DNA of 64,000 nucleotides from Phoronis australis. Its lineage: Eukaryota > Animalia > Phoronida. The stretch covers positions 1,692,601 through 1,756,600 of the forward strand of contig NMRA01000023.1 in NCBI GenBank assembly GCA_002633005.1. The letters run 5' to 3'. Numbering within the stretch: the first letter of the stretch is position 1; each line of letters opens with the position of its first letter. This document shows positions 1 through 64,000 of this stretch, piece after piece. The translations under genes were made by a program, and so were the position numbers. The notes beneath the pieces were generated by a model, which was given only the letters and a program-made list of their open reading frames with translations, had not been told where the DNA came from and searched no databases.

Positions 1-949
1 TGTCAGAGTTAACTTGCGTTTCGGTTTGTAACCAGCAGACAATGCATGGATACGTTTAACAAACATAAATATATGCTATGTTCTTGTCATTGTTCGTTAC
101 TTTCTTCACTGAACTCGTTCCCACATCCATTACTGTTACGTTTAATGCAAAATTCGTTAAAATTGAGAAAGCGCATGTTTTGATGGTCGGGGACCCTCTT
201 TGTGCGCCGAATACGCAAGTCCAGCTTTTTATTGGGAAACCATGTGTTGACAGCGCAAACTCGATATTTTTTATTGAGAAAACGCATTTTTACAAAAGAG
301 AATCGGTTGTCTGTAACGTTTCATGTGCGTCAACAACGCAAACCAGACCCACTCATTGAAAAGCCCATATTTGTCACCAGGAAGACTCTTCACAACGCAG
401 CTCGGCCGATATTTCAAGTGAGATAGAGCAGTTTTGAAAAGATTCCGTCTCTTGCCGAGAACGGTTTTTGAGCATCGGCAATGCAAGCCGAATATTTCAT
501 ATTGAGAAAGCACATCTTTGAAAAGAAGAACCAACACTTGTTGGGAACGGTCTTTGTGCGTCGACGATGCACATTTCTTATTGGGAAAGCCAGATTTTCA
601 AAAATTAATCGCTCAGACCATTTGAGTCTCATTTACCTGCAATTATACTGCTATCAAATGACCGAGCCAGCATTGTTGATACTGCGACCGCTCATCGAAA
701 TAATGTACACCCACGAAATTCGGACACTAGCGGAAACCCAAATTTGGAGGTCCGCCAAATGCGGACACCACAAAATGATATTTCGCGAGATTCGTCCAAG
801 AATAAATTTTTTCTATTGGAATTAATTTTCAGTGTCCGAAAATCACGCGACTTTACCGTAGCAAGTCACATTACAGTGTTTAATTATTGGACCTTTTAGT
901 CTCACGCTTGCCAGTTAATTAAGTCACTTGTATCATAACTTTTACTTAC

Positions 950-1056
950 AAACTTCACACTTAATGTTCATGCTCTTGGCAATGTTGTTGATTCTAACCA
1001 ATGGTGTGTTCCCAATGTTCTCCAGAATCGTAGACATTATCTTAGGAGGCACCTTG
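950..1056 (-). CDS. CBS: Cystathionine beta-synthase, coding exon 2 (gene continues beyond the left edge)
   Basis: ttgcag acceptor and gtaagt donor; 107 nt; encodes (N)KVPPKIMSTILENIGNTPLVRINNIAKSMNIKCEV. This matches the IGxTPLVRIN segment of CBS just before the PLP-lysine motif. Phase is compatible with the previous exon. Confidence 0.93.
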
Positions 1057-1524
1057 CTGCAAGACAAGTTTTTGATCGCATGTCAGTAAAAATCAATTTA
1101 GCACAGAACAATGGCTGCAACTGATTGACTTCACTAGTTTGGCTGGGTCAATCGTCTAAGACATCTGAAAGTCACCATGGAGAACCAATCACATGTCCTA
1201 GCCAACTGACCTGGCGAAGTGGAACAACGGCAGATAATGTCACATTTAGAAGGCGCCACTGTGCAGTCCACACATTTTGTGTTGCAACATCAGTGATAAA
1301 TCACATCAGAACTTTGTAATAACCAAAAGTTGTAAACCCATATTCAAGGGCAAACAATAGAACACAATAAAACTCCTTTAAGTCAGACATGCATAAGTTG
1401 GATCAACACTCAACTCTGTGACACAATTCCACACAGTTGTTCTAAAAATGCATAACCATCAGACCAAGTGTCAGTACGGTTAAATCTGACTAACGAGTTT
1501 TTCTGTATTATTAGTCAGTTTTAC

Positions 1525-1661
1525 TTGGGCTCATGATGGTGAGGAGACTTGGACAGTGGGGTTTCCAGGGCGAAAGTACAGCGACTGGGCAGATCTGGAC
1601 GAATCCATTTCCTTTCTCCGCCCTCCTCCTTCGGACATCCATCTTTGGCTCCAGAAGGCAT
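1525..1661 (-). CDS. CBS: Cystathionine beta-synthase, coding exon 1 (N-terminal heme-binding region)
   Basis: ATG at 1661 (aaaccATG), 15 nt after a cccacag acceptor at 1677. Encodes MPSGAKDGCPKEEGGERKWIRPDLPSRCTFALETPLSKSPHHHEP; WIRPDxPSRCT...SPHHH is the metazoan CBS heme Cys/His ligand motif. Donor gtaaaa. Confidence 0.93.
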
Positions 1662-4261
1662 GGTTTGTGAGGGTTTCTGTGGGAAGTTTATAAATCAATA
1701 AATTAATTGGTTTGAATGATGACAGACTCACCCGCAGGTTTCAGCTTTCAGTTCTCAAATGAATTATAATCTTCACACAATGTATTTTGAAATACCATGA
1801 AGTCAGTGGTAGTGATATTGCCAAAGGCTAGACAGATACAACCACCTCATATTTTGTCAGATGATCTCAACAAACAAACGAAATCAAGCACAAAATCAAA
1901 GCATAAAATGAACTTTTGTGAATAAGAACATAATTGTTTTGATAAACTAGGTAAAGTTTATGCTAAAAACATTTCACAGTCCACAATAAGGACATTGTTT
2001 AAATGTTATTTACTAGGCCTTCACTAATTTTGCCATGATAAAGTAAAGTGTTTGGCACTAAACTTCTTGCAATTTTCAAATTTTGTTACTGGATTACTAG
2101 GCCTAGTGCAGAAATGTATCAAATGAGGTGCATCAAAAAACTCCAAACAGCACCATTTTTAATCCATTTTATCACGTTTTCTAGTGCAACCCTTTGTTTT
2201 GTTTTTAATACAGAAAGTTGTGTTCCTAATTACAAACAATAACACCAACAACGGAACAGGTTGACTTGATTTGGTCAAGTTTGAAATTTTTGCTAGTTTG
2301 GCACCAGTTAATCAGAATCACTAGTGGGACTGAATGTACTGCATCTAAATTAAGAATACCAGGAGAACAACTTGACCATGAGCAATTTGCCCCTGTTCAT
2401 TTGAGCTTTCACAGTTCACACATACATTCCATGAAACAAATATGGAGTAAATAATCCTGATTAGACAGCTGGGAAGTTTACTTCAGGATTGTCCACTACT
2501 TTGGGGCAAGTCCCCTGGTTGCAACAAATTACCCTACCTGGATAAGGTGGGGTAAGCTGTCACACGTGTGTCAAGTTGTCCTGATGCACACTACTACAAA
2601 ACCTAGTGACAACTCATTCCATGAGTAACTTGTTCTGGGATAACTTGTAGACTGTGGATGCCACTTCAGTTTCTAATGACTTCACACAAATGGTTGTGAA
2701 TGTGTGGGATAAATTATAACCATAGTGAACATATTCAGTATCTAACCAAAAAGTCCCTACCACATGATTTTTATCATCCAGAATTGATCACTACCATTTC
2801 ACCAAGGCAGAAAATACATTGCATGACTGACATACCGACTCTCCGTCCAACCTGAGTCGATAAAAATGACAAAAAATGCATTGTTCAAATGTCAGTCATA
2901 TTTATCTCGTTGCTTATTCTTGGTGTCAGCATTAATACAACTTTGCCAGCATTACACTGACAAATTACAAAGTTACATGAGATACGAAGACGATAGTACA
3001 AGTGTGTGACAGATATGCTGCATTGTGGGTAAATACCTAAGGCTGATAATGTACGGTAAAATATCAGGAGAAGACTTTTATCACACCTTCATAGCAAGCA
3101 AGCAGGTAAATACTAACTTATAAATAGTTTCCTTATCATATTATCTGTGACTATTAATAACTAAATTCAAAAATCCCATCAGACAATTGGTCAACTCTAA
3201 CAATTAAGAAGGTTTTCTCACCCACGAAACTCTACAGAGCAGAAATTCTTTCCAGGGCTTCAAATAAAATGCATAGTTTTAAAAAAAATATTTTTTGGAA
3301 GATATCTTTACTTTAGCTGCGTCATTTTCAATGACATTTTTTTCAGAAACGCAGAGACCATTGAGGTGTTTTTGTCTCAGTAGCTACATGAGTGTTCACA
3401 ACATCCAATTCAAGAAGAGATCAGAAACTTCTAAAGTTGGATTTTTTTAGGAATGACAGTATGTAACTTAAACCATTTTACTTCTTGTGAATTGTTTCCA
3501 TCCAAACACAAATATATGAACATAATTGGAAAAGCAAATACACTTGTAAAGAATGTGATTTATAGCGTATTCAGTGAATAATTAATGCACCAAACAACAA
3601 ATGAAAGCACTCCGAGGAGTGAAACTTGGCGAAATTAACAGAAAAGACGAGGATAGAGATGATGACGAAGATGATGGATATGACGACGATGGTGGCGATG
3701 ACAAGTAATGATAACATTCATATGATGAACATAGAGGTCAGAAATCAGCAAGAAATAGGCTACAATATTCAGTGACACTTGGCGAAATTTAACTGAAAAG
3801 ACGAAAATTCTTTCCCCAAGAAACAAAGTTGCTGTAATGCCAGTAACTTGTGATTTAGACCAATGAGTCTTGAGTTGCTGAGATGACTTCCATGTAATTA
3901 TTAGGCTTGGAAAGAGCCAATTCGTTTTCGTTTCATTGTGACACCAGGCTCAACAATTTAGCATGTTATACAAGGTCCATGAGGGGATATCAAAACAGGG
4001 TTTTTATGATTTTCATGCGAAAACTCAAAAGTTGCATAGGCCCTAAAATTCCTAAATGAAAACAAGATGGTGAGTACTGAGTACCAAGTCAAGTCAAGGC
4101 TAGTGGAGACGTGGACTGGGCAGAGCAGTCATTCTCAAACATGAACTGTTCAGCCGTGCAGCTTTGAAACAACAGTATCAACTGCATTTTAAAAACGAAC
4201 AATTTTTCTACACTAAAAAAATCACAGGCGTCTGTGTTACCACGATAAAAGATGCAAATTT

Positions 4262-4581
4262 AGTACTTACAGAATGCCTGACTTAACACACTGTGCAGTT
4301 TTCAGTGCAATCTCAATGTAGGTCACCTCAGTCTGTGCCCTAACACACCTTCTTTTCTTATTGGTCGGTTCCTCGTGACGTCATAGTGAAGCATGCCAGA
4401 TCAAACTATAATACATTATCGCTTTGTCCTCACCTGGCTCGGGGAGCCTTCGCACCATATAGACAGACACCTTATTAATTAAGATGTCTATGCTTCACAC
4501 GCTATCCGCGACGTCAGAGTGTGAGCCTCTACCTTGCAGGAACCAGATTGTACAGTGATTGTCGCCGGCTCTCTTTATATA
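4262..4581 (-). promoter_or_regulatory. Candidate CBS promoter and non-coding first-exon region
   Basis: CBS coding exon 1 starts at a splice acceptor, so a 5' UTR exon must lie upstream. Minus-strand elements here: TATATAAA (4574-4581), perfect CRE TGACGTCA (4376-4383), CCAAT (4360-4364), and donors cag|gtgagg (4433), aag|gtagag (~4532) and gtaagt (~4270). Confidence 0.45.
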
Positions 4582-4984
4582 CGGACATCCTACAGTGGCG
4601 GATCTACGTTTTCAGCAAGGGAGGGTTTAAGATTCCCGCCAAGGTCGAATCCTAGGCGCGTGACACCCCCCTCCCGTGTAAGATATTTTTTTGTTTTTGT
4701 AGCCAAATAGTGAAATTTCCATGCATCCTGGAAAGTTTCTGTCACTTAACATGTCTCTGGAGTTTTTCTTAAGTTCTGTATATTCTCCGTACTGTAGAAT
4801 TAGCTAGTATTTTAGCTCTGTTCATTTTGTAGATTTTAAATTTGTCGGATCAATAGCACTTGTGCTAACGTTTCATTGTGAAGCTCACCGACTTTTAAAT
4901 AAAGATTATTACTACTATTACTACTACCAGGAAGATCTCTTCCTGCTACTACTACTAATATCTGGACCCGACGCCATTCTAGGA

Positions 4985-6265
4985 CAGTGGCGGGTCTACG
5001 GGGGGGTTCAGGGGGTTTAAACCCCCCCTTGGGCCAGGACCCCCCCCAAAAAAACGTCTCCAGCAAAACAAAAACGGCATCGCTAGCGTGTGTAAACCTC
5101 AAGTAAACCAACTTGGAAAAAATTGAGGGGGGGGTACACTCTGAAAATATAATTTTTGCATTGTGAATTGCTGAGTATTCGTGGCTCATCGGCAAAACGC
5201 GTGGGGATTAATTGTGCGCGCGCTTCCGTCGACACGTCTGAAGTAGCCAAGCATTTTAGATGGATTCACCGCTGAAAGAGCAGTTGTTTGCTGATTTCTT
5301 TAGGTAACTAGCTTCTTTACTCTAAGATACATTTTGATTTGATTATAGGGGAAATACTGCGGTGCCGCAACCCTGATATTCAGGCGAATTGACGTGCAAC
5401 GTTTTTACCTCATCTGTCATGCCGTGTCATGCCGTGTCAATCTATTACAATCCACACGTTTATAACTGATGAATATAAATTTGTCTTGCGCAATATCATA
5501 CAATGTACATATACATGTAATATTTAAAATTCTTTTTCCGAAGAATTGCTATTGTGGCGGGCGCCGTGGTCTGGTCGCGAGTCCGTTTGAAGATACACTC
5601 TAACAAGTTATGTCTATACAAGGAATGACCAAGGGGGCACTCATATTGAGAAAGTGACCGCATTCGCGAAAAGTGTACAGTACCAGAAATTGCGGGGATG
5701 CTGTTCTTTCACAACAAAGTCTTGCGGGACTCGTGCGATGTTCAATAGACCTCCTAAGGAGCCCTAGTTCCCACCTCAACACCTACCGTCTTTCTACCTG
5801 CAATAAGCACACTGCAGTCTTCTATACTGGGAATTTCCGCAGAAAGGCCCACCTGATGAAACGCTCATGCCCATGGGCATTTGTTTGGTATTAGTACTTC
5901 GGGTTTCAAGCGTTCAGACATTGGGACGTTTATTTCGAAAATTACAAGAGATGCAAATACGTCCTGGGATACATCGTGAAGGTTTGAAGTAGTCCATGAC
6001 GAACGGATCAAATTTAGTTGCGCATGTAAGTCTTTTGAATGGACTTGGCAACCTCAAGGGTCTTAGTGCCAACTGAGCTGCGAAACGAGATGCTGACATT
6101 GTAGAGGCTTACAAGCTCATTGACACAGCAGCGGACGAAGTGCAAGCGTTGGGAAAAAACATCGAAGATATCTGGGTAGAATGGTTCCAAGACGAGCAAA
6201 CCATTGGATCCGATATACAAATTCCTCGGCAGTCTAGACAACAGAAAGATAGGACTAACGTATGA
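4985..6265 (+). pseudogene. Decayed hAT (Tip100/PRKRIR-like) transposon with transposase fragment
   Basis: Starts with a CAGTGGCGGGTC TIR-like end. 6011-6265 translates as NLVAHVSLLNGLGNLKGLSAN*AAKRDADIVEAYKLIDTAADEVQALGKNIEDIWVEWFQDEQTIGSDIQIPRQSRQQKDRTNV, resembling the LS..LQ...DI..A...I and PR...RQ..R.N segments of Tip100-type hAT transposases. Contains stops. Confidence 0.65.
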
Positions 6266-7239
6266 GTAACCACTGGGGATTAAAATTTTAGAGAGAAGTT
6301 TTCAATTCAAAATTTTTTGCATAGTACACTTTAGGTCTCGCGACGGACCAGGCCAGCTTGATTTGTGTAGATGTTGAGTTTCAGTGTACTTCTGGTCCCT
6401 CGGCGAACTAGTCTTGTAATTTTTTTTACCAAAGTGTGCTTTTTAAAACTATTTATCTCAGCCAGTAGTGTTTGGTCTCGCGACAAATCGACTATTTTTA
6501 TAGGGATAATAAGCACAGGTGTACTCTTGGTCTCGTGACGGACCAGGTCAGCTTTTTGTGTACTCTCAGTGTACATCTGGTCCCTCTGCAAACTAGTCCA
6601 GTGTATCTTTTCACCACTGTGCACAGGATGTTTTGGTTTCGAGAAACTGTTTTTAGGTGATTTGTTTCCTGATAGATTTGACGTTTTTCAATTGTTGTCA
6701 ACATGATTCAGCTTAATAAAGTGATACCTAATTATTTATTGTCGCTTTTAATAATAGACTATGAGTTGAGAGCACCATCCTTCGCCAGTTTTTCTCGTAA
6801 CAAGACTGAACACATGTTTATTTCCGGACTAACAGCAAAGGTCTTCGTGCTTAAACAACTTGAGGCTGCTGTTACTCGATCATCTGATATTCAAGGTTTT
6901 ACGCCCCGTCGGTGCTCCTTATGCTCTTGAATATTTGGAAGTTGTCTAAACCCCTGTATAGACAACACAGTTTTTCGTATACGACTTTTCGTAAGCTAAA
7001 AAAGGTGTGTGTAAGCAGATGTTCCAACACAAATTTTTGCTGGTGGGGTGACTCATACCCAGATGTGCACAATATGGTTTCACGAAACTTATCATGAGCC
7101 AAGTTCATGTGACGAAATCGAGAAGGGTTTTTAATTATCTTAAACATAAAATACAAAAGCATGTTACGGAGCGTGTACTGAGGCATCAGTTTTCACAAGA
7201 GCAGATCTCAGAGAAAAAGTCATGAGCAAGAGTGGCAAA

Positions 7240-7488
7240 TTCATTTAAGGCAGTACATTGTCTCATTACTGATGGCAATGAGTTCCACAGCAAAGTACCT
7301 TTATGGGAGATTGAGTTACATCCGTAAGTCATCGTATTAAAGCGTTTCACATAGAGACAGTTTTCTCCTCTGAGACCTTATCCAGACTCTCTAAATTCAA
7401 GCTTTCCTGACAAAGGACAGGGTCCAATAATATGAACATTTTTGAATACTTCAATAGATAAACATTTCATCCGCCAACTAGTTAGAGA
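7240..7488 (-). mobile_element. LINE (CR1/L2/Crack-like) ORF2 C-terminal remnant
   Basis: Minus frame reads SLTSWRMKCLSIEVFKNVHIIGP...*GLRG...KRFNTMTYGCNSISHKGTLLWNSLPSVMRQCTALNEF. The G..S....G..LWN.LP...R....L..F pattern is typical of the CR1/L2 ORF2 end. One in-frame stop. Confidence 0.7.
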
Positions 7489-7960
7489 GCAGCTCCTAGC
7501 CTTAACTGAGTTGTGAGTAGCTGACGTAAGGGGGTCCAAGATTCCAATACGGGTCGGAGCAAAATGATCAGATGGTCGATTTCTGTGTGAGGACTGACTG
7601 GAACATTTTATTTCACATTGGTCAACTAGTTGAGTGGAGAGAAAAGTGTACGCGATTAACTAGGGCATGTGCGCTTGGCCGCTGACAGGCCCGTAACCTC
7701 CGTAGTGCACGGAATTAGAATGAAGGGCGATGTACGCCGGTACACGACGTGAGGTTGACGAGGCATTTTGTGATTCAAACAAAATATTTGAAGCCCGGGC
7801 ATACTTTATAATCTGACACATTTGTATTCTACTGACGACATTTTGCCAGCAAGTCTCAAGTCTGTGTATCTCGTGATTATTCACAATGAGACACCTAAAG
7901 AATATTCTTCTGTTGTTCAATCGTGTACGACACTGGAAGATCCGTGGCCTCAATCTCAGG

Positions 7961-9081
7961 GCCGGTGCAGCATTAAATAATGACCCCGTGTCATTTTTTA
8001 ACATGAAAAAATGACCCCGATCGCTTTAAATGGGGTCTAATTAAATTTAATGGGAACTACCCGAAGGGACCATTTTTTCACATATAAATAAGACCTTAAG
8101 GTCAAAAAGCAAAGAACATATACTTCCTTTCCTGCGCATCGCTCGGGATTCACTGAGCTGCCAGTCCTCTCTCACAGATCTGAAGTCTAGCTCCGTACTG
8201 AGTTCCCCCCCCCNTTCCCCCCCCCCCCTCCCCGGCCCGATCTAACACCATGCAGTTTTTGGTGTTTTGTAGTATCCTCACACCGTGTAATTGTTTGCTC
8301 CCAAAGAGATCAGCCCCGCTCTTACACATTATTTCAAACCGTTCCTTCTCGTCCGTTAGATAGACCGCGCGCTGGCTCAGCCGAGAAATTTAAAATTCTT
8401 CTCTCACGCACGCTTAGCCCTCTCACGGATTCAAATTTCCCCGATCCAAGTGAGGCAGCACTTTAGTTTTCGCTTCTCAGTCACGGACATAATAATATTC
8501 TTGCTCGCCGGAACAATGAGACCAGACCATGCAGCTTCCACACATCACATTCTTGGCATGCACGTCGTTACTTAATTTGCTCTGTCTAATTGCATATATA
8601 CTGAAAAAACAAGACATATAGATTTCTTTTGCCGCGCGACACTTATGTGAGCATAAAAGTCTTCACTCACAGTCGCGCACGCTATTCCCCTCTCATGTAT
8701 GCAAATCATCCATCCGCATCTTTGTCGATTGCGTTCTCGGAGGCATTTCTGTATACCGGCAATTTAACAAGATATTTCTCGATCGCACAGAGACTAGTAG
8801 TCCGGGGACCAGCTAACCCTAACCTTAATCCACGCCAGTAGCCCCCCCCCCCAACGGGGAGGTCATCCCCAGACACAGTAAATTATTGAAAGATCCCCTA
8901 TCATCATGCGGGTAGTGCCTATCCCAACCCCCTGTTGCGGGCCGGGAGCTGACAGGACAAGTTTTCACGGGCGTGAGGTAATTTTTTCATGGGTTAAAAT
9001 TCTTCACATTAAATTTGAATTCCGTGAAAAAATACCCATGGGTCATTTTTTCACGGGATATTTATTTAATACTACACCGGC
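7961..9081. mobile_element. Non-autonomous DNA transposon (MITE)
   Basis: Terminal inverted repeats gccggtgcagcattaaataa and ttatttaatactacaccggc, plus subterminal aaaaaatgaccc/gggtcatttttt. TSD is not clean. Confidence 0.6.
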
Positions 9082-9194
9082 CAGCGTTCGTTGCATCCTC
9101 CGGTCCCCCAAGTCTCAAGACTGATAACGCTGATCGGTTTAGCCACTTGTTACCTGGTTCCCAGGGCTCATGCTCTGAAGTCACGGTGTGAAGG

Positions 9195-10621
9195 CTATGG
9201 AAAGCCAAAGGGAAAAATATCGAAGACACAAAATTTCTATTCGATAATTAAATTCTTTGCAGGACCAGAAAAATATACTCAAACCGTAACTTTATCGCGC
9301 CAGGACCTATAATTTACTAATAACGTCAGGATCAAAATTTCAGTACTCAACACCTCAGGACCGAACACGCCAGGGACACAAAATTTATTACGTCAGGAAA
9401 ATTTCACATGTCAACTGAGGAAAATTTTACGTCATGAATTTCATGCCAGAAGAGACAACTCACCAGACCACCTACGAGCGCGCGACCCCTCAAAGAAATT
9501 GCGTAATAGGTACACAATGTCTCGCGCGCCGACGATATTCACATTATCATAACAATGAGGTTGAATTTCTGCTGTCTCATCCACGTTTTATAACAGAATG
9601 CTATGTATTAGACTTGAATATAGGGATGAGTATTACGAACACACAGCGGATCGTCATTTTCACGTAGTGTCGTGGCTAGTGAAATTTTGTCTGAGTCAAG
9701 TGGCAAGAAATTCTACGTCCTAGCGTGATAAATTTTGTGTCCTGACAGGATAAATTATGGGCGGCGCAACATAGGGTTCAGAAGGGCTATTGACCCTTTC
9801 TTTTTTCGGCTGCACCGCCCATCTTTCTATGGGGGTGCCATAGGCGGATTTAGGGGGGGNNNNNNNNNNNNNNNNNNNNNNNNNNNNNNNNNNNNNNNNN
9901 NNNNNNNNNNNNNNNNNNNNNNNNNNNNNNNNNNNNNNNNNNNNNNNNNNNNNNNNNNNNNNNNNNNNNNNNNNNNNNNNNNNNNNNNNNNNNNNNNNNN
10001 NNNNNNNNNNNNNNNNNNNNNNNNNNNNNNNNNNNNNNNNNNNNNNNNNNNNNNNNNNNNNNNNNNNNNNNNNNNNNNNNNNNNNNNNNNNNNNNNNNNN
10101 NNNNNNNNNNNNNNNNNNNNNNNNNNNNNNNNNNNNNNNNNNNNNNNNNNNNNNNNNNNNNNNNNNNNNNNNNNNNNNNNNNNNNNNNNNNNNNNNNNNN
10201 NNNNNNNNNNNNNNNNNNNNNNNNNNNNNNNNNNNNNNNNNNNNNNNNNNNNNNNNNNNNNNNNNNNNNNNNNNNNNNNNNNNNNNNNNNNNNNNNNNNN
10301 NNNNNNNNNNNNNNNNNNNNNNNNNNNNNNNNNNNNNNNNNNNNNNNNNNNTCTACAATCGTGGTTTGCACAAATGCTTACACCCGGAGAAAATGTTGGG
10401 CCCCCCCCCCTTGTGATATCCTAGATCCGCCACTGGGTGCACGCACCACAGGGGCTATAGCCCCTCCCATGCACTTTTCGGTGATGCGCCACCCATGTAA
10501 ATTATAGGTTCCGGCGCAATAAATTTTAGGTTTCGGGTATATTTTTTGTGGACCTGCAGAGAATCTAACTCTTGAATAGATATTTCATGTCCTGGAATTT
10601 TTCCGATTTGGGTTTCTGTAG
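9195..10621. mobile_element. Long-TIR foldback element with two nested MITEs
   Basis: About 120-bp imperfect inverted repeats (9195-9316 vs 10499-10621) flanked by an aagg direct repeat (9191-9194, 10622-10625). Contains a MITE at 9756-10497 (TSD taaat), which contains a MITE at 9839-10435 (TSD ggtgc; spans an N gap). Confidence 0.7.
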
Positions 10622-10809
10622 AAGGCCACCCAGCGAGGACTGTGCAGGACGGGAGACCACTCCGCGCAGACCGGTCGCCAGCCGACTAGAGCAACGTCTT
10701 TCGTTAAAAAGACGGTCTCGCCACCTGGTGATAGTAAACGATAATGCTTTCCTCGGATACATGATATTCTGAAGGACAACCCTCATCAATAACATTTCAG
10801 AATTCAAAA

Positions 10810-10890
10810 ATGGCGTCCACAGATCAGACAGACGAGTCCTTGTATCCGATTGCTGTTTTGATTGACGAACTTAGAAATGAAGATGTTCAG
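10810..10890 (+). CDS. PPP2R1A: PP2A A subunit exon 1
   Basis: aaaATGG start; MASTDQTDESLYPIAVLIDELRNEDVQ; donor gtaaac. Confidence 0.96.
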
Positions 10891-12697
10891 GTAAACAAAT
10901 TAAGTGTTTTTCAAACTGATGTAGCATGACGCCTATTGTTCGGTTGTCTCGTGAATTACTTATTGCCAGATTACGTACTTTGGTTGTAACAAAACGCGAA
11001 AACATCCACTTCCGTCTTCATTCGGAACGATTTCTGCAGTTGTTTGAAGGAACTTCGGTAATTCGTATAAAATGAATATATTGCACTATTAGTGCTGGTT
11101 TTAGTGAATGTGTGTCAGTCGTCTTCCACTTAGAATTAGTTCCAAAATAGACTCCGGTGACCTTACCTAAAGTGAATAATTATAAGCATAAAAAGCAGCT
11201 GATTCAAATACCACCCAGTCGTGTCCGTTAGCAACTGCTCATGTGATGTCATGGACATGTATCAGCCTTCACAAATATACGTGTTTTTCCAGTCTTAACC
11301 TGTGTTTGTCTCCGTAAGTAGAGTTTTGAAACCGGTCGCTCATATCGCCTTCCATTTTGAATAAGGCCCTTAAGTCGTGACCATTTCGTTTAGACGGAAA
11401 TTCACGAAGTAAGGCCACACAAATCAACTACAGTGCTTACAGTTACTCGAGACGACATAAAAACGCATTGCATTGTTTATTAATTCAGTTTCAATTGAAA
11501 TAAATTGTTATGTGTTTTGCACCCAATGCCGATGAGCACAGACGTTTTTAATGAGGATGTTTACGGAAAACGTTAAGAACCCAGCTTCAGTTATCTCTCA
11601 GTATTTTATTGCTTTGGCTTTACAAAACTTGATCGACCCTGGGACATTTTGATACATTGTTCAAGCTACCCCCGGAACTCGTGTGTTTGTGCAAATCTGA
11701 ATTAGTGAAATATGCAGTTTTTAAGATACATTTGAAAAAAGAAGCCACTCACTGACTGTTTATTATCATATTGTGAATACCAACATGTCCGGGTATTTGT
11801 TTGATATTCGTAAGCAGACGTACGCTGGAAACTTCAACACTAGATGTTGCGGGACCACGCAGAAGAGGAAATAAAATTGTTCACGACTTTAGGGCACTCA
11901 CGACTTTAGGACCTCCGACGGTGCATATTAAACTTTAAAGTCACTACACCTAAATATCGGACGGACCTAAATTTCGGACGTTTTTATAAAGTCTTGGACT
12001 TACCTGAGGCACAATCTGAGAAATATCACACTACTTTCCAGCCCCCTTTAATGCATTCCATATTTGGCACCATCTAGTTTTTTATTGTGTTCTCCCATTT
12101 TGATTTCAGTGAGAGTGTGAAATTTAGACACCGAATTCGGCCCATGTGCTGAAATGGAAGATCGCATCAAATGGTTATAAAAGTTAAAACTAAAATCTAT
12201 CTCTGCAATGAAAATACCTTTTATTACGAACAAAGCTGTGTTCTTGCAGCACCTCAAAAGACATGAGCTGCAATAATAGTGGGGTTCATGGGTACAAGTA
12301 CAGCCCATGTTAGAGGTATCATACATGCAAGTATAGCACGTGTTCCCAATTTCCAAATCAGGAAATTTCAATTTTGTCTTCAATTTTGGTGTACCAAATG
12401 ATGAAAGCCATCCTTAAGTGGAAAATATTCCGAGATCAGCTTGATTTCAGAATGTGTGAACAATATTTATTACGGATAAAAGTAAGATACATCATCTCAA
12501 GCAAAAAAAACTTATCTCCCAGATGGTTCTCGCAGTATAACAAACATGGTAATGAACAATGGTATAAATAATGAAATTGTTTTGAAGATATAATGGTAAT
12601 AAGTTTGATAATGGCAAAGCAAGAAATTTTAATGACCGATGACTACTCTCCAATACATGACTAGTGTAATGGTTTGTTTCTATTTGTTGTTTATTAG

Positions 12698-12955
<258 letters not shown>

Positions 12956-13121
12956 TAATACTAATTGCAGCATTTAGAATGATAAATGAAGCATCTTTAT
13001 TAAAGGTTGTATTCTTTCACAACAGAGTTCAAACGTATCCTTTTAGTGGAGTTCTTTTACTGTTATTGATATTTCTGTCAAATGTTGCTGCTAGTTATCT
13101 CTAGTGCGTTGTTTTCTTCAG

Positions 13122-13222
13122 ATACAATATACGATGAAGATGAGGTGCTTTTGGCATTGGCAGAACAACTGGGTGACTTTGTAGCTCTAGTTGGTGGGCC
13201 AGATTACGTTAGCTGTTTACTG
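13122..13222 (+). CDS. PPP2R1A: PP2A A subunit exon 3
   Basis: ttcag acceptor; [34 protein letters not shown]; donor gtaaat. Confidence 0.96.
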
Positions 13223-13273
13223 GTAAATATTGTGAGCGTGTGATAAATGATACATGCTTGTATGGAGTGCAGG

Positions 13274-13275
<2 letters not shown>

Positions 13276-13313
<38 letters not shown>
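13276..13313. repeat. (TG)n microsatellite
   Basis: Pure TG run. Confidence 0.95.
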
Positions 13314-13315
<2 letters not shown>

Positions 13316-13456
13316 AATGCTTCTGCCCAACTACTTGTTTCCTGGTGTCCACTGAATGCCAGTAAAGCCTCTTTATGTTATGTAGTTGTGTTTTTGCAGG
13401 TTCCCACAACTGTGGTATTATAAAATAGTTATCTGTAGTAACTTATTGTTACATGA

Positions 13457-13617
13457 TGTGTGCTGATACTGTATACAGAGTAGCTAGGTACAATGTGTGC
13501 AAATACTGTACAGAGTAGCTAGTCGCAATGTGTGCAGATACTGTATACAGAGTAGCTAGTCACAATGTGTGCAGATACTGTATACAGAGTAGCTAGCCAC
13601 AATGTGTGCAGATACAG
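13457..13617. repeat. Short minisatellite (caatgtgtgcagatactgtatacagagtagctag-like unit)
   Basis: About 4-5 near-identical tandem copies. Confidence 0.85.
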
Positions 13618-13672
13618 TTTGGTGTTACTCACAATATCTGTGATAATCTGTGAAAGGGTTGTGATTCCCAAC

Positions 13673-15419
13673 TTATTATGCGCCCACATATTTATATGTG
13701 GACGCATTGTGCTGTCATCTCCATCCGTCCAGCGTCCGCTGCTCTATCTCCAAAACCCTTTGACATACGTTCATGAAATTTGGCATATATGTTCCATTCA
13801 TGAATGGGACGGCATGAGCTAACTTTCGGACGGATCCGACTACCAGTGTGCCCCCTAGTGGCAATTTTAGTTTTTTACGCTTACCTTTGTATCTTCAAAA
13901 GTCCTGAACGGATTTTCATGAAATTTGGTGTGTAGGCACCTATTAGTGAGATAACGGTATCCTCCCGTTTTCGGATAGATCCGATGTAGTTTGCGCCACC
14001 TAGTGGCCATTTTTACTGTTTTCAAGTCTGTTTTTTGCGTCCACCCCTCTATCAACCAAACCGCTCAAATGATGATTGTGAATTGGCATGTATGTGCTTA
14101 CTATAAAGAGGACAGTTGACTATGATTTTCCAACGATTTCGACTACTGTGGCGCCTCCTAGTGGCAGTTTTGTTTTGTTGCGCCTATGGCTGTATCTCCT
14201 CAACCGTTCGCAGGATCTTTACTTTATTTAGCTAGTGTATTTATGTGATGTTGGCTACGGATGATGACGACTTTCAGACAGATGTAACTACTGCTGTGCC
14301 CCCTAGTGTCAATTTTAGTTTTTACGTTTAACTCAGTATCTTCAAAGGTACTCAGGGCTGTTCCAGTAAAATCCGTGTGGGAGGGGGGGGGACGGCAGCA
14401 GTAATAAAAATTCATGGGTGGTGGTCTTCAGAAAAAAACTCAAATTATGGGTGGTCGTTCCTGTAAGAAGNNNNNNNNNNNNNNNNNNNNNNNNNNNNNN
14501 NNNNNNNNNNNNNNNNNNNNNNNNNNNNNNNNNNNNNNNNNNNNNNNNNNNNNNNNNNNNNNNNNNNNNNNNNNNNNNNNNNNNNNNNNNNNNNNNNNNN
14601 NNNNNNNNNNNNNGTTTTTGACAATATTGGACAAGACAACTAGTTCTTGTCTGTCAATCATTTAAGTTCTCAACAGGTCCTCCTGGAGGCAATTTGTTTG
14701 CAAGTGTTGGATTTTATATTTTAACCTATTAAAAATAATTAAAAAATTATGGGTCATGGGTTGGAGAAATAAATGAAAAATATGGGCGGTGGGTACGAAA
14801 TAAAAGTGCCTTCCCCCCCCTCCCATACAGATTTTGCTGGAACAGCCCTCAACAGATTTTCATAAAATTTTAAATATAGGCATCTATTGGTGTAATGATG
14901 CTATCTGCCCGTTTTTGTGTGGAATCGAGGTATTTTGCACCTTCTAGTGGCCACTTTTGCTGTTTTCAAATCTTGTTTTTGGTGTCCATCACTGTATCAA
15001 CCAAATCATTTGAAAATTGGCATATATGTTCTCAGTGTGAAGACGACCTTTGATGATGGTGACTGATTACTGTGGCACCTCCTAGTGGTAGTTTTGTTTT
15101 GCGCCCACTGCAGGATCTTTGCTAAATTTAGTAAGTGTATTTATATGAAGATAACAACAGACGACGACTACTTTCAGGTGGATCCAACGGACACTGTGCC
15201 CACTAGTGGCAATTTCATTTTATTCTGTTTTCTTTTGTTTCTCTGAAGTTCCTTGACGGATTTTTATGAAATATGGCATGTTTCTGTTTTTGGATGGATT
15301 GTATGTTTTTGCGCCATCTAGTTTCCTTTTTTTTTTTTTTGATACAAATAAACAACCCTAAAAGCACATCATTTGCAATGCATTCGTGGGCGCATTTTAC
15401 CGCTCCGCGTTGCTCTTGT
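13673..15419 (+). mobile_element. Helentron/DINE-1-like (HINE) interspersed repeat, copy 1, with ~150-bp internal subrepeats
   Basis: Inverted subterminal repeats tatgcgcccac and gtgggcgcat, a gtcc-type microsatellite near the 5' end, and a 3' end gctcttgt. Internal units each carry GCGCCNCCTAGTGG. Colinear with 32490-33780. The family assignment is inferred from structure. Confidence 0.6.
14355..14848. mobile_element. PIF/Harbinger-type MITE inserted into HINE copy 1
   Basis: TIRs gggctgttccagtaaaatc and gattttgctggaacagccc; 3-bp TSD tca. The empty site tactcaacag is visible in the second HINE copy near 33235. Confidence 0.8.
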
Positions 15420-15647
15420 GAAATATTGTTAGGACCAGGCTTTAGTTACACAATCAATGTTAAAACAAAAATTGTTTAACTGCAGATTGAAAATATGATT
15501 TTGATAATGGAAAAAAATGACAACCGTTGCATAGTTTTGCATTTAACGCAATTTTGTAGTCTAGCCAAACAATTGGTCTGTGCTCGTTTACAACATTTAA
15601 ATGATTTTCTTGATTCTATCAGCTTAATTATGGTAAAAATTCTTTAA

Positions 15648-16994
15648 GGGCTGTTCTAGTAAATAACATATGGGAGGGGGAAGGCACTTTCATTTCTTTC
15701 CCATCATTCATATTTTTGCTTTTATTTTTCCAACCCACGACCCATAATGTTTAATTAGGTTGAAATGTAAATTGCAGTCTTTGAGATTATCAACCTGTCG
15801 TCAAAAACTAAATTGACCAACAGGGGGTGCTACAGTAGCCATATCTGTCCAAAAATCAACTGGTGCGGGCACATACCAGCCATCTTTCACAATGCCAAAT
15901 GACACCAAGATACCTTAAGTGGTTTCAACATAATCAACGGACAAGCAGTGACTTGAGCAGTCGAAAACTAACACGGTGTGCCACAGTTATTGAATCCATC
16001 CAAAAACAAGACTGGTGCCGGCACATTCTTAGCATATCTCTGTATCGAATTTCATCGTGATCCGTCGAGCAGTTTTTGAGATAATCGACACACAAGGAAT
16101 GGCTTGTCGAAAACTAAAGCGGCTAACGTGGGGTACCACGGTAGCAAATCCTTTGAAAATCGACTGGTACTGGTGCATCCCTGCCAAGTACCTCTATACC
16201 AAATGGCATCATGATTGGCCAAGCGGTTCTTGAGATAATTGACAGACAAGAAATGATAATGACAGATGGACCGATCGACGGACGAGATGCCCACTATGTG
16301 TGACCATAAAGTTTTTGTGGGTGTAGAAATATTCCATGTGAGATCATAACTCGTGTCAGTTACCAGAAACTCGCTTTTCAAAGACACCTGTGAGCAATAC
16401 TTTTGGTAGCCACCACGTGTCTGTCCACCACGTGTCTGTAATTTCAATAAGATTTTTCAGTTTCATGATTCTACGAATCTCAAAGTGTCTCCACAAACGC
16501 TTTCAGGCTGCTATGCCAAGTGAATATTGGAACTTGTCTATCTGAATCATTGTACTTTTTATTTTAAAAAGTCATCAAGTTTCTTAGATATGTAACTGAC
16601 ACCAGTTTAGTGTTGCAGTAATTTTCATTCTAATATGACTACAACACAAGCCTGTAATCAAGTTGCCTGTGTCTTGAGTACTAGTATAGTGTACAAGTTG
16701 CTCTCTGTACACTAGCAACATGGGCTTGTTTTGTTATTTTTGGATTTTTTGGGTATCTGCCAAGTAAATTTTTGGCGAGTTTTCTCATGGGGTATTGAGG
16801 TCTGTGTTTGGCTTAAAATACCCAATTGTCAACATTTACAGGACTAAAAACACCACTCACTTTTAATGATTTACTTCCTTCAAGAAGGACCACCCATAAT
16901 TTAAATTTTCTTCTGAAGACCACCACCCATAAAATTTTAATTCAATTGCCGTCCCTCCCCCCCCCCTCCCATACAGATTTTGCTGAAACAGCCC
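15648..16994. mobile_element. PIF/Harbinger-type MITE, same family as 14355-14848, opposite orientation
   Basis: TIRs gggctgttct and gaaacagccc; TAA TSD on both sides; subterminal sequence is the reverse complement of the 14355 copy. Confidence 0.8.
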
Positions 16995-18079
16995 TAATAA
17001 GGAACAGTGAAAAATAGATTATTCTGCTCGGGGTTAGAACTTATGCCAAATTTTATATTAGAAAAGGTTGTTATTGGCCGTCCCAACTTGAAGAATTAAG
17101 ATCAACAACTAACATTGAAGTTACACATTATTTTCAGTCATTTTAATAACTGCCTGTTGATACAGAACGCAGTGTCCGATATTTGAAAAATATGAGGAGT
17201 GATAAAATTGCTCATTATTACGGGTATGTAAAAACTAAACTTTGTATTATGGTAAAAATGCTCCAACTTGGCATTGGAATTTGGCACACAGAAAGTCCGT
17301 AAGAATTGAATTGTCTGGGAAAATTTGATATTTTTTTGGTTCTGGAAATGGGACAAGGGCTACTTTGGTGATCACCGTATTTCTTAAATTTCAGACAATG
17401 CGTTTTCCATCTCCAGAGTGGATTATTTTGTCGTCTTTCCATTGATTGTTGAATTTGGGTCGGTAAATATTGGCTATTTCTAGAATTTGGGACAAGCTCT
17501 GACCTTGGGCAAAATAATTAATTCTTCACTGCCCCAAATTGGAGACATTTTACTATTAGCTGTTTTGTTCAACTGTTGGAAATTTTGTCTTTCGCTCCTC
17601 ACATCTGTTTCCAAACAAAAATATTTTCGCACCTCAGCAAGTACACAAGTTATATTATTTCTATATTGTAAAGTGAAAACATTAATGTGTCAGAAACTTT
17701 AACGAGTGATTGTGACTCAATGCAGCTACAAATCTGTGTTTCATCTTGGAAATGAACTTCTGATTTGACCGTTTACTGTTGTAAAATTGGTTTCGAGTTG
17801 CCCCTTACTTCAATAAAAAAAAATTCTGAGTTTGCAAAAATCTGACATTTCGTGACAAGCCGACTTGCTCGGTCTGAGCTTGAGCAGTAAACTAACTTTC
17901 AGTTGTTCTGGAGCCCTGAAATTATCTCCAGTGCAACTTAAGAACAATTTGCCACCATTTTTCTAACTGGAACTGGTGTTTATCAAAAGTTAGTTTTTGT
18001 GGTTGAAGAGGGGTTTGTTAACGCTCTGAGTCAGCTGTGGTGCCTTGGTCACTGTTGCACTTATTGTCCTCCCTGACAG

Positions 18080-18221
18080 CCCCCTCTGGAGAGTCTGGCT
18101 ACAGTAGAGGAGACAGTGGTGCGAGACAAGGCAGTGGAGTCGCTGAGGAAGATTGCTGTGCACCACTCGCCCAAGGACATGGAGGAACAGTTTGTGCCAC
18201 TGGTCAAGCGACTGTCAGGGG
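18080..18221 (+). CDS. PPP2R1A: PP2A A subunit exon 4
   Basis: [47 protein letters not shown]; acag acceptor, gtgagt donor. Confidence 0.96.
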
Positions 18222-18425
18222 GTGAGTCATCCGTGTCTCAACAACCGCTGCATTTCTTTGGTTGTATCTCATCCATTTTTCATCAATAAAGCATGTCTTT
18301 ATCACAAAATCTTGACTATGCTGCCACACTGCACAATCGAATCTATGCGTTTGCTGTTCAGAACTGCTGGTATTTGTGCTGAAAGTGAGAACATGTTTGC
18401 TTATCAAGGCGCTGTTTTCCCCTAG

Positions 18426-18516
18426 GTGACTGGTTTACATCGAGGACATCAGCATGTGGTCTGTTCAGTGTCTGTTACCAGCGAGTTCCCAATTCTGTCA
18501 AGACCGACCTAAGACA
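18426..18516 (+). CDS. PPP2R1A: PP2A A subunit exon 5
   Basis: [30 protein letters not shown]; cctag acceptor, gtgagt donor. Confidence 0.96.
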
Positions 18517-19719
18517 GTGAGTATTTTTTGCCTTCCCAGCTGATTAGCATCAGCAGTCAAATGGCCTGTTGGTTGTGGTTAGCAGGTATTGTGTCTAGAC
18601 TTACTTTAGAAATTTCTTTCTTAATGCCTAGCACGCAAGTTATAAACTGTCACTCAGCAACTTAAATTATGGCTTGGATTTCATCAGACAAGGGCACAAA
18701 ATGATTTGTGTCCTATAATGTGTTGGCCTGGGCATTACCAAGTAAAGAGTCTAGTAAAGCCAATCAATTTGAAAGTGTTGGCAAACTCTTTCAAATATTA
18801 CTCCCTTCACATCAATCATGGGTAAAATACATTGGATTGTGGCAACCAATGGCAAGATTAATTTTGACACCAGATTGTTTGCCTATTCCACTGCTTATTT
18901 AAGCCATTAGTGGGAGGAACAAGAGCTAATTAACGTGATTACAAGCTAAAGTTGCAGTGTTACCTAGATCAAGTGGTGAATCTTCAAATTAAAGTCTAAC
19001 TTCAACGAAATTTTGTTATTTTAGATGCATTGGGCTAAACAGGTTGTTCTAGCAAAGCCTTAGCAAAATAAGAAAACGTGAATTCAGTCACGCAAATGTA
19101 AGCCAGTCAAATGATAGGTGAAGCTGTCTTTTCTTGCCATATTGCATTACCGCGACATCCCAGGCAAAACGGCAAAAGACCGATAACAGTTGTTTTGTAT
19201 TGAATAGGGGTCTGAATATAACAACATTGTGTGCGGGTGTTATTGGTAGCTGTTTGAAGTAAAAAGGTGATTCTCACGGTGACATAGACAAAAGCAAGTC
19301 AACATGCCTAGCAGTTCGTTACATTTGGCAATTTATGGAACTAGTGGACTCGGGACGATGCTCTTAATGTACTGTAGGAAGCAAATTTACTGGTGTTACT
19401 GTTAGGCTTTAAAGAAATAAATGAACAATGCCTTTCATTACTTTATAATAAAGTGAACTAGACATTTAAAGAAACATGGGAATTAAATGAAGTATAAAAG
19501 TATTTTGGGCTTTATCATTGTCACCATAATGGTAACAGAGTAGTTCATCTTCCCAGTTTGACTGCCTCTTCTTCTTCATTTCCCATTTGACTTCCACTTC
19601 ACATTCGTTAATGTTATTCTCACTGTTGTTTGCAATGCATTTCTGCTTCAATGCAGCCTAGTTACATATAGGCCAACTGTTGGACACGACTCTTATACGC
19701 TTGCTGTTTCCCACCATAG

Positions 19720-19867
19720 GTGTTTCCGTAACTTGAGTGGTGACGACACGCCTATGGTTCGCCGTGCTGCCGCTGGCAAGCTAGGAGAGTTTGCCAAGGC
19801 AGTTGAACTGGAGTATGTCAAGTCAGATCTCATCGCCCTTTTCACAGCCCTGGCACATGATGAACAG
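19720..19867 (+). CDS. PPP2R1A: PP2A A subunit exon 6
   Basis: [49 protein letters not shown]; catag acceptor, gtgagc donor. Confidence 0.96.
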
Positions 19868-20419
19868 GTGAGCTGTGCCTGACTGGACCAGCAGCTGTGT
19901 CTACAGCAGTGCTGAAAAGGCCTTTCTTTTTTGTAGGCTGCCTCACATTAGTAATAGGTCCATTAAAGACAGCATGAAGACTCAGTTATTGTAAACCTTT
20001 ACCCGAATGTGTTATTTTTGCATTTCACAAGAAGCACTAATGCAAGAATGCATGTGGGGCCAGTGTGAGGTATTTGCAAGAAAACTTTTAGCTAACATTT
20101 GAAATTCATGAATTGCGCCTTTGGAGCACGGTTACAAATGGTTATAATTGTGATAATACAGTCTAGTATTTGTCCTGTTTTGGGTGTTTGTTCAATTTAA
20201 AGAATATAGCATAACATACCATTGCTGTGTAGCAGTTGACACATGGTGACTGTAGGACAGTTGTACATGTTTGCTTATAACATAACATAACATACCATTG
20301 TTGTGGAGCAGTTGACACATGGTGACTGTAGGACAGTTTGCATATTGAGTTACTGGTGCTGTATGTACATGCTATATTAAATGATGGTTTAATCAATGAA
20401 TGGACTATGTGCACTGCAG

Positions 20420-20575
20420 GACTCTGTAAGGTTGTTGGCTGTCGAGGCCTGCGTTAGCATCGCGACTCTACTGCCCGAGAGTGACACCGAGCAACTGGTG
20501 ATGCCAACACTTCGTTTGGCCACTGGGGACAAGTCGTGGAGAGTGCGCTACATGGTGGCCGATAAATTTACAGAG
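20420..20575 (+). CDS. PPP2R1A: PP2A A subunit exon 7
   Basis: [52 protein letters not shown]; tgcag acceptor, gtaagt donor. Confidence 0.96.
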
Positions 20576-21046
20576 GTAAGTGGCTCTGACAGACAGCTGC
20601 TTTGGCAGTCTAAGAGCTGGGGCCTGTATGTGAAATGGGCGGTGTATGAATGGTGCAATGATTTTCTGCATTTCTTTTTGAGAATGGGCGGAAGTTTCTG
20701 CTGAAGCCAAAGGCAAACACCGTTTTTCAGTCAAGATTCCGTGTCTGGCGTGATGGCTACCAGAAATGTGGCCGCGAATCCCGTGATCAGTTTCTTCAAT
20801 ACCTTTTGTTGTGTTGGTGATTGAGATGGGGACTGTCAGTGGACACCACTGAGACTCACTGTCTGCTATGAGTCTGGTGGTGTCTTTTGTCATCTTGGTA
20901 TGTGAATACTGTTATCAACAGTCATACACTGTACTTGTGTTTGCGTAAGCTTTTCTTGAATGTATGTGCTTGTGTGGTCTTTAGTCCATTTTTACATCAG
21001 TTTCCCGACTCCCAGTTTCTCATTCGCCTGCCATTGGTCATTACAG

Positions 21047-21161
21047 CTTCAAAAAGCAGTGGGCTTAGAAATAACAAAGGAGGACCTAGTGCCTGCGTTT
21101 CAGAACTTACTTAAAGACTGTGAAGCAGAAGTGAGAGCTGCTGCCGCACATAAAGTTAAAG
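21047..21161 (+). CDS. PPP2R1A: PP2A A subunit exon 8
   Basis: [38 protein letters not shown]; tacag acceptor, gtatgc donor. Confidence 0.96.
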
Positions 21162-21436
21162 GTATGCTGCCATCTTGTAAAGGTTATTATGACATTTAGT
21201 AGCCCTATTACACTTAGTGCTATGGTTTTACACCTTTGGGACCCTAATAGTATGTCATTCTTGTAGTTGTAGACCCTAGCTTGCCTATTACTCTGCATTT
21301 GTGCTCGTTTTAACCAAACCAATATTTTGGAAGCTTAATGAATGTAATGTAAAATGTGTCTCTTAACATGTGTGCACAAGTTAGTCTGGTTTGAATAATT
21401 TGATTAAGACCTTGTGTGTGTGTTTTGTTTTTGCAG

Positions 21437-21593
21437 ATTTTTGTCAAAATTTGGAGCCAAGCGTCCGGGAAAATGTGATAATGACAAGTATTTTACCGTG
21501 TGTGAAAGAGCTGGTCTCCGACCCAAACCAGCACGTGAAGTCGGCATTGGCGTCTGTCATCATGGGCCTGTCGCCAATTCTAGGGAAGCAAAA
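21437..21593 (+). CDS. PPP2R1A: PP2A A subunit exon 9
   Basis: [52 protein letters not shown]; tgcag acceptor, gtaagc donor. Confidence 0.96.
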
Positions 21594-21852
21594 GTAAGCC
21601 TGGCAAATGTTCTCTGCTAATATTGTAGTCTGTGTTTAAAATAGGAAACGCTTCAGGTTGGGAGAGACATACAATTTGGCACAATGTTCTTTCTTTATTT
21701 TGCCCGATTTCTAAGTGGTGCATTTTGCTAACCTTGGGCTCTGTTGTTTTATCTGTTCACTCCACTGATAACACAGTTGAAGTGGAACCGTGCAAACCTA
21801 TTTGTTACGCTAGTTGATAGGCTCGGTGTTAACTGCATTTGTCTAATGTTGA

Positions 21853-22092
<240 letters not shown>

Positions 22093-22107
22093 TAAGTTAA
22101 TGATTTA

Positions 22108-23877
22108 CCATATTCGCCGTAATAACCGCCCATGCCCCTGTAACGCCCCCCACGCGTTTTCAGACTTTGCTAAAGTAACCGCCCAGTCCATGAACGTGTA
22201 CGTGCGAAAAATGTCTTACCTACAGTCCTAAAATTCTACAGTAACATCTTCAATTTATCAATAATATCCGACAGTCCTGAAAAAATCATTGTGCACAGAA
22301 TTTGTAGACCACGAGCCTTGCCGATATGTCGGTATTTAGCCGTGACTATATACTTCAAACTTCCGCCATGCCTCAAAACGAACATAAACGTTCTGCTGAT
22401 ATTGCGAAGACCAATGGTCTGGCCTTTCAGAACAGAAGTAGTGTACTTGTCTATGGGATTGCTTTGTAGATAGGCTATTTCCCGCTTTCAACATGAATCC
22501 AAATTTCTTTGTAGGCCTACACGTGAAATCTGCAAATCGAAGACTAATAAAAAGCTAGGCCAGTGTTAAAAACACGTGGCCAGGAAGCGTGCGCTACATA
22601 CATGAACCTAAAGACATTAGTCGGGAACTATCCATTCATGAAACCGGTAGCATAGCATCGGCAAGAAATGAATGTTGGCACTAATTTCCGACAGTTTCTA
22701 ATACTATAAAAAATGTTTGCGTTATTTTTAAGATGAATTGTTTGATTAACCATAATTGGTGTTTTTAAGCCAAATATCCAATAAAATGACCACTGACAGT
22801 AAATGCTTACACACCCTTACACCGAAAAATAACTGTCAGATAGTCATGTACCCATCCAGCCACACGGAGACTACTATGGCCTTACCAAGGCAAATGTCGA
22901 ACGTTTTTAGCACATGAGACCGGCAAGAGCTGAATGAAACACGCTCTGGTTTAGGCCTACTGCTTGTGTAAATTTCTTTAGATACAATGCACATCTAGCT
23001 CGTTAGATTGCGTGGCTCTGGCCAAAAGACGGTATCTGCTCTGGCAAATGAACTCTGGTGACATGCACGCGCTCGCTGACTCACAAACGCAGACAACTTC
23101 AAAACAAACGTCACGTGACAACAACATGTGTGTTCGTCCACACATTTTTCTCATGTTGCCGATCATACATATAGATGGCACGATGTAGCACAGATTTGTA
23201 CTTAAACCTGCCGTGATCCCAACTCCACAGGAAATTAGAAATCTTAGGAACGCTACTTGGAAAACTTAAGGTAATTTGCTGGAGTCGAAACTGTATTTTT
23301 ATTCAAGCATTCAAGTCGCCATATCGACGATTGCGAGGCAGGCAGTTAGCGAGTTTTCGCCCTGGGATTTCAGCACAATTTTCTGTAAAATGATCATAAT
23401 TTAACAGCAAAGTTTGATAGCAATGCACCACGGTTTTGTAGAAAGTCTTTCATAGCTTATAGATACGTCGCAGCGTAAATATGATGAATCTTAGCTTCCG
23501 ATTTCACCCATTTCGGAGACCGGGGCCCGGTCTCCAATCTCCGTACTCAGACTCGAATCATGCTCAAACTCACACTTCATACTCAACTCGAGTACAGACT
23601 CAGCTTTGGTGTATTCAATGTCATACTCGAAAAATCTGTACTCGAAATTTCGAGCACGTACTCAGTTTTCGAGTGTACTCNAATACGACATTAGATACGC
23701 TTTTTCGAGTACGACTCCAGTGAGCACGATTTTGAGTATGAAATCTCGAGTATGAGTATGAGTCTGAGTACGGAGATTGGAGACCGGGCCCGGGTTTTAA
23801 CGGCCTTGGGTTATAATAAGCGCCCCCCTGAAACGAACTTTTCTAAGCGCCCTGGGTGGTTATTACGGCGAATACGG
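22108..23877. mobile_element. Tc1/mariner (pogo/Tigger-like) non-autonomous element in PP2A intron 10
   Basis: TA|ccatattcgccgtaataaccgccc ... gggtggttattacggcgaatacgg|TA; 24/26 match between the ends including the TA TSD. No transposase ORF. Confidence 0.8.
23524..23790. mobile_element. Harbinger-like MITE nested in the mariner-type element
   Basis: Perfect ~31-bp TIR ggcccggtctccaatctccgtactcagactc; 3-bp TSD cgg on both sides; internal tactc/gagta motifs. Confidence 0.8.
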
Positions 23878-24684
23878 TATGCCACCCACCATAAATTATG
23901 CTTTCCGGGCTGCCCTCTGGGTAATGAAAATTATGTATAAGCTTTAAAGCGTTGAGATTTTGAGCATTTGCTGCTTATGACAATTGGGTTGAAGGTGAAA
24001 TGACCTTGAAGATTGTCTTAATGTTCTGTGAAGTGTATTCAACATGGTTTGACAATCTTGTCATTCAAGAATGGACACGTTAACTTGTTAAAGTACAATG
24101 GTTTGTACCAAGGTTACAGGTTATGTGCACTAACTGTAGTCAGTCTGAAGTGTGAAGGACAGTATGAGCTGAATAGTGCTGATGCAGTTAGTCACCATAG
24201 CTAACTAGGCTATCACTACAAGTTGTAGTGATTGAAGGCCAGCTACCACGGTGCATACAGTACAAGTTATCAGTCATACTATTTTACCATCATGACGGCA
24301 AAAATGAGTGGTAATAACTATTATGGCAGCAAAATAAGTTTTTATATAAAATGTAGTTACCTTACTAACTTTTCTGTCAACTCCAATTCATTCTTGATTG
24401 TGAAGGAAGGCCACTCGGATGGTGAAGAATTACGAGTCATTTTGTCTGAATACTTTTAGGTTGTGCTGTGTGTTAGAGTTTACTCACTCTTGTTTTTTTC
24501 CAGTTAGTGCTAGTTATTTAGTCAAGCCATTTTGTCCATTTCATGTCCAGTCATTTTTTGGCATGTAGTATGGTCCTTTTAGTTACTGTGTTATTTGTTG
24601 CTAGCTGTTAACAATGGTCCTTTTAGTTAATGTGTTTTCTATTGCTAGGTGTTAACAGTAACGGTTGTGCCATTGTGTTCACAG

Positions 24685-24807
24685 GTTATAGGTATTGATC
24701 AGCTGTCTCAGAACCTGTTACCGGCAATAGTTGAACTGGCTGAAGACACCAAATGGCGCGTCCGCCTAGCCATCATAGAGTACATGCCTCTGCTGGCTGG
24801 CGAGTTG
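24685..24807 (+). CDS. PPP2R1A: PP2A A subunit exon 11
   Basis: [41 protein letters not shown]; cacag acceptor, gtgagt donor. Confidence 0.96.
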
Positions 24808-25864
24808 GTGAGTTGGGACTAGTGCTTATGATGCAGCACTTGTCTAGCACTGCTTGGGTTTTTGGTCCAGTTTCCCATTTCATGAAATAAAATCTTAGTC
24901 CCGTTTTATGAAAGTTTGGAGAACAAAATTAAGACTGAAATGGTTTTAGCTCGTCCCTGCTGTGGAGGTGGCTTACACAGACTTGTGCTCTGGATGACTG
25001 TCTCCACTGGTAGCAACTAAATTGTGCTGGATCTCGTTTTCACTGTACTTTACAATATTGTGCCTCGCAGTTAAATTGAAAACTGTTTTTGATTCTGGGC
25101 CGTGCAAAGTACTATAGAGACATTGCGGTGTGATATCTGCACTTAGAAGTGGTATTGTCTGGCTACACCAGTGCTTTCTCCAGTAAGTGACATTACACTT
25201 GTACTATGGCTCCTCGTTGCTGTAAACCATGAGTATTGGATTTCATTTTGTTTTGTGAATTTGCAACAGGTGGTGAAAGCGTAGTTAATTAGCGTGGTTG
25301 ATTAACCATGGCGAAAACTGACTTCATTTCACTGCGAGTTAGATAAGACCAAAAACTAAAAACCTACTTTAGGTTTATGAAATTGTCTCTTCTGAAATTT
25401 CAAGTTTGCTCATAATTTAATCCTAATTTTAGTCTTAATTTATGCAAAGTTGTGGTCATCACTTGCCTTGAAATGGGGTTCCAGAGGGTGTCACTGTGGA
25501 TAATTTCTTCATATGGTTTAAAGTAGCTACAAACCCACCTTCCTTCATAAAAATAGCCTGAGATTGAATCCACTTAATTTCATGAAGTCTGTCAGGGTTT
25601 CCAGGGAATTGGTAGTTTGTTATTGGTTGAGACCAACCTCTGTAAGTTGGCCGGTCTTGACTCGTCATTTTATGCACTGTGTAAGATCCTTCAAAATAAC
25701 CAACTGCCAGTTCAGTACAAATCCATAAAACCTCATCTAACTAATACACAATGTGAGTGTAGGAAAAGGTGACTCATGGGATGGAAGTCATATTTAGAGC
25801 TACTTTGAAGTAAATGTTACACGTACCTCGCAGATGAGTTACAAAATGATTATTTATCTTTCAG

Positions 25865-25925
25865 GGTGTTGATTTCTACAATGAGAAGTTGAATACTTTA
25901 TGCATGCAGTGGCTCGGTGATCATG
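25865..25925 (+). CDS. PPP2R1A: PP2A A subunit exon 12
   Basis: GVDFYNEKLNTLCMQWLGDH; ttcag acceptor, gtaggc donor. Confidence 0.95.
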
Positions 25926-26393
25926 GTAGGCCTTGTTCTTACTCACCAGTTCTCCCCGTGGTATTTCTCTGCTCATCTCATCCTCGGCAAATTGATAAAC
26001 TTCCCTTACATGTTGGTCCACATATACTTTACTATGGTCATAATTTGTTTTATTGTGTTCCATGTCTGTTGTAATGTTGCAGTGGCCCGAGAGAGAACAG
26101 GCATTGAACAAACTTCTATACATTTATTTGAAATAAAAATGCAGAGACATTGTAGAATTTTGTGCTGCGACTACTAAAGTCTTTGAATCTGTCTTCCCGA
26201 TGTCTTTCTTCTGTATTTGAGGTGGAGCGTGTCTGCTGATTGACAATTTTCTGTTCCTACCCCGTATGTGGTCATTTAATGGAGCTGTGTGCATCAGGGA
26301 CACACCTCCGCAGCATTGTTCCCCTGGATAGCAGGCGGACCCTTGCCTGTCCATCAACACTTGTCACCAGGTCTCGTCTCCTCCCACTTGCAG

Positions 26394-26548
26394 TGTTTGC
26401 TATCAGGGAGGCGGCCACCAACAACCTGAAGAAGCTGGTGGAGAAGTTTGGCACCAAGTGGTCGGAGCAGAAGATGATCCCCTCTGTCAAGTACTTGGCC
26501 AACGAGCAGAACTACCTGAAGAGGCTCACGTTTCTCTTCTGTGTCAAT
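26394..26548 (+). CDS. PPP2R1A: PP2A A subunit exon 13
   Basis: [52 protein letters not shown]; tgcag acceptor, gtaagt donor. Confidence 0.95.
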
Positions 26549-26576
26549 GTAAGTCGCTGTGGTTATCTGAGCTGTG

Positions 26577-26795
26577 GGGTAAATAAGCTGTGACCGGTAG
26601 GTCCTGTAGAGATACACTGTATTGGTGGCAGTGGGATGGTTTGGGTTGTTGGGTAAATAAACTGTGATCGGTAGGTCTCATAGAGATACACTGTATTGGT
26701 GATAGTGAGATGGTTTGGGCTATTGGGTAAACAAGCTGTGACCGGTAGGTCTCATAGAGATACACTGTATTGGTGATAGTGGGTGGGGTATGGTT
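26577..26795. repeat. 74-bp tandem repeat, about 3 copies
   Basis: gggtaaa...gagatacactgtattggt units start at 26577, 26651 and 26725. Confidence 0.9.
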
Positions 26796-27643
26796 TCATG
26801 TTAATGTACAGTGGGAATTATTGAATGTCTGCCTAATGATAGTTCAGTCTAATTGTCAATTTGGAGACATTTTAACCATGTAGCTGTGCAATTGACATGT
26901 GTGTGTCCATTGACTGTCTGACTGTATTGGTTCTAACAGCTGTTGTGTGTTATTGTTGCATTACCTATGTTTTTCCAGATTGTAATGCCTGGTTTTAAGT
27001 TTAAGCTGTCACACTGTTTTTTTCAAGCTTGGGGCCTTTTTGTTGCTGCGTATGATTTGAAGCGTGCTGTCAGTTATTGATATATTGATACTGTTTAGTG
27101 GGGTGTGGTTTTGGAATCATTTGGACCCTTTTCACTCTCAAATTGACTGTTTCAGCATAACCACTCTGTAATAATGAAAGTATTAACCAAGCCCTAAAAC
27201 AGGCAGTACCAATATCACTCTTTTCTGATCTCTTTTGTCATGAAGCCATTTGACTGGAGGTAAAGTGTAAGGTTGCTTTGTCCACTGTGACTCAGCTGGA
27301 CCGCTCTCCAAAATTCTTGTACACTATCAGCTCCTCAAAAATTTTCACAGCGCAATGATGATGTAGCAACCTTAACCAATATTCAGTTTCTTGTACCTGT
27401 TAAAGTTGTGGATTTAGAAAACTGCTGCTTGGTAGGCAGAATACTTTAACAGTAAATTGTTATTGCTTGTCAGCATAGGGTGAAACTGGTGTCCATGTTG
27501 CTGTGGTGCTAGTTTCTGTCTGGCTTTGTCAGCGGGTACCTGTTGTACATGTTACTCTCACTCTGTCTTCTCTGCCTCTCTGCACTAAAGCCTGTGGTAA
27601 TAATGAACTTGTGCATGGCCGACTCTCCCGTCTCTATTGGCAG

Positions 27644-27786
27644 GCGCTAGTGGACGTCGTAGACTCAGAAACGTGCATGAAACATCTGCTGCCCTTGGTG
27701 ACTCAGCTGGCCGGCGACAATGTGGCCAACGTACGGTTCAACGTAGCCCGCACCATTCAGCTGCTAGGACCGCTCTGTGACGCAAG
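27644..27786 (+). CDS. PPP2R1A: PP2A A subunit exon 14a (mutually exclusive variant A)
   Basis: 143 nt, phase 0 to 2; ALVDVVDSETCMKHLLPLVTQLAGDNVANVRFNVARTIQLLGPLCDA(S); ggcag acceptor, gtgtgc donor. Confidence 0.9.
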
Positions 27787-28182
27787 GTGTGCTTATAGTG
27801 ATGTCGCTGCCTCTGCAGCTGGTGTTGGGCTTGAATTGGGTGTGCAGTAGATGGCTGGGCTTTATCTTGTGTTGGTGGTTATCTGACGCTTTGTTTCACC
27901 ATTTAGTTTGAATGATGGGTACATTTGCACCCCAAGAAAAATTGTCATTGTGTTCAATGTCAGTTTTGACATTGTGGGTCTGAAAACTACAATCGACTCG
28001 AGACTAAAGCCCATGCCCTATAGCGGTGTTTGTTCACACACGCACACACTGTCTGCCTTGTTCTCTACCTGAATGGTGATAGTGGTAACGGCAGTCCCTG
28101 CACAGCCTGTGTGAACAAACCGCATGCGTGTCGTGTCAGTTTAAGACATGTCACCCAGGTGTGTGCCTTCTCTCTCCCATAG

Positions 28183-28325
28183 GTGATTGCGCAGTCGCTC
28201 AGTGCCGACACGGTCAAAAAGGTGCTGCTGCCAGTCATCGTGCAACTAGCCACCGACCCTGTGGCCAACGTCCGCTTCAATGTTGCCAAGACACTGCAGA
28301 GACTGGCGCCTCTGTTCCCAGAGAG
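28183..28325 (+). CDS. PPP2R1A: PP2A A subunit exon 14b (mutually exclusive variant B)
   Basis: 143 nt, phase 0 to 2; VIAQSLSADTVKKVLLPVIVQLATDPVANVRFNVAKTLQRLAPLFPE(S); polypyrimidine tract with catag acceptor, gtaggc donor. Confidence 0.9.
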
Positions 28326-28889
28326 GTAGGCGGGGCAGCCCCACTCACTTAACTGGTGGGAGGGGCATGCCCCTCTGTTGCCGTGCCCGCCAATAGGTGG
28401 CCTTTCTGTCAGTGGGCATCAATGTGCTGACTCTGCACGAGTTTCATGGATGGTCACCTGTTGATGTTACTTTTGCATATTTTTGCCATTATGTTCAGTA
28501 GTTTTGTTGATCAGATAACGGACTGTTTATTATGTTCCCACATGTACATATGTGGGTGCATATTGCTTTCATATGTGGCTGCATATTGCTGTCATATGTG
28601 GCTGCATATTGCTGTCATCTCTGTCTGGGCTTCCTGTGCTGTAACTCCAAAACCATCAGGACAATCGTCATGAAACTTGACGTATGTATTCCTGCAGTGA
28701 CAATAAATGATGAGGTCCTTGTGGACAGACCTGACTACCTCACGCTCCCAATAGCACTTCTACTATTCTACGTTTGGACAGACCCGACTACCACACGCCC
28801 CCCAATAGCACTTTTAGCATTCTACGTTTGGACAGAATTGACCACCACATGCCCCTCAATAGCACTTTTAGCATTCTACGTCAAACTTT

Positions 28890-29385
28890 TTCAGTGCCAC
28901 CTGGTGGAAATTTCATGCTTCTCTACTTTGTTTTGTGACATCAGCCCTTCCTACCGCTCAAAAGGATCATTACGAGAATTGGCGGATATGTTCATACTGA
29001 CAAATTTATGACCAAGATTTTAATAGGGGTCTGACTACTGTAGTGCCCTCTAGTGGCTAGTTATTATTTTTTCCATCCACGGCTGTATTACCTCAATAAA
29101 CCCTTGTGGGATCCATGTGAAATATGACAGATGGCGACTTACTTTGGATGGATATGACTATCGCTGTGCCTCCTAGAAACAATTTTATTTTGTTTACTCT
29201 TGTTTCTGTATTGTAAGGAGTTCTTGGAGGGATTTATATAAAATTTCGCAAATAGACTACCGCTTCCAATTTTCAGCCAGGCTCAACATACTGCGTCGCC
29301 TAGTTATTTGTATGATACTCCGGTAACAAACAGTCCTAGATGCATAACGTTTGCGGTTCAGTCGTGGGCGCATTTCTTGTTTTTG
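28890..29385 (+). mobile_element. Partial, diverged member of the HINE-like repeat family
   Basis: gtgccacctggtgg and gtgccctctagtggc motifs; 3' end gtgggcgcatttcttgtttt. Confidence 0.5.
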
Positions 29386-31342
29386 TTAAATGATATAGAC
29401 TAATAGTAGTACTCAATTGAATTTGCAAAATTCTGTTTACATTATTGTTTTACCTCAAGGGTCGTTATACGGAAATATACTAGGCTCTTGGAAAGAGATT
29501 TCAAAAGGAAATTTCTGTCCTCTCCAAATTTTGTAGGCATAAGACAATTAGAATTGGAAAGTGTTTGAAGTGATGGGTCTACATTAAGTAATAAATTCAA
29601 TTGCTTTTGTTTCACAAAATTGGTTTCATTTGAGTAAAAGTTTTTTCATGTTAACCTCAATATAATTATTGCAGGAGTAGATGTGCCCGCCCCATTTTTA
29701 TTCAGATAGTCGGTGGCTATGTTCTTTTTCTGCCTATGACATATCTCTCAAATGATGAATCACTCTTTCATTAGCTGGGCTTCTCACACTGTGCGCTGTT
29801 AGCCTAGCTTTTGTAAAAATGCCTGTGCCGTGTATGTGTGGGTCCCAGTCAAAGGACATTGACTGAACGTATATAATAAACTCATAATGGTTACAAACCC
29901 AAATTCCATCAACAAAATAATTATTGATTTAGACCACTTAACATTATGAAATCGGTCTCCTTTGTCAACTTGGGTGTCATATCTGGGCTGGCAAAGCACT
30001 GAAAACTTGTTATTGATCAAGACCAAGTTGTACAAGTTTACTTGTCGGGGGCATGATCTTGAGGAATAACAAAATGTCTCTTTGAAAACCCAAAAATCAC
30101 TAAGGAACAGGTCAAGACCTATTTTATAGTTGTGACTGATCTAAAAATAATGTTCTTTTGTTGTATGGAATCCAAGGTTGTTGCCATTAGTAAATTTGTT
30201 ATTCCTTGCTCGTCAAACTTGGCTTGATGCCAATTAGGAACCCAGAAATGAACTTAATTTCTTAGAATGAGTCCTTGAAAAATTTTTCTTGTTTCTGTGC
30301 TTGGCACAATTAACACGCCGTTTAACTGAGCACTGGCGTTGTTTACAACCCACTGCTTTGATGAGTATTAATAGAAACTGTGGCCTTGCCTCATAGCTAG
30401 CTATGGTTTCTCAAAATGTATACGTGTAGTATGGGGACTAGAAGTATGTGCTGTAGCCAGGGTCGCACTCGTGAGTAAAGCTTGTGTGGTCAAGTGCTTC
30501 ACTTGTTATTCAAGGCCACGTTTCTCAAAGACTTGCCTGATCTTGTTTTTCTTGCAAGAAATTTCTGTACGAAATGCAAATGTGTCCTTAGGCAGTCCAC
30601 AGACGTTCTCGCCAACAATGCTCTTCAGCCTTGATGTTTTCATTTCTTTCCTCATGAATCGCAGTTGTACCCGATTGTAGTTCAGGTGATTTCATCTATG
30701 GTGCTGCTGTTTTTTATATTTTTGTCGTCTTGTACACATCTGGTGAACACTAAGTGTCACTTAAAAGCACAGGATCTCTGCAACACGCTTTATTGTGAGT
30801 ACCACTAAGAAAGTATCGTACAAACATAAAACGCTGAAACTGAGCCTCATATTGCATTTCACTGAATTAGATTAGAGAATGATTTGCACGAAAACGTCTT
30901 CAAATATCTGCCATTTCTTCACGCTGAAATCAAATCTTACTACTGAAACACAAATTATAAATCAGTTTACACATCACAAATTATTTGTGATGTCCTCTGA
31001 AGCTGACACAATGCACTTAAAAATGATAGCTGTACTGTAAATGAAGTCCCTCCAATTGACAGATGTATGTATGTATGGATACTTACTGTCGGTACTTGTG
31101 GTCCTTGACCATGAGAAAAGAAAACTTGTTAAAAAAGACCTGTATTGATGACAGAGGTAGCCTGTGAATGAGGACCCCTGTGTGGTTGTGAGGTAGGGAG
31201 CTCACTGTGTACAACACTCACCTAGATTTGGGGGGGGGAGTTAGGAAGCTGTGGCCATAGGCTATCCATTCCTCTGTTCACGTCACAATCACCTGTTGTC
31301 TGGTGTTGTGTTAACTCATGACATTCTTTTGTTTGTCCATAG

Positions 31343-31434
31343 TACAATTAACGGTCAGATCAAGCAAGTATTGGACAAGTTAAAGCAGGACTCTGATACG
31401 GACGTCAAGTACTATGCGGAGGAGGCCATGGACA
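31343..31434 (+). CDS. PPP2R1A: PP2A A subunit exon 15
   Basis: (S)TINGQIKQVLDKLKQDSDTDVKYYAEEAMD; catag acceptor, gtatgt donor. Confidence 0.95.
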
Positions 31435-31936
31435 GTATGTATACACTTGCTACACTACAAGACAAAAGTAATGCAACAAAATATCATTTTTTATGGTGAC
31501 CACAAATTCTGTTGACATAAAAACATTATGGGTAATAACTGTTAAGACGGCAAAATTTTTGTTAATTTCTCTTCCTTGTCAGTCATCAGAGAAGACTTCT
31601 CTGACACTGACTTCAGCTTCCGCCTTACTGTCATGTCTGAAACTCCGATTCATTTTGTCCTGTACTGTATGTTGTCCACCTGATGTATTGGTGTTCAGTG
31701 TGTAGCAGTCGTGCAGGCTTGATGAAGTGCCTGCCAATGTTGCACTAAAGCTGATTTCTTGTTTTTTGACCTAGTATCGTCTGAAGTAGTCTTTCAGTGG
31801 TATTGCACTGCCTAAAAGTAAAACTTGGAAAGCAGTCTTTTTAGATTGTCTTGCTAAATATTTATGTGAATCAAAGATGGTGCTTTAGTGTGCCAGCTTG
31901 TTACTGTGTCTGACATGTTTCTGTTGTTTCTTACAG

Positions 31937-31956
31937 GTATGAAGTTAAGTACGTGA
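31937..31956 (+). CDS. PPP2R1A: PP2A A subunit last coding exon
   Basis: tttcttacag acceptor; (S)MKLST then TGA; AATAAA about 230 nt downstream. Confidence 0.8.
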
Positions 31957-32188
31957 AATGTAAATCGTCCTTACAAAGTTATCCATGTCGTATATTGGAT
32001 AGATACAGAACTCTGCCTTAGAAGTCTTCTCTGAGCGTCTCTTGACCAGCTGGCAGTTAATAAGAAAAAGAGGAGAACATTAAGTCCCGTCAGGGCACCT
32101 GAACTGTTAGGGTGAATTCACTGGATAATGGTTCTCTCAAAATTGTAACACCGTTTGTTTATTGTAATATTTTGTGTATGTAGTAGTG

Positions 32189-32194
32189 AATAAA
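32189..32194 (+). terminator. Candidate polyadenylation signal for PP2A-A
   Basis: AATAAA preceded by TGTA motifs and followed by GT-rich sequence. Confidence 0.55.
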
Positions 32195-32489
32195 TAATGT
32201 ACTGTGGACGTGGTTAGACTTTGAATTCCCATTTTTGGAGTAAGCCTCGGAGATTTAATGTTTTGGAAAATTTGTGCACTCTGTGGAGTGCCTAAACATT
32301 TGCTGGCAATTGTGCCTTTCGCATTTGCCTATGTCTGAAGTAGGCCCATGCCCCTAAACTTTTACTTGTCACACCATGTTCATAAGTGTTTGAATTCGGT
32401 TACCAACAGTTTTGGTAAGATGCAAGTGGCTGTCTCTCCAACGTGTTTTAAAGTGGGCGGTTTTTGCTTCTCTTGTCAGTTTCTGGTGA

Positions 32490-33780
32490 TTTTTATGTGC
32501 CCACATATTTATATGTAGACGCATTATGCTGTCATCTCTGTCTGGCGTCCGCTGCTCTATCTCCAAAACACCTTGACGTATGTTCCTTTTAATTTTGCAC
32601 ATGTGAGCGAACTTTCGGACGGATCCGACTGCTGGTGTGGCCCCTAGTGGCAATTTTAGTTTTTTACGTTTACCTTTGTATCTTCTAAAGTCCTGAATGG
32701 ATTTTCATAAAATTTGGTAAATAGCACCTGTTAGCAAGATGACGCTATCCTCTTGTTTTCGGAGGGATTCTACGTATTTTGCGCCACCTAGTAGCCATTT
32801 GTACTGTTTGGTATACAGGCATCTGTTAATGAGTTGACGATATCTCTCCATTTTCATATGAATTCGACCTAATTTGCGCCATCTAGTGGTCATTTTTACT
32901 GTATTTGAGTCTGTATTTGGCGTCCACTCGTTTATCAACCAAACCGCTTTCAGGATAATTGTGAAAATTGGCACGCATGTTTTTACTTTGAAGTGGACGG
33001 CCGACTGTGATTTTCCGACGAGTTTGACTACTGTGGCGCCTCCTAGTAGCAGTTTTTTTTTTGCCCTCATGGCTGTATCTCCTAAACCGTTTACAGGATC
33101 TTTACTTAATTTAGCAAGTGTACTTATGTGGTGTTGACAACGGACGACGACGACTTACGGACGGATTTGACCACTGGTGTGCCCCTTAGTGGCAATTTTA
33201 GCTGTTTACGTTTACCAGTCTGTATCTTCAAAGGTACTCAACAGATTTTCATAAAATTCTGAATATAGGCATGACGTTATCATCCTGTTTTGAATGGAAT
33301 CTAGGTATTTTGCGCCACCTAGTGGCCGTTTTTTGCGTTTTCAAATCATTCTGGGGATGGTTTTGAATATTTGCGTATATGTTTTCAGTGTGAAGAGGAC
33401 GTTGATGGCGGCTGACTTCTGTAGCGCCTCCTAGTGGTAGTTTTGTTTTGTTTTGTTTTGTTTGCCCCCATAGCTGTCTCCAAAACCCACTGCAAGATCT
33501 TTTTTAAATTTAGTAAGTGGATTTACATGAAGATAGCAGACGACTTTTCAGGCGGATCGAACGGTCGGTGTGCCTACAAGTGGCAATTTCGTTTTCTTCT
33601 GTTTTCCTTTGTTTCTCTGAAGTTCCTTGACAGATTTTTATGAAGTATGGCATATGCCCGTTTTAGATGGATTGTACGTTTTTGCGCTAGCTAGTGGCCA
33701 TTTTTATGATACAAATAAATAACCCTACGAGCACACCATGCATTCGTTGGTGCATTTCAACGCTCCATGTTGCTCTTGTT
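32490..33780 (+). mobile_element. HINE-like repeat, copy 2 (uninterrupted)
   Basis: Colinear homology with 13673-15419; about 9 degenerate GCGCCNCCTAGTGG motifs. Confidence 0.65.
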
Positions 33781-34519
33781 TAATTCTTAGTTTAATAGTA
33801 CAACTACTGTAACCTCTGCAGCTTTGCCAGGGATTTGTCCAGTTCACTTGCATATTTGAAAGACTTGCTCCGACCCAGTTCTTACTAAGTGTTGCATAGA
33901 GACACGTGCACATATTTCTTCGTAAAGGAGTAGTTTCACATGAAGTGTTAGGAGTCTAAATAGGCCCATATACGATGGGACACAGTTTGGGTCTGCTTGT
34001 CTATTGAAATTATTTGCTGGATATTAAGGGCATTAAATCTGTGCTCTTGTGATGCAAAGAGTGATTCTCCGACTATCTGGGTGTTCTGTAATGCTCCATT
34101 CTAAGAGACAGTCATTACATCATTTAGGACTATCGACTGCGTGTACATATCAAACTGACCTGGTTTTCTGAGCAACTGGCAAGGTTTGTATGAGCCAATT
34201 CCCATGTGTACGCTCGTGTTGATTTCTGAATTAACCCTACTTTTAACCCGTGTCCTGTCGAAAAATAAAGTTGATTTACACTTATTGCGCGAAAAGGAAG
34301 TGTTACAATTTGTTTCTCTGGGCTTGAAAATCATGAACTTGTAGCTGGTTAATGCTTCAGACGTATGCTTGGCGCGTACAATGAAGAACCGTGTTCAACC
34401 TGTTAGGCATGCTCTCGAACAGTGACGCACTGTCTTTTTTTCAAAACCCATCCGTCACCTAGCATTAGGCCCTATTCATGCAGTAACGACAAAGAAAAAA
34501 TTGGTGAAATTTACCCCTG

Positions 34520-34728
34520 GGCCCGGTTGCATGAAACAGTCCCAAATAGGGACTCGACTACCGGGATCAATTTTTAGTTACGTTATTAGAAAATGTCGTT
34601 GGTCAAAGAAGAGCACATAATAAAGATGAAATTACAGAAGATCACATCTGTGAGTATAGAAAGCCACAAATAGGCAAAAGATTTAGGAAACTTAGTTGAG
34701 TCCCTATTTGGGACTGTTTCATGCCACC
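34520..34728. mobile_element. MITE with long TIRs (Harbinger-like GGCCCGG end)
   Basis: ggttgcatgaaacagtcccaaatagggactcgacta vs tagttgagtccctatttgggactgtttcatgccacc. Confidence 0.7.
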
Positions 34729-36513
34729 AATCACTAGACTCCCAAGAGATGTCACGAGGAACTAAATCTGTAATTTCATTGCTTTTTTATTCAAAAATTG
34801 ATCTAGGTTAAAATAACAAACACCAAAACAACATTAAAACCTTACAAAGTATCCTTAAAATTATAAAAATTGAGTACATTAGGTGATAGTCTACTTAAAG
34901 TGGCATTAAACCTGCTATCCGTCGAAGAAACTAAGTTTTGATTCAGATCACTTATCGCGATATGTCTCAACATGTTCTTACTGTGATGAGAAATGATTTC
35001 TTTGTCATGCAAAGCGATAGTGCGTTATTCCTTCTGGCCACGGTCGGGGAATGACACGCCGTAACGGGTCAACGTGTAGAGTCTCGTCTTGAGCAATAGT
35101 AAACTGCCAGTTCTTTCCAAGCACAGAAGCAGCACATATTTTTACTAAGGAATAATTTGAGACCAATTTCATAACGGTGAGTGGTCTAAAGCAGAAATTG
35201 ATTTTTTTTACGTAAAGCAGATTTATACTGTCGGCACCTTTAACTGAGACTTGCGTAGAAAGAAAGTCTTCATTAGTTGCCTTATACAGCGATGTAAATA
35301 GCTTTGTTTTCGTGTGGAATACATCTTGTATTTATTTTTAATGAAGTGGTTATTAGCGTCACTAAACTCAAAGGATCACACTTTTGACCTGTGAAGTTCC
35401 AGCTTCGTGTGTTAGAACCGACTTCACTAACTTGATAGTTTGGCGTTTTAGACCTGATATAGTTATTATGATGCTTAATTTCTTTGCTTTTAAAGCGGCT
35501 TCAAACCCGCCTTCCGTTTTGACTGGTCTCCAACTTATTCATTACTCGGATCAGAGTTAACTTTAAGTTTGGGAACATCAGACACTTCGTTATTACGATA
35601 CTTCTCCACTGATCTAGTGAAATACCGTTTTGTAAAATTACTCCACAAAAATAAAGATGAACAAAGTTTTAGTTTATAATCAGCCTGGTTTGTACAGTCC
35701 ACATACCATAACACAACTTATACTAAATTTTCCGTTTTCAAAATAAAAAAGGAAAAATGATAATTTGGTCATTTTTGTGCTAAATAAGTGGAGATTTCAT
35801 GAGAACAGACTCAACTGGGTCATTAGTTATAACCTCGAAGATAAAATCTTGCCGAATTGTAAGTTCTTTCCATTTCCAGAACTTGATCACTTCTCACCTG
35901 ATAAACTATCAACCAAAGACTAGTCCTGCGTTTCGGTTTGTAATGCAGTTTCTTAAATCCACGGCACGCAACGGCATGGTGATTCCACAATATTTGTTTG
36001 CGCACAAAGTACTGTGGCATTCATTTTCAATAAACTTTACCGAGAGGGAGACTTATGATTTACCTTACGACTAGATCAACAAATTGAACGGGTATAGTCT
36101 CGATTACTCGATATTTTTTTGCTGACGGAGGGGCCAAATTCAGTGGAATCCCCCGTAACATAAAGTCTAAAACAGAAAGTAGTTTCTTTTGCGGAAGGCA
36201 GGCTTATAGCAGCTTTAACCTTTCAACTATTATTTACAACACAAAAACAACAACGTGGCGCCATACAATTGACGGGATAAATAGTTGGACAGGACAGAGT
36301 CAAGTGACACGTGTTCATTGTCGTGACAGAACACCTGATTTTGGCAAACTCCCCATCGATTATAAATATATCTAGTAACAGGCATTAGCATCACATAACA
36401 AAGTGTCTCATGACGGATCTTTCAAGGCAATTCTTTGGTTTGTTCAAGAGTTAACTCTTTTATTGTTTCTCAGTCTCTTACGAGGTTCGTGCACGATGAC
36501 AAGGGTCCATTAC

Positions 36514-36986
36514 TCACGCCTTGTTCTTTTTCCCGCCTTTTTTTCCGCCCTTTTTCCCACCCTTCTTCGACCGTGATTTCCGCTTATTTTTCCTTTCGTT
36601 TTTCTTGTCGCCGCCTTTCGTCGTACCATCGACCATTGTCTCGTCCAAAGCCTCTACGCCACCCTCGCAAAGGTTCTTTTTCTTTAATTTCCTTAAAGCT
36701 TTGCGAAGATTTTTAAATAATGTCGGGTTCTTTTTCTTCTTGGGCCACAAGACGGCGTACGTGGCTACTATTCGATCGCCCATCCTTTTACCCATGATCA
36801 CTTGAGTATCACCTTTGCTCACTCGTTTGCACTCGCACCCCGGATCTCCGTCTACTACGAGTTTAAATTTTCGCAAGTCTGATTTGGTCAAACTTTTATC
36901 TTTCTTGTAAAACTTCTTCTTTCTCAGCGTGGAAATGACGATGCCCTTGTCTGACGACGTCACGTCTTTCACCTTCACCCGGAGAA
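36514..36986 (-). CDS. SFRP1/2/5: sFRP1/2/5 exon 3 (NTR domain plus basic tail)
   Basis: ttgtag acceptor; VLRVKVKDV...GCEC...VIMG...W...LC then KKGGKKGGKKGGKKNKA and TGA; minus-strand AATAAA at about 36459-36464. Confidence 0.9.
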
Positions 36987-39900
36987 CTACAACGAATATA
37001 ATAATCACAATTATTGTCGTGACGGGAATAAATTCGGGGGGGTGCTCTCGTGTGAAAGAGGTATACGGGAAGTGCCGCACAGAAGGGTGACTTTTTCACG
37101 AACAATTTTCCTACGAAAGCTTACACTGCTGACAATTTGGTAATTCGCAACTATAAAAGACTAGTTTTCCAACAATGATGCTATCATTTTTCCCAACATA
37201 GCGTCTTTTTTGTAATGTTCCAGTCTTAATGGGTTGACATTAAGAATCCCTACGAAAAGAACTTAACTTGTCTGGTGTATTTTGAACAACTCCCTACGAA
37301 CGAGTACCCGTTTTTCGAGTCCACTCTCTGAATGGGTAGAATCCCCATTTTCCAGTTGCAGCCCCCGTCAAAAATATAATCACGTACTCCCCCGGAAAAA
37401 ACTAGTTGCTACAGTCTGCGTACTCTAATCGACCAATGGAAGTTAGATATACCAATTAAAGAACCAGCCTCTGGTTCTTAAATTTAGATCTGGGCCGGCA
37501 AGGCAAATAAGCAGTAAAGACAGTCATAAAATGTTTAAATTCTAACTTCTCAACGGTAAAATTTAAAATTACAAATGTGTCTATGAAGTGTAGATATTTT
37601 GTTCAATGTCCAATTATGGTAATCGCTTGTCGGAGACCCCCCGATTACGGCCCGGATTACTGTCGCGTCGTGGTTGCCAGTGACACGCAACTGAGGTGCG
37701 TGAATCCCTCAACTCGTTTCAAAGGTTCCATATCAAAATGTAAGACTGCAGAAAATAAAACAGATTTACGAACCGAACAAATAAATTTGATTTGCCAAGC
37801 CTTGGGGCCATACACGGGGATCAGGTTAACACTGGGGTTTGTCCGGTGGCGAAATATGACGTTGTTTGGTAATTGTATTTTGTTTTGAACCTAGCGGTTT
37901 GAACTTCCTTCAACGCATGCTGAGAGAAGCAATAACAAAAACGTTCAGCAAATCAAAAGTTAGGCTCTCAAGTTGAAATTTGTAACATGTCCATTCAAAA
38001 TGGCGCTTTACACATGTGTTTCATCATCCTTTCTTCCCAGAAACGAGTCATGAAAATAATGCGCTTTTTGATGTCACACCATCTCTAAAGTCGTGATATT
38101 ACGTAACAACCACAGACGTATGAATTCTGCTTCAGTGTTTTGTTATGTGAGAGATACTTAAGTTTATGCCTTTTAAACAGCTATCACTGAACTTAAAAGG
38201 ATTCTATTTCCGTTACCGATAAGAACATTGAAACCATAACTTAGGAAAACGCTTCAGAGTTAATTGGGGTTGGACAACCCTAAACTTGGGGATTCTAAAA
38301 TAGTACGTGTATGCATCACCCGTGACTTGAGTTGCCGGATCGTCTTTGACAATAATTCAAAAGCAGAAGTGACTGTCAGGCCGCTGGGGCGAAAAAACTT
38401 TTAGACAGTCGCAAAAGTTATCGAGCCCATAGACTACCCGTAGTCTCCATTTTGAATGTGTCATCTTGGTAGCTAGAAACGAGGCTGGCGTATTCGTGGA
38501 TCAATATTTGAACGTTTGGACGGAGTATCGGCGTCTCGGCGACCAACGCACAGGTGGACCCGAGATGGGCGCCTCGACCAACGCACAAGTGGACTCTAGA
38601 TACGCGCCTCGACCAACAAGTGGACCCCCGAGGGTTTTTGCAGAAATCTCCTTATCAATATTGCAGCGAGATGTCGCTTCTCTTTATTGAAGAGTACACC
38701 CAACTATAATAGGATAAGTAATCTCTTTTGATTCAAACTATCTCGGCGAGAAAAGTGATTTTGCAGAATTGAGCAGCACTTTCTCCGCAGTAGCAACCAA
38801 ACGCTCTGCCGCTGAACCAACTTCCACGCATTAAGTTATGTTAAACCTATTTAAAAGATAACGACTCTGATCTTGCTTTCAGCGAATATCTGGCAGATAA
38901 CGGCGAGAATTGGGAATATGTAACAAAATCGAAAATGCAACGGATTTTGTTGTTTTAAAGCTCTGGTCAACGCTAACAACTTCAAGAAATCCATTCAACA
39001 AAATCCGTTTTCGTCCGTAAACCCGATAATTTCCATTTAAGTGTCTCGTGATATATCTCATTGTGATGAGTTAAATAAAGTAACCCAAGTCTCAGCTAAG
39101 AATGCTAGAGTTCGCTGCGCCGAATCCGTTACCACCCAAAAGTTCACTGGCCGGTGAAATCAAGCGGATCAGGTTGCCTTTAATTTACTGTATGTTATTA
39201 GCCTTGTAAGATTTCCCATTCAATTACTGCAACTTTTTGGAATTCAATTTTATAGCTCTTTTGTCCTTGAGACAAACAGAGAGCCACGCCAGTTACCCGT
39301 CTTAGAAATGTTTTAGGTACAAAGGTCATAGACACACGGTGGACGTGTGTGAGAAAATCTCGTTTTATTTTTTACAATAATAAACATCTTTTGATGTGTA
39401 GTAATACGAGATATTTATGTGTTTATAACTTTTTCCCTGAAAACATAATGGGTAAGCTTCTAAGCCCATCATAGACGATTAACAACTTATCTCGCACACC
39501 TACACCCACTTCGCACAGATCGTGCTATCGTTGAATTTTTCGCGAAACCTATTCTGTTTACCTGACATTTTCAAGGGAAGCTTTTCCGAACTCATAGTTT
39601 AAACACTGTAAACCGCTTCTGACATCCTATTTCAAAAGTGTCTAAGGTGGTTAATTACAAGTCAAGCAGCGCACGTGCTGCGACAAACATCAGCTTGTTA
39701 GTTGCTTTAGTTCGAAAGACGATATGTTACATGTCTGGTTCGCCGTTGAAATAATTAAAACGGATGGTTAGTTTTGATGTATAGATCTCTATTCCCCAGT
39801 CGCAACTTAGTCTTCGGAATGTGGAAAATTACGCGACAGAACCAAGCAACCAAACGGAACTCTTGTTCGGCGGTAACCCTGAGGGCAAAGCGAAATCAAG

Positions 39901-40390
39901 TTTCATCTAGAAGACATCTCTCTTGCTTGTTTACAAGTGCTCAGTTCAGTGATATGTAAAATACCTCGTAAAACATGAACCGTTTTGAAAACTGCTCAAC
40001 AGATCATTAAAGCAATCAACTGCATCCAGCATTTACTGATTTAGCTTTTGTGAAGTGTAATACTTTATAGAGCCAACCCGCCGTAAAACTAACCTATAAC
40101 TTTCAAACTTCATGCTTACAATACATATACTTGGTGCAAAATGTATAACATTTTCCATTTCGGCGTACACCGGTTTTGCCTCGTTTTCATACATACTAAC
40201 CCAGGAATCGCGAGGTTTTAACCTTGTTATGAACATCGACAGAATTGAACACAACACGACAACAATTGTTACCATTTAAAACAGTTGTTTTAAAAAGTCG
40301 TTTAGGTAACGAAGTTTTATAGGTGAACAATTTACGCAAACAGCCAGGACTACCAGCCGTAAATGTGATATTTTGGACTGAGAGGTAAAA

Positions 40391-40534
40391 CATAAGCGGA
40401 CTCAGAGGGGTCGAGAGGTCCTAAACGTCCTCCCTTCCGCGGCTACTTGTGTATTGTAGAACTGAAGGAATGAGAAGTGTCCCCTATTTGTCCATTGTCA
40501 GACCCGCGTGGGCAGAATTCTAGATCCGCTCCTG
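40391..40534. mobile_element. Small MITE of the CA(G/T)xGGCGGA family with ~5-bp TSD
   Basis: cataagcggactc ... gatccgctcctg; flanks taaaa and taaat. Confidence 0.55.
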
Positions 40535-40585
40535 TAAATGTTTTTGTCGTGCAAATATTACTGTCGAGACTGATGCGTGACTTAC

Positions 40586-40666
40586 CGAAATCTGCTCTAC
40601 AGTAGTTGTCAATGATTCCCTCATACGTGTCGGGTTCAGCGCACGCCCTACACTCGTTCTGGACGC
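40586..40666 (-). CDS. SFRP1/2/5: sFRP1/2/5 exon 2
   Basis: 81 nt, phase 1-1; RVQNECRACAEPDTYEGIIDNYCRADF (CxxC...C.xDF start of the NTR domain); ttgcag acceptor, gtaagt donor. Confidence 0.93.
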
Positions 40667-43600
40667 CTGCAATGAAAAATATTGTTTTTCTAATACCAAT
40701 GGAGTTTTTGATTTGCTGTCCAATACCACTACCAAACAGAAAACGAAGTCGGTCACAGTGGTTTTCAGTAAGTACAACTACACTGGGATATTTCATATGT
40801 TGGTATAAGCGGTCAATATTTGGAATTATGAACACCGATACGACAGCCGCTGGTAGGTGTTTTGAACTGCATAATCTTTCGAAGTCATATAATACTTACT
40901 ATTATAAGCAAAATGTTATATCACGGTATTTCTAGTATTTAGTGTCGGCTAAAAAGCTGCCAAGAGCTGCAATGAGAGGGGAGCACTGGACAGGTGCCCC
41001 AAACTAATATTCACCCACAATTCGTGACCGGGACGAGGGCCGAAAAGAGTAAGCTACCCGGGAAACGAGGAATTTGGAAATTGGTGGGGACCAAGGGGCG
41101 GTGGGCGATTGGATGGTTTTTGACTAAGTTAACGTGTCTGTACTTCAGCAGTTTTTACCTTTCTACGTGCCCATTATCGTCTCGCTAATTAACTACTATG
41201 GCCACTTAACACTGGAATTCCAATGTCTGATATTAACCTCTGGTAGGTTAGGCCAGAGAAATGTGTGATGGGGAATACTGCTGGACGCAACAACGCAGAA
41301 GCCAATTCACAAACATGTACTTGGAAAAAACGATTTGTGAACAGCGCACGCATAAAATACACAGGCCATACTAAACCATGGCCATTAGTTTGGCGGTGTT
41401 GATTTGGAAAATCTGTTGTGCGATTTAATGCGTACAGCAAGTAAAACTGCTATTAGGAGTAGATTTCAGAACGTCTTTATGCAGTGCTTGGTTCGCTATT
41501 ATTCTGCTACATATGGAAGTACGTGATCAGGATGACAACGATCTACAACGCCCTCTGAAACAGCCTCTAAAATAATGGAATTATAGTTTAAGCGATTTTT
41601 GTTGCTATAAAGTTAGTTTTGTCTTGCCCCTTACTCGGTTTAGAAGTGATTTCTGTCTCCGTGACCTGAAATCTTCTGAAATTAATGTGAAGGAATAACG
41701 AGTTGTCAATACGTTGTGACGTAACAGTCTTGTGTTAAGGTTCGCTTTAGCATTTTGCAAGTAACAGAAAAAAAATCTTTTTAATTATTAATCGACTCTT
41801 TCAAGTGTTCATTCCATGACAACCAGAAATTGGTTGTCAAGAGTTTGTGCCTCCCCGATTAAGCACGAAAAATATATAAACGAAAACAATTTATGTGAAG
41901 AAATCACTTCTCAAGTGAGTAAGGAACAAGTTAAGACTCATTCTAAAGCGGTAAAATTCAATTTCTTCCACAAAACGTGGGTACATTGCCACTATAAACT
42001 CTATCGAAGAAAATTATTCGAGAAATTTCCCGCAATGCGATCTCATTATAGCCCTACTTGTGAAATGCCAAACGAGGAAAGTACGTTCATTACTTAGGAA
42101 AACTATTCGGCCACTCATTTTCCTTTTTAACAAGTCAACATCTGATCATCTTCGAGTACTACATAAGTATATACCAAGTATTTCGGATTCCGAGTGTATA
42201 TAATTGACCTGAATTGGTGTCAACAATTAACGATAACACAGGTGTCGCAAAGGTGACATTTCGGTAAAAATGTGTGTCGCGTCAGTTTATGCTGCCAAAC
42301 ACGGCCATGCCTGTTTTTCACACATCAGAAAATGTTCTCATTTCTATTAAGATGTGAATGTCACACGACGAATTATCGTTAATACATCCAATAAATCAGC
42401 ATTATTTGTAATAACGAGAAGCCGTTCCCGGCCAGCGAATCGATCAACTGTTGGCTCAGCCAAATGTCTGGCGGTGGTACTTCTTGGTCTAAACGGCGAC
42501 GAATACATAAAAGAAAACGACGAGGATATTTATCTAAATTAAGTGCAATCCCTACACTTTCAATTTCACCAATATAGTAACACTAATACCTGAACCACTC
42601 AGCGATATTCGTCTACCGACGCCAAGCACTCGAATGTTTTCTTAAGAAAGTTCGTGTCAAAATAACAATCTACACCTTCAGACTACGACATGCTTGATAC
42701 AGCGGTGGTTAGCATGCTTTTTATGCAAATACAATTAGTTGCACTTTGGTGTGAGCAAGAAACCAGTATAGCCACCACCAACTGAGGTAGTGCATAACAA
42801 AAATGAAGTTCCATCCCGCCAAATGTCGCGGGGGTAACCCTAGTCGACATATCCGGCATTAGAATAATTATCGAATTAGCCCCAAACTCGCCGGGAAGAT
42901 GTCGAAATGTTTCCCCTGGTTAGATGTCACGCGTCCACACTGAACACCATTAGCATTCCTTGCACAGCACGGGTTACAAGACCGAAATGCAGTCCCTCGA
43001 TGAATTTGTCTGTCGGAATTTGGGAGACGTTTTATCTCCCAGACACACAATACACCAGCCAGAATCGTATTTTGTTCAGCCAGACAATGGCATTATTAAT
43101 CAGATAGAATAGACTGCTAAATTTAGAAAAAATGCAATTGTGACGCGTCAGGTTTCGAGTCTGCTTCAGAAAAGTATCAAAACACTGTGAGTTATGGAAA
43201 ATGCCTGAAAGGGCTTCTGGGCAACAAACATTCAAAGCTTGTTAATATTGTGACTGGTCTTTTCATCGCTCGTGCCAAATTAAAGCATCCGTAGACATTA
43301 ATGTACTTTCAAGGCCTAACACAAAAGACAATTGGGTCTCGTTCGGCCACAGGCAAATTACTCGTCAGGTGTCGCGTACTCATTATGTTTACTCCATAAC
43401 GACCGCCGTTATAACAACCAGGGTCCGCTAAAACCTGCCAGCAATTACGTCACGGCGCAAATAACATCGACCTGCAGCGATTAGAAAACATTTCTGTTTT
43501 TAAGTGGATGTCAGGTCAACTTAAACTTCTCTGCGTAAAAAGAGTCTGGTAAACCAATGAGAAACAATGCTGAACAGGTTTCAAATACATCAATTTGGTA

Positions 43601-45460
43601 GGAGTCATAAAAACGAAACAGTTGGGTCAACTTTGCCTGCGTTACCGTTCGAAAGCCCCAATTCTGTTTTCCCAGTAGAGGAGATTTGTGGTTGTACAAT
43701 AAATGCACATATCTGAATTTCACTTCACTTTTGATATCAGACCACCACAGGAGCGACGCACTGGTTTTTTAAATGCACCTCTCTAAAAGAATGCAAACAT
43801 TTCCATCCACGTGCAACTTATCTAATCAATTCTTTGTAAAGGAATGCATTCACATTCTGCATGTGTTCGCTAGTCAAAAAAACTGTCCTACGTCACTTTT
43901 AAGATTGCACATCTCAACAATTTTGTTCGGTGGTTGAAAAGGAAATACTTTTCCAAGGCATGGTACAACTATTAACGAATTTAAAATCATTACTTATTAC
44001 TATATATATAATGTCATTGGGTCTTAACACACGGGAATAGCTTTTTAATTATACAATACTACTATTTTGTAGCAAATATTAGATTATCATTTCGCAATAC
44101 AATAAAACTTTTGGTAATAATATGAAAGCTAATCAGTTGTTCAGAATTGATGAATGGATCGTAATGTTAGCAAAAATTGATTGTCTTGGAACGACGCTCT
44201 TGAAGAGGATAATATGGGGTGTATAGAAACGGCCTCTATGTGTACTGAGCAACAATTTGACTTTTATTGTCTTCAACTTTTTGAATGACTCACCAGCTGT
44301 ATAGACGTTAGACAAACTTTTCACTAAAGTTTAAGTTTAAGTTAAAATCTTAGTATATGTACCTGGTCATAAATAAATAAACGTCACATGCGTGAGAAAT
44401 AATTCGCTTGGTCTTGTCAGTGCGCCAGACAGCGAGACGCGCTAATTGAATCCCATTTTTTGCTCATTAACCTTTTCAGAGAATAAATTCTAAATTATGG
44501 ATTACACTTGCGAGTTGAACGATAACATTTTCTTATCACTTCTACGTTCTATACGACGGAACATTGTACACGGCACTTTGATGAAAATGGGACAACGTTA
44601 GCACAGAACATATGACACATAACTAACGTTCCCTGTCTGACAGGTTGGACTCTTTAGGCAAGATTAGATTGTGAATCACTGTGTTAATACGGACAATACA
44701 GTGTCTGGTTCCCATTTTAATGTAATTTTCTAGATGAGAACAACTCATTAAGCCTGCTTGTGTCAACATCACATTATTAACATCATACGCCAGTTCACAT
44801 ACATTGGGGATTCAGCGAGTACAATCTGTTCAGTCCCGATGTTCAGCTCTGCATCTCAGGTATACACGATGTGCTAACTAACCTTGGCCAACTGCCTGAT
44901 CACAGCCGGCGGTAACATCAAGGGGACTGTCATAATGAACTCGGCGATTATTAATTTTTATTCTGTCAAAGTCCAAAGCGAAGCAAAAACTCCTTTCATG
45001 CTCAACAAACACAAACAAATCAATCACCAAGAATTGTCAGACGCCACTGATAAGGACGCTACTCATAAAGTGAGCCGCTGTGGTATGTACAATACATTGG
45101 ACATGATTTAAACCGATTACTTGCATACGGGTTGGTTTTCGGATTTTCTCAAACTCTTGACTTTTTATTAGTCTAACTCTGAATATATAGACGTAAATTT
45201 TGTTCAGGTGAATGGAAAAACACACCTTTGTAAATTAATGTCTGTGTTAATGGCTGACTGACCGATTTAACAAAGCCCTGTTGTGGCTGATAACTGAAAT
45301 CCCATGCGAACATAAGTGAACTGGAAATTGCATCAAAAGCTCCATACTTAAATAACGTCCAATCCTTTTTCTACCGACAGCGCGTTAAATTATTTTTCAC
45401 ATACAAAACATATATTAATGAAAGTTTAAGATCACACAATAAACATGAAGTAATACGTAC

Positions 45461-45971
45461 GTGTCTCGTTCATATTCGGGGGTCGAATGCACAGATCATT
45501 TTCTTCAGGAAACTTATCACACTTCAACATTTCTGGCCAGGGGAAGCGATATTTACTCATCGTCGACGCACAACCGGCTTTGACGGCTTCGCACAAAGAT
45601 CGACAGGGCCATATCAGACGCTCACTGTCCGATTCAAGGCAAATAGGCGAAAACAGGGAACACAGGAACAGTTGTGTATTAGGGTGACATTGCACCCCCA
45701 GCAGGGGCACCCACGAACCCGCCTGCGTAGTCACTTCCGTCAGGGTGTCGTGTTCAAGTAGGTTCGGCAATCTCATCCTGTGGTATCCAATATTTTGACA
45801 CAAAGTCAAGTTGGAAGGAATATCTACACATTTTGGATGATAGACTCTACCACTAAGTAACGCCAAGTCCGTTCCCCAGTCGTTGATCCTACTGTAGGAA
45901 ATACTGGCACACACTCCAGTCAGCAGAAATATCGTTGACGAACACATTACTAGTTTCCTCATGACGTCCAT
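45461..45971 (-). CDS. SFRP1/2/5: sFRP1/2/5 exon 1 (signal peptide plus Frizzled CRD)
   Basis: Hydrophobic N-terminus; 10-Cys CRD (CVDIP..LC.NIGY..MRLPNLL.H...WVPLL...CH..TQLFLCSLF.P.C...PCRSLC..V...C...M....FPWPEML.CDKFP..NDLCI), typical of the sFRP1/2/5 clade; donor gtacgt. No TM helices follow, so it is not a Frizzled receptor. Confidence 0.95.
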
Positions 45972-46093
45972 TCTAGCTACTTATTTTGCCCTGCCTTGCT
46001 CGAACTAAAATTTGGTGGCCCGCGAACTGCTGCCGAACAGGTGTACACGGTCGACGTTGGTTGACTATTTAAACGGAGTAGCGGGTGAAAGCG

Positions 46094-46126
46094 TTTATAA
46101 GCCAAGACGGAGTTGTCAATCAAAGG
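46094..46126 (-). promoter_or_regulatory. sFRP core promoter: TATA box with an adjacent TCF/LEF-like site
   Basis: Minus-strand TATAAA at 46094-46099, about 125 nt upstream of the ATG; CCTTTGAT at 46119-46126. Confidence 0.55.
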
Positions 46127-46521
46127 TGGTTAAGTGTTTCTCTCCATCCGATGATTACACTAGCCTGTCATCCCGGCTCGCGTTACGAACGCTACTACTT
46201 GCGGGGAGCATAGCTTCATGACACGTGATCGATCTGTCGCTGCCCTCGCGACTTCGCAGTTTCATATGTTAATGATAGTATTGACATAATTAATGTGGCG
46301 TTAATTGGTCACCCTTAGACGACACTGTCCGGTCGTCACGTCAACTACTGAGTACGCTAATACATCCTCGCCGTCTGAAATGTATTGAAAAGTGTCATAT
46401 CCATTTCCACATCCCAAAAGCTGTTTGTAACCCCAATTCGTTCATTCAGTCTAACCGAAACTGTTCTTTGCTTTACAGATGAGTACCATTCGGCTTATTC
46501 AAAATGAATGTTATTTGATCG

Positions 46522-46676
46522 CAGGGGCGGATCCAGGATTTTGAGTTGGGGGGGCCAGGGCAGATTATTAGCCAGGATTTTGCCCGACAGACATTCGCAC
46601 CCCCGTACTGCCAAATGGAATCTGGGAGAATTTTAAGGGGGCCATGGCTCATTGGCTCCCTCTAAATCCGCCACTG
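46522..46676. mobile_element. MITE of the CAGxGGCGGATC family with ~5-bp TSD
   Basis: caggggcggatcc ... aatccgccactg; flanks gatcg and ggtcg. Confidence 0.7.
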
Positions 46677-47923
46677 GGTCGTATAGTGGCAAAAATATGC
46701 CCGTTAGGTCTCTTTCGTAATGGGCATCCATTATTTCCCTACGACTTCCCAGGCGACTTTTTTAAAACTATAAATTTCATTTCCAATAAATATTTGAAAA
46801 AGTTTTAACTCCAGCTTAAGGTCCATAAAGTTATTTGGTAGTCATAAAACTCGGCGTTATCAATTGTCGAAGATCAATTTACTTATTCAAAGCTGTTTTT
46901 AATTGGGACCCTAACCTATACAAATTTACTCCCGGGGAATTCACTTCCGAATTGTTGTCTGGGAGCCCAGGAAACAACCCAGGATTTACAGACACGAAGG
47001 TTCCCAGGCAAGAACAGTTTGTCCTGGCAGGACGACGCTTAACCTCTGCACAAGGTTTCTTAGGCTTAAATGTTGTGCAACGTGTTAAAAGGCATACGGG
47101 GAAATTGGTTTTGACTATAGACTTAAATGAGTCAGAATGGCTACCGACTTTCAAGATAAATATTTGATAAAGAAATGAATCACTCATTCACAAAGGCAAG
47201 AGACAAATCATACCGGTCAACGCAGTAGTCAAGGAAATTTGGAAAAACAGCCGCTTGATTTTAATCAAAAACCTTTGTCATTTCATTTGTTCAATTTCAT
47301 TACGCGAGTTTCAACAAAAATCTTTTTACTCAAATCTTCTCAATCGATGTGTTTGACACCGTTTTTTAACAAATTATAGAGACTCACCTTTTTATATTTC
47401 TTGTGGTGCGCACCGTAAATGGCCGTCCAAGATGAATTCAGTGGTAGGTAAGCGACGTAAAAACAAAAGTAATGTCTTGATGTGCTATGTTTTTTTTATT
47501 AGGAATACATTCATTGTTCTTAAATGATGAAAACGAAGGAAAAAGGGCATTTTTAGAATCGATGGCCAGTGGCTAGACTGTTTGTAAATAATGCTAAAAA
47601 ATTTATGATCGACGTCACGTCGAAGCAAATGTCCAGCAAGTTTCTTACGAGAAAAGCAAAATAACGCAAATTTTCGAGAGATGTGCGTTTCCTTGGAAGT
47701 ACACTGTGATCACACTAGCCTTTGCTCACTGGTGTCTTGGATTGAGGATAGGGGTCTCTGATATCAAAGTGACGAGTTGTGATAATATTCATCAGATAAA
47801 TTTTCACAACGTGCGTATTAGTAGATCGCTAGAAACTCATCATCTACGTGTTGATTCGTAACAAAATAAAAAACGATCGAGCGGTAATGGAATTAAAAGT
47901 TGTACTTTCCATTTACTGTGCGA

Positions 47924-48605
47924 GCCAACACTAGCGTGTAGGCTACTATACACCAAGTGTATGCCAACATGTACTAGCGTGTACTATACACCAAGTGTAT
48001 GCCAACACTAGCGTGTACTATACACCAAGTGTATGCTAACACTAGCGTGTACTATACACATGCAAGTGTAAGCCAACACTATTGTGTACTATACACCAAG
48101 TGTAAGCCAACACTAGCGTGTAGGCTACTATACACCGAGTGTATGCCTGAACATGTACTAGCGTGTACTATACACCAAGTGTAAGCCAACACTAGCGTGT
48201 AGGCTACTATACACCGAGTGTATGCCTGAACATGTACTAGCGTGTACTATACACCAAGTGTAAGCCAACACTATTGTGTACTATACACCAAGTGTAAGCC
48301 AACACTAGAGTGTACTATACACCAAGTGTAAGCCAACACAAGCGTGTACTATGCACCAAGTGTAAGCCAACACTAGAGTGTACTATACAACAAGTGTAAG
48401 CCAACACTAGAGTGTACTATACACCAAGTGTAAGCCAACAGTAGAGTGTATTATACACCAAGTGTAAGCCAACACTAGAGTGTACTATACACGTACGTAC
48501 AAAGTGTAAGGCAAAACTGGAGTGCACTATACACGAAGTGTAAGGCAACACTAGAGTGTACTGTGCACCAAGTGTAAGGCAACACTAGTGTGTACTATAC
48601 ACCAA
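47924..48605. repeat. ~34-bp minisatellite, about 19-20 copies
   Basis: Unit gccaacactagcgtgtactatacaccaagtgtaa with variants. Confidence 0.95.
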
Positions 48606-49044
48606 GAGTTAACTTATGGAACTTAAATGTTAGTTTTCGATAGAGGTGAAGTTCACGTGAAATACGCACAAGATTGCTTGTCCTCGAGAGGTACACATTG
48701 GGGTCAAGGACCTTAGCGAAGTCAGTCAATATTTTCCTAGTTCAGACGCGGTTATGCACAGTCACGAAGGAAGACGTGTGAGACCGGTAACCCACAATAT
48801 TGCAGAAAAAATAACTGTCAACCTAACAAACCTAGACATAGTGTCTTTGCTGTCTTCATTCTATATGTGCATATGGGCATAGTCAGTTTTGGAAGTAAAT
48901 TTCTTGAAAAAGGCATTGTTTTTACAAGTACAACTTATTTTCGTTTAGAAATGGTCGCTGGCAAATTAGCTCAGTAGAAAACCTGCTAGCCTATTTCGCC
49001 TTCAATAGAAAATATATATTGAACTGACATCAGTGTATTACTGA

Positions 49045-49105
49045 ATATATATGTATGTATGTATGTATGTATTTATGAATTTATGTATGTATGTATGTAT
49101 TTATG

Positions 49106-49137
<32 letters not shown>

Positions 49138-49312
49138 CATGTATGTATGAATGTATGCATGTATGTATGAATGTATGCATGTATGTATGTATGTATGTAT
49201 GTATATATGAATGTATGTATGTATGTATGTATGTATGTATGTATGTATTTATATATGAATGTATGCATGTATGTATGTATGTATGCATGTATGTATTTAT
49301 GAATGTATGCAT
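49045..49312. repeat. (TATG)n microsatellite
   Basis: Degenerate TATG run; explains the MYVC and HTYI ORFs. Confidence 0.95.
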
Positions 49313-52300
49313 AACTATAGTTTTCCCTTCGTCACGTATACCGACATAATCATGACAATTTCAATGGAGACATAATAAATGAGGGTAAAATGACAAATGT
49401 CACCGATACCTGATTCAAAATTTGATTTTCTAAGCTGAAAACGAATGCTCCCTCTTTCTAGTACATGGTGAACACAGCGCGGTTACAGGAGGATTAATCT
49501 TGTTGTCAACTAGGTTAACAAATTACTTGTATGGAAAAAACACCCCTCCATTCCGGATGTTAGTGACTAATGATGGGCCCCGCCCACTTCACCTGTGAAA
49601 TTTACCAATGACAAACGACCTCACCTAAATTAGGCAATACCAACCTTCAGTAGGCGTTTGTGAAAACCGGTAATTATGTAATATATTTTTAAAAGTGTTT
49701 AAAGGGTTATCCTCGCTTTATCCGATCAACAGGTATCGACTACGGCTGGATTACTTAAATCCTTTGGGATGAAATCACCGAAACAGGGTTTAGTTTACCG
49801 AAATTTGTGAAAAATAACCGCCTGTGAGTTGTGACATTGAAAAAATATTTGTTTGTGCATTTCAGTTTCAAATTAGAAACATGGAAAGGACAGATTACAC
49901 GCGGTGTGCACAGTGAACGCGCTACATGTGCACATCTCTACATGACCTCTGATGCTTGACCTTTGTCTATTACAATGCACATATGTTACATATGTTAGTT
50001 CTAAATGTTCGTTTTCCCTGTTTAAGTGGTGGTAGAAAGTACCGCGACCGGCGTCGTTTTTTAATTTTGCCAAAACTCATCGCATAGGATTGTTTGCTTA
50101 TTTTCTACAACTGTTATAGTGCGGTCTCAGATTTTTCTCGACACAAACTCTAATCAACTTTAAACAAAACTAAACTTCCGTTTCCTATCAGCATGGTAGT
50201 TAGAAACTGATTGACTCACGTCTCATGTTTGTATTTGTGAAGAAAGCTTCAAGATTATGTTTCAATTAAATGTTGATTCTCTGTGCCTTAAAACTTTATA
50301 ATTTACTGATGACGTATTTATAGAGGTAGAAATTACGCGAACAATTATTTTGGATCTCCGTTGCTATGGTTACCCAAGAGAAACCCCGTACTTTTGGTAA
50401 ACATGCGTGCAAAAACATTGGAATTAATTCAACTCACACGCTTAGGGTGTGCAAGGTTCGTGCAGGAATCGGAAAATTTCAGTGTTTCAAATAAAATTCA
50501 ATACGTCAAATACTTTTATATGTGAATCAGGCGCAGAACTTGTTTTCACATTGTTGATGGGGGTGAGATGGGTGGGGGTGGGGGGTTAGAACAAATTACT
50601 CCTACCGGGTAACATTTCGAGCAAAATGCTTATTTGTCGAGCACAATAATTATAGACTTACACATTCAACTGACTAAATGGGCAATTGATTAGATGTGCC
50701 ACATCCATTACACCCCCGTAAGTTGCTCACCTGTTCTAAATACCAATTGGATTCATTTGTCTTGTCGTCTTATCATTCTGTAATTGTACAAGAACATCCG
50801 GCCCCGCCTCCTGGACAAACGAGACAAAATAATCAGCAAAATACAAAAGGGAAGGTGTCAATTAATTTGTGTTCTTGACAGGAATAAACACAATGACCGC
50901 GTCTCACCACAGTCGTGGTCATTTTGCACTTGCTCGTCAAAATAATGCGTGCGGTCTTACCCCGAAGCTAATTTTAAAAGTGCTCCATCAGTTTGCGTAC
51001 GGTTGAGATTTCGGTAAGGAGCGACACTGTCTAAATGTGTAAACGTCTTTCGAATCCCGAGTTTTGTGAGTAGAGTTGTTTTTTTATACATTATGCAAGG
51101 CCGAGGGAACCGGTGATCTTATTCCACAATATTTGTATGAGGAACAATAAAGTAATGGAATTTTCAGTTACAACACCATAAGCCTGGCGCACCACTCAGG
51201 GTTTCCAAACAAATCTTGTCTTTTGAACCGCTATGAGGACACTGAAATTTCCAACAAAATGAAAACTGTATTGGTTAACTTTGGCTTGACGTTTTTGATG
51301 AGTTGTTTGTCAACCCGTTTGTTGCAATTGATTCATTAAGTGTAAAACAAACCCATTTTCCTTAAATTTTGGAATAACATGAGTATAAGTTTTGTGTATG
51401 ATTTTAATCTTAAAATGAGTAACGACGAAAATTTTCTAGAATTTGGTGAGTTTAACAGATGTTTTAGATCCATGAAAATAACTTTTTAAGGAATTGGGAA
51501 AGTAATACATTCAACCTGGGACAGCGTAACAAATCCAACACTAACACGATATCGCTTTTCCCGGTTGTGTTGCAACGATTACTGGACAAGTAAAATGGCT
51601 GTAGATCAACGTACGGCTCATATGTTCAACATATGTAGTTTAAACTAAAATCACAAATTCAGTGGGCGTCTGATTTCGAAAATGCTATATGTTTGACAGT
51701 TGTGTATTCAAATGATATTTTTCTCAAGACTAAAGTGGTTCAATTACATAATGGTTCTTAGAACTCTCAGTACAAAATATTATTTAGAAAAAATAGGAAT
51801 GTCAAAGTGCCATGCATGTATTTTTTGAAGAAGTTCCAGAATTAAAAAAATATACATATCAAACATTTTTTAATGGGAATATGTCATAAGCTTCTGAGAG
51901 AGCGACTGTAAATGTTGTTGTCTTGACAACGAAAAAATGTGAAATTATACGATTCTTTTCGAATTGATGAGCAACTTTCGATTACTAACCTAGTTTTAAT
52001 TTTGATTCGTATTTATCTACAACGGTTAGACGAGATTGTATCATCTTTCAGTGTATTTAAAATGAAATTTTAAGAATTATCATAAAGAAGAAAAGTATAA
52101 TTTCTTGAAGAAAGGACAAACTGCTAAACTTCGAAAACGTGAAATACAAGTGGTATAAATGTATTCGAAATCTGTTTGTCATGGTGTGTTCCACACGAAT
52201 TTCTCATTGTCTTAGCAGCCATCCATGAGTGAGTGTGTGGATGAATAGAAACTTATAAAACGTAAATCAGATTTCGTTTTGTTTATAACAAATGCTTAAA

Positions 52301-55300
52301 AAAAACTTAGACGAAGCCAAAGAGACTTTTTTGTTTTGAAAAAATCGATGTTATATGAAGAGCATAGCTTGGAAATATGTTGCGTTTAACTTTTTTGATT
52401 TCATTACGATTCAACAGATTTTATCATGAGTTTTGATGAAAATAAAGCGGAAAAACTATTTTCAGATTGCTTAATGCCCAACCCTTTCTTCGACATAATC
52501 GTTTTCCAGCATTTTTATAAAAGGTTAATCACGAGAAATATAATGAACAGTTATTGGAGTTAAGCCCAGAAAGAGGAAAAAACATTTAGTAACCTTATCT
52601 GACCAAGACAAACGTTTAAAAATTCAGGTAGCACACTAGATGCTCGCAAGTTGCACAAATAGGAGAGACTTGCATCATGTTTCATGCCGTTTTCAGTGGA
52701 CGAGGCGTTGATTACTTTGTTCTGTTTAGCCAACACAGATCATTAATACACCATTCAATTCGCGTTAGGTGTCACGCATCGGTTTAATCTTTTCAACAGT
52801 AATCGCGTCGTAAGCACTCTTCAGATCTTGTTAAGACATCAAGTGGGTATGGTCTTACAAAGTTTGAGCTCGTCTGTTTGACATGTTAAAACGCCAAAAG
52901 AAATTTCCCAACAAAAGAAAACAGCTAGGCGTAAGGCTTCAGACAGATCTGCGTTTGTGAACTCGCACCCGACGTGAATAGAATACATGATTTAGTCCAA
53001 ATTGTGTACACCACACGTGACAGTTTAAACAAACGACCACAATAAATTTGCGTCAAGTGAATTCAATGCAGGGAAAAACTAGCCAATTTCAGTTAACCAT
53101 TAGCGAAATGAGTATTGAATTTTAAAATGATGTCGTGCGGCGGACGAGACCACCTCGGATGCTTTAATGAGTTGGCATTTGAAGAACTGTAATTTTCTCG
53201 AAATTAAAGAACCTCGCACACGAAAAATAGCGTTTTTCAGGGAATCCCGCAACGTATCAGATTGGCTTAGAAATACTCATTAGCTGGGACTCTGTAGGCC
53301 TATAGGGTCCATCCGATGCGACAAAAAACCTCATCCATTGCAATTGTAACCATTCACTCAGTAGATAGACATTCAAAGAAAAGTTTTGAGCGTCTCCTGA
53401 TCTGCCAATTTCTAGAAGGAAAATGCCCTTTTGAATGCTAGTATTCTAATTTTAATGACACCACACAGTGGTTGGTTCGTGAAACACAAGTTAATCGCAC
53501 CATTACATAACACCATTTTTACCAGGAAACCATCGCCTTGTAAATGACTGATCTTGATATATTGCATTTTGTTAATAAAAAGAGAACGAATACATTCTAT
53601 GTAGACAGTCACAATCGCAGTCCTGTTAACGAAATAACTGTGGGACCTAAGGTAAGACCACGGGGTCTGTTTAGTCTGCTCATCTACGAATTATGACCTG
53701 ACGAGAATTTTACAACTGGAACGGAAATTTCACCAACCTATTTCGTGAGAAATGGTTTGCGTTTCATTTATCGCCTTCACAGAGTGTGGTTTCTTCTTGG
53801 TTAATTTTCGTAAAACGGGGCACCGTCAATTATAATAGAAGTCGGCGACTCGTACTTTTACGGAGAGAAGCCGCTAATAACTGAGGAGATAAAGTACACA
53901 TTTTTGCAGGGACTGAGGTAACATGCGGTTTAAACAAAATTCCATTTTCGCTGAACTAGCAACCCCCTGTTGCTCAGCCCGTTCCTATCAACTGCCTCAG
54001 CGGTGTAGCATATCGTCTCAGTTGTGCAAATACCTTGTTAACGCGATTAGCGCACGTTTGTTGGTTTCAGACTAAATAACATTAACTAACTTTAAATTGG
54101 AATCAAATTTTCCTAAATTGCAACATTGTGTCCTGTCGAATTACAGAGAAGAAAGTGGTTCTCACATTTTGGGTAACACTCGGCGAAAGGAGCAAAATTT
54201 TGTAAATAAACACATGACAAAATTCTCAAAACAAGCCTCACTAATGATTTATACAAAACTGCGGACATCAATCCAGCCAGATCACAGGTCTAAAAGGAGA
54301 ATAGTCGGAACGTTATTAAGGATGTACGCAGTTAATATTATCCAGACAAAAGTCTTTTAAGAGTATAACACAGTTAATGCTGAGTTTGGAAGCGCTTTCT
54401 AATAAAATCACAAAAAACAATATATCTCGTCTAAGCCGATAACTTCAAGAAGACTATGTTATCCAACAGTAACCCCGAAAAATGTATTTTTCAATCCTAA
54501 AACCGATTGCGTCCCTTCAAAGTGAATAAGAATATGTGAGAGAAAACTTGAGAACGCTAGTTGCCGTTCAACCGAAAATCGTCGTTGGCTCAGTACGAGT
54601 TGTGAAGTAGGCCCAGACTGATTTCAATGAAAAGAACACCAAATTCGACAAACTTCCACATCCACCAGTCGAACTGTATGTCGTAATCGAAATGGCGTTA
54701 CGTGGTCTCTGTTTACACCGGCCCCACTTCTAAATGTACGCCACAGCATAGAATGGTCCCCGACTATGCTGCCTCCTCTCGGCGTGATATGCCAGAGCCT
54801 ACCTAGAAAAGTCCCGCTTTTATCTGTGGGCCAGGGATAGAAAAAACACGGTCGTGCCTTCAATACCGTCGTAACCTCGGAACCAGTCGTAACTAAGTTC
54901 CATTTTTGAACACTTCATGCTCCCGAAGAATCAGAAGTTCCCGTACCCCAAAATAGCAGATACGATAAATGGTCGACAGATGGTTTGTGCTATTATAAAC
55001 AGAAAATCTATCCTTCCTCTCTCACGAACAGCACAGGCTCACAACAAACGTTTCGCATTTCTCATGAGCACAATGAAAATTTTCTTACTAGCTACTTTCT
55101 TTCTCGGTGGTCGAGGTGGGGTGCGGGGTCGGTTAGGTCCGATCAACTGCTCACGGAGGCAGTTCAAGTCCGTCTTAGACGGCGTCATCCTGGACAATTT
55201 GTTTTTAACAAGGTCCACTCAAGGAATCGCAACAATAACGGCCAAGGGAGAGGCCGGGGGTGCAGCGATCAACTATAAGTTCCGATAACCACATTTTCGA

Positions 55301-55943
55301 ACTACCTCCCGCAATACTTCACTGGTGACGGACACGCACTGCCACAGCTCTTTGACACATTTCTTTTCTTATGAACCACATAATTATATTTTTCGTTGCA
55401 TTTTCTTGCATTAATTCTTTAATTGCCACAGGAGACACTGCGGTCGAGACAAAAGGAATGTGCCCGTACAAAACAATTACAATACACGAGACACGAACTG
55501 CATTTACTTTCATGAGGAAAAAAAAACGCTGCTAACAGAGAACGTCCGTGTGGTCCGAGAGGGAGCTTAATTGAGTTCCTTCATAAAGACCAATGTATTC
55601 AGTTTGAGTACCAGCTCCGCTTCAGGGAGTGAAATATTTGGATCACTGGCTGGCACTGTCCAAGACATCACACAATTTCTACCTACACGGATAAAAAATC
55701 TCCACTTTCTCCATGGCACTAGTAGAACACTTATAGGCCCCATGGTCGTCACAAACATACTGGAAGTTGCACGTGGTTAGGGAAGACCATCTCCCGTGAT
55801 TACGGTGTATACAATTAATGGACCACCTAAAACTGTTGAGCTAAATTTGAAATGTCATGTTCGCAAACCTTAGAAAGCGGCTATCAAACCCGACGCGTTC
55901 CGCCACAAAAACACAAAAATTATTTCTTGATTTGACCACTTAG

Positions 55944-57097
55944 TAGGCCTACCGGTAACAAGTTTGTCTCAACTTGTTCCAAAGTCACAATGTGAATGCG
56001 ATTCATGTACCGGACATCACCGGCAATTCATAATTGCTCGAGATCAAGCTCCATGTTGAATTTTCACGATGTCATTTTATTCACCGAATATAGTCTCGAG
56101 GAATATCGAGCTGATCAAGAAGAGCAACGCTAAATTTTCTTTTTATGTGGCCCACAGTTCACCGCAAACGGTATAGTTCTAGGGATACTCATCAATCATG
56201 CAAGGATCAAGGACACAACAATTTGATCACATCCAGAAATGCTGGTCCCCGAATGCATTGAAAAAGCCCTTTGTCCAGACCAAAATGGACAGTAGGGGCT
56301 GCTGCAGTGGTTGAATCTGCCCAGAAATTGACAAGTGTCGGCAAATTTTCGTCAAATACCACTTCGACGAATTTAATTGAATTCCGTTCAAGGGTCCTCC
56401 AGATATCATTTGGAGGACTTTACCACAGAATAATGAAAATCTCCACCAAGCCCAAGGGGGGACGGGGGGGGGGGGNATTGTCTGGGCAATACCTTATTAA
56501 GTATTCAATTTAAGTCCTTTTTTCGAAGCTCATTTATTTGAGAAAAGCTCATTTCAAATGAGAAGGTGTTTAGGCCTACCGGTAACAAGTTTGTCTCAAC
56601 TTGTTCCAAAGTCACAATGTGAGTGCGATTCATGTACCGGACATCACCGGCAATTCATAATTGCTCGAGATCAAGCTCCATGTTGAATTTTCACGATGTC
56701 ATTTTATTCACCGAATATAGTCTCGAGGAATATCGAGCTGACCAAGAAGAGCAACGCTAAATTTTCTTTTTATGTGGCCCACAGTTCACCGCAAACGGTA
56801 TAGTTCTAGGGATACTCATCAATTTCATGCAAGGATCAAGGACACAACAATTTGATCACATCCACAAATGCTGGTCCCCGAATGCATTGAAAAAGCCCTT
56901 TGTCCAGACCAAAATGGACAGTAGGGGCTGCTGCAGTGGTTGAATCTGCCCAGAAATTGACAAGTGTCGGCAAATTTTCGTCAAATACCACTTCGATGAA
57001 TTTAATTGAATTCCGTTCAAGGGTCCTCCAGATATCATTTGGAGGACTTTACCACAGAATACTGAAAATCTCCACCAAGCCCAAGGGGGGACGGGGG
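55944..57097. repeat. Near-identical ~530-bp direct duplication next to N gaps (probable assembly or haplotype artefact)
   Basis: 55944-56475 is nearly identical to 56571-57097; both copies end in a G run followed by N. Confidence 0.75.
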
Positions 57098-58233
57098 NNN
57101 NNNNNNNNNNNNNNNNNNNNNNNNNNNNNNNNNNNNNNNNNNNNNGGGGGGGGGGGGTAAATTTCACCAAGTTCAAGTTCCGACCAGTAGTTCTTGAGAG
57201 AGTGGACACGAGGTGGTCCAGACAAGATGACAATATGTCACCACAAATGTGTGTAGAGGCATCAACATCACTTTTCAAACCAAAATAGGAAAAACTATAG
57301 ACCAATTTTTTAGCAGTAAGTGGTCTAAATCAAAATTCAGTTTCTTCAACAGATCGCGGGTTTATTGCCGCTTTAATATTTGAGATTATGTTCTTCAAAG
57401 AACTTGAACTGGTTTGGTATGATACTGTACAATTCTTTATTTACAGTTGGACATGTGGCCCAAAATGAGGTGTGGTCTTAATAAGAACAAGACAAACACA
57501 CAAAATCAAAATATATTTGAAGCTCTACCCCCCCTCAGTGTGTACCACCCAACAGTATTGATTATAGTCAGCTGTAATTGTTGCCTGTAATAAAAACGGT
57601 GAAATTCCACCATCTATTTTCCTTCCTATAGCCTCAAGGAGATAAGCACCACCTTTTGTATAAAAGACTAACTAATGCTATTGCAGAACAAGCCAGCACT
57701 GATGAAATATAGCCCACCTCCATACTATAAATGAACTTGCACAAATAAACAACAAGCAAGAGATTCAACAAAGCTTTAACAATACTCATCAAAATCTGAG
57801 GTAGCCTATACATACAAAGGAGATGAAATATGACATGGATAAACTCATGGCATCCAATGGTCGATTGAAACCTTTCACACCAATGAACCTGTTCTATCCA
57901 CTAGCTCCCCCTGTTATTGTCTTTGATGTTGATAAAGTGAAGAACTATAAGGAATACATTCATTTGTTTATCTAACTTTCTACCATAAAGAGTTGCAGTC
58001 CATGTTACAGCATCAATATTTTGTTAGCATTGGAAGGCTGAAGAGTGATGCAGCCGAGAAAAATGAGCAAAGAATATGATGACAACAAACAACACGCCGA
58101 ACTACATTGGCGCGAAAATTGTGAGGCTACAAAAATGATCGAAAGATATTGCAGCATTGTAGGTAAATACCGCAAGATTCAAGTGTCGCTGCATAATTCC
58201 AAACGGCTCCGTTAACAAGAGCAGCTAATGGTA

Positions 58234-58366
58234 AGGACCCAAGTAGCATAGTGACGTGCTGTGTGACTTAGAAACACACACTAGATTAGATATTCCAGGA
58301 CCCAAGTAGCATAGTGACGTACTGTGTGACTTAGAAACACACACTAGATTAGATATTCCAGGACCC
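58234..58366. repeat. 63-bp tandem duplication
   Basis: aggacccaagtagcatagtgacgt... units start at 58234 and 58297. Confidence 0.9.
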
Positions 58367-58919
58367 ACTTCCCACAACCAATTAAATCTACCCTACCACA
58401 AACAAGGACGTCCAACCCTAGCCTTCTTCAGCTGTAAGTCAAGAGCCAGACGCACACAAATGCCTGATGCACACACAAGACTAGCCATGACTTAGACAAT
58501 AGACTGGAATTCCAGCTTACCAAGCGTGTTGCTCATATCTGCCCCTGACAAAAAGTGAGGATTTTTCTTCATGAGGTACTGAGGTGAATATTCCAACCTG
58601 TTCTAAATTTTTTACCTCATCAACTCAACAGTGTGTGGACGAAGTGAGCTTAGTACTTAACGATTAATTTAGCTGGCCAATAAAAATGACCAATTAGACA
58701 ATTAACTCATGTGACACCATAAAAAAAACTCCCAGTACAAGAACAGGGAACCTGCCACGGAAAATTTTATCCATGCAACATTCAATTCAATGATTTAATT
58801 TCAATGCAAATTTTAAGGGTAACAGTATCCAACTGTGTGCTGAGCAAACTGGCATTTGAGTCAGTTGGCTAGGCTCATATTTCTTGACTGCACCTGGCTT
58901 AAGACTGTCACACTCCTGA

Positions 58920-59113
58920 CTACAATTCATTAAAACACTCAAGATAAGCCTTGTAGCCAGCATCTTTGTACTCCTGAGCTACTTGACCCGGGTTAGCAGC
59001 GGTCGTGACCCCACGACCCACAATGATGACATCACTTCCTTTCCTTGTAACCACTTCCTGAGGGGTCAAGTACTGCTGTCCCAGAGTGTCAACTCCTTCT
59101 TGTAACTTGACAC
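58920..59113 (-). CDS. UMPS: UMP synthase last exon (OMP decarboxylase C-terminus)
   Basis: ccttag acceptor; GVKLQEGVDTLGQQYLTPQEVVTRKGSDVIIVGRGVTTAANPGQVAQEYKDAGYKAYLECFNEL then TAG; contains the LGQQY and DVIIVGRG motifs. Confidence 0.95.
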
Positions 59114-59644
59114 CTAAGGAAGACAAAATAGCAGCACACTGCATTAGCGTGAAGTCACTATTTCTGATGAAGACCTACACGCTAAGTATTCATCATTTAC
59201 AGTTATTAGTTTAGTGAATGTAAACAATGATGAGCGTGTCTGTTCCACAGATAAACCATAGAATAAATGTTTACTAGATTTTCAAAAGCCATTTTCCTTA
59301 CGCTGTGTTGTAACGCACACCCTGAACTGGTTAAGTGTGTTACAAAGTTACAATGTTTAATTTGAGGATAAGTCAGTCCCCAGCTTGCCAGCTCTGTTCT
59401 GAATGTATCAGTTTCCCAATCTCCTTTTAATGCCACCCAAATATATCGTGGCGCAGGGAAGACCTGATCAATCTATAATGGAATTGAATATTAAAGTTTC
59501 TAAACACTTTATTCTGGTGTCAAGGATCACATTCTTCACATGTGTATTTCCAAAAACAATGCTATGGTGTTCATATCCTTTGCTTGATCTAAAATCAATT
59601 ATAACAAAATGCCATGAATTCCCAATGCTCATACTGCTATGATG

Positions 59645-59820
59645 GCTGAGGTAACCCACTATGATGAGCTAACCCACGATGATGAGCTAACCCACGGTGA
59701 TGAGCTAACCCACAATGATGAGCTAACCCACGATGATGAGCTAACCCACAGTGATGAGCTAACCCACAATGATGAGCTAACCCACAATGATGAGCTAACC
59801 CACGATGATGAGCTAACTCT
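59645..59820. repeat. 18-bp minisatellite in a UMPS intron
   Basis: (gatgagctaacccacaat)-like unit, about 9-10 copies. Confidence 0.93.
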
Positions 59821-60144
59821 ATGAGCCTAATGTGAAGTACTAACGAGACGTCAAGTCTTCACAAGCCCAGAAATGCTTAAATCTAGTCTGAGAAAAGACC
59901 AAAATGTGACGGACTTCAAAACAGCATGTGGTCTAAATCAACAGTTGCCTTTTGACAGAAAGCGGGGTATACTGCAGCATTAATGCTCGAGTTATTTGAA
60001 AAAGTGAATAATAGTTGTTTAAGCACTATCAGTATGTTATTAATTTGAAAAAATATCACAAAACTTGGCAATAGCTTAATTACTGGATCTCAAATTGGTT
60101 CATTCCCAACTGGCATTTCACTGTGATGTAAGTGTAAGACTTAC

Positions 60145-60243
60145 CTGGTGTCATGTGGATGAGAGATGGATCTTTACTGACACGTGACTGGCATATGAAC
60201 CCAATGACAAAATCTTTATTTTCTTCGGCCATTTTCACGGTAG
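60145..60243 (-). CDS. UMPS: UMP synthase exon
   Basis: (A)TVKMAEENKDFVIGFICQSRVSKDPSLIHMTP(G); ctgtag acceptor, gtaagt donor. Confidence 0.94.
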
Positions 60244-60736
60244 CTACAGGAAGTACAACACCAAAACAGTTAGCTAGCACAAACACAAATTAAAAACATT
60301 TAAATTCTCGTGAACTTTATTTGGCAAGTTATCCCCTACAATCAATCTTGAAAATATCACTTAAGAACCTAGTAATTAAAGACAAAGGACAATAATCAGA
60401 GAAATCACCAACTATCATGTTTCTGAGAAAGTAAACTAAATATCACACTAGTCCAAATACAGCAATCTATCTTTCTTTTGCCTACAAAATGAACAGCTGC
60501 TCATACAACAATAAATTTTCAGTGTCTGAAATTAAAAAATGTTTACCATAAAAATTTTTAAGCCATGTCAACAATACGGCTTTGCATACAACTTTCATAT
60601 ACGGTAAATCCAGTAGGTAAATAATATTCTGACAAGATTTTTTGACCAAAAAGGTGTGAGTATGCGAAACATAAATATCAGAGTACGTAACTATACAGCA
60701 GAGTGTTATGCCATTCTGTATACATATGCCACTTAC

Positions 60737-60821
60737 CTTGTGTATAGCTGTCTGTGGCTAGACTACCCTCAGAACTCATCTCAGCTATCATGAGGCAGGC
60801 ACACTTAGAGTTGTCGACGGC
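60737..60821 (-). CDS. UMPS: UMP synthase exon
   Basis: AVDNSKCACLMIAEMSSEGSLATDSYTQ (AEMSS.G motif); taacag acceptor, gtaagt donor. Confidence 0.93.
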
Positions 60822-61156
60822 CTGTTAAGAAGAGGCAATTATTGGGAAACACAACACCAAATGCTCAACCCACACTGACCTTTGACCTATGACACAGTCC
60901 AATGCTGTGGTTTCATGTCATACTTCAATGAGGAGTCACAAAGAGAACGATTAATGTTAAATGGCATGTCACAATTTGTCACACTTCAAATTTTTAAAGT
61001 GTCATAGGGAAGCCTCGCAGGTTTTTGGTGATTTTTGCATGAATAAGTCACATCAGCTTTACCTTTGTCACACATGCGACGCAGTATTTGCCGGTGACAA
61101 CACTGAATTCTATAACGACGTTCTAAAACCGCTCTGAGGTGGTGGCGTGTTACAAC

Positions 61157-61351
61157 TATTATTAAAATCTCTTGGTCTATTTGCACCGACCTCTTGTCTA
61201 TTTACATTGTCAAGATGTTTCGGTCAGCTGGTCTATTCTCTTACGAATGCAGCAACACTTGACGATGGCCGGAGAATAGACCGACCGAAATGTCATGACA
61301 ATGTAAATAGACAAGAGGTTGGTGTAAACAGACCAAGAGATTTTAATAATA
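61157..61351. mobile_element. Foldback MITE (near-perfect ~80-bp hairpin arms) in a UMPS intron
   Basis: tattattaaaatctcttggtct...ggtctattctc vs gagaatagacc...agaccaagagattttaataata; loop of about 30 nt. Confidence 0.8.
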
Positions 61352-61750
61352 TTTGAATTCTATAATTTTTCCACTAGTCAAAAATGAACCACCAACTGAT
61401 GGCGCATAAAATAACTATAAACCTAACAAAACACTAACAGCCAACTTACAAATACATGTATGAAAGAACTGTCAAAATGTCACAGAACTTCGTTTTTTTC
61501 ACAGAAATGTCATTATGTCATAGGGAATCCAGTCTCTGAAGCAGACTGCCAAATTTTTCAAAGCTGACTGAGAGCTACAGGCTGATTCCAGGCTAGAGAC
61601 AGGGCTGTACATAATAACAACTGAAGGCTGGAGCCAGGCTAGAGACAGGGTTGTACATAAGAACAGATACAGACTGGAGTCAGGCTAGAGATAGGGATAT
61701 ACACAACAACAGTTCTAGTCGATGACCCAATATTCCTATTTAAGGATAAA

Positions 61751-62800
61751 AACAAGAGCAACCCGCAGCACTGAAATGCGCACACAAGTGCATCGTAAAC
61801 ACTGTGCTTCTAGGGGTGTTTATTTGTATCATAAAAATGACCATTAGATGGCTCAGAATAAATTGAATCTATCCNAAGAATTGTCAAAATGTCACAGAAC
61901 TTCGGTTTTTTCACAGAAATGTCATTATGTCATAGGGAATCCAGTCTCTGAAGCAGACTGCCAAATTTTTCAAAGCTGACTGAGAGCTACAGGCTGATTC
62001 CAGGCTAGAGACAGAGCTGTACATAATAACAACTGAAGGCTGGAGCCAGGCTAGAGACAGGGTTGTACATAAGAACAGATACAGACTGGAGTCAGGCTAG
62101 AGATAGGGATATACACAACAACAGTTCTAGTCGATGACCCAATATTCCTATTTAAGGATAAAAACAAGAGCAACCCGCAGCACTGAAATGCGCACACAAG
62201 TGCATCGTAAACACTGTGCTTCTAGGGGTGTTTATTTGTATCATAAAAATGACCATTAGATGGCTCAGAATAAATTGAATCTATCCAAAAATGGTACATC
62301 TCTAAAAATTACTTGTCATTGTTACTTTAATAGATAGACTAATTACCAAATTTTATAAAAATCTGTCAAGGACCTTCAGAGAAACAGAGGAAAATGAAAA
62401 AAATGAAAAAGATCCTGAAGAGGGTTTAGGAGTTATAGCCATGGCTGCAAAGAAGCAAAACTGCCATTAGGAGGCGCCACAGCAGTCAAAGTCATCGGAA
62501 AATCATTGTCAGCTGTCCTCTTCACAGTAGGAACATATTTGCAAAATTTCACAATCATCTTTAGAGTAGTTTGTTTAACAGAGGGGCGGACACCAAAAAA
62601 CAGTAAAAATCGAAACATTCGAAATCAGTAAAAATGGTGACACAAAATACCTTGAATCTATCCAAAAATGTGAGGATAGTGTCATCTGACTAAGAGATGC
62701 CTATCTACCAAATTTTACATAAATCTGGTGAGAACCTTTGAAGTTACAAAGGTAAACGTAAAAAAATATAAATGCCACTAGGGGGCACTGTGGTAGTCGG
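61751..62800 (-). mobile_element. HINE-like repeat, reverse-oriented and partly deleted copy
   Basis: aacaagagcaac is the reverse complement of the family 3' end; ccattaggaggcgc and ccactagggggcac motifs. Overlaps the duplicated segment split by a single n. Confidence 0.55.
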
Positions 62801-62819
62801 GCATGTTGTACCAGACGTG

Positions 62820-63010
62820 AGCAGGCCGCTCAGCTGGGCCCATTGCACTATCACCTGGAACTATTTTAATGCTTTATTTATATATAGTTAAAACCGAGCC
62901 GAGGATCTAGAAACCCGACTGAAGGGTCTAGCAGTGTGACCAGTGAGAGTTGAACCCAAGACTTTGAGTAAATGAAGCAGACACTTATCATAATAGGCCA
63001 CACTGCCTCC
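62820..63010 (-). mobile_element. Possible tRNA-derived SINE head
   Basis: Minus strand ggaggcagtgtggcctattatg (A-box-like) and gggttcaactct (B-box-like) at tRNA-like spacing; no full cloverleaf. Confidence 0.4.
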
Positions 63011-63317
63011 TTTTATTAAAGGTATCTCAGCATATCTTTAGTTGATGCCAGTATTAATTTTCTTGTATTAACAGTTTCAGCTTGCTGGAATCAACCTAGT
63101 ATCTTCACTACAGAAAACCCGATCCCATGACTGATACTGAGAGATGCATAACATATCACAACGCAGTATCTTCACTACAGCCAATCCCTTGACTGATACT
63201 GAGAGATGCATAACATATCACAACGTCCAAGAAATCTTAGATTTAATTTGTGTTCAATTTCTTGATATCATCTCAGTCACTACTCTTGTACACTCCTCAT
63301 AGCTGATGTTTACGTAC

Positions 63318-63447
63318 CTCCTTGAGTCCTTTGACTACCCCTGGCCCAGGGACGCTGTGGGCATTGACGATGTCAGCCCAGTCACCAATCTTGTACACAC
63401 CCCCTGCCAGTTGGTGCTTCACTGTGTTCCCAATATCAGCAAATTTT
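63318..63447 (-). CDS. UMPS: UMP synthase exon with the OMP decarboxylase catalytic motif (gene continues beyond the right edge)
   Basis: (R)[43 protein letters not shown], the tail of the DxKxxDIxxT signature; ttcattaag acceptor, gtacgt donor. Confidence 0.95.
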
Positions 63448-64000
63448 CTTAATGAAAAAGACATCACATGCATCTATCAAGTGATATAAAAACAATGCAA
63501 CAATAGTTTAATAAGGACTCAGAAAGCCACATTCATTATCTGTTAGTTACAGTCTAATGTTGTCGTATTTCTGGAAATTATTATTGCTAGGAAAGACATC
63601 ATTGATTATCCAGTTGATTGTCCAGTTGATTGCCCACTTGATTATACAGTTGAGTGTCAATCCTGCTTACATTAAGGTCAATTTCTTGAATTCTTTTCAC
63701 ACTAAATTTCGTGAACAAAGATGGAACTTGTCGTGAATTTTGCTGAAATTCATGTGTGCCTCCTGAAATGATTCTAACACAAACATTGCAATATTTTTTT
63801 TCAACAACAGTAAAACATAATTATAAGAAAAGACAGCAATTTCAATTGATGATAATTTATAATAAAAGAATTTTCATACAAATTCAATCAACCATTTTAT
63901 ACTTTAATGAATGGTATAATATGATAGAAATGGTTGATAAGAATTCACATTAACCCATGACATGTTTTATCATCACGGCAAAGTTTATCGTCAACGGTCA

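Follow-up and report, generated by a model that had tools for sequence, protein, structure and literature searches.

The diversity of PP2A is usually credited to its B subunits, with the scaffold (A, PR65) subunit regarded as the fixed part of the enzyme. Vertebrates make two scaffold variants per organism, A-alpha and A-beta, which belong to the same 15-HEAT family, are encoded by two genes (PPP2R1A and PPP2R1B) and differ along their whole length (86% identical according to the accessible part of PMC12129040). The catalytic (C) subunit binds HEAT repeats 11-15 on the side of the intra-repeat loops, and repeats 13-15 form a rigid block (PMC1945078, available in part; binding to HEAT11-15 is also given in the accessible part of PMC12129040). 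Duplicated, mutually exclusive exons are a well-known kind of gene architecture, and their frameshift class is exemplified by PKM exons 9/10 (167 nt, frame 0-2), which share equal length, phases, homology and structural segment, have a length not divisible by three, and are characterized by bridging junctions that are present and a joining junction that is absent (available portions of PMC5740500 and PMC8373072). In PMC5740500, 60% of the human exclusive-exon clusters have a length that is not a multiple of three. Among molluscs and worms, housekeeping genes with a duplicated, alternatively used exon include oyster AOX (PMC5589949) and coq-2 (PMC7434440), and the accessible text of both papers reports a functional switch. 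In other systems, e.g., ATE1 (PMC7797038) and those following the docking/selector model (PMC6071210), exclusion is controlled by RNA structure, as described in the parts of these papers that were available.

No exclusive or duplicated exons in the PP2A A subunit were reported in the full-text literature searched, a scope outside which most subscription papers lie. PPP2R1A/B are absent from the supplements of two human catalogues (PMC8373072 and PMC5740500), in which the positive control PKM was found, and from the supplements of PMC9741552 and PMC7954323 (the full event list of the latter is on a web site). Nothing on such an exon pair stands in the accessible parts of PMC13247117, PMC12129040, PMC12733044 and bioRxiv 2025.11.26.690749, and what PMC2941758 says of PPP2R1A is limited to its first intron. 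Exclusive exons in this subunit, of which the preliminary description knew no report, thus appear to be undescribed as far as the literature searched and the two human catalogues go.

Here we describe such a pair in Phoronis australis. The window analysed is a stretch of 64,000 nucleotides of contig NMRA01000023.1, and all positions refer to it. A PP2A scaffold (A/PR65) gene extends on the forward strand from ATG to stop over 10810-31956, with 16 exons per transcript, 591 encoded residues, and AG/GT at every junction of the exon model. Exons 1-13 share 84% identity with the scaffold of the pearl oyster (Pinctada) over 507 columns, and all 20 PDB matches of the two alternative exon peptides are PP2A A chains or entries of PP2A complexes. 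By homology, the gene encodes PP2A scaffold subunit A, a protein of ~590 residues with 15 HEAT repeats, and its product would be expected to bind C and B subunits. Junctions from exon 12/13 onwards have read support; the earlier ones come from sequence and homology. The read depth of ~130 per 1.8 billion letters fits a main housekeeping copy of PP2A-A. The last exon (31937-32200) contains six codons, the stop codon (31954-31956) and the 3' UTR with AATAAA at 32189. An AG-flanked open stretch in intron 15-16 (31583-31690) is a candidate alternative last exon, with no reads in support. Tail to tail with the PP2A gene, a secreted frizzled-related protein gene with a lysine-rich C-terminal stretch occupies 36514-45980 on the minus strand. 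Words resembling CCACCTAGTGG recur in a dispersed repeat family, which is found at 13660-15400, 28590-28640 and 32500-33760 and is also transcribed elsewhere, as seen from many loose read ends at 28594-28634. Short tandem repeats are located at 26568-26795 (74 nt x3), 28547-28627 (23 nt x3) and 28722-28881 (54 nt x3).

Between the constitutive exons 13 (26394-26548, human A-alpha 456-506) and 15 (31343-31434, HEAT15), both supported by junction reads, lie two forward-strand copies of exon 14, designated 14a (27644-27786) and 14b (28183-28325). Both are 143 nt long, run from phase 0 to 2, have AG/GT ends and are open; the coordinates and the identity of 23 of 47 residues given in the preliminary description were confirmed. 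In DNA, 79 of 143 bases (55%) are identical, with 30/47, 31/47 and 16/47 identical by codon position. The copies find each other by tblastn with E ~1e-11, while other HEAT exons of the gene reach E 0.002 or weaker, and no other scaffold exon has a second copy within the 64-kb window. As in the frameshift-class catalogues, the pair combines equal length, phases, homology and a common structural segment; the difference is the host gene, a PP2A scaffold, which is in neither human list. Either exon alone gives 591 residues in the exon model. With both included, translation stops after 555 residues, 231 nt before the last junction, and with both skipped after 509 residues, 83 nt before it, in agreement with the early stops that had been predicted for both-in and both-out transcripts.

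The duplication appears to be old, and sequence comparison indicates that both copies are retained as protein code under purifying selection, because dN/dS between them is ~0.32 and the flanking introns align only weakly. The Nei-Gojobori values are pS 0.66, pN 0.38, dS 1.6 and dN 0.52 (Fisher p 0.002). Third positions are near saturation, and the flanking introns are effectively unalignable, with alignment scores of 20 for the upstream and 26 for the downstream pair (the upstream introns, when shuffled, gave a median of 18 and a 95th percentile of 23). The old duplication under purifying selection suggested earlier is supported by this check, the ratio being not near 1. The notion that one copy arose by misassembly, is allelic or is a dead exon is hardly credible: the gene models P0324 (deer) and P0218 (tree shrew) contain the segment twice, so that false duplicates of this exon do occur, but the copies described here are only 55% alike in DNA (79/143), both bear the mark of purifying selection and both are spliced in all three raw RNA-seq runs, and the junction reads given below already refute it. 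The double HEAT14 motif in deer, with identical copies, and in tree shrew likely represents assembly or annotation artefacts.

One study provides three raw, stranded RNA-seq runs (X2, X3, X4) under the label of the same species; ~18-19% of each run was read and mapped to 26300-32300. Junction 13-14a was covered by 27, 23 and 20 reads in X2, X3 and X4 (70 in total) and 13-14b by 74, 72 and 91 (237), while 14a-15 had 50, 39 and 27 (116), 14b-15 had 94, 68 and 114 (276), and 15-16 had 88, 60 and 74. At a threshold of 3 reads from 2 starts, neither a 14a-14b nor a 13-15 joint was present in these runs, which bounds skipping at ~3% of exon-13 donor reads and 14a-14b joining at ~6-11% of 14a donor reads per run. 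Scaffold RNAs carry 14a or 14b, exclusively. Under the validation rule in the accessible part of PMC5740500, the bridging reads are 13-14b (237) and 14a-15 (116), seen in all three raw runs, with no joining reads at the threshold given; a frameshift or stop upon joining, equal length, same phases, homology and a common structural segment, listed there as well, are all found. The mutual exclusion asserted in the preliminary description was hence seen as four productive junctions and no 14a-14b joint, and the exclusive junctions together with the exon model support its prediction of two 591-residue isoforms from one gene. A further data set, X1, is a set of contigs guessed to be RNA; it carries the 14b form alone, and contigs drop variants.

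Exon 14b is the major and 14a the minor copy, with a ratio of ~3:1. The pooled share of 14a is 23% at the upstream junction (70/307) and 30% at the downstream junction (116/392). Use that changes with tissue or stage had been proposed, and the runs lend weak support to use that depends on the sample: downstream, 14a made up 35%, 36% and 19% in X2, X3 and X4 (chi-square p 0.003), with X4 lower, but upstream the values were 27%, 24% and 18% (p 0.30). X4, the run low in 14a, also differs in intronic alleles. In our reading, tissue or stage probably influences the balance between the copies.

The introns around the pair (26549-31342) have a read depth of ~3-30 in all three raw runs, compared with ~none in the last intron (15-16, 31435-31936) and ~60-145 in bins covering constitutive exons, and are possibly slowly spliced or detained. 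This depth would be expected if the pair mainly set the amount of scaffold, with slow splicing of the flanking introns and occasional frame-shifted products leading to retention or decay, and both mis-spliced forms would meet the 50-nt rule for nonsense-mediated decay. We nevertheless consider dosage control very improbable: the comparison has one control intron only (15-16), no mis-spliced joint appeared at the 3-read threshold, and both copies keep the full protein-coding signature.

The choice of one copy is probably made at the splicing step, where RNA hairpins around 14b may assist; as the length of 143 nt is not divisible by three, nonsense-mediated decay would probably provide a second safeguard. 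Joints that are absent from steady-state RNA fit splicing control and decay alike. The intron between the copies (27787-28182, forward strand) is, with its 396 nt, outside the steric-hindrance class, in which donor and branch point are less than ~50 nt apart; its AG-free zone measures 22 nt, and branch candidates are ~355-367 nt away from the donor. In one model only, the path from donor to branch point would be reduced by folding to ~43-56 steps. No U12-type site is present: the donors are GTAAGT, GTGTGC and GTAGGC, the acceptors AG, and none of the three donors fits the U12 donor consensus. The intron is predicted to fold more stably than 100 of 100 shuffles (z -3.2), with three stacked hairpins (27854-28016, 28023-28123 and 28128-28154) that span ~300 of the 396 nt and have helix probabilities mostly >0.85. 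Directly 3' of the 14b donor, two further hairpins of 17 bp each are predicted on the forward strand at 28332-28423 (mean pair probability 1.0 and 0.87). The intronic windows adjoining 14b rank as the top 2 of 39 in the gene for structure (41 windows tiled, 2 dropped for N, 12 shuffles each), a ranking noticed after the fact, and one of these two includes a palindromic tandem repeat. The hairpins around 14b are offered as a lead only on the mechanism. In its predicted hairpins and long-range helix, the region of the pair resembles ATE1 and the docking/selector systems (PMC7797038 and PMC6071210, parts available), but the search around 14a/14b gave no docking site for which two selectors would compete: at the splice sites, the strongest duplexes reached -24 to -33 kcal/mol (-16.5 at the exon 15 acceptor), within the range of 40 random 30-mers (-16 to -35 kcal/mol), which none of them beat. 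A 12-nt inverted repeat between the 14a acceptor and 28385-28396 was no better than chance and was discarded. The long-range helix, predicted between 27528-27557 and 28439-28465 (13+8 bp, probability >0.9), would loop out both exons and might arise from the borders of the stretch chosen for folding.

We compared the gene with scaffolds of other animals. A quick tree built from exons 1-13 and 35 further proteins places it on a long branch within a nine-row mollusc group (SH-aLRT 95); the tree labels Haliotis, Littorina and S. purpuratus are presumed from the accessions. Exon 14a shares a motif with three sea urchin proteins; an echinoderm affinity considered on this basis was dropped in view of the grouping with molluscs in that tree, and the idea that urchins have alternative exon copies found no support in the urchin clusters and isoforms compared. 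No close relative was present among 373 proteins (the top 120-150 matches per homologue search), in which the best identities were 36/51 for exon 13, 29/47 for 14a and 26/47 for 14b. These came from three homologue searches plus one of representatives, with thirty clusters opened at up to 15 members each; some alignments of exon peptides to full-length proteins were misregistered across HEAT repeats and were left out of the analysis. The pairwise comparison, which did not extend to the primate A-beta cluster, took in isoform sets of amphioxus, abalone, periwinkle, Lingula, one urchin, ticks, flies, mosquitoes, sawflies and crabs, and in none of these sets does the HEAT14 segment vary. Annotated PP2A-A isoforms of other animals likewise arise by alternative splicing of the same gene, but in those compared the variation is confined to the first exon, the last exon or short inserts within the protein and spares HEAT14. 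Same-length isoform pairs of sawflies, examined as candidate exclusive exons, differ in the last residue only.

Six residues are common to 14a and 14b yet off the animal consensus, and one of them is found in 1% of homologues; both copies also lack the Cys-Gly at 512-513 that is present in >90% of 150 homologous segments. Because of the six common departures, the sequences suggest that both copies descend from one exon that had already changed in this lineage. An exon tree (47 columns) cannot place the copies and does not reject a 14a+14b clade (p-AU 0.76). The duplication is probably restricted to this lineage. Unusually fast evolution of both copies was considered, but it is weakened by an excess over mollusc-mollusc divergence of 1.5-1.6 fold, like that of most exons. 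As a separate observation, exons 10-13 (21879-26548), which encode the hinge and some of the repeats that bind the C subunit, are 85-99% identical between molluscs, yet 2.5-5.7 times more diverged here (small counts).

Both exons align to human A-alpha 507-553 (matched residues 510-552 for 14a and 513-551 for 14b) and are predicted to form a helix at exon residues 8-22, a loop at 23-27 and a second helix at 28-44 (pLDDT 88.8 for 14a and 88.0 for 14b; the two predictions used the same homologue alignment and are not independent). The segment had been described as HEAT13/14; it does lie in the HEAT region, but comprises nearly all of HEAT14 with the seven preceding residues rather than half of each repeat. 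The copies differ at all seven positions ahead of helix A, at eight of its 15 residues, at two of five in the intra-repeat loop, at none of eight in the first half of helix B, at four of nine in its second half and at all three of the tail, so that 15 of the 24 differences fall before or in helix A. From 533 to 541 the two copies have the same residues. Across the 150 homologous segments, conservation is higher at the positions that 14a and 14b share than at the others (0.81 vs 0.64, p 0.006), a contrast that is partly by construction, as the segments were chosen by their central motif. The segment has a net charge of -2 in 14a and +2 in 14b, and two cysteines in 14a versus none in 14b.

No paper naming the HEAT14 interface residues was found in the literature searched; the C-interface residues given in the available part of PMC11141623 lie in helix 2. 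From this arrangement we infer that 531-541 form the C-subunit contact ridge of HEAT14 and, judging from the predicted structures, the ridge facing the C subunit is likely almost unchanged between the isoforms. A direct change in C affinity is less likely than first proposed, because the start of helix B differs at none of eight positions and 15 of 24 differences precede the loop. That the swap directly tunes C-subunit affinity, as in the preliminary description, is in line with the location of the exon inside the C-binding repeats HEAT11-15 (PMC1945078 and PMC12129040, parts available) and with differences beside the ridge at 530 (G/T), 532 (N/P) and 542 (R in 14a, where 97% of homologues have K); set against the identity of 533-541 and the position of most differences, this seems unlikely. 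The companion idea that the swap alters scaffold flexibility is weakened as well, since HEAT13-15 are described as one rigid unit, with the hinge placed at repeats 12-13 (accessible parts of PMC1945078 and PMC11141623). TIPRL binds repeats 2-6, outside the swapped exon, and its site is untouched by the swap (PMC5741625, part available).

The reading that we prefer, tentatively and with not quite an even chance of being right, is that the tandem HEAT14 exons, used one per RNA, would give two 591-residue scaffolds that share the catalytic-subunit ridge but not the helix at its back. Both scaffolds would likely bind the C subunit through the same conserved ridge, and the HEAT13-15 block would likely differ between them in how it packs, how stable it is or what surface it exposes on the outside; the exclusive splicing is observed, and the effect on the protein is proposed. 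The parallel with A-alpha/A-beta drawn in the preliminary description stands insofar as two scaffold variants are encoded, but it is loose. A-alpha and A-beta differ at 8 of 47 positions in the exon-14 segment, and 14a and 14b at 24 of 47, three times more; the copies do not sort into alpha-like and beta-like, giving no one-to-one mapping, and, coming from one gene, have all 24 differences in one repeat, with the B-subunit-binding repeats 1-10 identical. Compared with oyster AOX and coq-2, the difference is the functional switch reported for those genes in the accessible parts of PMC5589949 and PMC7434440.

Against two functionally distinct scaffolds it may be held that the differences are tolerated drift, as exon 14 is anyway the most variable exon of the gene among molluscs (65% identity, seven sequences). 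The copies would then be interchangeable, each used part-time and both kept because losing one would cost a share of an essential protein. We judge this rather unlikely, yet worth serious consideration: both forms occur together in all three raw runs (14a 18-36%, 14b 64-82%), the differences sit at less conserved positions and the copies fold alike in prediction. However, 24 of 47 differences with a four-unit charge shift amount to three times the A-alpha/A-beta difference in this segment, one run (X4) differs in ratio, and homologous mutually exclusive exons have been reported to alter surface residues near functional sites (excerpts of PMC7954323). A bolder extension of the two-scaffold reading is that this lineage made the scaffold a regulated part, with a conserved, tissue-controlled HEAT14 swap yielding two core enzymes that behave differently and intron folding bringing donor and branch point within the steric limit; we hold this to be decidedly unlikely.

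The splicing mechanism is ordinary, and what appears to be new, in one species so far, is the gene that hosts the exclusive exons, where such a pair is apparently unreported. Two expressed scaffold mRNAs whose encoded proteins would be identical save for half of the HEAT14 residues represent a clean natural experiment on the role that the non-contact face plays in the C-binding block, and on the amount of change that one PR65 repeat tolerates.
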